Shown here piece by piece: positions 1 through 64,000 of a DNA stretch of 64,000 nucleotides; position 1 is the first letter of the stretch; every line of letters begins with the position of its first letter. Origin of the DNA: Octopus bimaculoides. Lineage: Eukaryota. The position numbers and the translations under genes were made by a program. The stretch spans positions 8,613,880-8,677,879 of the forward strand of contig NC_068989.1 of assembly GCF_001194135.2 (NCBI RefSeq), written 5' to 3'. The notes under the pieces were generated by a model. That model did not search any database and was not told the origin of the DNA. It saw nothing but the letters and a program-made list of their open reading frames with translations.

Positions 1-52
<52 letters not shown>
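1..52. repeat. (TA)n microsatellite
   Basis: Pure TA dinucleotide run at the window start. Confidence 0.99.
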
Positions 53-56
<4 letters not shown>

Positions 57-722
57 ATATTAAATTTATAAATTTATATGCGCATATATTTGTATACATC
101 TCTTTCATATTATGGATAATTATATGCATTGTTATATGTTTATACGTCTTAGAGATAGACGCCTGCGCACACACACATACATACACACACATACAGTTAT
201 TGAAGAAAGAAAGTTCGCAGACAACTGATTTGTGTATTTCAAGCTAATACATAACTGTTTTGTATGTCAAAACAGATAAAGAAAACGTGTAAATATTTTA
301 GAGGTATTAACTACAGAATTACGACTGTTTTACTGAATAATTATAGTACAACTCAACTCTGATCGAATATATATTTCGTGACCATTCATCAAAATTACTT
401 AGGAATCAATGCCAGGATTAGTTTTTATCTCGAATTATGTATTCAATACAGGTTTATTTAGTACTAAATCTTAATTTGCTTGTGTCCGGAAAAAATGCAT
501 CTATTATATAATTTGCGTGCCTTCGTTAATCATGAACGAATTGCTAATCAACATGCTAATCAACATGCGCTGCTTTTTATGTTATCTTTCTGGTTTCTAC
601 ATTCATTTCTATTAATTGTTATTGATTGTTGGTTTAATTTTACGAAATGATGATCTTTTGTATAATATTGCGGTTAAATCTGAGTAGTTTTGTATACACA
701 CTGACACAGAGACATACACATG

Positions 723-724
723 CC

Positions 725-821
<97 letters not shown>
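723..821. repeat. (CA)n microsatellite
   Basis: Near-pure CA run; it explains the overlapping HT/VC ORFs. Confidence 0.99.
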
Positions 822-823
<2 letters not shown>

Positions 824-1688
824 ACACATTCATACACCCACGTACGCAGAACACCAGCCAGATATATTTGATGTATGTGTGTTTGTTTTTAAGGTTTTTT
901 TTTGTATTCGTAGATTGTAATATCCGTGATTTGATTTAATTAACGATAATTATACAACACCTTCAGCAAGTATTTACAGGAAGATTTTTATGTGAAACGT
1001 GGGAAGAACAGCAACCTCCTGGGCGTTAGATTTAATCTTTGATCTTTTTTACACCATCATTTGACACTTCAATTCTATTTGCAGATTTCACTTTCCTGTA
1101 AGTATTCAAGTTATGTTTCTGATTTCAGGATATTAAAATATACTACATCTCTCCGGGAAGTGTGACGGGTGCTGTGTTTTCTTATCTTATGATGCCATAA
1201 AACATATATAAAGACACAACCGATTGAGTCGATTCCATGTTTTGAGTCATAATCATTTACTCAATCTTGGAAAACTACTGATAGCCAAATTACTAATGAT
1301 ACTGAACAGCTAGCTAAATATTTCGGTAGTTCGCTTTAGCTTATCGCATTATACTGTACCCCTGGCAATGATAATTTAATACACCCTGCAGTAAATGAAA
1401 ACTGGTATTGTAAAATTAATGAGTTTCATTTGCTTCAGCGCTGCTTTTCATATATGTCCTGCATATCGTCAAACATGTCATTGTGCTCCATCTTTGTCAT
1501 CTCTATGTCTCAATATACAGCGACAACTGACTGAGTAGGGGACCCTTACACATAAACGTAGTTGATTTTGTTAGTTGAGAGAAGCTTGTTGGTATGAGTA
1601 GACGAATTTCTGTAAGCGTGTAGATCGTGATTTCTTCTGAACTGCCGTAACACAGAAAACAACTATATAATGCATCATTTCCAAACTA

Positions 1689-1822
1689 ATACAGTTCTAT
1701 ATTTAACAGATGAGGAATTATGTACATAATTTACATTATTTACATTTGACGGATATTTGTTCTCATCTCGTTTCTTGTTAACGCAACGTTTCGGCTGATA
1801 TACTCTTCAGCCTTCATCGGGT
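1689..1822 (-). mobile_element. Decayed, headless 3' module of the hammerhead-bearing tRNA-SINE
   Basis: Reverse complement reads cCGATGAaGGCTGAagagtataTCAGCCGAAACGTTGCGTTaacaagaaacgagatgagaacaaatatccgtcaaatgtaaataatg...cataattcctcatctgttaaatatagaactgtat. This is homologous to 11515-11610, 20365-20460 and the inverted arm at 11241-11335. The core CUGAUGA is mutated to CCGAUGA. Confidence 0.9.
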
Positions 1823-1879
1823 ACCATCAGTAAATTCACTCGAAGACAGCACTTCCTTCTCCACTCTCAATTTCCTTTT

Positions 1880-1998
1880 CATACGGTTGGGATGCATGTG
1901 CCTGATGTAACATTATTAGACAAGTAGTCGTGATGGGTATAATGGGCTTCGTATATTCTATCCCAGTGTCACTTTGATGACTTGCGTTGCTCTCACTC

Positions 1999-2082
<84 letters not shown>
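1880..2082 (+). mobile_element. 3' end of an unclassified retroposon (family E) ending in an (AAT)n tail
   Basis: catacggttgggatgcatgtgcctgatgt...gtcgtgatgggtat...gtcactttgatg...tgctctcactc(aat)n is clearly homologous to 50557-50742. Confidence 0.75.
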
Positions 2083-2083
<1 letters not shown>

Positions 2084-4821
2084 TGTAGCGTAAATTGTGA
2101 TATTACGAAGTAATATATTCCAGTCCATTTCATTTCATAGTGCCTATGACAAAGTTGCTGTGTTTCTATCATCGTATTTTCTATAGCAAGATATAAGCTA
2201 ATGAAGCATTTTAACATTCATGGCCATTGTATTCTGGTATTTGCAGGTCCTTGTAGATACGTAGCTGGGACCTGCTTCTAGTGAAATATATTAGCGCGTT
2301 CAGAGTCTAATGATTTGTTTATGGATACAACGAAATGTTATTGACAAGATATAAACCGTAAAAAGCAGAGTCACTATGAAATTAGATATTCCCGGTTATA
2401 TACTGCAGTATTTATTGTTAAACAGGCTAGAAACGAGAATTAAATTCATCTCACTGAATCTCTAAGTTTATTTGCCGTCTACACTGTTCAATTCGGTGAT
2501 GGTCGACGATTATTTCAAATTTTGCTCTGTTATATCTTGGATCTAAATTAAGAAGTGCTTCTCTACTCTATTTAATCAATAATATTGGTCTATACATCAT
2601 AAATACAGGAATAGAAATTTTATTATAGAAAAATTCTACTTTTTTAGTTACGGAATGGAATTTCATGACCATATACCAACTTGTTTGCAATAAAACGAAA
2701 AGAAAAAAAATCAGTTTTGCATTGAAAATTCTGAAATATTGAAATGATTTTTTTATTAGTAAGTTATTTCCGTTTCAATATGTCAGAAGCTAATAAAACA
2801 ATAATTCACAAGTCAGGAGGTGTTAAGGTCGTTGAGAGTAAACATTTATAAGATGCTCTTTATCTTATAGACACACTAAGTAATACTATTATAGATTATA
2901 TTTTGATTCGGCAGTAGGCCAAATTTTGTACTGCAAAAGCTATATCCATTTAAATCTAAACCAGTATATTACAGATATACTGGTTTACAGGCCTCTAAAA
3001 GGTTAGGAAAACAAAGTCGTTAAACAACATTTAACAAAATTATAAAATTATAATAGTTAATATTCTACACTTTTGCTCAATGCATGGAAGCCATTTGTTC
3101 TCAAATAGTGGATCGACCTATTTAATCTATGATTCAATTCTGGAATCAAGAGTGGAATCGTTGGTGTAACTATGATGTTCTGGAGATCTGATGAGCTCGC
3201 CTTCTGTATCTGCATTGATTTATGAATATACAATTGTATTGTTATAATGTGTACTATACATATCAATGCAGACATTTAACCATAATTTATTTTACACTGA
3301 AATTACTAAGATATGAAGAAGGATGCAAAACGGCCGTAACCATAAGGATGACAAGTGGTGAATAAATATATTCATCTCACAAACCTCTTGATTTTCTTTG
3401 GTTTATATTTCCCCCAAGGAATAATCTCCTTGCTCGGATCTCCTAGATGTCAAATGCATGGAACTCTGCATTATACTCTTTTGTATTAGATTACTATGCG
3501 GTTTGTTAGCCGACTCCGTTAGAGGAGCTTTCTGTGATAGGCACACAATTTTATGAATCCGTCTAATACACTACAAATTCATATATATATCCTTTTGTGA
3601 ATAGTGGATCTCCAATGACATATAAAGCTATAAATAATGACAGGTAAAGTATTGGGTTAAGAATCCGTTCAGATAGAAAAATATACCTTTGGACCAAAGC
3701 AATGTTTCGAATTTCTTTGTCCATTTAAAAATTTCCATTCTTACCTACGAGAATTTATGTTGTTGACGTCATAAGAATGTTATAACGTGAAATGATTCTT
3801 TTTTAAAATAGTAGATTCTGAAGCATATGGATTTAGGAATACAAATGTGTAAATATTGGGCTGGCCATTTATACGAGGACGGGGAGCATGTCCTCAAAAC
3901 ATGATGGATTAGAAATTTCAACTTGAAATTAAGGAATAATTAACCTATATTCAGCTCATATACTTCATTTTTTAATCTATTAAACTAATAACTTCGTGTT
4001 GATTATAATTTTATGCAGCACTAATTTATTCATTTTAGGAATCTGAACCATGATTTAACCAATGAAGAGAGATATTTCATTAAAATTATAAATGAAATTA
4101 ATTTCAGTCTAGTGAAAATTTATGGAAGTTTTTTTTTTTGTATTCTTTGTCCTTGTTCATATTACATTAGTACTTTAGGAACCAAGAGAATCTCCTCTGT
4201 GTTTACGTACAGAGTAAAAGTTCAGGAGACTCGACTGCTATCTCTGCAGTTTTAGGCATCAAATGTGTGAAACAGTAAAATCAATGGCGTATATTTCGTT
4301 GCGTTACTACTTGGTAAATTCCAGTTTCAAATCTACAGCAGCCGTTTTGTGTTTAAACCCGGGTGTTTACTGGGTGTCAGAATGTTTGTATGCTGTGAGT
4401 AGCGCAAGAAGCTGACGTCTCGTATAATAAATCTTTGTTGAAGTGTGATGGTCAAATAACGACCAAAATGTTTGCGCGGTACACCTCAGTGAGCTTTGCT
4501 TTGAATATTGTTTGAGTACTCGATTCTTCTATAAATTAGATTTAAACAAACTGTCGTTCTATTCAGGTAGTTGCCTGTCTTTGTTACGTTTAATACCAAA
4601 ACAAACGAAAAAATCACCAATAAAGTCTATTTACCTTCTGTCACGGAGTGTTATGGATATTGACTTGTTTGGAATAGAGATAAATTCGACGTTTTCGGAA
4701 GAAAAAGTTGAATGGACTGCATGTATTTTATGTTATGGGTACTTATTTTACTTACACCTGTCGCTCTTCTTCGGCGGTATATGCACAAATAATCAATTCA
4801 AATTTTAACAAAATGGCAGCC

Positions 4822-4945
4822 AATATTTAGGGTTAGGAAGCAAGTCGATTATATCTGCTCCAGGGTTCAATTCATACTTAATTCATCGAAATGAAAAACA
4901 AAGACGACTTGGGGAGATTTTGAGCTCAGAGCCGTAAAAAGTGTC
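4822..4945 (-). mobile_element. Degenerate SINE family A fragment
   Basis: aagtcgattatatc...cttaattcatcga...aaagacgacttgggg agattttgagctcagag resembles the reverse complement of the family A core. Confidence 0.5.
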
Positions 4946-5749
4946 GCTTCGTATGTTACCTTACGCACTCGTGACTCCTCTCGTGTCACACAAATTTCAC
5001 AAATCTAAAAATCTGCTAAGATTATAAACACTCTCCTAACAATGTGATTTGAGTAGGTCTGCTATACACTTCACTTCATCATTGCTTTATATGTTCCGTG
5101 ATTGACGTTAGATAGTAAACAAAAACCTAATGGTGTTCAGAATCATGTCAACAGTCAAAATTATCAAATGACAGAATGTAAGCCACTGACTATTCGTCTG
5201 ATACTTCCATACTCCATCGACTCAAATATATGCATCTCTCTACGGAAGTTATTCAGATATCTCCAACAGGATATACCAGTAACTGATATCCCCAACAAAA
5301 TACTAATGTGTCTGAAAGCGTCAAATAAAACTTCTCAAACATCACGATTAATTGACTTAATATCCAACAAAGTGATTTTATTTATATTTTTATTTTCTTC
5401 CTTCCCGATTTTTCTTTTTTTTTTGCATTTATAGATTTTGTCTTCGTTTCCTTCTTTTCTTTCCTTAGCGGCTCTTTGGTGCGTGTCTACATTGAAAAAA
5501 AAATTGTCTAGCTCTTGATAATCTGTCTAATATAGTGTCATCAATTACAATCGAAATAATAGCGTAACTTCTTTACGTGAGTCGTTTTATTATTTGATGC
5601 ACAATGCAAAATAAAAAAAAAGAAATGTGTTATATTTTTCTAAACGTTTTTTTTTTATATATATATTTAAAAATTGTTTTTATTTAAATGAATGGAGGAA
5701 GAACTGTTGATATCAAACCAAAGCATGACCTTCTGACATCGGGCAAAAT

Positions 5750-6554
5750 ATTTACTTGTTGTTGTCGATGTTGTTGTTTTTGTTGCTGTTGTTGTTGTTG
5801 TGGTCATTGTGTTGCGGGTGGGTGTGGGGGTGGAGTTATCGATTTATCCGGGCGTGTTTACATCGGCTCTAAAAGTTTGCCAAATTTTGTATGTAAAATG
5901 TTGTTATTTTTGGAGATTTTTGTTCAGTAATTGGTGGAGATGAGGCTCGAAAAATTGTGCCCTAAAGGGCACACTTGATATCATTTTATTTCGCTCTGGT
6001 TTAGGTCATATTTCCTTCTAGATTGTGGGTGCATTAAAGCCCACAAATTGCTTCAATGAGGAGACAATAAAAAGCCCTCGCACCGCCACCAACTTCATTA
6101 GAGATCGGGGACTGGAGAACAGAAACAGCAACAACAACACCATCATTAACAATGCTAATAAAGACAGCAGTCTACAAATGGAAGGGTGGAGGAGACCGGT
6201 ACATCGCTCATAGTTCCAAGTCCAACAACAGAGATTTGTAGCGAAAACAAAAGCAGCAGCAGCAACAACAGCAGCGTTTCCAAAGGTATCCACATGACAC
6301 CGGTGGCAGTGAAAGTAACAGCAACCGCTTATGCAGCAGTAGTGGGGGCAATAACTGTAATATCAGTAGCAGCGCTAGCTAGGGCTGCGGAGGAAGCGAC
6401 AGTAGCATGCAGCGGTGTCAGCAGCAGCAGTAGCATCTCGAACGTCAAAAGCGGCGGCAAAAGAAGCGGAGGCATTAGTGGATGCTGTAGGTGTCACTTC
6501 TGCGGTAGGAACGGCTGCAACAGCACTAGCAACACCAACAACAGTAACAAGTAA
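5750..6554. repeat. GC-richer cryptic trinucleotide (CAG/CAA/GCA/GTT) low-complexity region
   Basis: Degenerate triplet repeats. Every frame on both strands gives S/N/Q/A/T-rich peptides broken by stops or frame changes. Confidence 0.6.
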
Positions 6555-8242
6555 AGGTTAAATTGGTGGCTAGCCCTGAAAAGTGGTGTTAGGTTATAGG
6601 CGATAAGATTTAGTAAGGAAACTGTTATAGAGAAATCTAGAGTTGACTAGGGTCTACAGTCTCCCAGTTCATCGATATATTTATTATTGATGAGCTAGGA
6701 GACCACTTAGGTATGATATTGCAACTGACGTACTGGCCATGAGATTTTCCGTTGACCAATTCTTCAACACTAGGCATGAAGAATGCGTTCTAAGATCTAG
6801 GGTGCATTCTCTAAGGTATGCGGGAATGAAAGCCGTTCGGTGGTCCCCAGTTACAGAAACGCATCGTGGCGAGAAATCCACAATTCTGCCTTTGCTAGAC
6901 CGAGCATGTACGTGATGCTCGATTCCACACACATGTTTCCGGCTTTTTGTTAGTACATTACTGAACTAAGTTGGAAGTTTCGCATGAGCTAAGATGCGAG
7001 GTCCTTCTTTTCATATGTGGACGTTGTGACAGTTAAAGTGTTGGACATCAAACACACCTTGATCGGCGATTCAACAATATTGTGGGGCATTGGAGAGATG
7101 CGTAAATTTGAAATTCTGTAAAGCGTTCTGAAAGAAAAAAACAAAGCACATATTAAACTACAGCATTTCGTTTTTAAAATCTTAAAAATGTGTATGCATA
7201 TTTTCCAAGATGCATGAAACTCGTGCTATATTCCTTAAGCCATCAATAATATAAATATAAACTGATGAGGCGCTGCTGGCTTCCAATCAATTCGATTGAC
7301 GAGAGGAGCGGTCACCGAAATTATTAGCACCAAATAATCTCACGCCAGTTGATTAGCACCAGTATTGAAACATGCAGATCTCAACGGTTTCATCGGTTTC
7401 GGCATTTAATCTATGAATTATAAAGAAACTAATATCATTTGATGTCTTCAAATCCCCGAGGACTTTCCTTTGCTTTTCATTTGCTCATAAAACAGAGATA
7501 CTGATGTTGGCGGCAGATTAGTAGATTACATCTGCGTTAGCTATATATACATCATATATTTATGTGTGTATGTATGTGTATATATATATACAGACATATA
7601 CACATGCGAGCGCGCACACACGCGCAGGCACGCACACGTATATAGTAATATATAAGACAAAAGAGAGCGGAGATGGAGATGGCGAGAGTGAGAGAAAAAA
7701 TTATCGATCCTCACCTGCAAAACAGTAATATTGCTAACATGTAGATAACCGACACTCAAGTATTTGCAGCAGGATGAAAGGGAAAACTCGATGAGCTAAA
7801 CCTTCTCATGTCTCTCTTGGATACACAATGATAATGACGTCAGTGAGGAGAAAGAGAATGAACAAGCATTTGAAGCTGGTTACTTGAATGTATTGACAGC
7901 AAATTAGAATACAATACTTCGTAGTGACAAAGGCGCAGATTTACAGATAACATGGAAACGAGAGGTAAAGCTTTTTGTACACTTGCAAAAGACAATAGCA
8001 AACAGAAAAGGAATTAATTTGGAACCTACGCTATGATCAAAATAACATCTCTAGCTCTTCTCGCAGAGATCTTAGTTCCCGTGTTATTACTTCTCACCTT
8101 CATTTCGCAGGGGAATTGATATTATAACAGTACAATACGTTTGGTGGAATATGCAGTTCAGTAATCTATCTCACATTCATATTACACTTCATTTAGCTGT
8201 TCTTATATATGTATATTATATGTATAATTATGTATATGTATA

Positions 8243-8690
8243 TACATGGGGCATCCCAGAATGTTGAGACATTTTCAGGAGAGACATTTATAACTGCAAA
8301 GAAATACAAATGTCTAATCTCCTTCGAAGTAGAATCCTCTTACTTCAAAGCACATATTTTAGAACTCCATCCACTACTCCATGACCTCATGGAAGTTCGC
8401 CAAAATGAAGGTGTTCAGAACCCTTGTTACAGACTCCTTCAGGATTTCTTCCAGCTTCGGGAACAACCAAATTGCAGAGGAAGCAAGGGATTGTAGAGCG
8501 GATGGTGAGGGACAATTTGGAATTGTGGACTGCTGCTTTTTACAAAGAAATCTCCCCCTGAAATCCCTCAAAGCCTCCACAAAGTACTCTTTGTTAATCG
8601 TCTGACTAAAGGGAAACTAGAGGCTGCAGATAATACATTTGCTGTTGAAAAACAGGGGATTATCTTGATTTGCCTGCTCTCTTATGCCAG
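8243..8690 (-). pseudogene. mariner (Tc1/mariner DD34D) transposase C-terminal relic with probable element end near 8243
   Basis: Minus-strand translation gives QTINKEYFVEALRDFRGRF...IWLFPKLEEILKESVTRVLNTFILANFHEVME*WMEF*NMCFEVRGFYFEGD* (stop at 8314-8316). This matches mariner motifs GQTVNKEYY, (YSPDLAP)xDFWLFPKLK and the terminal GDYFEGD. It has deletions and stops. Confidence 0.85.
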
Positions 8691-9058
8691 CAAAATAACA
8701 GATGCTCAACACATACATATTAATCCGAAAACAATGTTAAGCATTCCATAAGTTTCTGTAGCTTGTTTGCCTAGTTTAACACAATGCTTAATTGCATAGC
8801 GAACTTCTCAGTTGTCTTTCCGTCCCGATTGGCAAAAAGTGTTTAGTAGGGTGTGTTCAAAGCTCTGTTTCTACCTTCTTCCTTCAATATGGAATAACAA
8901 AGTTGGTAGGTCAGCTTATTGGATGTGTAGTAATGATATAGTAAACTTACAATAATCTTAGACAGTTATAGCTGCCTCTCCTAAAAAGCTCCAAACTACT
9001 GGAATGCATGTATGTATGTACGTATGTATATATGTATGTGTGTGTGTGTATATGCTTG

Positions 9059-9090
<32 letters not shown>

Positions 9091-9540
9091 ACAAAGAGAA
9101 AGAGAGATGTAAAAGTACTCATTAATATTATCAGCGATGGCTTTTGGCTTTTAGAATGTGTGTTAACGTTAGCATGCTTTTTTTTCCCAAGACATCAGTA
9201 TTCCGGCGTAGATTTTGACAAAATGTGTCTGATTTCTATCGCTCCCGTGAAATTCTTAATCAACTAAATTGTATATTGCCGAGTGCATTCGTGTCACATT
9301 TCTGTTAATCTTAGAATTTTGGATTGATTATTTTCTAATTCAATTCGCATCCTAAAGTTCTGTTGAAAACAAAGAAAGTTTAGTTGACAATTTCCGAGAT
9401 AAGTTTGATGGTAATTAAAGATACATACATCACAATTATCCAGGCAATGTCTGCAGGGCCACTGGATTGATAACAATTAGTTTCCTAAATTATAAATGTG
9501 CAACAATAGATTTCGAAAATCATTGCATCGAAATATAGCC

Positions 9541-9692
9541 GGAGGCGTGGCTGTGTGGTAAGCAGGTTGCTTCTCAAGCATGTGTTTTCGGATTCAAATT
9601 CACAGCGTGGCACTTTGCGTATATACCTCCTACTATAACCCCGAGCCGACCAATACCTTGTATGTGGATTTTGCATATGGAAACTAAAAGAA
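9541..9692 (+). mobile_element. tRNA-derived SINE family B (CORE-like)
   Basis: A-box-like TGGCTGTGTGG, degenerate B box, then tactataaccccgagccgaccaataccttg..gtggattt..ggaaactaaaagaagc ending in (TA)n. Homologous to 60047-60190, 44025-44180 and 17195-17280. Confidence 0.8.
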
Positions 9693-9698
9693 GCATAT

Positions 9699-9740
<42 letters not shown>

Positions 9741-9932
9741 ATTATTATTATATGATCGAGCGCCACGCACCCATTTCCAATTAAGTTTTATATATATATA
9801 TATATAATTGCATTTGCTTCATGAACTTATATACTATTTTTTTATCACCCAACCTCGTTGATTTATAAATATGAATGAAGTTGTGACTCCACATAATGAT
9901 TCAATAAATGGGTGTACGTCTGTGTGCATTCA

Positions 9933-9935
<3 letters not shown>

Positions 9936-9979
<44 letters not shown>
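9936..9979. repeat. (GT)n microsatellite
   Basis: Pure GT run. Confidence 0.98.
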
Positions 9980-9980
<1 letters not shown>

Positions 9981-11240
9981 CATTATTGCTTTCTTCTTTG
10001 TGTGGAAGTTGAGATAGTACAGATATAGTGCACGAGAAAAGCAATAGTATATAGAGTAAGACTGTGTATGGTTATTACTTGGCAAAGTTAAGGAGAAATT
10101 TAACATACATCAAACATCATTTTATAGTGTAAAAAATTGTAACCATCCAATTTAAATGTAAGATATAGGACCCTGTTAGTGTAATGATTGGTATTTTTTG
10201 CCCGGTCAATAAATGATACCCATAAAGAATTGAAAGGAAATGTTCGTTTTATTTCTAGAGACATCCATTTTCGAGTCGTTCTTTTGAATAAGTTTCAATT
10301 TAATGTTATCGGATGCGTATTGTGTATGTTTTCTTTAATGTAGAAATGTTTTATAAATTACACGATTTTCTCCCCATATCCAACAACTTCGACCCTATGA
10401 ATCTTTCAGTGTGATTTTAATTTTCATTTTAAGAACCATAAAAAATAAGCCCCATTTATTTTGAGTAGTTCTTTATATTCTCATTCTAAATTTCCAAATT
10501 AATGTTTTGAACGAAACAAAAGGGATTCCGCTGCGAGCATTTTCGAGAAAGCTTCCATCATTTAGAGCGTTAATTGAATTCAGGCTTCAATGAAGACGAA
10601 AGTGTGAAGGCGTGAAAAGCAATCACTTTGACTTACTAAAAAAAAAAAAAAAGAAGATTCCGTAATTGAAATGGGATTTCTCTGAAGAATTCACAGACGG
10701 GGATTGGCACCAGGTTATCAACTAATTTCTTATGTATAAAGGAGGAGAACACTTAAGTTAAAATAGTAAGCTGATTAATATCGCTAAGCTCTGATTACTA
10801 CATGCCTGATTAAACAGTTAACTGAAGGTGTCATTCTATGCAACGTTTTCATTAAAAATATTTTTCCTAAACCCTGGTTCCTACGTAATGATATTGGTCG
10901 ATGCTTTACATTTTTGGGGGGAGGGGGGGGGTTGAAGATCCAACTATTTTAACAAATAGATCTAATCACAAATCATTTGAATGCCTCAATTTAAAATATA
11001 CTTCAAGTGTACTTGCTTGTAAACATGCCATTAAGATTCCTTTGAATTACTATCTAAGAAGCAAGAGAAATAAAAATCAGAGTTGCAATGCCTCAGACAG
11101 AAGCCACATAAGCTAGCCCTTCTTGAAAGTACTTTGATAGTTAGGTAATAATAATAACATGTCACAAATGAATAACAGAAACAGATGTAGAGAAAGTTGC
11201 AATGTCTAATTCATCGCTACACTACCAAAATAGATCTTAT

Positions 11241-11436
11241 CATACAGTTCTATATTTAAGAGATGAGGAATTATGTACATTATTTATATTATTTACATTT
11301 GACGGATATTTGTCCTCATCTTATTTGTTGTTAACCACTACGCCATATTCCCGTGGACATATGGCGTAGTGGTTAAGAGCGCGGGCTACTAACCCCAAGA
11401 TTCCGAGTTCGATTCCAGGCAGTGACCTGAATAATA

Positions 11437-11467
<31 letters not shown>

Positions 11468-11608
11468 CATCGAAAAATACCTTAGGAATGAGAATCTAGG
11501 TTCGAAATTTCCCCAAGACATCTGATGAAGGCTGGAGGGTATATCAGCCGAAACGTTGTGTTAACAACAACCAAGATGAGAACAAATATCCTTCAAATAT
11601 AAATAATG
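11241..11608 (+). mobile_element. Fold-back tRNA-SINE with hammerhead ribozyme module (inverted tail + inverted head + full forward copy), 10-bp TSD
   Basis: 11241-11335 is the reverse complement of the element tail. 11331-11376 is a head-to-head palindrome. A box TGGCGTAGTGG at 11362, B box GAGTTCGATTCC at 11405, (AAT)n linker, hammerhead at 11517-11562. Flanked by TAGATCTTAT at 11231-11240 and 11609-11618. Confidence 0.9.
11517..11562 (+). ncRNA. Minimal type-I hammerhead ribozyme motif
   Basis: Helix I GACAU/GUGUU, core CUGAUGA (11522-11528), extra A, helix II GGCUG/CAGCC, GAAA (11550-11553), palindromic ACGU in place of helix III, putative cleavage triplet GUU. Confidence 0.7.
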
Positions 11609-11985
11609 TAGATCTTATTCCATCCAAAACGAGTTAGTTGCTTCTCCACATCTTACTAATGGTAGATTTTTAATTTCCTGTCTATAAGTTGTTGAAATAT
11701 TTATTAAATGTAGTTACCCTTGCATTTACACAATCTCTCTGGTGGGATAGGAACTATAAAACTCTCATGAGATATGTCAGTCTGCACTTTCAATACTACC
11801 TATCTAGTCTGAAGAATCAAATGTAGAAAAACAATATAATTTCGAAGATATTATATATTTCGTGATTCGGTATAAACTTCCAGCCATCGTACACTTTTCA
11901 AAATATCCGTCATAGTTTGTTGTTTATTCCAAGATCAAATGAATGGATGTAAATCAAAATTGTTTTCAATATTGTTCCAACCATC

Positions 11986-12205
11986 AGGGCGGCGATCTGG
12001 CCGAATCGCTAGCGCGCCGGGCAAAATGCTTAGCGGCCTTTCGTCCGGCTTTACGTATTTAATTCAAATCTTTCGAGACCAACTATGTCTTTCACCATTT
12101 TGGGGTCAATAAAATAAGTAACAGTTGAGCACTGGGGTTGATGTAACCGACTTACTCCCTCCCTCGAAATTAGCAGCCTTATGTTGAAATTCGAAAGCAA
12201 TATTA
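11986..12205 (+). mobile_element. tRNA-derived SINE family A
   Basis: ggcggcgatctggccgaatcgctagcgcgccgggcaaaatgcttagcgg...ggggtcaataaaataagtaacagttgagcactggggttgatgtaaccgact; homologous to 44813-45045. Confidence 0.85.
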
Positions 12206-13198
12206 TGGTAATCAAGGGTGTGCAGAATCGTATGAACGTCGGACAAAATGCCTTGCAGACATTTTCTGGCATTTACCATTTTTATTTCATATCCTACCGG
12301 AGTCAATTTTCCTTTCACTTCTCATAGCTCGATAAAAGAAAGTAGTAGTCTCATATTGGAGTCGATGTTGCCAATTGAACACCTCCCTTCAAAATCGTTG
12401 GTTTCGTACCTTAATTAGAAGCATTTATTATGTTAATTGGTGCGGCGGAAGGATAGATACAGTAGAATGTCAGACCAAGTAATTTTCGCATTTATTAACA
12501 ATAATTTGATGAAATACTACTTCAGAACTGGTAACGATATAAGTGACTAGATATATTCTCCATTTTTTTCTTTTTACCTATAAAAATCTATAACATACTA
12601 GCTGTTAACTAGTATGTATCTATCAATAATTATCTCAGATACCATCAAGCAGTACATCTGTGTGGCTGAAAGATTTATTGGGAAACTAAAGAAAGCACGC
12701 AAAGTTAGAAATTTACAAAACCTGTTCATTTATTTAATTTTAGTCAACGTGACTGGAACATTATTATTTTTGTATCTACCTGATTTAAGCGTGTGACATT
12801 TTGACAGTAAGATCGATCGGTCCGAACGATATAGTTTCATTTAATTTGTGGCTTGTGTGACTGGAATTCTCAGGACAGTGAAATGAATGGCTCAAATAGC
12901 GTAAATTACTTTTGTTATCTTTTTAGTTATCACGTGCCATGGGTTATGCAGAGGTGATAAGGGTTAGTATCATCCAAAGTGTGATAAAAGTCGGAATGTA
13001 TATTTTAGCATTGTTTTATTCTTCACGAACACCTTTGATTAAAAGATATGAAGAATCTTTACAGAAATTATTTGTAAAGTATGATAGAGCTTATATCTGT
13101 TATCCATCTGGATGCTTATGATGGAAAGCACTCAGAAGAACTTGGGACTATTTACGTAAATTATTCAAACATGTGATGAAAAAAGACGTTCCAACGAT

Positions 13199-13320
13199 TC
13201 CGAGATTGACATGACCTTTTATTCTTTCGAGTCAATAAAATAAATAGTAGCGGAGCACTAGTTTCAACGTTATCGACTTCGTTCTTCCAAAATTCCAGGA
13301 CTTGTGCATATTGCAGAGAG
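13199..13320 (+). mobile_element. SINE family A, 5'-truncated degenerate
   Basis: ccgagattgac...ttctttcgagtcaataaaataaatagtag...aaaattccaggacttgtgc matches the family A core and tail. Confidence 0.55.
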
Positions 13321-13733
13321 TTATTTTACATTCATTTATGCGCTATATATTATTCTTCTATTCTCATTCTAAGATCTGTATGTTAGACTATGTTAAACTC
13401 AAAAGCCCTAATTAGTCTGAAGCATCCTGGAGTCGCCACAGTAGAACCAAAGAACAGAGACGCTCTCCATTACGTTTTATAATTAAGCTTTAAAAATTTA
13501 TATTCTATGTTTCCTCATCTGTCATTCTTGGCCAGATTAAATTATTTTTATAATAAATTTTCTCTCTTCAGCATAGGTATAATTGTTTTATAATTAGAGT
13601 ATTCAGAGGGTAAATTATCTTGCTTAACTCTCTGACCAACCTGCTAATATCCTGTTGGAATGAATCAATATGCTAGATACTTTTGATAATGTATAGACAA
13701 CAGATTCTGGATTTCATCATTAACTGATGATAA

Positions 13734-13925
13734 GACGGCAAGCTGGTAGAAGCGTTAGCATGCCAGACAGAACTCTTACTGGCATTTCGTCTGTCTTAAC
13801 CTTCTAAGTTCAAATTCCACCGAGGTCGACTTTGCCCTTCATCCTTTCAGTGTTCATAAAATGAAGTACCAGTTGCACATTTGAGCCGCAAAATTTCTGG
13901 CTTTGTGGCTATAGCTGAAAGTACT
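13734..13925 (+). mobile_element. tRNA-derived SINE family A
   Basis: gacggcaagctggtagaagcgttagcatgcc...ttctaagttcaaattccaccgaggtcgactttgcccttcatcctttc...aagtaccagttg. Confidence 0.85.
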
Positions 13926-16355
13926 ATTAACTAATGATAGCGTAATATTTAATGTAAAAGAGGTAGAGTTATAACTGCTCGTCTCTGTATTTCTTTGTAT
14001 GAAATTTGTTGTATATTTAAGTAAGAATTTCTTGATCAACTATTGATCAAGCATAGATTTGGTTCTACATGACATTAAGTTGGTACATTGTAGCATAAAA
14101 AATGATTGCATTGTATTCTAGAGAAATCATTGCGACAATTTAAATGATTTCATTGCTCTATTATATAATATTTATTTTACTTATCAAAATATATGCAATT
14201 TTACTGAGATAGCAGAGATAGCAATGGCGCTGGACGGCTTTGTGTGTTACAATAGAATTCACATTAACTGACAAGGTTTTGCTTAAATTTGATATAACAA
14301 TTTATTTTCAAGATTTGTAAGAATCCTTTTAAGCTGACAGTTTTTTTTTCCTTTTCCTTTACAAAGTAATAACATATTTACTTCATTTTCATGTACAGAG
14401 AAATACATCATTTTAAAATTTTCAATTAAAATATTTTTAGAATCAAATCAAATATCTTGAAATTACTATTTTCGTTTTTCACCTCTCAAGGGTAAAGTGT
14501 CCATTATGAAAACGTTTGAATAAAGAATCCATTGCAAAATTCTTCATAAACCTTTCTATTGCCATATATTCTCTCTTTCGTTTTACATTTCTTTGCAAAA
14601 TTACTGACGGGGAAAGAATACAAGTTAGACTGTTCACTTGTGAGTGTTGATATGAAAAATAAGTTTAATTAGAAGTGATTCCAGTCAATTGATTTTTATT
14701 GAAGGTGGAGAATAAAACCTTGAAATAGAATAAAAGTAAATTAAGCAATTGACAACATGGTTCTCTTGAAATGTCAAGAAATGAAATATCTTAGAGAAAT
14801 CATATTGAAATTATAGTTTTATATCATTTTTGTTATTTCATTTCTTTATTACTTTCCTCGTTCATTTGTGATACAAGTGGAGCGACTTAAATATTTCCGA
14901 ATGTATAATTCTCTGTGTGATTGTTTATGCATATGCATCAACGCATACGTATATATGTGAGTTCTAATATTTGCCATTGCATAATATGGTGTATCTTATA
15001 TTCCTTTCATCCTCCTAGTTGTTGTGGTATATAGCTGGGTATATTCAGTTTTATATATTATTTCGTTCGGAACGAAAACAATACTGAACACGTCTTGTAG
15101 TCCCTAAGATTACACGACAAACTCCATTGGATATGTTCCTCTGTCAACTACATAACATTAAACCTGCAGATTATTGTGTTGGTCATATCTGAAGTCAGCT
15201 AGGTGGAATCTGTCAAAGCGTGTCAGTTGCTTACTCTCTGTGTTTATTAAGGGCGGTAAGCACTCCATAAAAAATCAGGCTCTATTTAGTATGTTTATTT
15301 TGATGTTATTACTGTACTAATGTGCTCATCTATAGGATGAAAGGCGGAGATATTGTATTTTGTTATGTATAATGGTGTTCCTTGATGTTGTATATATGCC
15401 TGGGGTTTCAAAATAGTTCTTCATACAGTGACTGTGAATGGGATGAGATTGAGGCATGCTGTTGTATCAAACTGTACCCGTCGCATAATTCTGTAGTCTT
15501 TTGTTCCAGTACTTTCATTCTATTGCATGCACGGTCTGTGTACAACCTATCATGTTGTACAGTGAGCTGATTTGTATTCTTTGTAGCTTATTGTGTGTTT
15601 TTGGAGAGACAATGGGCTAGAAAGCTCTAGTGTAACCCATGATCGATCTGATGGGTTTTTTCTGTTGGCCAAAACGTTAATATGAATGCTAAAAATTACT
15701 TCAGAAATGTTACATTTCATGAGAGTTATGTGAATCAGTTATCTTACTCGTATTTAAGGTTTTTCCCCATCTTCAATAATATCCAGTCGGCTGGAGTTAC
15801 TTCAAGTTTCATTTTTTTTTAAAGTCAACACACGGAATAGAATACCACAGAGATCCGTCTTCAAGCCTATTATTTTCAATCCATAACTAAACAGCCTTCT
15901 CAAACTCTGAAAAAAGCATACGACAGTCTTATACACAGATATCACCACAATGCCATACTCTTACCTTTATGCAAACACCGAGCGCTTGCATTCGTATTGA
16001 TTTTGAAGTCTTTAGTTGCATATTGAATATAACTAAGGTGTGGTGTACAAGATTGTTTTCCTTGATATGAACTGTATTTAAACAGTTAAAATAGACAACT
16101 TTGATGTAGCCCTTTTCTAGAATGTTGTCGGAATCTGTATTCATGAAATTGGCACAAGGTTGTCGTGGGATGCTTAAATATGTTGCACGACGTGGATGTT
16201 TATATGTCAAGTGTTAAGAAGTGGGTCGTTGTTCGAGATGACGTTGAATGTTTAGAAGGAAAAATGTGGAGAGCTAATGAATATATTGAGAAAGAACAAA
16301 ATATGTGAAAACATTGCATTTGCAAGATCTGACAGAAAATTACCGATCCAAGTCT

Positions 16356-16583
16356 TGCGAAACGAATTTAAAATGTTTCAAACGATGTTATTGTTAAGCA
16401 CATGTTGCGATGTGACGTTTGCGCAGTTGAATAAGTAAAGCAATGAGCATGTTTGGAATAGAAAAGAAAAAAAACATAGAGAAAATGATCAACGAAAAGA
16501 TGAAACACTGGAATACAGAAGTGATGGGAAGAAAGCAAAAACTTGGAAGAGTGAACATCAGACGGGGAATATTCTAAGATGAT
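16356..16583 (+). pseudogene. R4/Dong-like non-LTR retrotransposon reverse-transcriptase fragment
   Basis: Translation ...S*ISKAMSMFGIE...MKHWNTEVMGRKQKLGRVNIRRGIF*DD resembles the RT motif region PHSWI..C..FG....M..W.T.L....LG.V.I.RGIFQGD of R4/Dong-type RLE LINEs (recalled consensus). Confidence 0.65.
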
Positions 16584-17194
16584 GTCAAAGGAGTTATTGG
16601 GGAAAACGGAACTTTGAGTCACACTAGGTTTTTATGAATTGTAGGATAAACGGACTGCTATGGCTACAAGAAATGAGATATGCATGAAGCCCATAAGTGG
16701 GAAATTTTACCAAAATGTATGTGTACGAGATAGGTTGCAAGGCTTTGTCACAAGTGAATCTGATTTATATAAGCTGTAATTACGAATACTTAGTTATCTT
16801 TTATCTCCGTTAAATGTTTGTCCTCTTGTACTTAAGAGTTAGTCATTCATCTAGATTTCTGTTTTCCATATTGTTTCAAAGAGAGTTTTATTCTGGCTTT
16901 AATTGATATCCGCTGATATGTATTTATCTTTAATCTTTTACTTGTCTCAGTCACTGGACTGCAGCATGCTAGGGCACGGCCTTGAAGACATTCTTATTCA
17001 TTTATCTATTGTGAAACATATCAACCCTACTACACATTTTTTAAAATTTGGCACATATCATATTGATAAATTATGTCGAAACCTTATGTAACGAGGATGT
17101 AAACAAACCAAAACTAGTTGCCAAATGGTAGGCACAAATGCTTACCTACGCATACACATACATATAATGGACTGCCACACAGATTATGTCTGCC

Positions 17195-17280
17195 AAACTC
17201 ACAAGATATTGTAAAAGACACTTGCCCAAACAGTCGCGCAATGGTAGTGAACCCAAAACCATGTAGTTGCAAAGCATTCT
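17195..17280 (-). mobile_element. SINE family B fragment
   Basis: aaaagacacttgcccaaa...gcgcaatggtagtgaacccaaaaccatgtagttgcaaagc aligns with 60100-60170. Confidence 0.7.
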
Positions 17281-17999
17281 GTGTATTATTAATCATGCCA
17301 ATATTTAGTTGTGAGTGGCCTTTCTCGAGGTTTTCTCCTCGTGGTCTCGGGTTTGGTCTTCGTACGCAATGTGCATGGCTGATTCGTTGTGCACATAGTA
17401 CCAATAGAAGCAGCATTAAATTAAAATAGCCAACTATTTATCATACATACTTAAAATAGATCGTTGTAAGGCATATGTACCACGGTATTCGTCCCGCGAA
17501 AGCATATTTTGTGGACCCGTTCCGTTTCAAAACACCATATGTATTGGGGTGCAACGAAAATTGTACCAGCAATGGCTATCGAGAATGCCAGATGTATTTT
17601 GGCCACGTTGGACCGCTGGACCTTGTCAATGGTGTTTACTAAAAGCCTACCACATGCTTAAACAAGATTTGCCACCTACGATATAGAGAAAAATATGAAA
17701 AATATTCACTGATATTGCGAATAGCCCACTAACTGAATAAAAATCTGTTATTTGCAATAGAAACAGTATTAGATTATTATACTTAATGTAAATACATTAG
17801 AAGGCAGATTTACTGCAGGTATTTAATACTGATTCTATTGCATATAACTGATTTTTATTCAGTTGGGCGGTCATTTACAATATCAGTGGGTGTCTTTAAG
17901 GTTATATTATACATCAGAGGTGGTAGGTCCATAAGGGATGTCATCTCCGGATGAATACGCAGTAAGAAATATGCATGGCTGTGTATATATGTATGTATG

Positions 18000-18042
<43 letters not shown>

Positions 18043-18767
18043 GTGTATGTGTATGTGCATGTGTGTAACGTTTTTTTCCAAACAGCTTCCGTTTAACTAA
18101 TCCCCTAATTCCGCTCAAAGACATTGCTCTACTCGATAAAACACAGAAGACTCGTCCAATATGCTATGTTCATGGCTTGAACGTATTTGCACAATCAAGA
18201 TCAGAACATGTTATTTATTTTCTTTGTGTTACGAGGACCCAGGTGTTTTAGATTCCTTTCGGACCTTATTTATTAGCGTCAGTGGTTGTCTGCTTCGTTT
18301 TATTTTCTTCGCTGAAGATATTATATTTCTGTTTGTGATATCTAATTTCTTTGTGTATTTATTTTGTTAATCTGCGAACAATCACTAATTTATTTGAAAT
18401 TAGTGTTTCTTTTATTTTAGCTTCATTTTTTAATTTCTTTTATGCTATAAATTTAATACGTTGCTTTTATACTACTACTGTGTATTAAGACTAGTATAGC
18501 TGTTTAATATGTGTATAACAGTCCTTGGCTTATTTTTCTTTCTTTTTTTTGTTTTGTTTGATACATTGTTCTCTCATAATTTCTGTTTTATTGGCAACGA
18601 TGATTCTTTTTATTAAAGAAGTGGGCTTAAATTGTGGATGCACTTCATTTGTGATGCGTGTATCTCTATAAATGATACTAGTGTTGCTATGAAATGAGAT
18701 AGCTTTAACCGTTAATCAAAGCTGCGCTGAAGTTACAGAAACCAGAAGCTTAGTTTTAATTCTATTA

Positions 18768-18803
<36 letters not shown>

Positions 18804-18812
18804 TTCTCTCTT
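18768..18812. repeat. (CT)n microsatellite
   Basis: Near-pure CT run. Confidence 0.95.
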
Positions 18813-19390
18813 TCAGTATTGTAGTTAAAACTACAGAATAAAATTAAACTTCATCCTCAAACTGATATTAAGATTTATACTTTAATCTTAATTTGTTTTC
18901 TTTTATAAAATTAATGTCCGTGATTTTGATAACATTTTCAATAAATTGACCAGGCAATATAAAATTTCATGTGAAAATCAATGATAAAATATTTAAAAAT
19001 ATTTCCAATTGAAGCAACCTGCAAGTGTCGTGAAAGTTCAACAAACAACAGATTCTTAATTAAATAAATATTCTGTTTACAGTTAGCAAATACAAGTTAA
19101 CTCACAATTAGGCCATAGACTTTATGAATTTCCGGTGATTATTACACTTACAATATACAAAATTAGCAATATCGATGCATAACGTTTTTTGCTTTTAATG
19201 AATAATTGTGTTCGGCTAGAGAATATTTATTCGTGCTAAACTATCTTAATTACATATTTCACCTATTAAACAGCAGAGTTCCGTTTCTTGGCGCTAAAAT
19301 AATGTAAAAACGGTTATTTGACAAACGAAATAAAGTTTGAAATAAATTTTCCTTTAAAGCGTTGTTTCTCGCTTTTCAAGCCTTATGTCA

Positions 19391-19434
19391 CTGGAGAGTT
19401 TTATATTTTGATGGCAAAATATAAAACTCTCCAG
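19391..19434. repeat. Perfect 20-bp inverted repeat (hairpin, 4-nt loop)
   Basis: CTGGAGAGTTTTATATTTTG-atgg-CAAAATATAAAACTCTCCAG. Confidence 0.95.
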
Positions 19435-20206
19435 ATGATAAAGTGTTGAGGCTTTATATTCAGTCATAACCATAAATACATTTCATTTGAAGAACAACTA
19501 AGAAGTTTAAAGTGTTTGTCGTGTCAACTTTTGCTCTCTGTTGTTGATTCGTCTAAATGTTTGCAGTGGGAGCTATGTGATTAGCAAGTGCGTATTAAAA
19601 AGATGTCTATTTACTTCCTTATTTGTTTTAAGTTCTTGGGAAAGGATCAATTTGTCAAGCAGGCATTTAGTTCTTCCCTGAAGTATGCTTTAATTTTCTG
19701 CCTTAATTAAGACCTGAATAAACTTCTACTCGGTCATTTTGACTTGCTCGCACTTCGACCATATTTCTTCAAACAAAGTATTTTTAGAAAACAAAAGGCT
19801 AATTAGATGATGCGACTTAGATATACAAAAAAGACAACATCGTTACAGCTGGATTACCTTTGTTCTGTTTACTCACGACTGACCAAGGAGTAAACATCCT
19901 TTCTGAAGTTCGTTAAGTTCAGTTTATATTTTAAATTGAAGCATTTTTTTTCTTTTTTTCAAGATTCGGTGCTATAGATTTCTTAGTTCTAGATTCAGTA
20001 TTACGCTTTTGGTAAGGGTGGGTCAGAAAGGAAGAAAGAAAGGCAAATCTTGTTGTATGTTGTCTTTGTAGGAATGAACATAACTTTCAGAATTTAAACT
20101 CTTATTTTTTTAAAAATAAAATTGTTATTGCAAATCTGTACATGCCGTATCTTTGATACTACGCAGCCTCAACTGAATGACAGGGTTGTAATTTAAGGAG
20201 TTGATG

Positions 20207-20460
20207 TATGCCCACGGGCATATGGCGTAGTGGTTAAGAGCGCGGGATACTAACTCCAAGATTCTGAGTTCGATTCCAAGCAGTGACCTGAATAATAATA
20301 ATAATAATAATAATAACATCGAAAAATACCTTAGGAATGATAACCCAGGTTCGAAATTTCCCCAAGACACCTGATGAAGGCTGGTGGGTATATCAGCCGA
20401 AACGTTGTGTTAACAACAAACAAGATGAGGACAAATATCCGTCAAATGTAAATAATGTAT
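20207..20460 (+). mobile_element. tRNA-SINE with intact hammerhead ribozyme module
   Basis: Short palindrome TATGCCC-ac-GGGCATA at the 5' end, A box TGGCGTAGTGG (20223), B box GAGTTCGATTCC (20267), (AAT)n linker, hammerhead 20366-20411, tail ending aaataatgta. Highly similar to 11355-11610. Confidence 0.92.
20366..20411 (+). ncRNA. Minimal type-I hammerhead ribozyme motif (best-preserved copy)
   Basis: Helix I GACAC (20366-20370) / GUGUU (20407-20411), CUGAUGA (20371-20377), extra A (20378), helix II GGCUG (20379-20383) / CAGCC (20394-20398), GAAA (20399-20402), then CG-U-U. Confidence 0.75.
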
Positions 20461-22347
20461 AAATTGAGTGACTCTTTAAGTCTAGCTACGTTCTCTAAAT
20501 GTTGTAGTAGTGTATTCTTGATTCATTTAGCGGATGAAAACTAATATATTTGCTCTAAGGAGATATGATACATAATTTGGTTGGGTTTGTTTGATGGGAT
20601 TTGAACAGATCGTAACAGCTGGGTCGATCTCGGAACCGGAGAATCAAAAATGGATACAGCAAATCTAATCCTCAATTCTTTTATGAATGCCGAAGTAACC
20701 CCTATCCTGATATGAATGTTTATTCATTAGTTTGAATAAATACTAAAATTATAATTCAGAGCTCTGAAGTTATTATTTCCTGTATAATTACACTCTGTAG
20801 AGAAAACTGTCATAATAAAAATACAAGCAATTACTTTATGTATAAAATTACGGTATGATATTGCTATTTCAATATCTAATCAATGAAACAGCCGTTTGGA
20901 AAATATCTTCAACTTTATCAATTATCTGCTTAATGATAGATACAAAATTAGCCAATATTCACTTATGTAGAAAATAGCATTATTTTTTTTTTACACTGAA
21001 ATTATTTCCGCATTATAATTCAACTAATAATAAAGTTGTCCTTTGATTTATTATTATATATATTCATTAAAAATAGTTATTGCAATTTTTTTTCTTTCTA
21101 TCACTTTTTGAATATTTCTGAATTGCCTTTAAACATTCTTTTAAACAAAATTTAAATCTACATTTATAACCCTGAATATAAGCAGTATTTTGAAGATTTC
21201 CGATAATTATTGATCAATATAGAAGCCTGCTATTCAATAGAAGGAGTATTGTTAAAGAAAATAAGTAGCCTTATCGTGAATGAGAAGATATGATTTATAA
21301 ATGTATACGTTCTTTGCATCATTATATTTTCATACTTAGAAAATGAACTTCTAAATTGTTAAATATTGTTTTGGTTAATTTGAATGTTGGAGGGAGAGGC
21401 ATTGTTATCTATAACGAAAAGCTACCTCGGGAGGGTACAGTGCAGCAACGTATAATGCTGCAAGGCAAATGAAATCGATTACTTTAATGGGATTTTTAAG
21501 GAATGAGAATGGTTATATTTCGTATCAACGGCCATAGCCGGAGGGAACCACACGAATCTTTTTTTCAGGAACTATACTCGGAATTTATAATGATTCAAAA
21601 TAAAAATGCAATTAACTCGAGTATTCAAGAATTTACATTCTTACTGAAAATTATCCAAAAAGGGAACATATTTGCGGTAAAAACATTTAGAGTGAGAGGT
21701 CCAGGTAGATGAATAAAATTATATGTATCATTAATTCTCCTGAACATCGTGTTAGAGGTGAAATGAAATTTAGTAAAAAGCCCGAAATGGTTTCCATTCG
21801 AAGTGGATGTAAACTTGCATACCTTACTAAAGCATTTGAAGAAGAAGAAACATTAATGCCACAACCCTTAATTCTTCCATTAAAGCCGTATATTTCGCTT
21901 AATTAAAATATAGTGTTATTTCAAATATACTATTACTTAGAATTTACTTTGTCTGGCTTGGCGTAGGATCCTACACAACTCCTTTTTAAATTGATCCCTT
22001 ATCTCCGGGGCTTCTACTTGGCTTTATACTAGAGAAAATCAAACCTTATCTGTAATGTCGTCACTACTTTCAAAATTTTCACTTGGCAAATTGTGTTTTA
22101 TTGTAGTTGCTATTTTTTATTGTTTACTGTATAATTTAAAATGATCTTACTGTGTTTTTTTACTGTTTTCTCTTAAAAATGTGATTTTTACATCTGTCAA
22201 AATAAAAATTCTACTTGGTTACGTTCGTCTATGCTAATTTTTCTTTGTTTATTTGTGTGCGTGGCAGAATGTCAACATACTTTTATTTCTCTATATTGGT
22301 GGATATCATCATTATAGCAGAAGTTGATGTGTTTGCAAAAAATATCA

Positions 22348-22350
<3 letters not shown>

Positions 22351-22391
<41 letters not shown>

Positions 22392-22550
22392 NNNNNNNNN
22401 NNNNNNNNNNNNNNNNNNNNNNNNNNNNNNNNNNNNNNNNNNNNNNNNNNNNNNNNNNNNNNNNNNNNNNNNNNNNNNNNNNNNNNNNNNNNNNNNNNNN
22501 NNNNNNNNNNNNNNNNNNNNNNNNNNNNNNNNNNNNNNNNNNNNNNNNNN

Positions 22551-22647
<97 letters not shown>
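22351..22647. repeat. (TA)n + assembly gap (22392-22550) + (AAT)n
   Basis: Direct reading of the sequence. Confidence 0.98.
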
Positions 22648-22649
<2 letters not shown>

Positions 22650-22959
22650 TTCTCGTATTTTGATACAAGGCCAATATTTTATAGACAAGAGGCTTTTTCG
22701 ATATCATCAACCTCAATATTTGACTGATCAGTTTTTTTTATCAATATCGATAAAATAAGGATCTACGGTAAAGCCGACTTCGGCAGCATTTGATCTTAGA
22801 AAATTAAGAGACAGAAGAAGTAACGTTAAACATTTGTACGACGCGCTTACATTTCTACTCAATATCTTGTTAATTATAATAGCAATATTTCTTAGCTGCA
22901 ATTGAGTACATTAAAAACTACAAAGACATTGATAAAAAACAGTAAAATCACGCAGGAGT

Positions 22960-24355
22960 TTGCACATATACATCAATTTACAACAGAAATACTTCAGGAG
23001 CAATAGAATTTTAACAAAGCAAATTCCCAAACAGATGAGAGGCTTCCAAGAGCTATCCGTTGAAACCGCAAAAAAACACGGTCACCTTCATCACTTAAGC
23101 AAGTGCCCTACTCCCTATTCATTCTGTGTTCCTCTCATCTAAAGCAAGTACTCGAAGTACCTTTTAGTCTCGTCAAACATACGACCTCTTACGCTATGGC
23201 TACCAGTCTGATAAACATTACCTGTTCCTCTCAGCCAAAGTAAGGCTGTTGTGCGATCTTCAAAATGGACACAGCTTATCGCATAATCCATCCTATATGT
23301 GATAGACGGTGTTCTACAGAAACCCACCACTCAGAAATTCTCGAGCACTGGATGGATGTGTGAAAAACGGTTTTTTCATTCTGCGTGCATCTCGAATTGG
23401 TCTAGCTGAGTGCACTTCCCTACCTATGGAATTTATCTCGAATTTATCCTAGAACAGATTAGCCTTTTGATTTTTGCCAACGTTCACGGTTTTCCTAACA
23501 ATGTTATCGCATTTACCCACCACTAATCGCCTATAGAAGCCTATCATGGAATTTCTACCAATCGAATTTGTTGAATGGGAGGGAGTTGTGAACGCCTGAC
23601 GATATTTCCGGCGCTAATCCCTCTCTTGGTCTTAACGTGACCTAGGAGTGCAGCTCTGTCGAAAAGACGAGCTGGGGAAAAGGTGGCCACACCTGTTCTG
23701 ACAAAAGGTGGCCACACCTGTTCCCCGTTTAGGAGTTACTAGAGGTGTCGTAGCCTCAGCACCTGTCTTAACCATGGCTTAACCATCTTTAACCATGGCT
23801 TACCCAGCCCTTCACTCAATGTGTTTCTCACAAATGGGCCTTCTGACTACTAGAACGCGTGCGTTCCAATGATAGAGAAGGAAGAGTCACTCCAGTGTGT
23901 TCAGATGTGAACAGAGTCCAAGGCGGCAATAGAGGATGGATGCGATGTAAGCGTTCGGTACTTAAACTAGTCTTTCAGGGATAGTTTTCTCTTTGCTCAC
24001 TTCTGCGTGACGTATAAGCTTTCTGTCCTCAGTGGTCACGTAGGTTTGTGCTACCTAGATGATCGATTAGGTCTGAAGTGGATTCTATACTTCTTGATGC
24101 GTCTCGATTCATAGCTTTATCCTCTGGCCCGACTAATTTTGAACCTGCAAAATGTTCTATATCGAAGATGGCCGTCGTCACAAACCAAGAGATGTTTACA
24201 TTTTGAGGTACATCGTCTATCTTTATCTTTCTACTCTACGCTCAAGGATGGTTGGTATGATTACTTGTTTTTCACTCTTTAATATTGCTGTGGAGTTCTT
24301 CTTACTCACATCCTCTGTCGGGAACCTTACGGTAAAATGCTGTAAGCAATATAAT
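22960..24355 (-). pseudogene. Heavily decayed L1/Tx1-clade LINE relic (ORF2 C-terminus plus possible ORF1 segment)
   Basis: Minus strand gives FYRRLVVGKCDNIVRKTVNV (about 23480-23538), ARPIRD and FIRLVAIA*EVVCLTRLKG (about 23159-23215). These resemble the Tx1 ORF2 region around the CCHC knuckle (LVAxAKEVVWxTR). Upstream VRFPTEDVSKKNSTAILK...KIDDVPQNVNISWFVTTAI resembles an RRM-type ORF1. Based on recalled consensus; many stops. Confidence 0.5.
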
Positions 24356-25239
24356 TTGTGATGTCCCTGATCAGTCTCAGTCTAAGCAATTCTATGTGTG
24401 TTCCTATGTTGCTGGTTTTATTTTCAGGCTTTTTACACCTATCGATTTATAAGTTACAGTTTCCAGATTGGTTTCTCGTCGATGGATTCTGGAATGTTTA
24501 GTTCAACGTTTCAGCCAGAACTCGTAAACAAGAATTTTGATACTTTAAAATTCTTGAAACGTTAATTAAATTATTTCCTACAGTTGCAAAGCGTTTGCAA
24601 GTCCGTTGTAACTTTGAATGTGTTAAATACGGCGTCTTGATTTTTATCCATGTTGCTCTTAATAGTGTTATTGTTGGCGGAGGTGGAATGATCAAATCTG
24701 CTGAGTCGATAATTATTTCTATTTTCATGTTCATGTTATCGCTGTTGTTTTCATGTTTACTGAGGACTTTTGTTGTTTTTGTTTTAATTTCAAGCTCATT
24801 ATTGTTGTTGTGTTGTGATGGTAGAAATCGTGTTGCTTTCACATTTATTTTTTTAAAATTCCTATAGTCTTCGTCTGTATTTTTTATTAATAATATTGTT
24901 ATTGTTGTTCATACATTCACTGATATAACGTAGTAGTGGGAACTGAAAATGTATTGGTTATTGGAACAGCTGACTGTCCCCTTGGTTTGCGAAGACATAT
25001 TTGTTTTATTTTTTACTCTGGACATTTCTCTAAAAGGGACAACATTTCACAAATACAACTAACTTCAGAGGATGCTGGTTGGTTCACTAAAACCAGAGAA
25101 CAGCAAAAACCATATTTTTTTTTCAAAACACAAAACCCAATGACAATATATGTAGCGCAAAACAACATCATACTCTTTCAACCACAACAAAAGCAACAAC
25201 AACAACAACAACAGTAACAACAGCAATAATAATAATACA

Positions 25240-25440
25240 GGTTTCAAATTTTAGCACATAGCCAAGAGTTTTTGAGGACTGAAACATGTGAATTACAGCG
25301 ATACCATTATTCGAAACCGTTACTCAACCACGAAATGAAGACCGACAATGTAATAACTCGGTGGAATTTGAACTCAGAGTATACAAGAAGTGACGCGAAA
25401 CATTTTATACGGTGTGCCGACGGTTCTGCCAGCCCGCCGA
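25240..25440 (-). mobile_element. SINE family A (degenerate), tandem with the next copy
   Basis: gtttcaaattttagcacatagcca...ctcggtggaatttgaactcagag...cggttctgccagcccgcc is the reverse complement of family A. Confidence 0.7.
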
Positions 25441-25470
25441 CTTACAGAACGACAACAACAACAATAATAA

Positions 25471-25680
25471 TCCTTACTACTATAGGCAAAAGGTCTGAAA
25501 TTTGAGGAGAAGGAGCAAGTCGATTACATCGACCCCATTGCTTGACTGGTACTTATTCTATCGGCCCTGAAAAGATGAAAGACAAAGTCAACCACGACGG
25601 AATTTGAAATCAGAATGTAAAGACGTACGAAATGCCACCAAGCATTTGTCCGGCACTCTAAAGATTCTGCCAGCTCGCCA
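25471..25680 (-). mobile_element. tRNA-derived SINE family A
   Basis: caagtcgattacatcgacccc...tggtacttattctatcggccctgaaaagatgaaagacaaagtcaacc..cggaatttgaaatcagaatg...attctgccagctcgcc. Confidence 0.9.
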
Positions 25681-25690
25681 CATTCCGTAT

Positions 25691-25694
<4 letters not shown>

Positions 25695-25778
<84 letters not shown>
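25695..25778. repeat. (AAT)n microsatellite
   Basis: Pure AAT run between the SINE and the LINE relic. Confidence 0.98.
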
Positions 25779-25781
<3 letters not shown>

Positions 25782-25782
25782 C

Positions 25783-26065
25783 AATGAACACGAAGCAGAA
25801 ACTGTGATGGAGAGGAGTTATTACGGGATTTTATGGGATTTCCCATAAACACTCGCCATATTGTCGAAGCAAGATCAAATATGATTCTAGAGGATAAAAG
25901 AAACATTATGAGACAACAGACCTCGCAATCCCATGTGATGAAAGGATGGATACCAAAGAAATCGAAAACCTGAGAAATGTTAGAGGATCTGTAGAGATTG
26001 TGGATGACTAAGAGGACAATCCTTCCTGTGGTAATTGGTGCAAGAGTCATAAGTATGATTCTTCA
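25783..26065 (+). pseudogene. R4/Dong-like LINE restriction-like endonuclease region, 5'-truncated relic
   Basis: With frameshifts: EHEAETVMERSYYGILWDFP..TRHIVEARSNMILEDKRN..TDLAIPCDERMDTKEIE..LEDL*RLWMTKRTILPVVIGA. This matches WYEHEPE.V.EN...KILWDF.IQTD..I.ARRPD.....IID.AIP.D....KE.EK...Y..L...W......P.V.GALG. Confidence 0.75.
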
Positions 26066-26419
26066 AATTTGAGGAGACGTGTTCTAACCAAGCCTCAAGA
26101 CATCATCGTTGCTAACTAAAATAGCATGTAACAGTTTAATAAGAAAATGTTTGAAAGCTGAGTTAACGGAGAGGAGTTATTACTCGATAAAATATCCAGG
26201 CTGTTTAAATGGACAAGTCTCCAATATACAACTGGCTAAAAAGTGTTAGAAGAAGGGCCCCCAGGAGACGTAACCTGGATGGGGGCCAGCCCCTTTACCG
26301 CCTAATAAGTTAAAGGCTGAAACACCTGACTGAGAGTGGTGGGGACGGGGGGCTCTTCTCTGTAGACCTTCTGTTGTTCAAGTCTCTTGAGATTTTCTTA
26401 CAAACGTTAATACCGATTT

Positions 26420-26588
26420 AGACACAAGGCTGTGAATTTTGAGGCTAAGCAGTCAATTCATATTATCCATTCCAGTATCAGATTGATACTTTATTTCGAA
26501 GACACTGAGGGAATTTGATATCACCACATAATGTGTGGTACGTAGATACCGCATTCTATTGCGTACTGACCTCTCTCACGATTCTGCG
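26420..26588 (-). mobile_element. Degenerate SINE family A
   Basis: gacacaaggctgtgaattttgagg...gatactttatttcga..gggaatttga..cacgattctgcgaatccacc. Confidence 0.5.
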
Positions 26589-26852
26589 AATCCACCCCAA
26601 TGGACTTTAGAGGATTATACGCATCAACATGAAACAGAAAAATTCATAGGCTACTAACTGAACTCGAATTGCAGAACTATTGAATATTGTTCTACAGCTA
26701 TACCAAAATGCACAACATAGCGCCTACCATTCGATTTTACTAAAAAATATTTACTTTCAATTGCTTCTATGGTTTTAACTGTGAATTCATATTCACAAGA
26801 TAATCGTTCATCCTCTTACACTTGAAGTATTATTTTATTTTTCTTGTCGCAG

Positions 26853-26922
26853 ACATCAAACAGAGGTAGACGAACTCAGTATGATGAGCTTCAGTAGAAT
26901 AGGCTGTGGAACTATGGGGTAT
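26853..26922 (+). CDS. Candidate small exon (unknown gene)
   Basis: Strong acceptor tattttatttttcttgtcgcAG and donor GTAAGT at 26923. One open frame: HQTEVDELSMMSFSRIGCGTMGY. No recognised homology. Confidence 0.25.
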
Positions 26923-27683
26923 GTAAGTATATATAAAATACGCTGTCTTGGGTATTTCCTGTATGCAGAATCTAGTAAATATCAATAATATCAATAATTC
27001 AATAATTCGTAATTGAATTAACATAAGGAGGAGTTTTACTATTTCAAAAACGTCTACGCATCTTCTTTTACTTTTGAAATACATTTTTCATTGCATCGTT
27101 GCGTACACTGGTATCCATTGTGTCTGGATTATGTCGAAACGAGAAAGTTCTCTTTGAAGAAATGGGGAATTTCAGGTCAATAAAACATTAAATCGAAAAG
27201 ATGCATAAATGTTACAATAGATAGACAATAATGAACACCTACCTCCCTCATACACGCATAATCCCATTTATATATATGTGCATATTTATATATATATATA
27301 TATATGAATGTGCGTAGGTTTATATATAGAATAAAATATAGATATGTTTGTAGAAATGCCTGTGTGATGGTGTGTATCAATTCAAAAAATATATGCACAT
27401 ACATATATACATACATATATACATGTATACGTACGTACGTGAATACATACATCTATGCATGCATGTATACATGCATATATGCATGAATACATACATATAT
27501 GTATAAATGCATGTATCATATATACATACATACACACATACATACAGACATATATTCACAAGTTTTTCCCTCACTAAGATGTATTCATATATGTATATAG
27601 ATAGATGGATAGATAGACAGATATATCCATACATATCTATATCTATATATCTCTCTCTCTATATATATATATATATTATATAC

Positions 27684-28022
27684 GTGGAGGTGCAATGGCC
27701 CAGCAGTTAGGGCAGCAGACTCGTGGTCGTAGGATCGCGATTTCGATTCCCAGACTGGGCGTTGTGAGTGTTTATTGAGCAAAAACACCAAAGGCTCCAC
27801 GAGACTCCGGCAGGGGATGGTGAGGAACCTTGCCGTACACTTTCACCACAACTTTCTCGCACTCTTTCTTCCTGTTTCTGTTGTACCTGTATTTCAAAGG
27901 GCCAGCCTTGTCACACTCTGTGTCACGCTTTTCTCAGCCACTTGTCCGTTAATTTCACGAGCAGTCTGTTCTGTTAATCGGATCAACTGGAACCCTCGTC
28001 GTCGTAACCGATGGAGTGCCAC
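27684..28022 (+). mobile_element. tRNA-derived SINE family C (long, about 340 bp)
   Basis: A-box-like TGGCCCAGCAG (27696) and B-box-like GATTTCGATTCC (27739). The body ends gatcaactggaaccctcgtcgtcgtaaccgatggagtgcc; flanked by TA/GATA microsatellites. Confidence 0.75.
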
Positions 28023-28036
28023 GATATATTATAGAT

Positions 28037-28067
<31 letters not shown>

Positions 28068-28621
28068 CATACATACATACATACATATATACATTATTTA
28101 CGTCACAAGAATTTAGAAACTTTGGAAGAACGTTATAGGATTTGTTTTTCTTTTGTCTCGAACGCGGAGTAGATGAAACAGGGACAACTGAAGAAGGGGT
28201 ATATTGCATGTCTCGTTTCTCTGTTCGTTTTTTTCGTCGCTCGAAAAAAAGTTCGTTTTCTATGTTTTCGTTTTTATATTTTCGTATCTCATTGTGTTTA
28301 ACGTTTTTTTTTTATTTTGATATCCTGCACCCATATATGCATGTATATATATGTAGGTATGTACATATATGTATGTATATATGCATATATTTGTATATTA
28401 TTTATATTATTATATGATCGAACGCCAAGCATCTCCCCCTCATCCCTCTCTATCTCACACACACATAAATACACGCACATGCACATATACATGGACTGAT
28501 TAATAGAAAGTTAAAATGTTTTTCATAATTTACATCATTTCTGCATTGAGTTTCTAAGTTACGATTAATTGTTTGTCTTAAAATATTTTCATACATTTTC
28601 GCATCGAAATTATACTCTTTT

Positions 28622-28624
<3 letters not shown>

Positions 28625-28683
<59 letters not shown>

Positions 28684-29327
28684 NNNNNNNNNNNNNNNNN
28701 NNNNNNNNNNNNNNNNNNNNNNNNNNNNNNNNNNNNNNNNNNNNNNNNNNNNNNNNNNNNNNNNNNNNNNNNNNNNNNNNNNNNNNNNNNNNNNNNNNNN
28801 NNNNNNNNNNNNNNNNNNNNNNNNNNNNNNNNNNNNNNNNNNNNNNNNNNNNNNNNNNNNNNNNNNNNNNNNNNNNNNNNNNNNNNNNNNNNNNNNNNNN
28901 NNNNNNNNNNNNNNNNNNNNNNNNNNNNNNNNNNNNNNNNNNNNNNNNNNNNNNNNNNNNNNNNNNNNNNNNNNNNNNNNNNNNNNNNNNNNNNNNNNNN
29001 NNNNNNNNNNNNNNNNNNNNNNNNNNNNNNNNNNNNNNNNNNNNNNNNNNNNNNNNNNNNNNNNNNNNNNNNNNNNNNNNNNNNNNNNNNNNNNNNNNNN
29101 NNNNNNNNNNNNNNNNNNNNNNNNNNNNNNNNNNNNNNNNNNNNNNNNNNNNNNNNNNNNNNNNNNNNNNNNNNNNNNNNNNNNNNNNNNNNNNNNNNNN
29201 NNNNNNNNNNNNNNNNNNNNNNNNNNNNNNNNNNNNNNNNNNNNNNNNNNNNNNNNNNNNNNNNNNNNNNNNNNNNNNNNNNNNNNNNNNNNNNNNNNNN
29301 NNNNNNNNNNNNNNNNNNNNNNNNNNN

Positions 29328-29370
<43 letters not shown>

Positions 29371-29410
29371 GTATATAAATATATATATATATATATATAT
29401 GTCTGTATAT
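28625..29410. repeat. (CT)n + assembly gap (28684-29327) + (TA)n
   Basis: Direct reading. Confidence 0.98.
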
Positions 29411-29749
29411 AAATATATATATACATATTATGGCTATTTCTTTCCACCATAGTATTTTTAAAATATTTTCTAAACATTATAAATTTCTAATTTTAATGAA
29501 TGTCATTCATTTGTTACCGATTCGCGAAGTAGTTATTCGAATATCCCAGATAGTGGTGGTGTTGGCGCTGGTAGTTTGGTGATGAGTGTTCGGGTGGTTG
29601 CGTTGGTGAAGTAAGCAGTGGTTACAGTAGTCTTAGTGATGTTGACATCACGTGGTATTATTGGTGTTTGGGGTAGTAATGTTAGTGACAATGTAAGTAG
29701 CTGTTGTAGTGTTGTTAGTTGTGGTGGTGCTTTAAAATGTTGTAATATT

Positions 29750-29846
29750 TCAAATTTTGACACAAGGCCAGTAATTTGCAAGTAGGTGTAACGCGATTAC
29801 ATTGACCTCAGTAATCAACTGGTACTTATTCTATCGACCCCGAAAC
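29750..29846 (-). mobile_element. SINE family A 3' half
   Basis: tcaaattttgacacaaggccagtaattt...gattacattgacctcagtaatcaactggtacttattctatcgaccccgaaa. Confidence 0.8.
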
Positions 29847-30382
29847 ATTTATGTGTTTGGTATATGTTTAGTATATTTGTTGAAAACTTGGTTGCGATGT
29901 GCAAATATTAAAGACAATATCCATTTCTTCGCAGAACGTAACTTCAGACAACGGACCACTGAATTATGAGTCCAACATCCTACCACGCTGCCGTTCTGCT
30001 CAAAGAACGATTAAAAATTATATAACGTATTATTTCTGATATTGTCTGTTTTGAGTTACATTATTTCCATAACACCATTGACCATATGTTATTTATAACA
30101 TATATTCCATATATTTACTTTTATACTTTGGACTGTGTACATATCTGTACGTTGCAGATTTTTGTGAGTGTCTCATGTTCAGATCAACCAAAGTAAAATA
30201 ATTCTTTAAATGTTTTCCAAGCGCAGCGTAGCAAGCGAGCTTGCTAGTAACCTAATATTCAAGTACTTCAGTCATTTTAATAGACTTATCTTACTCAAGG
30301 GTTGCATTACCTTCCTTTTACATAAGTAATCAATTTTCCTTATTTTTGGTTTTCTTTTGTTTTATCTTTTTTATACGTGTAG

Positions 30383-30451
30383 ATGCAACTTTCGAATATG
30401 CATGTACGATGCATTGTAGCAACCTTTCAAATCCAAATACGATACCAGAAC
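30383..30451 (+). CDS. Candidate 69-nt symmetric exon (unknown gene)
   Basis: Pyrimidine-rich acceptor ending gtgtAG (30381-30382) and donor GTAAGA (30452). Two frames are open: MQLSNMHVRCIVATFQIQIRYQN, or xATFEYACTMHCSNLSNPNTIPE. Confidence 0.25.
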
Positions 30452-31184
30452 GTAAGAAGTACAGAAGAAAATTATAATGGGAAAAAAAGTCGATGCTCTG
30501 CAGCCTAATCATAAATTTCTAATATTCAGTATTAGGTATCAAAGTAAAATAAACAGCTTTACAAATTACGTTAGCCTTGGCACTATAAAGAGCTAAAAAA
30601 CATTATTTTGAACGGACCATAGAATCTCAGCTAACACCGATATTGAAGACATAAATATTCTGCAGTCGGTTATATATATATAAAAAAAAACTATCTGCCA
30701 ATGAATCACCATAACTATTTTGACAATGGCTTAACATATGATATTACAAGATAAATGACGCAGATGTATCTCCTGATTCAAGTTTTTTAACGACACAAAC
30801 ATATTAATACTACTAATAAATCATAATGTAATAGATCTTATGTTCATGTGATAATATATGCATAAGTTCTTTGATAGTGCAATAATCAGCGCATGAAATC
30901 ATGGAAGAAACCAAGCCATAAAGAAGTTAGTCTTTTACAAACTAACAATGAGATTCAAGGGCATATATTCTCTACTTATTTCGCTCCGGCAATTCTCTCA
31001 CAATTTCATCGCCCATTATCCATCCACCCGTATGTCTATAAACCCATCTCTGTTTATCACCATATACTATAGTAATTTTGAATAGCGGTTATGTTTTCCA
31101 CTCATTAGATATATAAGCGGACGTGTACCAATATAATATATAAATGTGTGTGTATGTGTGTGTACATATATATACACAGTATAT

Positions 31185-31185
31185 G

Positions 31186-31260
<75 letters not shown>

Positions 31261-31268
31261 TGACGGTC

Positions 31269-31314
<46 letters not shown>
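31185..31314. repeat. (GATA)n followed by (GT)n microsatellites
   Basis: Direct reading. Confidence 0.97.
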
Positions 31315-31317
<3 letters not shown>

Positions 31318-31514
31318 CATATCCGGCAATAAGAAAATGGAAGAGATCAAGATGTGGTATTCATTAACTTTTAGACATTATATTATGTCTATTTATTTTT
31401 AAAAAAACAATTATAATAATATACATACATGTACAACAGATTATGCTTTACATATATATAAATACCAGTAATTATTAAAATAATAACGTAGAACATAGAA
31501 CGTAGAAAATATGC

Positions 31515-31516
<2 letters not shown>

Positions 31517-31573
<57 letters not shown>

Positions 31574-31718
31574 NNNNNNNNNNNNNNNNNNNNNNNNNNN
31601 NNNNNNNNNNNNNNNNNNNNNNNNNNNNNNNNNNNNNNNNNNNNNNNNNNNNNNNNNNNNNNNNNNNNNNNNNNNNNNNNNNNNNNNNNNNNNNNNNNNN
31701 NNNNNNNNNNNNNNNNNN

Positions 31719-31757
<39 letters not shown>
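31517..31757. repeat. (TA)n + assembly gap (31574-31718) + (TA)n
   Basis: Direct reading. Confidence 0.98.
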
Positions 31758-31762
<5 letters not shown>

Positions 31763-32733
31763 TTTATTCATACATATATACGTACATACATAGATACAAA
31801 TACACACATACGTTCTTATATAAATTTACCTTTATAAAATTATACATATATATGTATTTGCATAACAGGCACGTACTCTTAGTAAATACTCAGGGTAGGC
31901 AGTGGTGACTTTTATGTAGTTAAACACACAAAAATAAGCGTAACACAGACTGAGTTGAAGGCAGATTTATTTCTGCCTTTATAGCACGTAAAGAAAATGG
32001 TGTTGTAGGAGAGTACACAGCACGTGTAGTACATCAGTACTAAGCGTAGCTTACTGAGATTGAAAGTCAGGGGCGAATTATGCCTACCTAATCTACAAAA
32101 AATAAAATATTTTGCATTTTATGCATAGTAATCAGAATAACTTTCATAATTCAATTAAATTTGATGCATATTTTGCTATAAAAGGAAAATGCTGCTACTG
32201 GTCTATTTTATTCATGGTAGGCACTGCCTACGGTGCCTGCTTAAGCGGCATGTCCCTGGTACATACATAGATATGACTACACACATACGTTCTTATATAA
32301 ACTACATACGAATTTGAATAGGTATTTGAGTAGATAAGTATATAATTATGTATACCATAACGAATACGAGAAGCCATATACCTGTACGAAGCGATATTGT
32401 ATCAGCTAATATACATACAAGCATTGTACGAGCTAACACCATTATACATTGGGCATAATTATTTATACACGTTACTTGTTTTCTTTCAAATACATATCGG
32501 AATGTAATTTCCATTAGTCAATGAGTCATTGTGTGTGTGCGTAGTAATGAATACGTGTAAATGTTTTTCTCTATGTGTATGTGTACCACGTATATAATTA
32601 TTTTCTTTTAGACATAATCGGATATGATTATACATATTGTATGTCACTAAATGAACCAACAGGCATAGTATATTATTACTGATATGTATTTAATACTTAA
32701 TGCACTTTAATTCATACATGTCCTCAAGAGATT

Positions 32734-32736
<3 letters not shown>

Positions 32737-32764
<28 letters not shown>

Positions 32765-33316
32765 NNNNNNNNNNNNNNNNNNNNNNNNNNNNNNNNNNNN
32801 NNNNNNNNNNNNNNNNNNNNNNNNNNNNNNNNNNNNNNNNNNNNNNNNNNNNNNNNNNNNNNNNNNNNNNNNNNNNNNNNNNNNNNNNNNNNNNNNNNNN
32901 NNNNNNNNNNNNNNNNNNNNNNNNNNNNNNNNNNNNNNNNNNNNNNNNNNNNNNNNNNNNNNNNNNNNNNNNNNNNNNNNNNNNNNNNNNNNNNNNNNNN
33001 NNNNNNNNNNNNNNNNNNNNNNNNNNNNNNNNNNNNNNNNNNNNNNNNNNNNNNNNNNNNNNNNNNNNNNNNNNNNNNNNNNNNNNNNNNNNNNNNNNNN
33101 NNNNNNNNNNNNNNNNNNNNNNNNNNNNNNNNNNNNNNNNNNNNNNNNNNNNNNNNNNNNNNNNNNNNNNNNNNNNNNNNNNNNNNNNNNNNNNNNNNNN
33201 NNNNNNNNNNNNNNNNNNNNNNNNNNNNNNNNNNNNNNNNNNNNNNNNNNNNNNNNNNNNNNNNNNNNNNNNNNNNNATATATATGTATGTATATATATA
33301 TATGTATATATGTACG

Positions 33317-33360
<44 letters not shown>

Positions 33361-33452
33361 CGTATATATATATATGTATATATATATGTACATATATGTA
33401 TGTATATATATATGTATATATATCTATGTATATATATGTATATGTATATATG
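32737..33452. repeat. (TA)n + assembly gap (32765-33277) + degenerate TA/TG repeat
   Basis: Direct reading. Confidence 0.97.
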
Positions 33453-33558
33453 TAGAAGTATGCCTTTAGGTGAGACTGCGGGCGAGTGAAATAGGTGAGA
33501 CAATATTCCTCTATGGTTTCACGATCATATCATAATCAATGCTATATCTATCTGTTCA

Positions 33559-33652
<94 letters not shown>

Positions 33653-34976
33653 TGTGTAGTATATATATATATATATATGTCTACAAAACATATAACTTTG
33701 ATAAAGATTACCCATTTTTCAGCTTTTGTGACACATTTGTATCATGTAATGCTATTATATTTCTTGTAGCCCTGAGCTATCTCTCTTTATCTCTGTACCT
33801 ATTTATCTATCTCCGTCTATATACATTTTTCTCTGGTACATATAATTCATTTTGTTATGCTTTTCAATTATATATTCCCACTTATATTGCGGCGTCTGCT
33901 GCAAAACATCTATGCGCTGAGGTACAACTGGAAACCTCGTTACTAATTGTTCGGAGTCATTATAATACGTTGTTATCGATAATGGCCCTGAGTAAAGCTT
34001 GAGTGTGAGACTTAAGTTGCATACTGTTTTAATACCAATATCTAATCCTTGAAGAATGCCGGTTGACAGAATAGTTAGAATATTGGAAACATTCCCTCCA
34101 GTAACTGTTCCAATTGTTTATGTTCAATCTCATCAAAGTTTAGCATTTTCCACTGTAAAGATGAAATCCGTGAATTCTTCCCGTTGAAAAATGATTCAAT
34201 GAATAATAACGCTACGTTCAAATTTCTGTTATGTTCAGTTATGTCTTTCAGCTTGCACTGACTTTGTTGTTCATTTACCCCAAAATAATGTAAGCATGTA
34301 TGTCTGTCTGTCTCTCTGTATGTATGTCTGTCTGTCTCTGTATGTTTGTATGTAGGTAGGTAGGTAGGTAGGTATGTAGGTAGGTAGGTAGGCAGGCATA
34401 CATTTATATACTGGTATCGATTAAGTTGTCTACAACGTTATAAAGTCGCTCGAGTGTCAGATCGATTTGCCCAATTCTTTGTAGCACGCTGCGTTCTCAG
34501 TTCAAATCCCTACATCAATTTTGACCCCCACGGGTCGATCAATAAAATAGTTTTGAAGTATTGGGTTAGGTTTTCTTTGTTCTTTCCATATTTCTTTCTT
34601 TTTCTATCTCTTTCCCTTTCTCTTTCTATGTTTGTCTTTCTATATATTCATCTATGTCTATTTCCACTTCTCACTTAGTTTTTCTCTTCGGAATTGGCTA
34701 TGTGGCGTTTCCAGAAGGCCACTGCGACTGTTATGCGATGGAGAACGATTGAGCAATCTCTTGTAATGTGATCATGCAACATAAAACAATCAAATAAGCA
34801 ATATAGTATAGTGACTGTGAACTTAACAATATGCCCTGTTGTTACAAAAGTATTCTAGACATTAGCAGCAATTTCTTGTCTGCATGTTGTGGCAAGCATT
34901 AGCGTATCTCTGGTGTTATCTGACGCAACCGCTTTATCTCTCCAATCATAGAGGCTCAGAACAGAGGCATGGATGC

Positions 34977-35035
34977 TCTTCTTCTTCTTCTTCTTCTTCT
35001 TCTTCTTCTTCTTCTTCTTCTTCTTCTTCTTCTTC
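34977..35035. repeat. (CTT)n microsatellite
   Basis: Pure CTT run. Confidence 0.98.
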
Positions 35036-35093
35036 TAAAGAAGACATTGAAAGTAGTTTAAGTCTCATATCAGTCATTTTATCTTAATATCAG

Positions 35094-35257
35094 AAAGAAC
35101 ATCCTCTTCGAAGTTCAAGCAGGTCAGGATTTCGTGTACAGTTCCGACTGACCACACAAAGTAAACAGAACGATGATATCCGCAAAATTCTCCACCTGAA
35201 CCCAACACGCATCGTTGAAGTCGTCTGGGAGTTAGACGCGAAATTGATACGCGAAAG
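35094..35257 (+). CDS. Candidate internal coding exon, 164 nt (unknown gene)
   Basis: Acceptor ttttatcttaatatcAG and donor aag|GTGAGA. The open frame KEHPLRSSSRSGFRVQFRLTTQSKQNDDIRKILHLNPTRIVEVVWELDAKLIRE is bounded by in-frame stops just outside both splice sites (TAA 35085, TGA 35259). GC/CpG-richer than the flanks. Confidence 0.45.
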
Positions 35258-35965
35258 GTGAGATTATAACGTCTCACCCGAACATGAAATACGTTTTAGA
35301 AAACCAATAATGCCTATCAGCCTTTCTTGTTAGCGGTCTGCAAAGCGACATTTCCGTTAATGGCAATACCTATGCTTATATAACACATAGGACATTTTTA
35401 ATAACAAAGAAGATATGGTTTACATAATCACACGCTATTACTTGATCATAAGAAAACATTCGCCAAAACACAACACATACTACGTCCATTATTTATTATA
35501 AATAGTTACAAATCAAATATCATAATGACTATGAGATTGTAATTAAGAAGAACTTTCTTCAAGATAGTCTCTCACCACGAGTAAAGAGCACAAACGTCAT
35601 CTGAATCACAGGTATCTCACAACGCACATTCACTTTTCTGCATTCATTTGCATTCGACTACTAGTTCACTGTGAAGTATTTATGCAACTGAGCGTTAAAA
35701 ACTGAATATTGGTAACGCTACGATTATTTAGAAATTATTTACCACCAGTGGCCTAGCGTGTAGAAAAACTAGTCAATAGACTATATATTATTCATTATAA
35801 ATACAGTGTACATTTAAACACGTAAGAGATGGCCATAATAGGACATCTAACCCGCTAGAAGGAGTAGTTAAAATCCAAACCACTATTAGGGGTAATTTTG
35901 AAAGGGAATGAAAAATAAAAACATTTACCATCTACTTCCTGGACATCTACTTCCTGGTTTCAAGC

Positions 35966-35966
<1 letters not shown>

Positions 35967-36029
<63 letters not shown>
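35967..36029. repeat. (GATA)n microsatellite
   Basis: Direct reading. Confidence 0.98.
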
Positions 36030-36030
<1 letters not shown>

Positions 36031-36905
36031 TTTCATCTTTGTATGTTTATATGTTTTCACCTCCCTATATACGAATATCAAGAAATATTCAGTGCATGTA
36101 TATTAAATTTATGAAAAGCTTTGATTACTTTCATGGTGCAGGAGTTGCTGGTATGATATGAAAGTCAACGAAATTTTTTTTTTTCTTACCCGATACCTTA
36201 CTTCTATAAATATACAATAAATTGGGAGAGAATGTTATATTCTAGTCTCGGCTTTAACGTTCAGTATTCTCGTTGAGAATACATATCTATACACTGCATA
36301 TATATATAAATATGTATACGTCATTTAATATACATAATTTACAAAATAGTATCTATGTTTGCTCCCCTTGCATGGCTTGACAACGGCGTTGGTTACTTTA
36401 CTTGCCAGGCAAAAGACTAAATAAGTACCATTTTTTTAGTGGTACTTATATGAACTGTTTTAAAAAAACAATATTCAAGGTGGCTCCCCGGTACGACCAC
36501 CGTCCAATGCCTGAAATCATATATGTGCGCGTGCCTCTGTGTGTNNNNNNNNNNGGGGGGGGGGGAGTGGATACGTACTACAACAGCCGTAATAGTCTGA
36601 TGATGTAGGATGTGAATTGTCATGATAAATGATGACAATGAACCTACTGCCACTATTTTTGGTGCCTGCTACTAATGATGACAAACGACGATGACATGAA
36701 AGAAGATCAACAGAAAGACAAAGGGTGCTGATAGAAATATTAAACTGCAATTATAATTTCATTTCCGTTTGCTTGCCATAGAAGCCTGACAGTGCTCAAT
36801 CTTAAGATAATACGCCAATTACATTCATTTTTAAATTGAAATTCCAATCAGCAGAAAAAATAAACATACATATGTATAAATGTATGTATATGATATGATG
36901 TAGAT

Positions 36906-37233
36906 CAAAGGTTCTCAACGCGGGCCATTTGGCGCTCGAGGGGGTCGTTTTGGAGCAAAGGGGCTCTCTTGTGCTATAAGTGTCGCGTGCTGGAAATAAT
37001 CACAATTAGCAAACTTACAATTTATTATTTCATTTTTTTTTTTTTTTTGCATTTCAGTTTGTACATCTGTACTTCCGACTGCGTACAAGCGTGTATGTAA
37101 CACGATGTCCTTTATTTTTTAATCATTATCTGCTGATATCAAAATAAGTATTATATCGAGAAATAAAACTATTTTCTTGAGGAGTCCAAGGATCAAAAGG
37201 GGGCCGTTGGCCAAAATGGGTTGAGAATCTTTG
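36906..37233. mobile_element. Non-autonomous hAT (Charlie/MER5-like) DNA transposon, 328 bp
   Basis: 14-bp TIRs CAAAGGTTCTCAAC / GTTGAGAATCTTTG (1 mismatch). Perfect 8-bp TSD ATGTAGAT at 36898-36905 and 37234-37241. Confidence 0.92.
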
Positions 37234-38076
37234 ATGTAGATAGCAGTAACATCGCCTAACTCCTATATACTAGAAACCGGTATGACCAAACTATAGGCAG
37301 CCAAGTCTACTTTCCCATTGTCCCCTATCAAGAACTTCTGCTTTACGTCACTATAAGATCAATTACACCCTACCCACCCCCACAACGTGCGGAAAAATGC
37401 TTATGTTGTGCAAAATATTTCTTGTGACAATCACGTTGCGCTTACAGAATGTATAAATATAATCATTAATCAATGTGTGATTTCTAACTTTTTGCGTGCA
37501 AATTAATTTCTTGTAAGCTCATTAATTGCTTTTGACAGCTGATTGCAAGCGAGTATGCTGCTCGCGTAACTCACGTCTTAGAAATCTGTTTCAAAGTATG
37601 ATTATGTGTATAATAACCTGCAATATATAAACTGATTAAGCATGAAGTGTGAGAAAGACAATCGTGAACATTCCAATGATATGAAATTCCCTGAAACACG
37701 GTAGAATGGTATACAAGTCATGGACAAATTCAATTCTTGCAATATTCAATGAAAAGTGTATGTTTTGAAGTGGAATGTATTTTAGTCTTCACTAACTTCG
37801 TGATTGATTACGCAGGGAATGATCGATTACCTAATTACCGGACATACTTGTATCGATTTGGTGATATATTAGTGATTGATTAGAGCCTCAGGTAGTCGTC
37901 TCTCCTGTCCTAAACACTTGGTAAGGGCTCGGCAACATTCTGATGAATAACCTGCACAGACGATTTCTTTACACTGACCAAATGTTTGTGCCGTACATAA
38001 GATAATGCTCTCCATAAAATCAACACTTTCTCCAGAGATGCATTTCAAATTCATCGTAGAGCAACTTTGAATGGAG

Positions 38077-38172
38077 TGTTTTGCTCAAGAATATTAAGCA
38101 TCGACCAGTCTGGGAATCGAAACCACAATATTCTGATAGTGAATACAACATCCTAGCAAATAAGCCACGGGC
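38077..38172 (-). mobile_element. tRNA-derived SINE head, degenerate
   Basis: tgttttgctcaagaa...gggaatcgaaaccacaatattctgatagtgaatacaacatcctagcaaataagccacg is the reverse complement of an A-box/B-box head. Confidence 0.65.
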
Positions 38173-38478
38173 TTTCACTAGAACCTCTAACAGAATGTTT
38201 TGTTTTCTTTTGGCTTTTCGCATATAAGTGTTGGGTTGTCACAAGAACATAGAGTGGACTGTCACACATTTCCTGTGCAAGTTACTAAAACTAATTTTGC
38301 CGCTGTAGACGAGCGTTAAATCAATGTTGGTACGATGTCCAAATAGCATTTAGGTGTTGGTGACCTAGTGGTTAAGATGTTTGTTCTCACAATGGTTAGG
38401 TCTTGACAGTACACTCGTTTGAAAATGAATATTATTTGGTATAGGGTGTTCACTTTGGAACGGATTGCTGTCTCGTTC

Positions 38479-38775
38479 ATGGGCAGTCTTGTACTCTCAA
38501 TCTAAATGCCTTGAAAATCCGAAAATATAACGGTATTATGAGCTTGTAGGCGCGAGGTAGACATGTTGATGTATTGATTGGATAATTATCATCAAACAGA
38601 CAATTATTACGATTATGTACGTTTACAAGTATTTGTAAAATGGGAAGTACTACTTGTATTACAAAGTAATTTAACATTGTAATTACTAATGGAACATAAA
38701 AAGCGTTTTTACAGGACGGAGAGCTAAACTTAATCCAATTTTCGATAAAAAAATTTCGTGGACATTGTTATTTGC
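38479..38775. repeat. Left arm of a perfect 297-bp inverted duplication
   Basis: Read base by base, it equals the reverse complement of 40467-40763. The ORF track shows an identical 66-aa translation on opposite strands. Confidence 0.95.
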
Positions 38776-39140
38776 CCATATTTGTATCTAAATTTAGATT
38801 AACACATTCAAGGAAATAAAACATTAACTACAATAATATTGTATACATTTAATAATTAAGCCTGCCTCACTAAGTACTTTAATCACATCTTTCCTAACCA
38901 TGGTTAGTCTATACATATTGTACTGAAGTCCGTAGTCTCTATAAAGTCTGCCTATTAGAGAAACGTTTTAAGCCAGATATCTACGACGTTTATTCCTATG
39001 ATCTTGTATAGTTGAGCTTAGGTTTTCTGCTCAAAATAATATCAAACACCTTTCTTTTCTTAGTTTTACTTTTTTCTGATCTATGTGGAATTATTAAACA
39101 CAAAAGGGAAGATGTATTGCATAACATTTTTCTTATATAC

Positions 39141-39204
<64 letters not shown>

Positions 39205-39498
39205 TGTTTATGCCATAAGAATTTAGAAACATGAAAAAAGCGTGAATTAGTTCGTTTTAATGCTGGAACTCGTAAAACTATGAATAATAGTGTGTAAACA
39301 TTGAGGTAAAAAGTCACTTAAGATGAAAAAAATCTCTTAGGCTGACCGTGAGACTATAAATCAACATTTTGAGTAAATACAAATAGTCTTGTTAAATTTG
39401 GAAAAGATGGCATTAATCTATTTAGTGAAATAGGCTTTTGTACTACTGTGAATGCTAGCTTTACTCTATGTAGTGGTCTGGAAATTAGTTGCGATATA

Positions 39499-40063
39499 AA
39501 CTGAACCACAAAAGAAACTTCGCACATACACTAAGTAGAAATCGGTTGTTTAACCGTTCTTTCCTAATGATAAAACGTTATTTCTTGAAACATGTTTGAC
39601 GTCACATGGTGTCATGTAATGACGGAGTGTCCTGGATCCAAAGAGATGAACTTTCATGTGACCACCATTAGCGTTGATTACCACTTCAGTTCAAATCATT
39701 AGCAATGACCAATGGATGTTGACCAGCATGGATACATCCGATGGCTTGCTCTTTCTGATTTCGTCTCAGTCTTGGTATGCTTGCTGCGTTCGAAAGACGA
39801 ATGACAGGCTGGGTGCCTTTTATACTCAATGAGACAGCGTTTTGCACATGCATCAAGCTTTTCATAAAGATGTATTCACGAAAAGTGAACGAGTTCGAAT
39901 CCTACAGGCAATCCTTGTGTTTTCAAAAAGGAGTTGTGTTGTGGGTCACTGACATCTTCCTGATGTCAACTTACCTACAAAATGAGATAAAATCCATATA
40001 ATCGCAACATCGTGTGTGAAACAAATAACTGTTACAGTGTGGCGTTTCTTTTGTAGTTCAGTA
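39499..40063 (-). mobile_element. Internally deleted Tc1-like transposon
   Basis: About 20-bp TIRs aactgaaccacaaaagaaac / tactgaactacaaaagaaac (18/20) with flanking TA. The minus strand has TATAAAAG, then (ATA)PRLRRNQKEQAIGCIHAGQ (Tc1 N-terminus MPRL..QRE.AIGML.AG) joined to VVINANGGH (Tc1 C-terminus AVI.A.GGHT.Y). Confidence 0.8.
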
Positions 40064-40466
40064 TAAATGAAAATAGATTTAATCCTTTCTGTAAGCTTAA
40101 AATGTATAAAGTATTTTAAGTAAAAAAACAAGACAAAAAAATAAAAGAACACACAAAAAAAAACAACAAATAGAATGTTAACCACTCATCAAATATTTTC
40201 TGCAATTTAATTCCTAACATTAGTAAATACATATCACCACTATCTTCAAAGGAACCTTCGTCTACCTCATTGCTGTAATGCAACTCTCGGTAATCGTGGC
40301 TTCTCAGAGAAATAAAAATTACTACGTAAATCTAATATTCTAAAGTGTAAAAAGGGCAGAGAAATCTATTTATTCATTCATGTTTTGATATAAAAAAGCA
40401 ATATATATATATTTAAATTCTGAGAACTCTAAAGAGTTTCTTACTTTAATTTCCTCTCACATCCCA

Positions 40467-40763
40467 GCAAATAACAATGTCCACGAAATTTTTTTATCGA
40501 AAATTGGATTAAGTTTAGCTCTCCGTCCTGTAAAAACGCTTTTTATGTTCCATTAGTAATTACAATGTTAAATTACTTTGTAATACAAGTAGTACTTCCC
40601 ATTTTACAAATACTTGTAAACGTACATAATCGTAATAATTGTCTGTTTGATGATAATTATCCAATCAATACATCAACATGTCTACCTCGCGCCTACAAGC
40701 TCATAATACCGTTATATTTTCGGATTTTCAAGGCATTTAGATTGAGAGTACAAGACTGCCCAT
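40467..40763. repeat. Right arm of a perfect 297-bp inverted duplication
   Basis: See 38479-38775. Confidence 0.95.
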
Positions 40764-41092
40764 CACATATTTTATGTAATTTCATTTCTAAATTAATCAT
40801 TATATGAATTTCTATCTCATTATAATGCAGCGGCGTATAGTAGCCGTTTCTCAGACAGAATAGAATATGTACGGAGATCTAATACTTCAAAGCATAAAAA
40901 TAGGCAATGGAAAATATTTTCTGTTATGGAAAAGGAGTTTATTGTTTAAATGAGAGAAGAAGCGTCTATAAAGAGTGTTTTGATTTAATTTCCTTTCACA
41001 CACCAGTGGACTACAAATACTACAGACTCAGACTTTTACTGAAATTCAATTTTTAGTCGTGTTTCTAGTAAAAACTATTCAATTGCCGAGTG

Positions 41093-41179
<87 letters not shown>

Positions 41180-41424
41180 AACATACATATACGCATACAC
41201 AAATATGAACATACATACATGCATGGATACATACATACATACAAACATACATGCACGCAAACATAAATATGTATATACATACATGCATTCATACATGCAT
41301 CCATAAATACATACATACATACAAACATACATACATGCATACATTCCTGCATGCATGCATACATACATGCATGCATGCATACATACATACATACATACAT
41401 ACATACATACATACATACATACAT
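41093..41424. repeat. Compound (CA)n/(TA)n/(CATA)n microsatellite
   Basis: Direct reading. Confidence 0.97.
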
Positions 41425-43557
41425 GACTTTTCGACAGAAATTTATTTCTGCTTTTTAATGTGACCACATCGCTAGAAATGCAGATAGGCATCTAAAGAAA
41501 CCAAGACCTCGTTGAAGATTTAATTTGAGGACAAATTCAATTTATCTGTGGCACTACGTCGCTAGGAAAAGAAGGGAAATCATAGTTCAGATTTCATTTA
41601 TTAGTCAAGTTGTTAATTTGAATAGAAATCAACATTTGTTGTTGCTTTTTAAGAAGAGATAATAGCAATACATTTTAATACTAAGCTCAATTTTAGTACA
41701 GAACATCTACAGTTACACATCTTTGGTTTCTGGGTAATAATGACGTTGGCCGCTACTTTTAGGAAGTCAAGACAACGGGCATGATTTAATGAACTGATGG
41801 TTTACTTTACTTTTCACCAATGAATATTTAGTCTTGAGCCAATATGATAAATCAATATTTGAATGCAGCAAGATAAAACTTAAATAATTCCCTATATATT
41901 TCTACAAAGGTGTTTTATTGTCTGTAAGTTCGTATAACTTGAAATAAATGTTCTCAGTATTTTCTGGAGACATCGGCTACTGTTAATGAGAGAATGTTAT
42001 TTGGATACGAATAAAGACACTTTGGCAATACAGAGACTATATAACAAACGAAGTTACATTGATAAATCTTAACGAAAGAATTAAAATGCAAAACTGATTT
42101 TCTTTGCTTTCTCTGTGCCAAATAATAAAATTTCTTATGGTCAGAAGCTAAAGACACTCATTGAAAATCAAATATTTGGAAACAGGCCATAGTGGAATAA
42201 TATAATTTGGGTTAAATTCTATATTTTAAAAATATTTGCTAAACTGTTGTATTTGCTGTCTGGGACCGTATACGGTGAAGTGATTTTTTGCTGTATGTAT
42301 TTATGAAAACGTAATGATTAGTATAATACAAAGCAAATAAGAGAACTCATATGACCTGTTAACATGACGTCACAATCAATGAAATTCATACGCCATATAA
42401 ACTGACAACATATGTCAGGTTAACAAGTCATAACCCAAAGATAAAAGTCACTGATATTATGCTAACTGGGTGATGTTTTTCTGTTACTACATGCACTAGA
42501 ACACGTCAAATTCGGCTATTTATAATCCGGTTTCTGCAATGTCATCGATGTAAAATTTCGTATGAGAGTGAAAAATTGCTTTTGTGCGTATTGGGTGTGC
42601 AGTGTTTCGTTTCCTCTTTTATAATTTTGTTGCTTTTTTGCACAAAGATTTCTCCAGTAAATAGAATGCTTCTTATTGGAAAAAGCAGTAACATTATAGG
42701 ATATCCACAGACAGTAAGACCCAACCCCACAGGCAAACGCTTAACTATTACTTTTATGCAAAATTCTGGTTGCGTTATTTTAATTATACAAATTAGGGAG
42801 TTATTTTAACTCCATGGAAAGACAGCTAACGAGGAGTTTGAAGTTGTTATTTATGTGATAGCAACACACATGTATAATAATATTCCATTATTGATGCACA
42901 CGTCAGTAGCTGATGGACATATGTTTACTAACTGGTCAATCGATTCTCTAAATTGTAGCAGTTCTGATTTCAAATTTTATTAGAATTGATAAAATAGCTG
43001 GCGATTCAATGTAATGGTGTCTGTTCAAATGTTTAATTTTATCAGACGCCTTTTATTTCTGTTTGGTCTGCATAGAAATATTTGAATCCTCTTATCTTCT
43101 GCTATAAATCTGCTCTATCAGAAATAACTAATGCTAACAAACAGTAGAAACAGGAGTCTGAAATAAAGAGAAACACACTATCAGTCAATATTTATACTGC
43201 ATATACCATATCCAATTAACGAAAAATTCATAGGAATATTTGAAGATAATAAGAAGAATGTTGGCGTGTTTTCTCATAATACTTGCAATTGTATCGTCTA
43301 CAAAATAAACCATTCTTTGATCATGAAGCAAACTTTCTGAGAAACTGCCAAATTGTATCGTACTTTATTCTCCATATCTCCCGTTGTCTTTTTCATGTTA
43401 TGGAGATGAGATACAGAGAAAGAAATGCAGGAAGGGGGAGAGAGGGGGATAGAGAGAGACTTAGAGTAAATAAGGAACCGAGCATATAGCTAGAAAGTGA
43501 TAGAGATAAAGAGAAAAATTGTTATATATGTGGGCGTGAATATAAGTATATACACAC

Positions 43558-43573
43558 ATACACACAGACAGAC

Positions 43574-43656
<83 letters not shown>

Positions 43657-43665
43657 AACGTAGAT

Positions 43666-43736
<71 letters not shown>
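43558..43736. repeat. (GACA)n/(GATA)n microsatellite
   Basis: Direct reading. Confidence 0.98.
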
Positions 43737-44024
43737 AGTGCATTTGTTGTGGTGGTGTATTAGTGTGTTTTATGTGTTGTGCGATGAGGTAGAATGGTAC
43801 AAGTCGATTCACTTATGCCGCTAACTCTCCTCAATTAGGCACGAACTTCATAAATCATGTCTCATCTAACAAAGACCATACGCCAAATTTAGAAATAAAT
43901 ATTCTTTTAGATAACCATTCTAGCCAGTTGTAACACTAATGTTGCTAATAACTTTGGAAAATATATTTCCTTACCATTCTTCGAATAGGTGACTTGCATC
44001 TGGCACTAATCATCATAAACGCAG

Positions 44025-44180
44025 ACATGACTATATGGTTAAGTAGACAGCATGCAACCACGCGTCTTCGGGTTCAGTTCTTCAAGGTGATACTTTGGTT
44101 AAGCGTTTTCAACAATAGTCACACGCCGAGTAATGTGCTGTGTGTGCATTTGGCAGACGGAAACTTTTGAAAATCTGCCA
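44025..44180 (+). mobile_element. Degenerate SINE family B
   Basis: tggttaagtag...tcttcgggttcagttc...tactttggttaagcgttttc..aatagtc...gtgcatttggcagacggaaact. Confidence 0.6.
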
Positions 44181-44321
44181 TACATATATATTGAAGAGCG
44201 TAAACTCGAAATGTAAAAGACTTTCTCACTTTCTCGAGTGTCAAACTTATACACATATTTGTTGTTCATACACTTGTCTTCGTCTTTTGTGTTTCTGTAA
44301 ATTTCAACTATATGTATATAA

Positions 44322-44764
44322 CCTGTTCGAAGGTTATAATGGACACAGGTACGTGTGTTCCATAGGTAGCTAGAGGCGATGGCCTCTTGGGGCTAATCAA
44401 CGGCAGCATTGTCCTGTTTTTTGGGGATTGCTATGTTAGCTTGGCGAAAACTATTAATATCCAGTAACTTTGCCGTAGTCTCCTTTAGAGCGACTTAGAA
44501 ATATTACTATTTCTATTTTTAAAAAACAATGGATGTATTCCACTGAATTCAGGTAAATAATCCTTCGTACAGACGGTCAGTAGCGACGCCTGCTGGGTTC
44601 GGCTGCTGTACATTCATAAGAGGCAATTACCCTGAAACTAGTCGGTAGATGCCAGACCAGTAAGGGGAAGCGGATAACCTCCCCTGTTCGGAGGTTAGAA
44701 TGGACACAGGTTCGTGTGTCACATAGCTAGCTAGTGGCAATGGCCTCTTGGAGCTAATCAACGG
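44322..44764 (+). repeat. Imperfect 82-bp direct repeat with 361-bp period
   Basis: 44322-44403 vs 44683-44764: 9 mismatches in 82 bp by manual alignment. Confidence 0.9.
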
Positions 44765-44812
44765 ACTTATTTTCTCTCCGAGGTGATTTTTAATCTAATA
44801 TTTACGACCTAT

Positions 44813-45243
44813 AAGGCGGCGAGCTGGCAGAAACGTTAGCACGCCGGGCGAAATGTTTATCGGTATTTCGTCTGCCGTTACGTTCTGAGTTCGAATTCCG
44901 CCGAGGTCGACTTTGCCTTTCATCCTTTCTGGGTCGATAAATTAAGTACCAGTTATGCACTGGCGTCGATATAATCGACTCAATCCGTTTGTCTATCCTT
45001 GTTTGTCCTCTCTGTGTGTAACCCCTTGTGGGCATTAAAGAAATAAGAAACGTTAGCACGCCGGTGCGAAATGTCTAGCGGTATTTCGTCTGTCTTTACG
45101 TTCTGAGTTCAAATTCCGCCGAGGTCGACTTTGCTTTTCATCCTTTCGGGATCGATAAATTAAGTACCAGTTGTGTACTGGATCGATCTTATCGACTGGC
45201 CCCTTCCCCCAAAATTTCAGGCCTCGTGCCTAGAGTAGAAAAG
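44813..45243 (+). mobile_element. Dimeric SINE family A (two head-to-tail units with different tails) flanked by a 16-bp direct repeat
   Basis: Unit 1 (about 44813-45045) and unit 2 (about 45046-45243) share head and core. AATATTTACGACCTAT occurs at 44797-44812 and 45244-45259. Confidence 0.9.
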
Positions 45244-46681
45244 AATATTTACGACCTATTTATAAACTCTCATACACACAGCTGTATACGTGTGTGTGTG
45301 AGTGCAAATACATATTTTTTTAATACTGATATACCCGTGTATGTGTGCTTGTGAATCATTCATGTCCTTGTAGTGAGTGAGTGTGTTTGCGTTTGGATGT
45401 GTTGAAAGATTTTATATTATCTATACGACTTTCTATTTTCGGTGTCCAGCGGTTGATCATTTGCATATTTTTTTTTTTTTTTTCTCCGATACTGAATAAG
45501 AAGCGTAAATTGAAGCACACTTTTTTACTAAATTACATGTGATATACTTTCCGAAGTTCAGCGAGTTTAATGCAATATCACAGCTACAATACGATTAAGT
45601 ATCCGTGTTTTCTTCGCTGTCGTTGTTGTTTTGTACATGATTATAGAGTAGATATTTCATTTTTTCTTGTAAGTAATCGTTACATGAAATATAGATATGT
45701 GTTCGCTTGACAACATGCTGGAAAGTGTTCCTCTGAAAAAGAAAAGTATCTTCGTAATGTTTTCGTTTGTATTTTTAGAATCATTTTAGAGCTTTAGATG
45801 TCTAGCTTCGATGTCAAATAGTTTTTAATCCATTTACATTTTCAGTATATTTAGTATTTCGGCATTTTTTAACTGAAATACTTTAAGAACGCTTTTTTAT
45901 GATTTTTAGAACGAGGTTTCTGTTAATGATATCATATTCAGTTGGAGTAATGGAGAAACTGAATCTTTGAATAAATATTAAAGTGGCAGGGTATATAGCG
46001 CCGTCCCTGTGTGTACTGAGTTTAAGTCTCATCTGTTTTACAATCACAGCTTACTCATAAAGAGTTGATAAAATACATCCTACTTCACCAGAGGTGCTCT
46101 CTTTACGTAAAATATTTATATCAGGTGGATGGCTGATCTCCATAATAATGCATTGTTACTGTTACTGATCACATAAAACACTAGCACGTCTATTATGGTT
46201 GTATCAGATTGCTTATTAAATAGATATTTTGAAACGATTATGAGTATATATCTTTATATTTATTGGTTACTAATCTGAATAAGAACAGCAAGAACCGGGC
46301 AACGCCAGGTCATTCAGCTAGTATACTATATACAACCAAAAACAACATACATACAAACTTCTATATACATATTTGTCTATATTCACATACATACAAACAA
46401 GTACTATTTGTATAGATGTAGATTGTTATGTGAACCAAGGTTATCTTAACCCACACAAAAAGTGCAGAATTCAACAGTCATTAACTAGACTAGAACAACA
46501 CCCTGGTAATTTTCCAGTTTGGGGCACATTCCTATTCTTGCTTAACTTTATCGGAATTATCGGGATAATCGTTCTCATGGATAGCCATGTAAATAACTTT
46601 AACAAAAATATCAGTTTTTTTTTTTAATTGGAGGGGCTATTGATGATTAAGTAATATAAAACTGTCCTGAAATAAGCTTAG

Positions 46682-47175
46682 AAACACCAACGCAAGGAAT
46701 ACTGGTGGATTATTCCCATCAAAACGTCTGTTCGATGTAAAGATAAGAGGCCGGATATTGTTGTTTGGGACAGAGGGGCAAATATATGTACCATCATAGA
46801 GGTTAGCTGCTCTACAGATATAAATATCTCTTTGAAGATCAAAGAAAAAGAAGGTATCTATGGACAACTGCTTCGAGCCCTCCAGCTTCTATATCCAGAC
46901 TATGAATTCATATTTATACCAATAATAATTGCAGCACAAGGTTTTGTTAGTAAATGCTTAAAGGAGAATCTGGATAAACTGGGATTTTCAGAAAGAGAAA
47001 TTGACTGGATGATTCGTACAAGTGCAATCTGTAAGTGGAACAGTAAAGATATGCAAGACTTTAATCAAGTTCCAAATGTGAATTTGTTGTGTTAACTTTA
47101 TCCCAAAGATGGAGCCTTGTATCTTTGTTGGAAACCGGCTGCCTCCTCAGTGGAAGATTTATAATAAGAAAAAAA
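46682..47175 (+). pseudogene. 3' end of an RLE-type non-LTR retrotransposon (R4/Dong/NeSL-like): restriction-like endonuclease domain + 3' UTR
   Basis: Open frame KHQRKEYWWIIPIKTSVRCKDKRPDIVVWDRGANICTIIEVSCSTDINISLKIKEKEGIYGQLLRALQLLYPDYEFIFIPIIIAAQGFVSKCLKENLDKLGF. After a frameshift: VQSVSGTVKICKTLIKFQM* (stop 47079-47081). It has the RPD..E..K PD-(D/E)xK signature. Confidence 0.85.
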
Positions 47176-47328
47176 TAGATCTGATATATACTTACATATA
47201 TACACACATACATACAAACGAACATAAACATAGTCACTTTATCGTAATTCATTCTTTTATTAACACGAACTTCTACCAGTTAATATTTACTTATCTCTCT
47301 TCCCTCCCTCTATTTCTCTCTCTCTCTC

Positions 47329-47330
<2 letters not shown>

Positions 47331-47370
<40 letters not shown>

Positions 47371-47648
47371 NNNNNNNNNNNNNNNNNNNNNNNNNNNNNN
47401 NNNNNNNNNNNNNNNNNNNNNNNNNNNNNNNNNNNNNNNNNNNNNNNNNNNNNNNNNNNNNNNNNNNNNNNNNNNNNNNNNNNNNNNNNNNNNNNNNNNN
47501 NNNNNNNNNNNNNNNNNNNNNNNNNNNNNNNNNNNNNNNNNNNNNNNNNNNNNNNNNNNNNNNNNNNNNNNNNNNNNNNNNNNNNNNNNNNNNNNNNNNN
47601 NNNNNNNNNNNNNNNNNNNNNNNNNNNNNNNNNNNNNNNNNNNNNNNN

Positions 47649-47697
<49 letters not shown>
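47331..47697. repeat. (TA)n + assembly gap (47371-47648) + (TA)n
   Basis: Direct reading. Confidence 0.98.
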
Positions 47698-47702
<5 letters not shown>

Positions 47703-47810
47703 GCTTACGTGTACATATTTATAAATCTGTAGACGTATGAAGAGTGAGTCAAGCAAAGATAGATAGATTGATAGATAGATAAATATATGGATAGATGGTG
47801 GGTGGGCGAT

Positions 47811-47857
<47 letters not shown>

Positions 47858-48775
47858 GTACTTGCGAGTTAGTTTAGGTAGTTAAGCTTATCATGTAGAA
47901 GTAAGCACGTCCGTGTGGCTGGTAAAATGTATGTAAGTATTCGGTCATTCTGAATATTCGTACATTACTGCATCAGGTTACAGATAAAGCTATTTTCAGT
48001 TCTCTTCAATTTGATCTCATCCCAAGTGGTTTCAGTATGAACGTAGCCATAATATGATGAAAACAGGTCTTTTAATAATATCTACGCGTTATATTTCTCA
48101 GATTATATACTTCAGTTGTCATTGTAGGTTAAAACTGAAGAAATAGATGTAACTAGGCATAGATCAGGTTATGTAAATAAATGTACACTTTGGTTTGCTA
48201 TGCGACAAAACGACAGTCGCAGCGAAAATCCAACATCATTATTCCCTCCAGGAATAAAGATGTTGTATTCTAGCTTGCATGTGTGTTTGTATGTATGTTT
48301 AATATGTGGGCTGGCGTTCAAAATGTACCTGCGTATTTATGCGTATATGCCCCTCCATGCTGATTGTATATTTATGTACAACTTTGTGTATACAGATGAT
48401 GGTCTACCCGTCATCGACTGTACATATATAGTTATGCTTCTCTGAATTTGTTTACGTAAACAGCCATAGTTCCTAACTTTCTATGATCTAATAACTGGAA
48501 TGCCGAATCTCCTATTCCTGCCTTTAACATTCCAATTGGAAAAAAACCCGATTTCGTGTCCGCGCAACATGCATGAATATAAATAGGTATGTGAATATGT
48601 ACCACCATATATGTTATCGCGAGACTTACATTTCTTGCCATCTTCATATTTCAGTATATTATCTCTCCAAACATGCATTTGTTTTCATCAACATTAGCTC
48701 TTCGCTAAATGGCTTTATTCAGACTATGTATCTACATTAGGCCAGTGAAATATTTCTTTCCATTATGTATGCGAA

Positions 48776-48778
<3 letters not shown>

Positions 48779-48849
<71 letters not shown>

Positions 48850-49115
48850 NNNNNNNNNNNNNNNNNNNNNNNNNNNNNNNNNNNNNNNNNNNNNNNNNNN
48901 NNNNNNNNNNNNNNNNNNNNNNNNNNNNNNNNNNNNNNNNNNNNNNNNNNNNNNNNNNNNNNNNNNNNNNNNNNNNNNNNNNNNNNNNNNNNNNNNNNNN
49001 NNNNNNNNNNNNNNNNNNNNNNNNNNNNNNNNNNNNNNNNNNNNNNNNNNNNNNNNNNNNNNNNNNNNNNNNNNNNNNNNNNNNNNNNNNNNNNNNNNNN
49101 NNNNNNNNNNNNNNN

Positions 49116-49162
<47 letters not shown>
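48779..49162. repeat. (TG)n + assembly gap (48850-49115) + (TA)n
   Basis: Direct reading. Confidence 0.98.
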
Positions 49163-49578
49163 GCACACATATACACCCACATATATGTCTGTATGCATGT
49201 ATGTATTATGTGCTTAAATGTATGCATGTATATATGCACGTTTGTCTTGAACACATGCAAGAAAGTAAAATTTCATATGTATGTCAGAAAAATATTTATA
49301 TATTTTTCTTGGATATGTATTCATAAATAAGCATTGTGCTTTAATGAATAATTGTATGCATTTATGCGAATAGGTGCAAGTGTGAAACAGCGACAATACT
49401 GTATGTTTGACGGGTGTCAATAAACACAACTCGACGAAGATATTGTAAAGTATCAAGCGATATATAATACGAGGATGGTGTGATAAAGGATATGTTGTGT
49501 GAAGAATAAAAAATGGTAATTGATCAGGTGAGCCAAAACAATAAACGCTATTCAAAAGCAAATTATCGAAAACTGAAT

Positions 49579-49581
<3 letters not shown>

Positions 49582-49638
<57 letters not shown>

Positions 49639-50148
49639 NNNNNNNNNNNNNNNNNNNNNNNNNNNNNNNNNNNNNNNNNNNNNNNNNNNNNNNNNNNNNN
49701 NNNNNNNNNNNNNNNNNNNNNNNNNNNNNNNNNNNNNNNNNNNNNNNNNNNNNNNNNNNNNNNNNNNNNNNNNNNNNNNNNNNNNNNNNNNNNNNNNNNN
49801 NNNNNNNNNNNNNNNNNNNNNNNNNNNNNNNNNNNNNNNNNNNNNNNNNNNNNNNNNNNNNNNNNNNNNNNNNNNNNNNNNNNNNNNNNNNNNNNNNNNN
49901 NNNNNNNNNNNNNNNNNNNNNNNNNNNNNNNNNNNNNNNNNNNNNNNNNNNNNNNNNNNNNNNNNNNNNNNNNNNNNNNNNNNNNNNNNNNNNNNNNNNN
50001 NNNNNNNNNNNNNNNNNNNNNNNNNNNNNNNNNNNNNNNNNNNNNNNNNNNNNNNNNNNNNNNNNNNNNNNNNNNNNNNNNNNNNNNNNNNNNNNNNNNN
50101 NNNNNNNNNNNNNNNNNNNNNNNNNNNNNNNNNNTATATATATATATG

Positions 50149-50212
<64 letters not shown>
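49582..50212. repeat. (TC)n + assembly gap (49639-50134) + TA/TG repeats
   Basis: Direct reading. Confidence 0.98.
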
Positions 50213-50214
<2 letters not shown>

Positions 50215-50556
50215 TATAGATATAGAGTTAACCGGAACAATAAGCATAGAAATATATCATAACAACGACCTCGTTGTCCGGACTACTTTCACCGTGCGAG
50301 ACATTTCTATTATTCACTAAAATACTTTATTTTGAATAATATTGAAAATCAAAATTTTAGTTTTTTTCTGTTACATCTGGAAAACTTTGAGAATTAGATT
50401 AGACATTAAAGAAATTTAAAATAAAGATTCGAGAAATATCAGAACCCACCCAGAGAGATGAAGAGATTGTAGAAGACACATGTGGCAATTGTTTTTGTTG
50501 TAATTGTTGCATTTGGCACAATATCTTATCGCTATATCTTATCACTATGTTGCGCA

Positions 50557-50685
50557 CATACGGTTGTGATGCATGTGCCTGGTGTACCTTCATCAAACGA
50601 GTAGTCATGATGGGTATACTGGGATTGGATATACTGTCATGATGGGTATACTGTCACTTTGATGGCATGCACTGCTCTCTCACTC

Positions 50686-50742
<57 letters not shown>
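50557..50742 (+). mobile_element. Family E retroposon 3' end with (AAT)n tail and internal 18-bp duplication
   Basis: Homologous to 1880-2082. GTCATGATGGGTATACTG is duplicated at 50604-50621 and 50636-50653. Confidence 0.75.
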
Positions 50743-50889
50743 TGTTTCAAATATTGGCAGAGAATCAGCAAGGCAAAAACTCATCCATAGAATTTGTACA
50801 GAGAACATAAAAAACAGAAGAAATGTTGCTAACAATTTTTTCGGCTTTGCTTACGATTCTGCCAGATCACCGCCATTTTTTATAATAGC

Positions 50890-51050
50890 TTCAAATTCTG
50901 GCGCCTGGCCAATAGTTTTTGAAGCGAGGGGCAAGTCAATTACATCCACCATGATACTTGAATTCGATAGGATGAAAGGCAAAATTGACCTCGGTGGAGT
51001 TTGAACTCAGAACGTACAAACGGAGGAAATGTCACTTAGCATTTTATCCG
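50890..51050 (-). mobile_element. SINE family A, degenerate
   Basis: ggcaagtcaattacatcc...gataggatgaaaggcaaaattgacctcggtggagtttgaactcagaacgt...cttagcattttatccg. Confidence 0.8.
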
Positions 51051-51489
51051 GAAGAAAAAAAATCTGTAACAAGCATGAGCTTAGCTATGAAATGATTATT
51101 GAATGAAAATGTGTGACAGAAATGGCAGTGCAAGTGGCAACCGTTCATACAAATTTAAATTGTATCCTTTTACGCCAATGTATTTCAGAATTCGTAATTC
51201 ACGAAAGATAACTCCTGCTATTCTACTTATATATATATTTCTGCATGTTTTTGTTTTTCGTCATTCCTAAAGCATCTTTTATTACAGAGATTGTTTCTAT
51301 TTTCATGCCTTACATTCAGGTTTATATTTAGAGGTTTATGTTCAGATAATTTCTCCCATTTTTGGAGATGTATTACCATCTGTTTGGGCTGATAGCAAGC
51401 TACATTATCAGTAACTTGCTACACCGGTCATTATTAACGTTGTCAATGAGTTTCATTTTCTTCTTCACATTTTTGTTGCGTTCAAACAT

Positions 51490-51730
51490 TTTCTTCTTCT
51501 TCTTCTTCTTCTTCTTCTTCTTCTTCTGCTTCTTCTTCTTCTTCTTCTTCTTCTTCTTCTTCTTCTTCTGCTTCTCCTCCTCTTCCTTGCTGCTTTTACT
51601 ACAACTACTACAACAATGACAACTACTACAACAACAACTACAACAACAGCTACTACTATTACTACTACTACTAATAATAATAATAATAATAATAACAACA
51701 ACAACAACAGCAATAATAATAATAATACTA
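51490..51730. repeat. Compound (CTT)n/(ACT/ACA)n/(AAT)n trinucleotide tract
   Basis: Direct reading. Confidence 0.96.
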
Positions 51731-52244
51731 TTATTATTTCGCAGATTCTCTTTCATAGAATTTTAAAATGTATTGTAGTTGTTTATATTGTTATAATATC
51801 AAATTAAATAACAAATGAAACAAAAGAAAGAAACAAACAAACAAAAAAACAAACAAACGAGACGAAAATTATTATTTTGGGTCAGTTTTATTCATATTTT
51901 TAATGGCGGAAATATATCTTTCTCTTATTTGTTCGTTATTTTTTAAATCTTCCATGCATCATTTTTTAAATTCCAAATGCAATTAACGTTGATGGCTTTT
52001 TAAATATGACATAAAATTATTTTTTCATAATTTATTATGGTCATTATGTATATGCCGCATTCATGCATATATATAAATATACATACACACACAAATAAAC
52101 AGAATCAAGCATGTGTGTGTGTGTGTATATATATGTGTATATATGTGTATATATATATATATATGTGTGTGTATATATATATATATATATGTATATTTAT
52201 ACGTGTGTTTATATCTACATCTATATTTCAATCTATCAATATGT

Positions 52245-52560
52245 CTCTCTCATTCTCTCTCTCTCTCTCTNNNNNNNNNNNNNNNNNNNNNNNNNNNNNN
52301 NNNNNNNNNNNNNNNNNNNNNNNNNNNNNNNNNNNNNNNNNNNNNNNNNNNNNNNNNNNNNNNNNNNNNNNNNNNNNNNNNNNNNNNNNNNNNNNNNNNN
52401 NNNNNNNNNNNNNNNNNNNNNNNNNNNNNNNNNNNNNNNNNNNNNNNNNNNNNNNNNNNNNNNNNNNNNNNNNNNNNNNNNNNNNNNNNNNNNNNNNNNN
52501 NNNNNNNNNNNNNNNNNNNNNNNNNNNNNNNNNNNNNNNNNNNNNNNNNNNNNNNNNNNN

Positions 52561-52593
<33 letters not shown>

Positions 52594-52645
52594 TATATAA
52601 CATATATATGTATATGTTACATTACATATATATGTATATATATAA
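52245..52645. repeat. (TC)n + assembly gap (52271-52560) + (TA)n
   Basis: Direct reading. Confidence 0.97.
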
Positions 52646-52797
52646 ACATGCCAATGTGTTTATTATAATTATAAATATGCTTAAAACAATCAAACATATA
52701 CACATGTGTATGTGTATGTGTGTGAACTTATAGGAGCCCATCACCACCACCCGCACACAAACTCGTGTATGTCGTGCGAAAAACGTAGCACACATAC

Positions 52798-52875
52798 GCT
52801 CGTGCACACTCGTTATAACAATGTAGTTAACACACACTGTACTGGAGACTGACGTGGAAATAGCCGTTATGATTA
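52798..52875 (-). CDS. Candidate 78-nt phase-1/1 exon (unknown gene)
   Basis: Minus strand: long pyrimidine tract tttctgcttctttgtttctctgacAG, open frame xIITAISTSVSSTVCVNYIVITSVHE, donor GTATGT. Confidence 0.3.
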
Positions 52876-54249
52876 CTGTCAGAGAAACAAAGAAGCAGAA
52901 ACAACAATTTGTGCCAGCTGATATAACGCCAAGGAAATATTTATAGCACACCCACTCTCACACATGTCGTAAATAATGTATACAAATATCAGTAATAAAG
53001 TACAGCCTCTGGTTTATATTTCTGATTTATATAGAATTTATATCCTTAATCTATCACCCGGTTTCCGATAATATGAAATAGTGAAAACATATATTTTTTC
53101 CAATACCCCGGAGTTGCTTTCACAATAGACAGTTCCGTGCGGAAGTGTAACAACCACTCCATTATTATATTTCCCTCGTTGCTGGTACTGGAGCATGTGT
53201 GGATGGTGTAGTCTCAATAGATGACTGGGGGCGTTGTTGCATAGTCACCCTTTCTTTCTTTGTATTAGTTCCGTATTTCAGAAAGCAATATATTACATCG
53301 TAAATACAATTTCCGTAAAATACCGTTACGCTCCTAACCGGTTGCATTAAATTCAGAATCTTGTTTTAGAGGCTTGAACCGTTTCCTTTCACTTCATGTA
53401 TTACCAGATCAATTTCTGGTGGCAATAAAATATGGGCTCCTGAATTCGTTTCTGTAAATAAAAATGAAGACGTCGGTTGTGATCCAGTGACCTATTATGG
53501 AATACGGGACACTATTATGGAGCATTCATGATCCACTTAATATATGCAATCGAAATGCAATATGGTTGGTTTAATCTCACTCACTGTTCATCTAACAATA
53601 AACATTCCCTTTAAGTAAAGTCTATTGCTGTAATCTTTTATTGGCTATCGTTTAGTTAAAGGAAAATGATAAATGCTTTTGACAGGGATCGAGACATCTG
53701 ACAATTGTAGAAAGAAGGAAAGCAGTATGGGACCTGTCTTGAATGTTTGAAATAGAATGGGTTCTGCAAGAGATAAATGAGTAGCAAGGTACTTATGTGA
53801 CGAAATAGCGTTTCGGATGTCTTCACACCGGATTATAATCTTAATCATGGATTTAAGAGATGAATTGTCAGCATCACGTCGATTTACTTTAAATTAACTT
53901 CGGGAAGACGGAATCTTCGGCTGTTTTCAACGGCACTTTAGCTAATATAGTCTTCGTTTAACCTGTTGAAACATTGAACCGTAAGAATAACCCTAATAGA
54001 ATGGTGCATGGGCAGTATTGATAAGGTTAACAATTACTGATCTAGGCAACATATTCTTGGATGTTTTTCTCTGAAATTTTACTGAATATATCGCATAGCA
54101 ATATTTCGTTCAAATATGTTTTTGATTAATGTATCTTAATCAAAATTCCCTGGCTTCCTACAAGGCAATTTGATTTTCTTTTGCAGACGATAATGTTCAA
54201 CGTTATTAAATTTACCCTTTTCTTCTAAATCGTATCGAATTTCTGTCTA

Positions 54250-54450
54250 GAACGCTGAGCTAACGCGCCGGTAAACATGCATAGCAGTATTTCTTCTGAC
54301 CTAACGTTCTGAGTTCAAATTCCGCCGAAGCTGACTTTGCCGTTCATCTCTTCGGGGTTTGTAAAATAAGTACCAGTTGAGTACTGGGGTCGATGTGATT
54401 GATGTAACCCTTCCCCGAAATTACTGGCCTTGTGCAAAAATTTGAAACTA
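54250..54450 (+). mobile_element. tRNA-derived SINE family A
   Basis: aacgttctgagttcaaattccgccgaagctgactttgccgttcatctcttcgggg...aagtaccagttgagtactggggtcgatg...ggccttgtgcaaaaatttgaaac. Confidence 0.85.
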
Positions 54451-54919
54451 ATATTACTCTGTCTACTTTTCTCAATTTCTTTCTATATCTCTATCCGTTT
54501 CTCTCTTTTTCAAATATTTTCACAAATACATTTACACACACGTCTAATTCTGACATTTATTTACATCAAACTTTTATACCATTGAACACATAGTGCAATA
54601 AATGGTATTTTGCAGAATATAGACCTTCATGACATTTACTTCAATTCATATAATGATGAATTCTTTTGGTGATGATTTTTATCGTACAATCACAATAATA
54701 ATCAGCTTCGCTTTACAATGCAATCTATGTCAATGTTAAATTCGATACGAGAGTCGTCATGAAGGATTAGCTAAGTTAAAAAGTTTCTGTCCAGAGTGTA
54801 CAATAACTAGCTATACCTGCTTACCAATAATGGTGATGTCCGCTCCTCTAAACAATCAATATACAATGAACCGATCCAGCAACGGACACAAACACGCCCC
54901 CCCCAATACACACACAGAC

Positions 54920-55408
54920 ATATACATATATNNNNNNNNNNNNNNNNNNNNNNNNNNNNNNNNNNNNNNNNNNNNNNNNNNNNNNNNNNNNNNNNNNNNN
55001 NNNNNNNNNNNNNNNNNNNNNNNNNNNNNNNNNNNNNNNNNNNNNNNNNNNNNNNNNNNNNNNNNNNNNNNNNNNNNNNNNNNNNNNNNNNNNNNNNNNN
55101 NNNNNNNNNNNNNNNNNNNNNNNNNNNNNNNNNNNNNNNNNNNNNNNNNNNNNNNNNNNNNNNNNNNNNNNNNNNNNNNNNNNNNNNNNNNNNNNNNNNN
55201 NNNNNNNNNNNNNNNNNNNNNNNNNNNNNNNNNNNNNNNNNNNNNNNNNNNNNNNNNNNNNNNNNNNNNNNNNNNNNNNNNNNNNNNNNNNNNNNNNNNN
55301 NNNNNNNNNNNNNNNNNNNNNNNNNNNNTATATATATATATTCGTATATACATGTATCTATATATACATGCATAAGGTGTGTATATATATATATGCTTGT
55401 GTGCGTTC

Positions 55409-55446
<38 letters not shown>

Positions 55447-55460
55447 GTGTGTATGTATAC
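54920..55460. repeat. TA-rich repeat + assembly gap (54932-55328) + TA/TG repeats
   Basis: Direct reading. Confidence 0.96.
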
Positions 55461-55891
55461 TATATGTGTGCGTGTGTGTATGTTCACACATTTATGGGAA
55501 GGCTAAATACTAATGCTATACAGACATTACCTGTCACTTAATATTTGCTTTAGAAATAAAAGATAATAATCAGGTGCCCTATCAACATTTAGATTATATT
55601 TTCTTTAAAATCCATATCGGGTGATGTTTTAAATAGCAAATCAATGCAAAGCCATTAAGCTGTGTCTCTCTCTGATTCCCAAATAGTGTCATATGTATCA
55701 TTATGAGGTAATTTATGTTGCAATATGATTTTATGTTCAATGTCACGTGTTGTTTTATCTGAAAAACACGATGAACTAGATTTTAGGGTGGGTGTTTGAG
55801 GTGGGCAGGGTTTCTGGGAGACGTGTGTTATGCATATATTTGATCTGTTTTTATCCCCGTATCAGATATTCAGAAATTCACTTCCGTGTGC

Positions 55892-56513
55892 ATATATATG
55901 TATATATATATATATATATNNNNNNNNNNNNNNNNNNNNNNNNNNNNNNNNNNNNNNNNNNNNNNNNNNNNNNNNNNNNNNNNNNNNNNNNNNNNNNNNN
56001 NNNNNNNNNNNNNNNNNNNNNNNNNNNNNNNNNNNNNNNNNNNNNNNNNNNNNNNNNNNNNNNNNNNNNNNNNNNNNNNNNNNNNNNNNNNNNNNNNNNN
56101 NNNNNNNNNNNNNNNNNNNNNNNNNNNNNNNNNNNNNNNNNNNNNNNNNNNNNNNNNNNNNNNNNNNNNNNNNNNNNNNNNNNNNNNNNNNNNNNNNNNN
56201 NNNNNNNNNNNNNNNNNNNNNNNNNNNNNNNNNNNNNNNNNNNNNNNNNNNNNNNNNNNNNNNNNNNNNNNNNNNNNNNNNNNNNNNNNNNNNNNNNNNN
56301 NNNNNNNNNNNNNNNNNNNNNNNNNNNNNNNNNNNNNNNNNNNNNNNNNNNNNNNNNNNNNNNNNNNNNNNNNNNNNNNNNNNNNNNNNNNNNNNNNNNN
56401 NNNNNNNNNNNNNNNNNNNNNNNNNNNNNNNNNNNNNNNNNNNNNNNNNNNNNNNNNNNNNNNNNNNNNNNNNNNNNNNNNNNNNNNNNNNNNNNNNNNN
56501 NNNNNNNNNNNNN
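55892..56513. repeat. (TA)n + assembly gap (55920-56513)
   Basis: Direct reading. Confidence 0.97.
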
Positions 56514-56610
56514 AGAGTTAAAGAAGATTTTTTTTATTTTTGGTTGGTCTGTGACAGTCTGTCATGGTTCACTGGTTTTTGGGACTGGTTTTGTGCACAT
56601 CTCTATATAT

Positions 56611-56665
<55 letters not shown>

Positions 56666-56790
56666 TAAGTGTGTGTGTGTGTGTTTGTGTGTGTACTTGT
56701 GTATGTGTTTGCGCGCATGACGTTTGGCTACGTGCAAACACGACCACTCGCACATATGTTTATATGTATGAATGTGTAAACACACACACA

Positions 56791-56965
56791 TCACTTGACA
56801 ACGGATGCTGGTGTGTGTACGTTCTCGTAACCTAGAGGTTCGGCAAAAGAGACCGATAGAATAAGTACTAGGCTTGCAAAGAATAAGTCCAGTCCTGGGG
56901 TCGATTTGCTCGACTAAAGGCAGTGCTTCAGCATGGCCACAGTCAAATGACTAAACAAATTAAAC
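56791..56965 (+). mobile_element. SINE family D 3' portion
   Basis: ggttcggcaaaagagaccgatagaataagtactaggcttgcaaagaataagtcc..tggggtcgatttgctcgactaaaggcagtgcttcagcatggccacagtcaaatgact. Shares gatagaataagtac and ggggtcgat motifs with the family A core. Confidence 0.65.
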
Positions 56966-57462
56966 AGTTAAACAGTTTTGGAGATCTAAGGACGGTGCAG
57001 AGCTTCCCTTATTGGTTAATGCCGATGAGTAAAAGAAAGCATGCAATATTTATTCATGCATCCCTCATCGAGATTTGCGCTGAGAGTGAAGAAATCAGAA
57101 TTAATAGTAAAACATTCTATTCGACGCTCTAAAGCCTGCTGTATGTATGCATATATGTATGTATAACCGTATGTATGGATGCACGTATGTATGTATGTAT
57201 AACCGTATGTATGTATGCGTCTATGCATCTATAGATGCTTGGATGAACGCATATGTGTATGTATTTAAAACAAACTTGTCAAAAGAACGGATTAACACAA
57301 CATAGGCTCTACTTCTACGGAGCGATAGTGCACGAGGACAGAAGTATTCGAGACGGCGAAAGAGAACGCTGTAAAATCAATAAAACCACATCAGAAGTGC
57401 TTCGCATAACATCTATCAAGGAAACAGGCAGACACGGTTTCTTCACCCTGGCGAGGGCTGAC

Positions 57463-57464
<2 letters not shown>

Positions 57465-57546
<82 letters not shown>
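57465..57546. repeat. (CA)n microsatellite
   Basis: Direct reading. Confidence 0.99.
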
Positions 57547-57548
<2 letters not shown>

Positions 57549-58429
57549 CATTCAGACGTTCACGTCTACGTTAACGTTAGTGACAATAACATCCTAACTT
57601 CTGATTTCAAAGTAAAGCAGAGTAAAATTAGAAACCCCGTGTTACATACGTTCCCTTATAATTTTCACTGTCAGAAATGTAACAAACCAGTAATTAACCT
57701 GTTGGAATTCTGTAAGAAACAATGTTAATTATTTACCAATTGTAATATTAATTTATATCAAAGCTTTCAGTAACCTAAAATTCAATATCTCTTCCATGTA
57801 TGAAAAAGATATTTCAGTTAACAACTTCTAAGAAATTTACATTCTTTCATTACATAATCGGAATGCAGTTAATTGTAGCTTCTATTTTCCTGAATTAAGG
57901 AAAATTTTAATTACTATACTCATGAATATTTACTGTTTTCTAAGACATGTATTTCATGAATAAAAGAAAACTTCATTTACGCTTCTCATGAATACTATTG
58001 ACTTGTTTTTAATTCAAGAAATAATGAAATTCACGGACAATAGATTAATGTAAGACAATAGATTAATGTTATATTTCTTTTAGTTTGACTCTGAAATGAC
58101 ACCTTATCTTTACTTATGAAACCGGAAGTAATATTTGTGAATATGGATTCGATATAAAAGCGATAAAAGATATCAGTATGGAATGCGAGATACGAGATTT
58201 TTAATATAACAAGTATATGAATGATATGAATGTGTGTAGGTATGCGTGTTTGTAAAATAGATAACACATCAAGCTAAACTGTATGATTTTAGTTAATCTG
58301 GAAGACATCTTTCAACACGGAATGTAAACAACGACACAAGATAGTCAGCGCTATGGATTTATGTCTTTGTAAATTAAGCAAACGAAGAAATATGAAATAT
58401 AACATTTAAAGCAAAGGCCGAATGTTTAC

Positions 58430-58520
58430 CTTAGATTATTATGCGGGACATCGAGTTATTTCGTTCGAATCTCATCTCGCCAGCCGCCGTTGTTTCGAAT
58501 AGAGATATTCGTACGATGTG
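58430..58520 (-). other. Candidate non-coding (UTR/lncRNA) exon
   Basis: Minus strand: acceptor cttttattttgttcAG and donor aag|GTAAAC. CpG-rich 91 nt; all three frames contain a stop. Confidence 0.2.
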
Positions 58521-58631
58521 CTGAACAAAATAAAAGTCTAACGTGCATAAGTCTGTTTTTGTATATTCTTAACTAAACAACCATACTCTTGTTTATCAAC
58601 AAATGCATCCAGATCTAATATATGTGGGTCC

Positions 58632-58756
<125 letters not shown>

Positions 58757-58988
58757 TACATTCAAATATATAAACATTTAGATAGATAGACAGATAGTGT
58801 GAGAGATGAATATATATATATATATATATACTATAATATGGGTATATATATATATATATACGATAATATATATACACACTATAATATATATACATGTGTG
58901 TGTGCGTATGTGTGTGTACAGATATATGTAATATAATATATGTGCATATATTATATACGCGTTCCTTCACGCACGCGCGTACGCACGC

Positions 58989-59020
<32 letters not shown>

Positions 59021-59821
59021 ACATATATATGAGTTAATTTGTACAAAGTTGAGAGACTTCAAAGTTTCGGCTTGTACACTGTTAATGATATGTAGCCGAG
59101 TGAAAAGTATTGAATAATCTTTGTTTAGTGTTAAATTCATTTCATATATTTAAAAAAAATCATATAAAAAGATTTATACATGAACACACACACATACACG
59201 TACATGTATGCAAAAACACAGGCTTTTACATGTTTGTATATCCTTAGCTACGAAAATAATCACATTTATTGGCTCGAGGGTGTGTCTGTGTGTGCTTGTG
59301 TGTGTGTGTGTTTGTTTGTGTATGTGCTCGCATGAGTGCTCATGTGTGTGTGGGGTGTATGTGTGTGCGTTTCTGTTTGCTTTTATGTAAAGTAGTAATG
59401 TAAATATACATTCATTTGTAAGCTCAAAAGTCTTCTAGAATATTTATTCCATGTCGTATGGACTGTTAACCTGATATTTTACGAGTTGGACATCAACGGT
59501 TGTTTATAATTAATAATTTGTACGTTTAAAATTTGGCCTATATATCGAACTAATATATAGCATCACTCCTCTTACTACTGCTAATGCTGGAACATATTTA
59601 CAAATAATCATGATAAACAACAGCAATACAAGGTTAAAAAGAATTATCGAACGTAAAAGAGCAGAATTACGACAGATATATTCTGTGACTGAATGTAGAA
59701 GAGATGTGATTTCATATACCAGTATACAGTTAAATATATCTGCCTCTATGTATAATTGCATATATATGTGAGCGGATGGAGAACGTCTGTGTATATATTT
59801 ATAACATATGATCCTCTCCAC

Positions 59822-59935
59822 TACGGTTACAAGGCCTGAAATTTCGAAATTTACCGCAGTACACAACTCGTATTTATTTTAACGACCTCGTGGATGTGAA
59901 CGGTAAATTCGACATGGATGGCATTTGAACTCTGT
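59822..59935 (-). mobile_element. Degenerate SINE family A
   Basis: acaaggcctgaaatttcg...tatttattttaacgacctcgtggatgtgaacggtaaattcgac..ggcatttgaactc. Confidence 0.55.
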
Positions 59936-60046
59936 CACCTAACCGCCTTAATATAATATAATATATGATATATTCACATAGCAATAAGAAAATTGAGGGG
60001 ATCAAGAGGTGGTATTCATCAACTTTTAGACATTATATTATGTCTA

Positions 60047-60190
60047 TTGTTTCCGTCTATCAAATCCACTCACAAGTTTTGGGTCAGCCCGATGCTATAG
60101 TAGAAGACACTTGGCCAAGGTGCAACGCAGTGGGACTGAACCCGCAACCATGTGGTTGGTAAGCAAACTACTTACCACACAGCCACTTCT
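60047..60190 (-). mobile_element. tRNA-derived SINE family B (CORE-like)
   Basis: Minus strand: tggctgtgtggtaagtagtttgcttaccaaccacatggttgcgggttcagtcccactgcgttgcaccttggccaagtgtcttctactatagc... It contains a CORE-like ACCTTGG(G/C)CAAGT segment. Confidence 0.85.
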
Positions 60191-62204
60191 ATGGATAGAG
60201 AAATAGGTATAGATAGCAAATCAGATTAACAGATTATCAGACACACACAGACACATACATATACATAAATGTTGGCCAACATTTTGAGCTAGAAGGTGTG
60301 GTTCTTGGGTATGTTGGACACAATACGGGTATTTAGAAGGGTAGAGACGAATGAATCCCAAATGCTTGAGTGACGGGGGAAGGACACCAAATATCTCCGA
60401 GGAAAAGAAGCCGTTGTAGTGACGTAAAAAACGTTAGAAAGGAAACTGTAAGACCGAATGACATCATGTCAATTGATGCGATCAAGATGCACGCTCGTAT
60501 GTGTGTGTGTGTGTTTGTGTGGATAAATAGATGAGTGTGTAGGAAGTTCAACGTCTCAATTGTGAAATTAAGATTCTCTAGTTAATCCCAACTGAGTTTC
60601 ATACAGGGTCAGTAATTCATGGCAGATGATTTCTACTTTTCTTTCCCTGAAGGTCAGTCTTTGAACGTCCAAAGAAGCAGCCAACGTATAGAATACTCTT
60701 AAGTAAGTACATTTATTCATAGCAGTATGTGCCCGTGACATTGGTTGCCAAATAACTGTATCATTGTAGACATCTATAAAATTGTATACATTCAGATGAA
60801 TAACCTTGTAAAAACATCAACCATCAAGTAATAACACCCAAGTTATTTTTTTAAATTTCTACCTGTGACTTTGTGTTCTGATGCAGCTTTTCCACGGCTT
60901 TAGTAAGTCTCAGGTCTGATATTTTATGTAGATTTACATTCAGTGCTTGTGATTATTTTCTTCCAGCATATTCAGCCATATTGCATGATGCTTCAAATGT
61001 ATTTTTTCCTTGTAGATGTAAAACCAAAATTATTTAAGAACTTTCTGAAAAAAGGAATTTTTCCTTTTTTATAACAGGGATGGTGTTTCCTTTTATTTTC
61101 TGATATACAGTCGGTTAGTTAGATGCACAGTTTAAGCTAATGGCGATTCCAGTTAATAGCAGACATTTTTGCTAATAGAATTTTTCGTTCAAGGATTCTA
61201 TTTCTGCTTCAGTATTAATAATTTTCGCTCAATAGTTCGAAGTTTAGATATACCGTATACATTATACAGTATTTCCATAAAATAGGATGAGGTGAGATTA
61301 ATGCTCACCTTACATTTTGTGATAGTTTCTAAATGTCCAATTCCAACGCATCGACTGTTAACATTTTCGTAGAGTTATCGCTAGGGTGGCACAAAGTAAT
61401 TCAGGCATTCTGAGAAATTGTTTTCAAGCAATAACTGCTCGTTTTACACAAAAATGCATGGCATCTAGTTTTAACGTCTATACTATTCAATATCAAAGAG
61501 ATTATTTTTGCCCACACTCTTCGCCAAAACGGTTTTGTTCCTTAATGTGAATTTAGATAATTTTGAAAACTGTCCACAAATCCAATTTTTGATAAGTTTT
61601 AGCTCTCTATATTCCATAATTATCTCTGGTGGGTCATACGTTATAAAGAGATACGCATTATCATTGCTGTTCGTAAATTTTTTTATGTTTAGTCTGTCAT
61701 TGCTTAGCTTTGTTGATAGTTTACACTCGCGTGTAATTCATCCGAGAAATTCATTAATCACAAAAGTCGGTAAATAAAGGTTCTCAGACGTTTTGGTAGT
61801 ATAGGAATGAAAACCAATTTAAAAGAAAATAAACTAGAATGCCAACACTGGATATTGATTATAACAGAGTGGATTTAAACAAAAAACATCATGTCGTCAT
61901 ATGAGACTGTATAATAGAGATGACTGGTGCCTGACACAAAGATTCTTACACCTGAGGGGAGCGGCTGGTATTTTGTAACGCACGTTGGGATTCCCTTTAC
62001 GAATAATGTAGTTGAATCTTCTCGACTGTGGTTTAAATAAGATTCGAATTAACACGCCGTTAATGAGTTTGTGAGTATATACATACGTATATATAAAATG
62101 TTTTGATGACTCTTGTTTAAATTAGTCTCTCGAAATAAGATAGAAAAAATAGAAATACACTATTAAGGGATATATCTATTATTATTATTATTATTATGGC
62201 CGGG

Positions 62205-62404
62205 TTGAAGGCAGCGAGCTGGCAGAATCGTTAGCTCCTGAGTGAATCGCTTAGCGGTGTTTGTCCAAGTTCACGTTTTCGCCGAGGTCGATTTTGCCTT
62301 TCATCCTTTCGGGGCCGATAAAATAAATACCAGTTGATCACTGTAGTCGATGTAACCAATTTCCCCATGTCCTGAAATTGTTGGCCTTGTGCCAAAAATT
62401 TGAA
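62205..62404 (+). mobile_element. tRNA-derived SINE family A
   Basis: aaggcagcgagctggcagaatcgttagc...gccgaggtcgattttgcctttcatcctttcggggccgataaaataaataccag...ggccttgtgccaaaaatttgaaatt. Confidence 0.9.
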
Positions 62405-62760
62405 ATTATTATTATGACCGGGTTCGAACCCAGGCCACAGCAAAGTCTACCCGCCACACTTCTCGGTCAATCATCACTACCTCAATGTCCTTGATACATT
62501 CTAGACCAGAATCTGCAATCAAGTTGTTGATGTGAATGCGACGGCGTATTTCTCTTCTTATATCGCTATGAAGTTGGTTCCACAAGATTAATTTGGATGC
62601 TTCTAGTACAGGGTGATGCACACAGTGACCAGATAATCGCACCTATCTTTGCCTGACCTTCTTAACTTTCAGCAGATCTCCATAAATGCATTTATTTGTC
62701 ATATGTTGCTACCATTTCACATTTAGTGTCATTCGTAACATCCTTGTTTAATATCCACTT
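62405..62760 (-). pseudogene. RTE-clade LINE 3' fragment with (TAA)n tail
   Basis: Minus strand: Y*TRMLRMTLNVKW*QHMTNKCIYGDL..KVRQR*VRLSGHCVHHPVLEASKLILWNQLHS....IHINNLIADSGLECIKDIEVVMIDREVWR. This matches the RTE C-terminal pattern YTRMLR.ALNVSW..H.TN..LYG.L...IR.RRL.LAGHC.RH....L.LW....Y.D.L..D.G......M.DR..W. Confidence 0.8.
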
Positions 62761-62810
62761 AGCCCTTTTGATAAAAGATATAGATAAAGAGCTAATCAAA
62801 TAGGCTACTA

Positions 62811-63022
62811 CAGGATGTCCACAAAGTCTGGGTACATGGGGATTAATACATACTTTAAGAAATTATTATTTCTTATATTTAATTGTTTATGCTATGATTT
62901 TATTTACTCCATGTAACCATATGGGGATTAACACATACTTTAAGAAATTATTATTTCTTATATTTAATTGTTTATGTTATAATTTTATTTACTCCAGGTA
63001 CCCACACTTTGTGGACACCCTG
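62811..63022. mobile_element. Tc1/mariner-type MITE, 212 bp, TA TSD, internal tandem duplication
   Basis: TIRs CAGGATGTCCACAAAGTCTGGGTAC / GTACCCACACTTTGTGGACACCCTG (2 mismatches in 25). TA at 62809-62810 and 63023-63024. A 76-bp unit is repeated at 62836-62911 and 62921-62996. Confidence 0.93.
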
Positions 63023-64000
63023 TAGATTTCTCTATTTAGACGGTTAGAGATATGCTTCGATATTTATTCTAGTCTCTTTTCTATAGAATTTAAACATACA
63101 TGTATCTTTAAGCATGAATTTATATTCGATGCTTATTAGTTTGAATTAAATGAGCGACAATATAGCATTACTTAACAAAAATAAAATAAAATTGCTCAGT
63201 TCGCATTGTGGATGATTATCAATCGAAATCTCAATGGTTTGACCTTGTTATCGGTGCTGACCTGTACTGTAACCGTTTCTAAAACGCTCCAATTTTTTTA
63301 AAAAAGTAGAGAGTAATAATTGCGTCTTTCCATAAGCATGTGACCAACTCTTAAAGGAAAATTTGAGTAGGTGAATGAAGACTAACGCTAATTATAAAAC
63401 AGTAACTAATTCATAATACAGAATATATTGAGTTATTGATGAAATGTTGTCATATTTTTCCTTTTCTAAACACTACTTTATTCAGTTCATTTCGCTGGGA
63501 TCAAAATATATTCAAATTATTGCATTCATTATTAATTTATTCCATCACATTTGCTGTGTTTCATAGAATTTATTTTTTTATATTCTTTAAGCAATGTGTT
63601 TGATTTATATTTGTTAAATGAATCAGTGTCATCCTTAATATGGTGACGGTTTTCCTTCCGACTCAAATTATTATTCCAAAGCGTCTCCATAACTTATTTA
63701 CAATAAACAAATGAGATTGTTGGATTTGAATTAAATTAGGATAATTTACTTCAATATCAATCACTAAATTTATGAAAGGAAAAATAATATAAAAATATTA
63801 GTATTGAAATTAAAATAGAAAATAACAATAAACATTTATAGCGAAAACGAAATGTTCGCCATTTATACAGAAAAGAGGAAAATTCTTTAGAGTACATGTG
63901 TTGTTAAATATGTCGAGGTATGGTTATATTTGTTTTTCATTTGCGATAAATATTGGTTTCTAGATTTCATTATAGAGTAATTTCTGTGAGTGTTTTGTTA

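What the first reader, a model, noticed from the sequence alone, without database searches (positions are those of the whole stretch)
11241..20460. tRNA-headed SINE carrying a Penelope-type hammerhead ribozyme (candidate new Pol III retrozyme / PLE-mobilised SINE)
Seen in sequence: two near-identical copies (11355-11610, 20216-20460) and one decayed copy (1689-1822) share the same layout. It is a tRNA-like head with A and B boxes, an (AAT)n linker, and a 3' module. In that module GACAC-CUGAUGA-A-GGCUG..CAGCC-GAAA-CG-U-U-GUGUU folds into helix I, the catalytic core and helix II, with palindromic (A)ACGU(U) replacing helix III. Established knowledge: minimal type-I hammerheads lacking a stable helix III and working as dimers through a palindromic loop are typical of the pLTRs of Penelope-like elements and of metazoan non-LTR retrozymes. 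An extra A after A9 is a known tolerated hammerhead variant (CChMVd viroid). Inference: a Pol III promoter has been fused to a PLE terminal ribozyme module, giving a self-cleaving SINE that may parasitise PLE RT/GIY-YIG machinery rather than a LINE. I do not know of this architecture being described, but I could not search.
Basis: partly seen in the sequence, partly recalled or inferred. Interest (0 to 1): 0.92.

Follow-up and report, generated by a model that had tools for sequence, protein, structure and literature searches.

The report
Octopus SINE with Penelope-type hammerhead tail
A short mobile element in octopus DNA joins a tRNA-like RNA polymerase III promoter to a minimal hammerhead ribozyme motif, and its insertion scars match those of Penelope-like retrotransposons, so it is probably a SINE copied by Penelope machinery; this is a new twist on known elements, not a new kind.

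Summary
Two full copies (11355-11610, 20216-20459; 94% identical) and one 5'-truncated copy (1689-~1836, minus) share the same layout: tRNA-like head, (AAT)n linker, then a 3' module with a minimal type-I hammerhead motif.

The hammerhead descriptor and the A/B-box pair each match only these copies, where chance gives about 0.01 and 0 matches per window.

Three features fit mobilisation by a Penelope-like element (PLE):
- The ribozyme has all the published traits of PLE minimal hammerheads.
- Copies end at two discrete sites about 41 nt apart, matching the PLE "tail" signature.
- The inverted partial copy plus the full copy sit inside a single 10-bp target-site duplication.

Four things remain untested: ribozyme cleavage, Pol III transcription, the partner PLE (none in the window), and covariation (too few copies).

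Novelty is overstated. Schistosome SMalpha/Sjalpha elements already combine a Pol III promoter with a hammerhead, and retrozymes have been proposed as PLE dependents. The "retrozyme" label is not supported, because no tandem copies are present.

Verdict: a new variant of a known kind, of moderate interest.

The parts
11355..11610 (+). Copy A, full length, short-form 3' end. Head 11355-11429, (AAT/GAT)n linker 11430-11467, central region 11468-11516, hammerhead 11517-11562, post-ribozyme tail 11563-11610.
11362..11372 (+). A box TGGCGTAGTGG of copy A (exact match to TRGCNNAGTGG)
11406..11416 (+). B box AGTTCGATTCC of copy A (1 mismatch to GGTTCGANNCC), 44 nt from the A box
11517..11562 (+). Minimal type-I hammerhead motif of copy A. 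Helix I is GACAU/GUGUU, the core is CUGAUGA, one A is unpaired, helix II is 6 bp plus an A.A mismatch, then GAAA and the palindrome ACGU. Predicted cut after U11557.
11242..11352 (-). Copy D: inverted, internally deleted copy. Head positions 1 to about 22 are joined through GT(G)GTTAA microhomology to the post-ribozyme tail. It has the long-form 3' end with the ~41-nt extension and abuts copy A head to head.
11231..11240 (.). Left copy of the target-site duplication TAGATCTTAT that flanks the D+A composite
11609..11618 (.). Right copy of the target-site duplication TAGATCTTAT. Its first two bases overlap the element's terminal TA, so the duplication is 8-10 bp.
20216..20459 (+). Copy B, full length, short-form 3' end. 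A box 20223-20233, B box 20267-20277, (AAT)n linker 20291-20316, central region 20317-20365, hammerhead 20366-20411, tail 20412-20459. Bases 20214-20215 (AC) may be a 2-nt leader.
20366..20411 (+). Minimal type-I hammerhead motif of copy B. Helix I is GACAC/GUGUU and helix II is 8 bp. Predicted cut after U20406.
20207..20213 (-). A 7-8 nt inverted stub of the element's own 5' end (tatgccc), directly upstream of copy B
1689..1836 (-). Copy C: 5'-truncated, starting about 25 nt upstream of the ribozyme. The core is mutated (U4 to C). It has the long-form 3' end with the extension.

Best explanation
This is a family of composite, tRNA-derived SINEs in an octopus genome whose 3' module derives from a Penelope-like element (PLE) and which is mobilised in trans by PLE RT/GIY-YIG protein.

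Proposed cycle (only the sequence anatomy and the insertion scars are shown; every step of the cycle is inferred):
1. RNA polymerase III starts at the internal A/B-box promoter of the head. It reads through the (AAT)n linker and the 3' module, which contains no TTTT terminator, into the flank.
2. A PLE protein binds the region around and downstream of the hammerhead.
3. It nicks AT-rich target DNA on both strands.
4. It starts reverse transcription inside the RNA at one of two fixed sites, ...AAUGUA or ...ACUGUAU, about 41 nt apart. This gives short-form and 'tailed' copies.
5. cDNA runs to the RNA 5' end, or stops early (copies C and E).
6. Priming from the second nick can add an inverted partial copy, joined head to head (copy D). 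The whole insertion is enclosed by one 8-10 bp target duplication.

The hammerhead motif is inherited from the PLE end. It lacks a helix III, so it could cleave only as a dimer through the ACGU palindrome, or with protein help. It is probably not needed for insertion. Full-length copies must come from uncleaved RNA, because the cut site lies between the head and the priming sites.
For: Shown by sequence:
- Five copies at five loci with unrelated flanks share the same layout or its 3' part.
- The 5' ends of A, B and D all fall at tRNA position +1 or -2.
- The A/B boxes have canonical 44-nt spacing and the element has no internal TTTT.
- The hammerhead descriptor hits only these copies, against 0.01 expected.
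- There are two discrete 3' ends. The short form occurs in A, B and the O. bimaculoides copy E. The long form, 41-43 nt longer, occurs in C and D, whose extensions are 95% identical to each other.
- A 10-bp direct repeat, TAGATCTTAT, encloses inverted D plus forward A. By my arithmetic the chance of this is about 4e-4.
- There is no poly(A) or microsatellite at the 3' end.

From the literature:
- PLE minimal hammerheads have helix II of 7-8 bp, helix I of 4-5 bp, an unpaired nucleotide 5' of stem II, and no helix III (PMC4209133).
- PLE insertions often carry an upstream inverted 5'-truncated copy and an optional 30-40 bp tail (PMC8557442).
- A purified PLE protein cuts both strands of AT-rich DNA and starts reverse transcription at two adjacent internal RNA sites downstream of the hammerhead. 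This explains the tail. [quoted passage not shown] Cleavage was protein-assisted and not needed for insertion (PMC11167929).
- Octopus genomes hold recently active Penelope families and 893 unclassified SINE families (PMC13282606).
- The window is octopus DNA.
Against: - No PLE ORF, and no other sequence sharing the 3' module, is present in the window or in L003. The defining SINE-partner match is therefore missing.
- Only five copies were available, so the two-ends pattern rests on 3 versus 2 loci.
- Copy B has no clean target duplication.
- Arms A and D differ at 6 of 51 tail positions, so the composite could have arisen in two steps.
- The head is not recognised as a tRNA, and Pol III use is inferred from the boxes alone.
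- Rfam hammerhead models do not match.
- Two of the four ribozyme-bearing copies carry inactivating changes, and the three intact or near-intact ones show only one-sided changes, so there is no covariation evidence.
- The nearest-neighbour energy of the double hammerhead (-29.3 kcal/mol) is no better than that of two monomers (-32.2).
Confidence: 0.6

Rival explanations
1. It is an ordinary LINE-dependent tRNA-SINE, with a partner such as CR1, RTE or R4/Dong. The hammerhead-like motif is a passenger picked up from an old PLE fragment, or a chance resemblance, and plays no part in mobilisation.
For: - LINEs and a second, far more abundant tRNA-SINE fill the window.
- O. vulgaris has many active LINE families.
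- No PLE partner was found.
- 5'-truncated copies (C, E) and target duplications are also typical of LINE-type insertion.
Against: - No A-rich or microsatellite 3' terminus.
- Two sharp alternative ends about 41 nt apart.
- An inverted partial copy lies inside the same duplication.
- The 3' module matches nothing else in 140 kb of octopus DNA.
- A chance hammerhead motif is expected 0.01 times per window, and this one has four PLE-specific traits.
Confidence: 0.15
2. The copies are not an independent SINE. They are solo pseudo-LTRs, that is, severely 5'-truncated copies of an autonomous PLE whose terminal region happens to contain a tRNA-like sequence.
For: - PLE copies are mostly truncated, and dispersed single minimal hammerheads are common.
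- All PLE-type insertion scars would follow directly.
Against: - Three copies (A, B, D) begin at the same nucleotide, tRNA position +1 or -2. That indicates a defined RNA 5' end, not random truncation.
- The boxes have exact tRNA spacing and the unit lacks TTTT, which fits a Pol III unit about 245-290 nt long.
- No coding remnant lies upstream of any copy.
Confidence: 0.12
3. It is a metazoan non-LTR retrozyme: a tandem repeat whose transcripts are cut by the hammerhead at every unit and ligated into small circular RNAs.
For: - Type-I hammerhead in a short non-coding repeat.
- Retrozymes have recently been proposed to be PLE dependents.
Against: - All five copies are solitary, and the two full copies are 8.6 kb apart, so one cut per transcript cannot release a unit.
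- Invertebrate retrozymes carry canonical hammerheads that cleave efficiently as monomers. This one is the helix-III-less minimal form.
- A Pol III head is not a retrozyme feature.
Confidence: 0.05

Closest known systems
SMalpha (Schistosoma mansoni) and Sjalpha (S. japonicum) SINE-like retroposons
   Same: They are short, non-coding, dispersed or repeated elements in which an RNA polymerase III promoter is followed by a type-I hammerhead (PMC6765202; PMC8490949).
   Different: - SMalpha has a canonical, fast hammerhead with a loop-loop tertiary contact and often occurs in tandem.
- The octopus element has the minimal, helix-III-less PLE type and is solitary.
- It shows PLE-type tail and inversion scars.
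[quoted passage not shown] 2017; Frangieh et al. 2024)
   Same: - Intact core, helix II of 6-8 bp and helix I of 5 bp.
- An unpaired nucleotide 5' of stem II, and helix III reduced to a palindrome.
- Reverse-transcription end points lie tens of nucleotides downstream of the cut site, with an optional tail.
   Different: - Here the motif sits in a ~250-nt unit headed by a tRNA-like Pol III promoter, with no RT/GIY-YIG ORF nearby.
- The tail is 41-43 nt, against the quoted 30-40 bp.
Metazoan non-LTR retrozymes
   Same: They are non-autonomous and hammerhead-bearing, and have been proposed to depend on PLEs.
   Different: Retrozymes are defined by tandem units and circular RNA, and they have no Pol III head. 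Neither tandem units nor any sign of circles is seen here.
tRNA-derived SINEs of octopus (Ohshima and Okada 1994) and the 'unclassified SINE' families of O. vulgaris
   Same: Same host genus and a tRNA-derived head. The family is very likely among the 893 unclassified families.
   Different: I could not obtain those consensus sequences, so identity with a catalogued family is untested. No paper I could search mentions a ribozyme or a PLE tail in them.
TRIMp3 elements (Cassandra, Helenus, Ajax)
   Same: They are a precedent for a small-RNA-derived Pol III promoter grafted onto the ends of a non-LINE retroelement class (PMC10886601).
   Different: Those depend on LTR retrotransposons and carry LTRs, a primer-binding site and a polypurine tract. 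None of these is present here.

Membership tests
Hammerhead ribozyme, PLE-type minimal type I | Conserved core CUGANGA ... GAAA, with H17 not G | tested here: met
   The core is intact in A, B and E. C has U4 to C.
Hammerhead ribozyme, PLE-type minimal type I | [quoted passage not shown] | tested here: met
   Helix II is 8 bp in B, and 6 bp plus an A.A mismatch in A and E. Helix I is 5 bp. One unpaired A is present.
Hammerhead ribozyme, PLE-type minimal type I | Helix III absent or reduced to a short palindrome that allows dimers | tested here: met
   ACGU (within AACGUU) in A, B and C. In E it is mutated to AUGC.
Hammerhead ribozyme, PLE-type minimal type I | Base pairing of helices I and II supported by covariation | tested here: inconclusive
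   There are only four copies. The changes are one-sided (C-G to U.G; G.U to A-U) or break a pair.
Hammerhead ribozyme, PLE-type minimal type I | Self-cleavage at the predicted site | not testable with these tools
   The fold with helices I and II is within 0.6 kcal/mol of the MFE. The double hammerhead is not favoured by nearest-neighbour energy.
Hammerhead ribozyme, PLE-type minimal type I | Location in the pseudo-LTR of an element encoding RT and GIY-YIG | tested here: not met
   No such ORF was seen in the window or in L003. Sensitivity for decayed copies was limited.
Rfam Hammerhead_1 / Hammerhead_3 / HH9 / HH10 / Hammerhead_II | Match to the covariance model | tested here: not met
   No hit at the gathering score on the window, and none at E<=10 on 11200-11700. 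This is expected for a motif without helix III.
SINE (tRNA-derived, SINE2) | Internal Pol III promoter: A and B boxes at tRNA spacing | tested here: met
   Exact A box and one-mismatch B box, 44 nt apart, found only at A and B. There were 0 such pairs in 40 simulations.
SINE (tRNA-derived, SINE2) | Head recognisable as a tRNA | tested here: not met
   ARAGORN finds nothing, even with relaxed settings, and the Rfam tRNA model gives no hit at E<=10. By eye, from memory, it resembles a tRNA-Ser(GCU)-like D arm and anticodon loop.
SINE (tRNA-derived, SINE2) | Short, non-coding, dispersed copies with target-site duplications | tested here: met
   The unit is 244-256 nt (about 290 nt with the tail). 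There are five loci. An 8-10 bp duplication surrounds D+A, and none is clear for B.
SINE (tRNA-derived, SINE2) | 3' end shared with an autonomous partner | not testable with these tools
   No eukaryotic genome or repeat library could be searched. Metagenome, viral and prokaryote scans found nothing.
PLE-type insertion (GIY-YIG / internal initiation) | An optional 30-40 bp 'tail', giving two discrete 3' ends | tested here: met
   The short end occurs in A, B and E. The long end, 41-43 nt further, occurs in C and D. The feature is as defined.
PLE-type insertion (GIY-YIG / internal initiation) | An inverted 5'-truncated copy adjacent upstream | tested here: met
   Copy D lies head to head with A inside one duplication. 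B has only a 7-8 nt inverted stub.
PLE-type insertion (GIY-YIG / internal initiation) | AT-rich target | tested here: inconclusive
   The flanks are 57-73% A+T in a 67% A+T window, so they are not distinctive.
Non-LTR retrozyme | Tandem units, each with a hammerhead, producing circular RNA | tested here: not met
   All copies are solitary. RNA could not be tested.
SMalpha / Sjalpha | Sequence homology to the schistosome family, and a canonical hammerhead with a loop-loop contact | not tested
The host is an octopus and the ribozyme is the minimal type, so this is an analogue and not a member.

The most novel reading that the evidence does not exclude
This would be the first recognised SINE class whose partner is a Penelope-like element instead of a LINE. 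A tRNA-derived Pol III head exploits the PLE's internal, structure-guided start of reverse transcription, and so needs neither a poly(A) tail nor a defined RNA 3' end. It could account for part of the large pool of unclassified SINE families in octopus genomes.
Probability: 0.45. Interest if true: 0.7.

Novelty: new variant of a known kind. Interest (0 to 1): 0.55.

Why it matters
SINEs are defined as parasites of LINEs, and small-RNA-headed elements that depend on LTR retrotransposons were named only in 2024. A tRNA-headed element that carries PLE-type ends would extend Pol III-driven parasitism to the third class of eukaryotic retroelements.

It would also provide a natural 250-nt minimal substrate for two open questions. 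One is how PLE proteins choose their internal start sites. The other is what the always-present hammerhead is for, since in this element the cut site separates the promoter from the priming region.

It may also help to classify the hundreds of unclassified SINE families in cephalopod genomes. If the partner turns out to be a LINE, the element is an ordinary SINE carrying a fossil ribozyme.

Tried and rejected
- Rfam at the gathering score on the whole window, and at E<=10 on 11200-11700: no hammerhead, no tRNA. ARAGORN with default and relaxed settings: nothing usable.
- External copies. Two metagenome scans, two viral scans and one prokaryote-genome scan, using ribozyme and tail patterns, all returned zero. 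A protein search with the element's open antisense frame returned zero. Literature searches for sequence strings returned zero.
- Partner PLE. Six-frame ORF listing, Pfam on ten candidate ORFs and ORF listing of L003 showed no RT or GIY-YIG.
- The idea that copy D records use of ribozyme-cleaved RNA, because its tail part starts within 3-8 nt of the predicted cut. I rejected this as unproven. The junction lies in a GT(G)GTTAA microhomology and keeps the head's extra G, so a template switch before the end of the RNA explains it equally well.
- The idea that the O. bimaculoides copy carries a decayed tail. Alignment to the tail is no better than for shuffled sequence (p = 0.41), so I count it as short form.
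- A coding reading of the post-ribozyme region, by analogy with the anole PLE whose ORF starts in stem II. All three frames close within 25 codons.
- The SMalpha, Lunse 2017 and Ohshima 1994 papers are not held.

Full report
**What is there.** The window is A+T-rich (about 33% G+C), rich in microsatellites, and broken by 11 assembly gaps.

BLAST and nhmmer with the element find four copies and nothing else:
- A: 11355-11610, plus strand, full length.
- B: 20216-20459, plus strand, full length.
- C: 1689-~1836, minus strand, 5'-truncated a little upstream of the ribozyme.
- D: 11242-11352, minus strand.

A and B are 94.3% identical in aligned columns and differ by 12 nt in the internal microsatellite. 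The layout is a 75-nt tRNA-like head, an (AAT)n linker, a 49-nt central region, a 46-nt hammerhead motif and a 48-nt tail.

**Is it more than chance?** A descriptor requiring helix I, CUGANGA, helix II, GAAA, a U opposite A15.1, a non-G cleavage nucleotide and the return strand of helix I hits only 11517-11562 and 20366-20411. One hundred first-order Markov simulations of the window gave 0.01 hits per window.

An exact A box plus a one-mismatch B box at 38-52 nt spacing occurs only at A and B, and there the spacing is exactly the tRNA value of 44 nt. No such pair appeared in 40 simulations. Neither copy contains TTTT, so a Pol III transcript could cross the whole unit.

The two copies descend from one ancestor, so these figures speak for one real motif, not two independent ones.

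**Limits of the 'tRNA' and 'hammerhead' labels.** ARAGORN and the Rfam tRNA model do not recognise the head. Only the promoter boxes, a D-arm-like stem and the T-loop survive, which is usual for SINE heads.

No Rfam hammerhead family matches, even at E<=10. That is expected, because helix III is reduced to ACGU.

In isolation, the fold with helices I and II is within 0.6 kcal/mol of the minimum free energy. The domain-swapped double hammerhead scores -29.3 kcal/mol against -32.2 for two monomers. Thermodynamics alone therefore does not argue for dimers.

**Fit to the Penelope type.** Cervera and de la Pena describe the minimal hammerheads of PLE pseudo-LTRs as follows:
- helix II of 7-8 bp;
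- helix I of 4-5 bp;
- no helix III, with activity only as dimers and weak in vitro.

The octopus motif has all four structural traits.

**Insertion scars: new evidence.**
1. *Two discrete 3' ends.* A and B end at exactly the same base (...AAATAATGTA). C and D run 41-43 nt further and again end together (...ATATAGAACTGTAT). Their extensions are 95% identical to each other.
2. *An inverted partner.* D is an inverted copy lying head to head with A. It keeps head positions 1 to about 22, joined to the post-ribozyme tail through a GT(G)GTTAA microhomology.
3. *One target duplication around both.* The D+A composite is enclosed by a perfect 10-bp direct repeat, TAGATCTTAT, at 11231-11240 and 11609-11618. 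By my arithmetic such a match between two 30-nt flanks has a probability of about 4e-4.
4. *A stub upstream of B.* B also has a 7-8 nt inverted stub of its own 5' end directly upstream.
5. *A common 5' end.* A, B and D all start at tRNA position +1 or -2.
6. *No A-rich terminus.* No copy ends in poly(A) or a microsatellite.

The published hallmarks of PLE insertions are these:
- An inverted 5'-truncated copy next to the upstream end, and an optional 30-40 bp 'tail' at one end (Craig et al. 2021).
- In vitro, cleavage of both strands of AT-rich DNA, and initiation of reverse transcription at two adjacent internal RNA sites downstream of the hammerhead. [quoted passage not shown] 2024).

That study also found cleavage to be protein-assisted and dispensable for insertion. 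This fits the geometry here. The predicted cut (after U11557 in A and U20406 in B) lies between the promoter head and the priming sites, so full-length copies must derive from uncleaved RNA.

**Host and a fifth copy.** A second, far more abundant tRNA-SINE fills the window. Its translation matches an 'uncharacterized protein' of Octopus bimaculoides at 83% identity. The 76-kb O. bimaculoides locus fetched through that protein (L003) contains a fifth copy of the hammerhead element at 71130-71311 (minus strand):
- It is 5'-truncated in the linker.
- Its catalytic core is intact, but the helix III palindrome is mutated (ACGUU to AUGCU).
- It has the short-form end.

L003 also holds a scrambled fragment of the element next to an assembly gap.

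That makes five to six copies in 140 kb, which suggests an abundant family.

A curated O. vulgaris annotation reports 30 recently active Penelope families and 893 'unclassified SINE' families, and does not mention ribozymes. A PLE partner is therefore plausible in this host.

**What is missing.**
- No RT or GIY-YIG coding sequence, and no other sequence sharing the 3' module, is present in the window or in L003.
- No eukaryotic genome or repeat library could be searched. Scans of the available collections returned nothing.
- With four ribozyme-bearing copies there is no covariation. The changes are one-sided or disruptive. Two copies carry inactivating mutations (U4 to C in copy C; U16.1 to C in copy E), as expected for neutrally decaying insertions.
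- B has no clean target duplication.
- Arms A and D differ at 6 of 51 positions and carry different subfamily variants. They came from two RNAs or from two successive events.

**Comparison with what is known.** A Pol III promoter followed by a type-I hammerhead in a SINE-like element is the published architecture of schistosome SMalpha and Sjalpha.

The octopus element differs from SMalpha in three ways:
- It has the minimal PLE-type ribozyme. SMalpha has a canonical, fast one.
- Its copies are solitary.
- It carries PLE-type insertion scars.

Metazoan retrozymes are tandem units that produce circular RNA and have no Pol III head. A 2026 preprint argues that they are PLE dependents. The tandem criterion fails here, so the 'retrozyme' label is not supported.

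Reviews of SINEs and of small-RNA-headed elements list LINE-dependent SINEs and LTR-dependent TRIMp3 elements only. Searches for PLE-dependent SINEs found nothing. Absence from an open-access corpus is weak evidence, and Repbase and Dfam were not searchable.

**Verdict.**
- Observation: confirmed.
- Interpretation: partly supported. The PLE link is strengthened. Catalysis, Pol III use and the partner are untested. The retrozyme label is not supported. Novelty is reduced to a new variant of a known kind.
- Confidence that this is a PLE-mobilised tRNA-SINE: about 0.6.

Noticed in passing
window 62150-62440, 44813-44974, 45114-45230, 54320-54456, 25463-25602, 29743-29845, 12086-12207, 13803-13875: A second, much more abundant tRNA-derived SINE with at least 10 copies. 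Its true orientation is the reverse of the one printed. It has an (ATT)n tail and sits in (ATT)n microsatellites. Its translation matches 'uncharacterized protein LOC106868243 [Octopus bimaculoides]', which is probably a SINE-derived gene model. This match identified the host.
   Followed up: partly
L003 71130-71311 (-) and L003 68155-68249 (-): A fifth copy of the hammerhead SINE in O. bimaculoides chromosome CM046612.1. It is 5'-truncated in the linker, has the short-form end, and its helix III palindrome is mutated. A scrambled fragment of the same element lies next to a long (AAT)n run and an assembly gap.
   Followed up: yes
window 46682-47092 (+): A 137-aa open frame (KRPDIVVWD...) with a weak Pfam hit to a restriction-endonuclease domain (E = 0.048). 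It is 70% identical to two unnamed database proteins. It looks like the C-terminal restriction-like endonuclease of an R2, R4/Dong or Hero type LINE. No RT lies upstream.
   Followed up: partly
window 38480-38767 (-) and 40475-40804 (+): Two inverted copies of about 290 bp with identical translations, 1.7 kb apart. They could be the terminal inverted repeats of a DNA transposon or an assembly artefact.
   Followed up: no
window 11346-11361 and 20207-20222: Both full-length copies have their own 5' end repeated in inverted orientation directly upstream, around a 2-nt centre. The centre is GT in one and AC in the other. This suggests a fixed geometry for joining two cDNAs, or snap-back synthesis. 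It remains unexplained.
   Followed up: partly
window 11370-11377 and 11558-11564 (same in B: 20231-20238, 20407-20413): The A-box region (GTGGTTAA) and the first bases after the predicted ribozyme cut (GTGTTAA) are near-identical direct repeats. The internal deletion in copy D runs between them.
   Followed up: partly
window 8377-8616 (-): By eye, the open frame resembles the C-terminal part of a mariner-type transposase (LFPKLEEILKE...). Pfam gives no hit at E<=1.
   Followed up: partly
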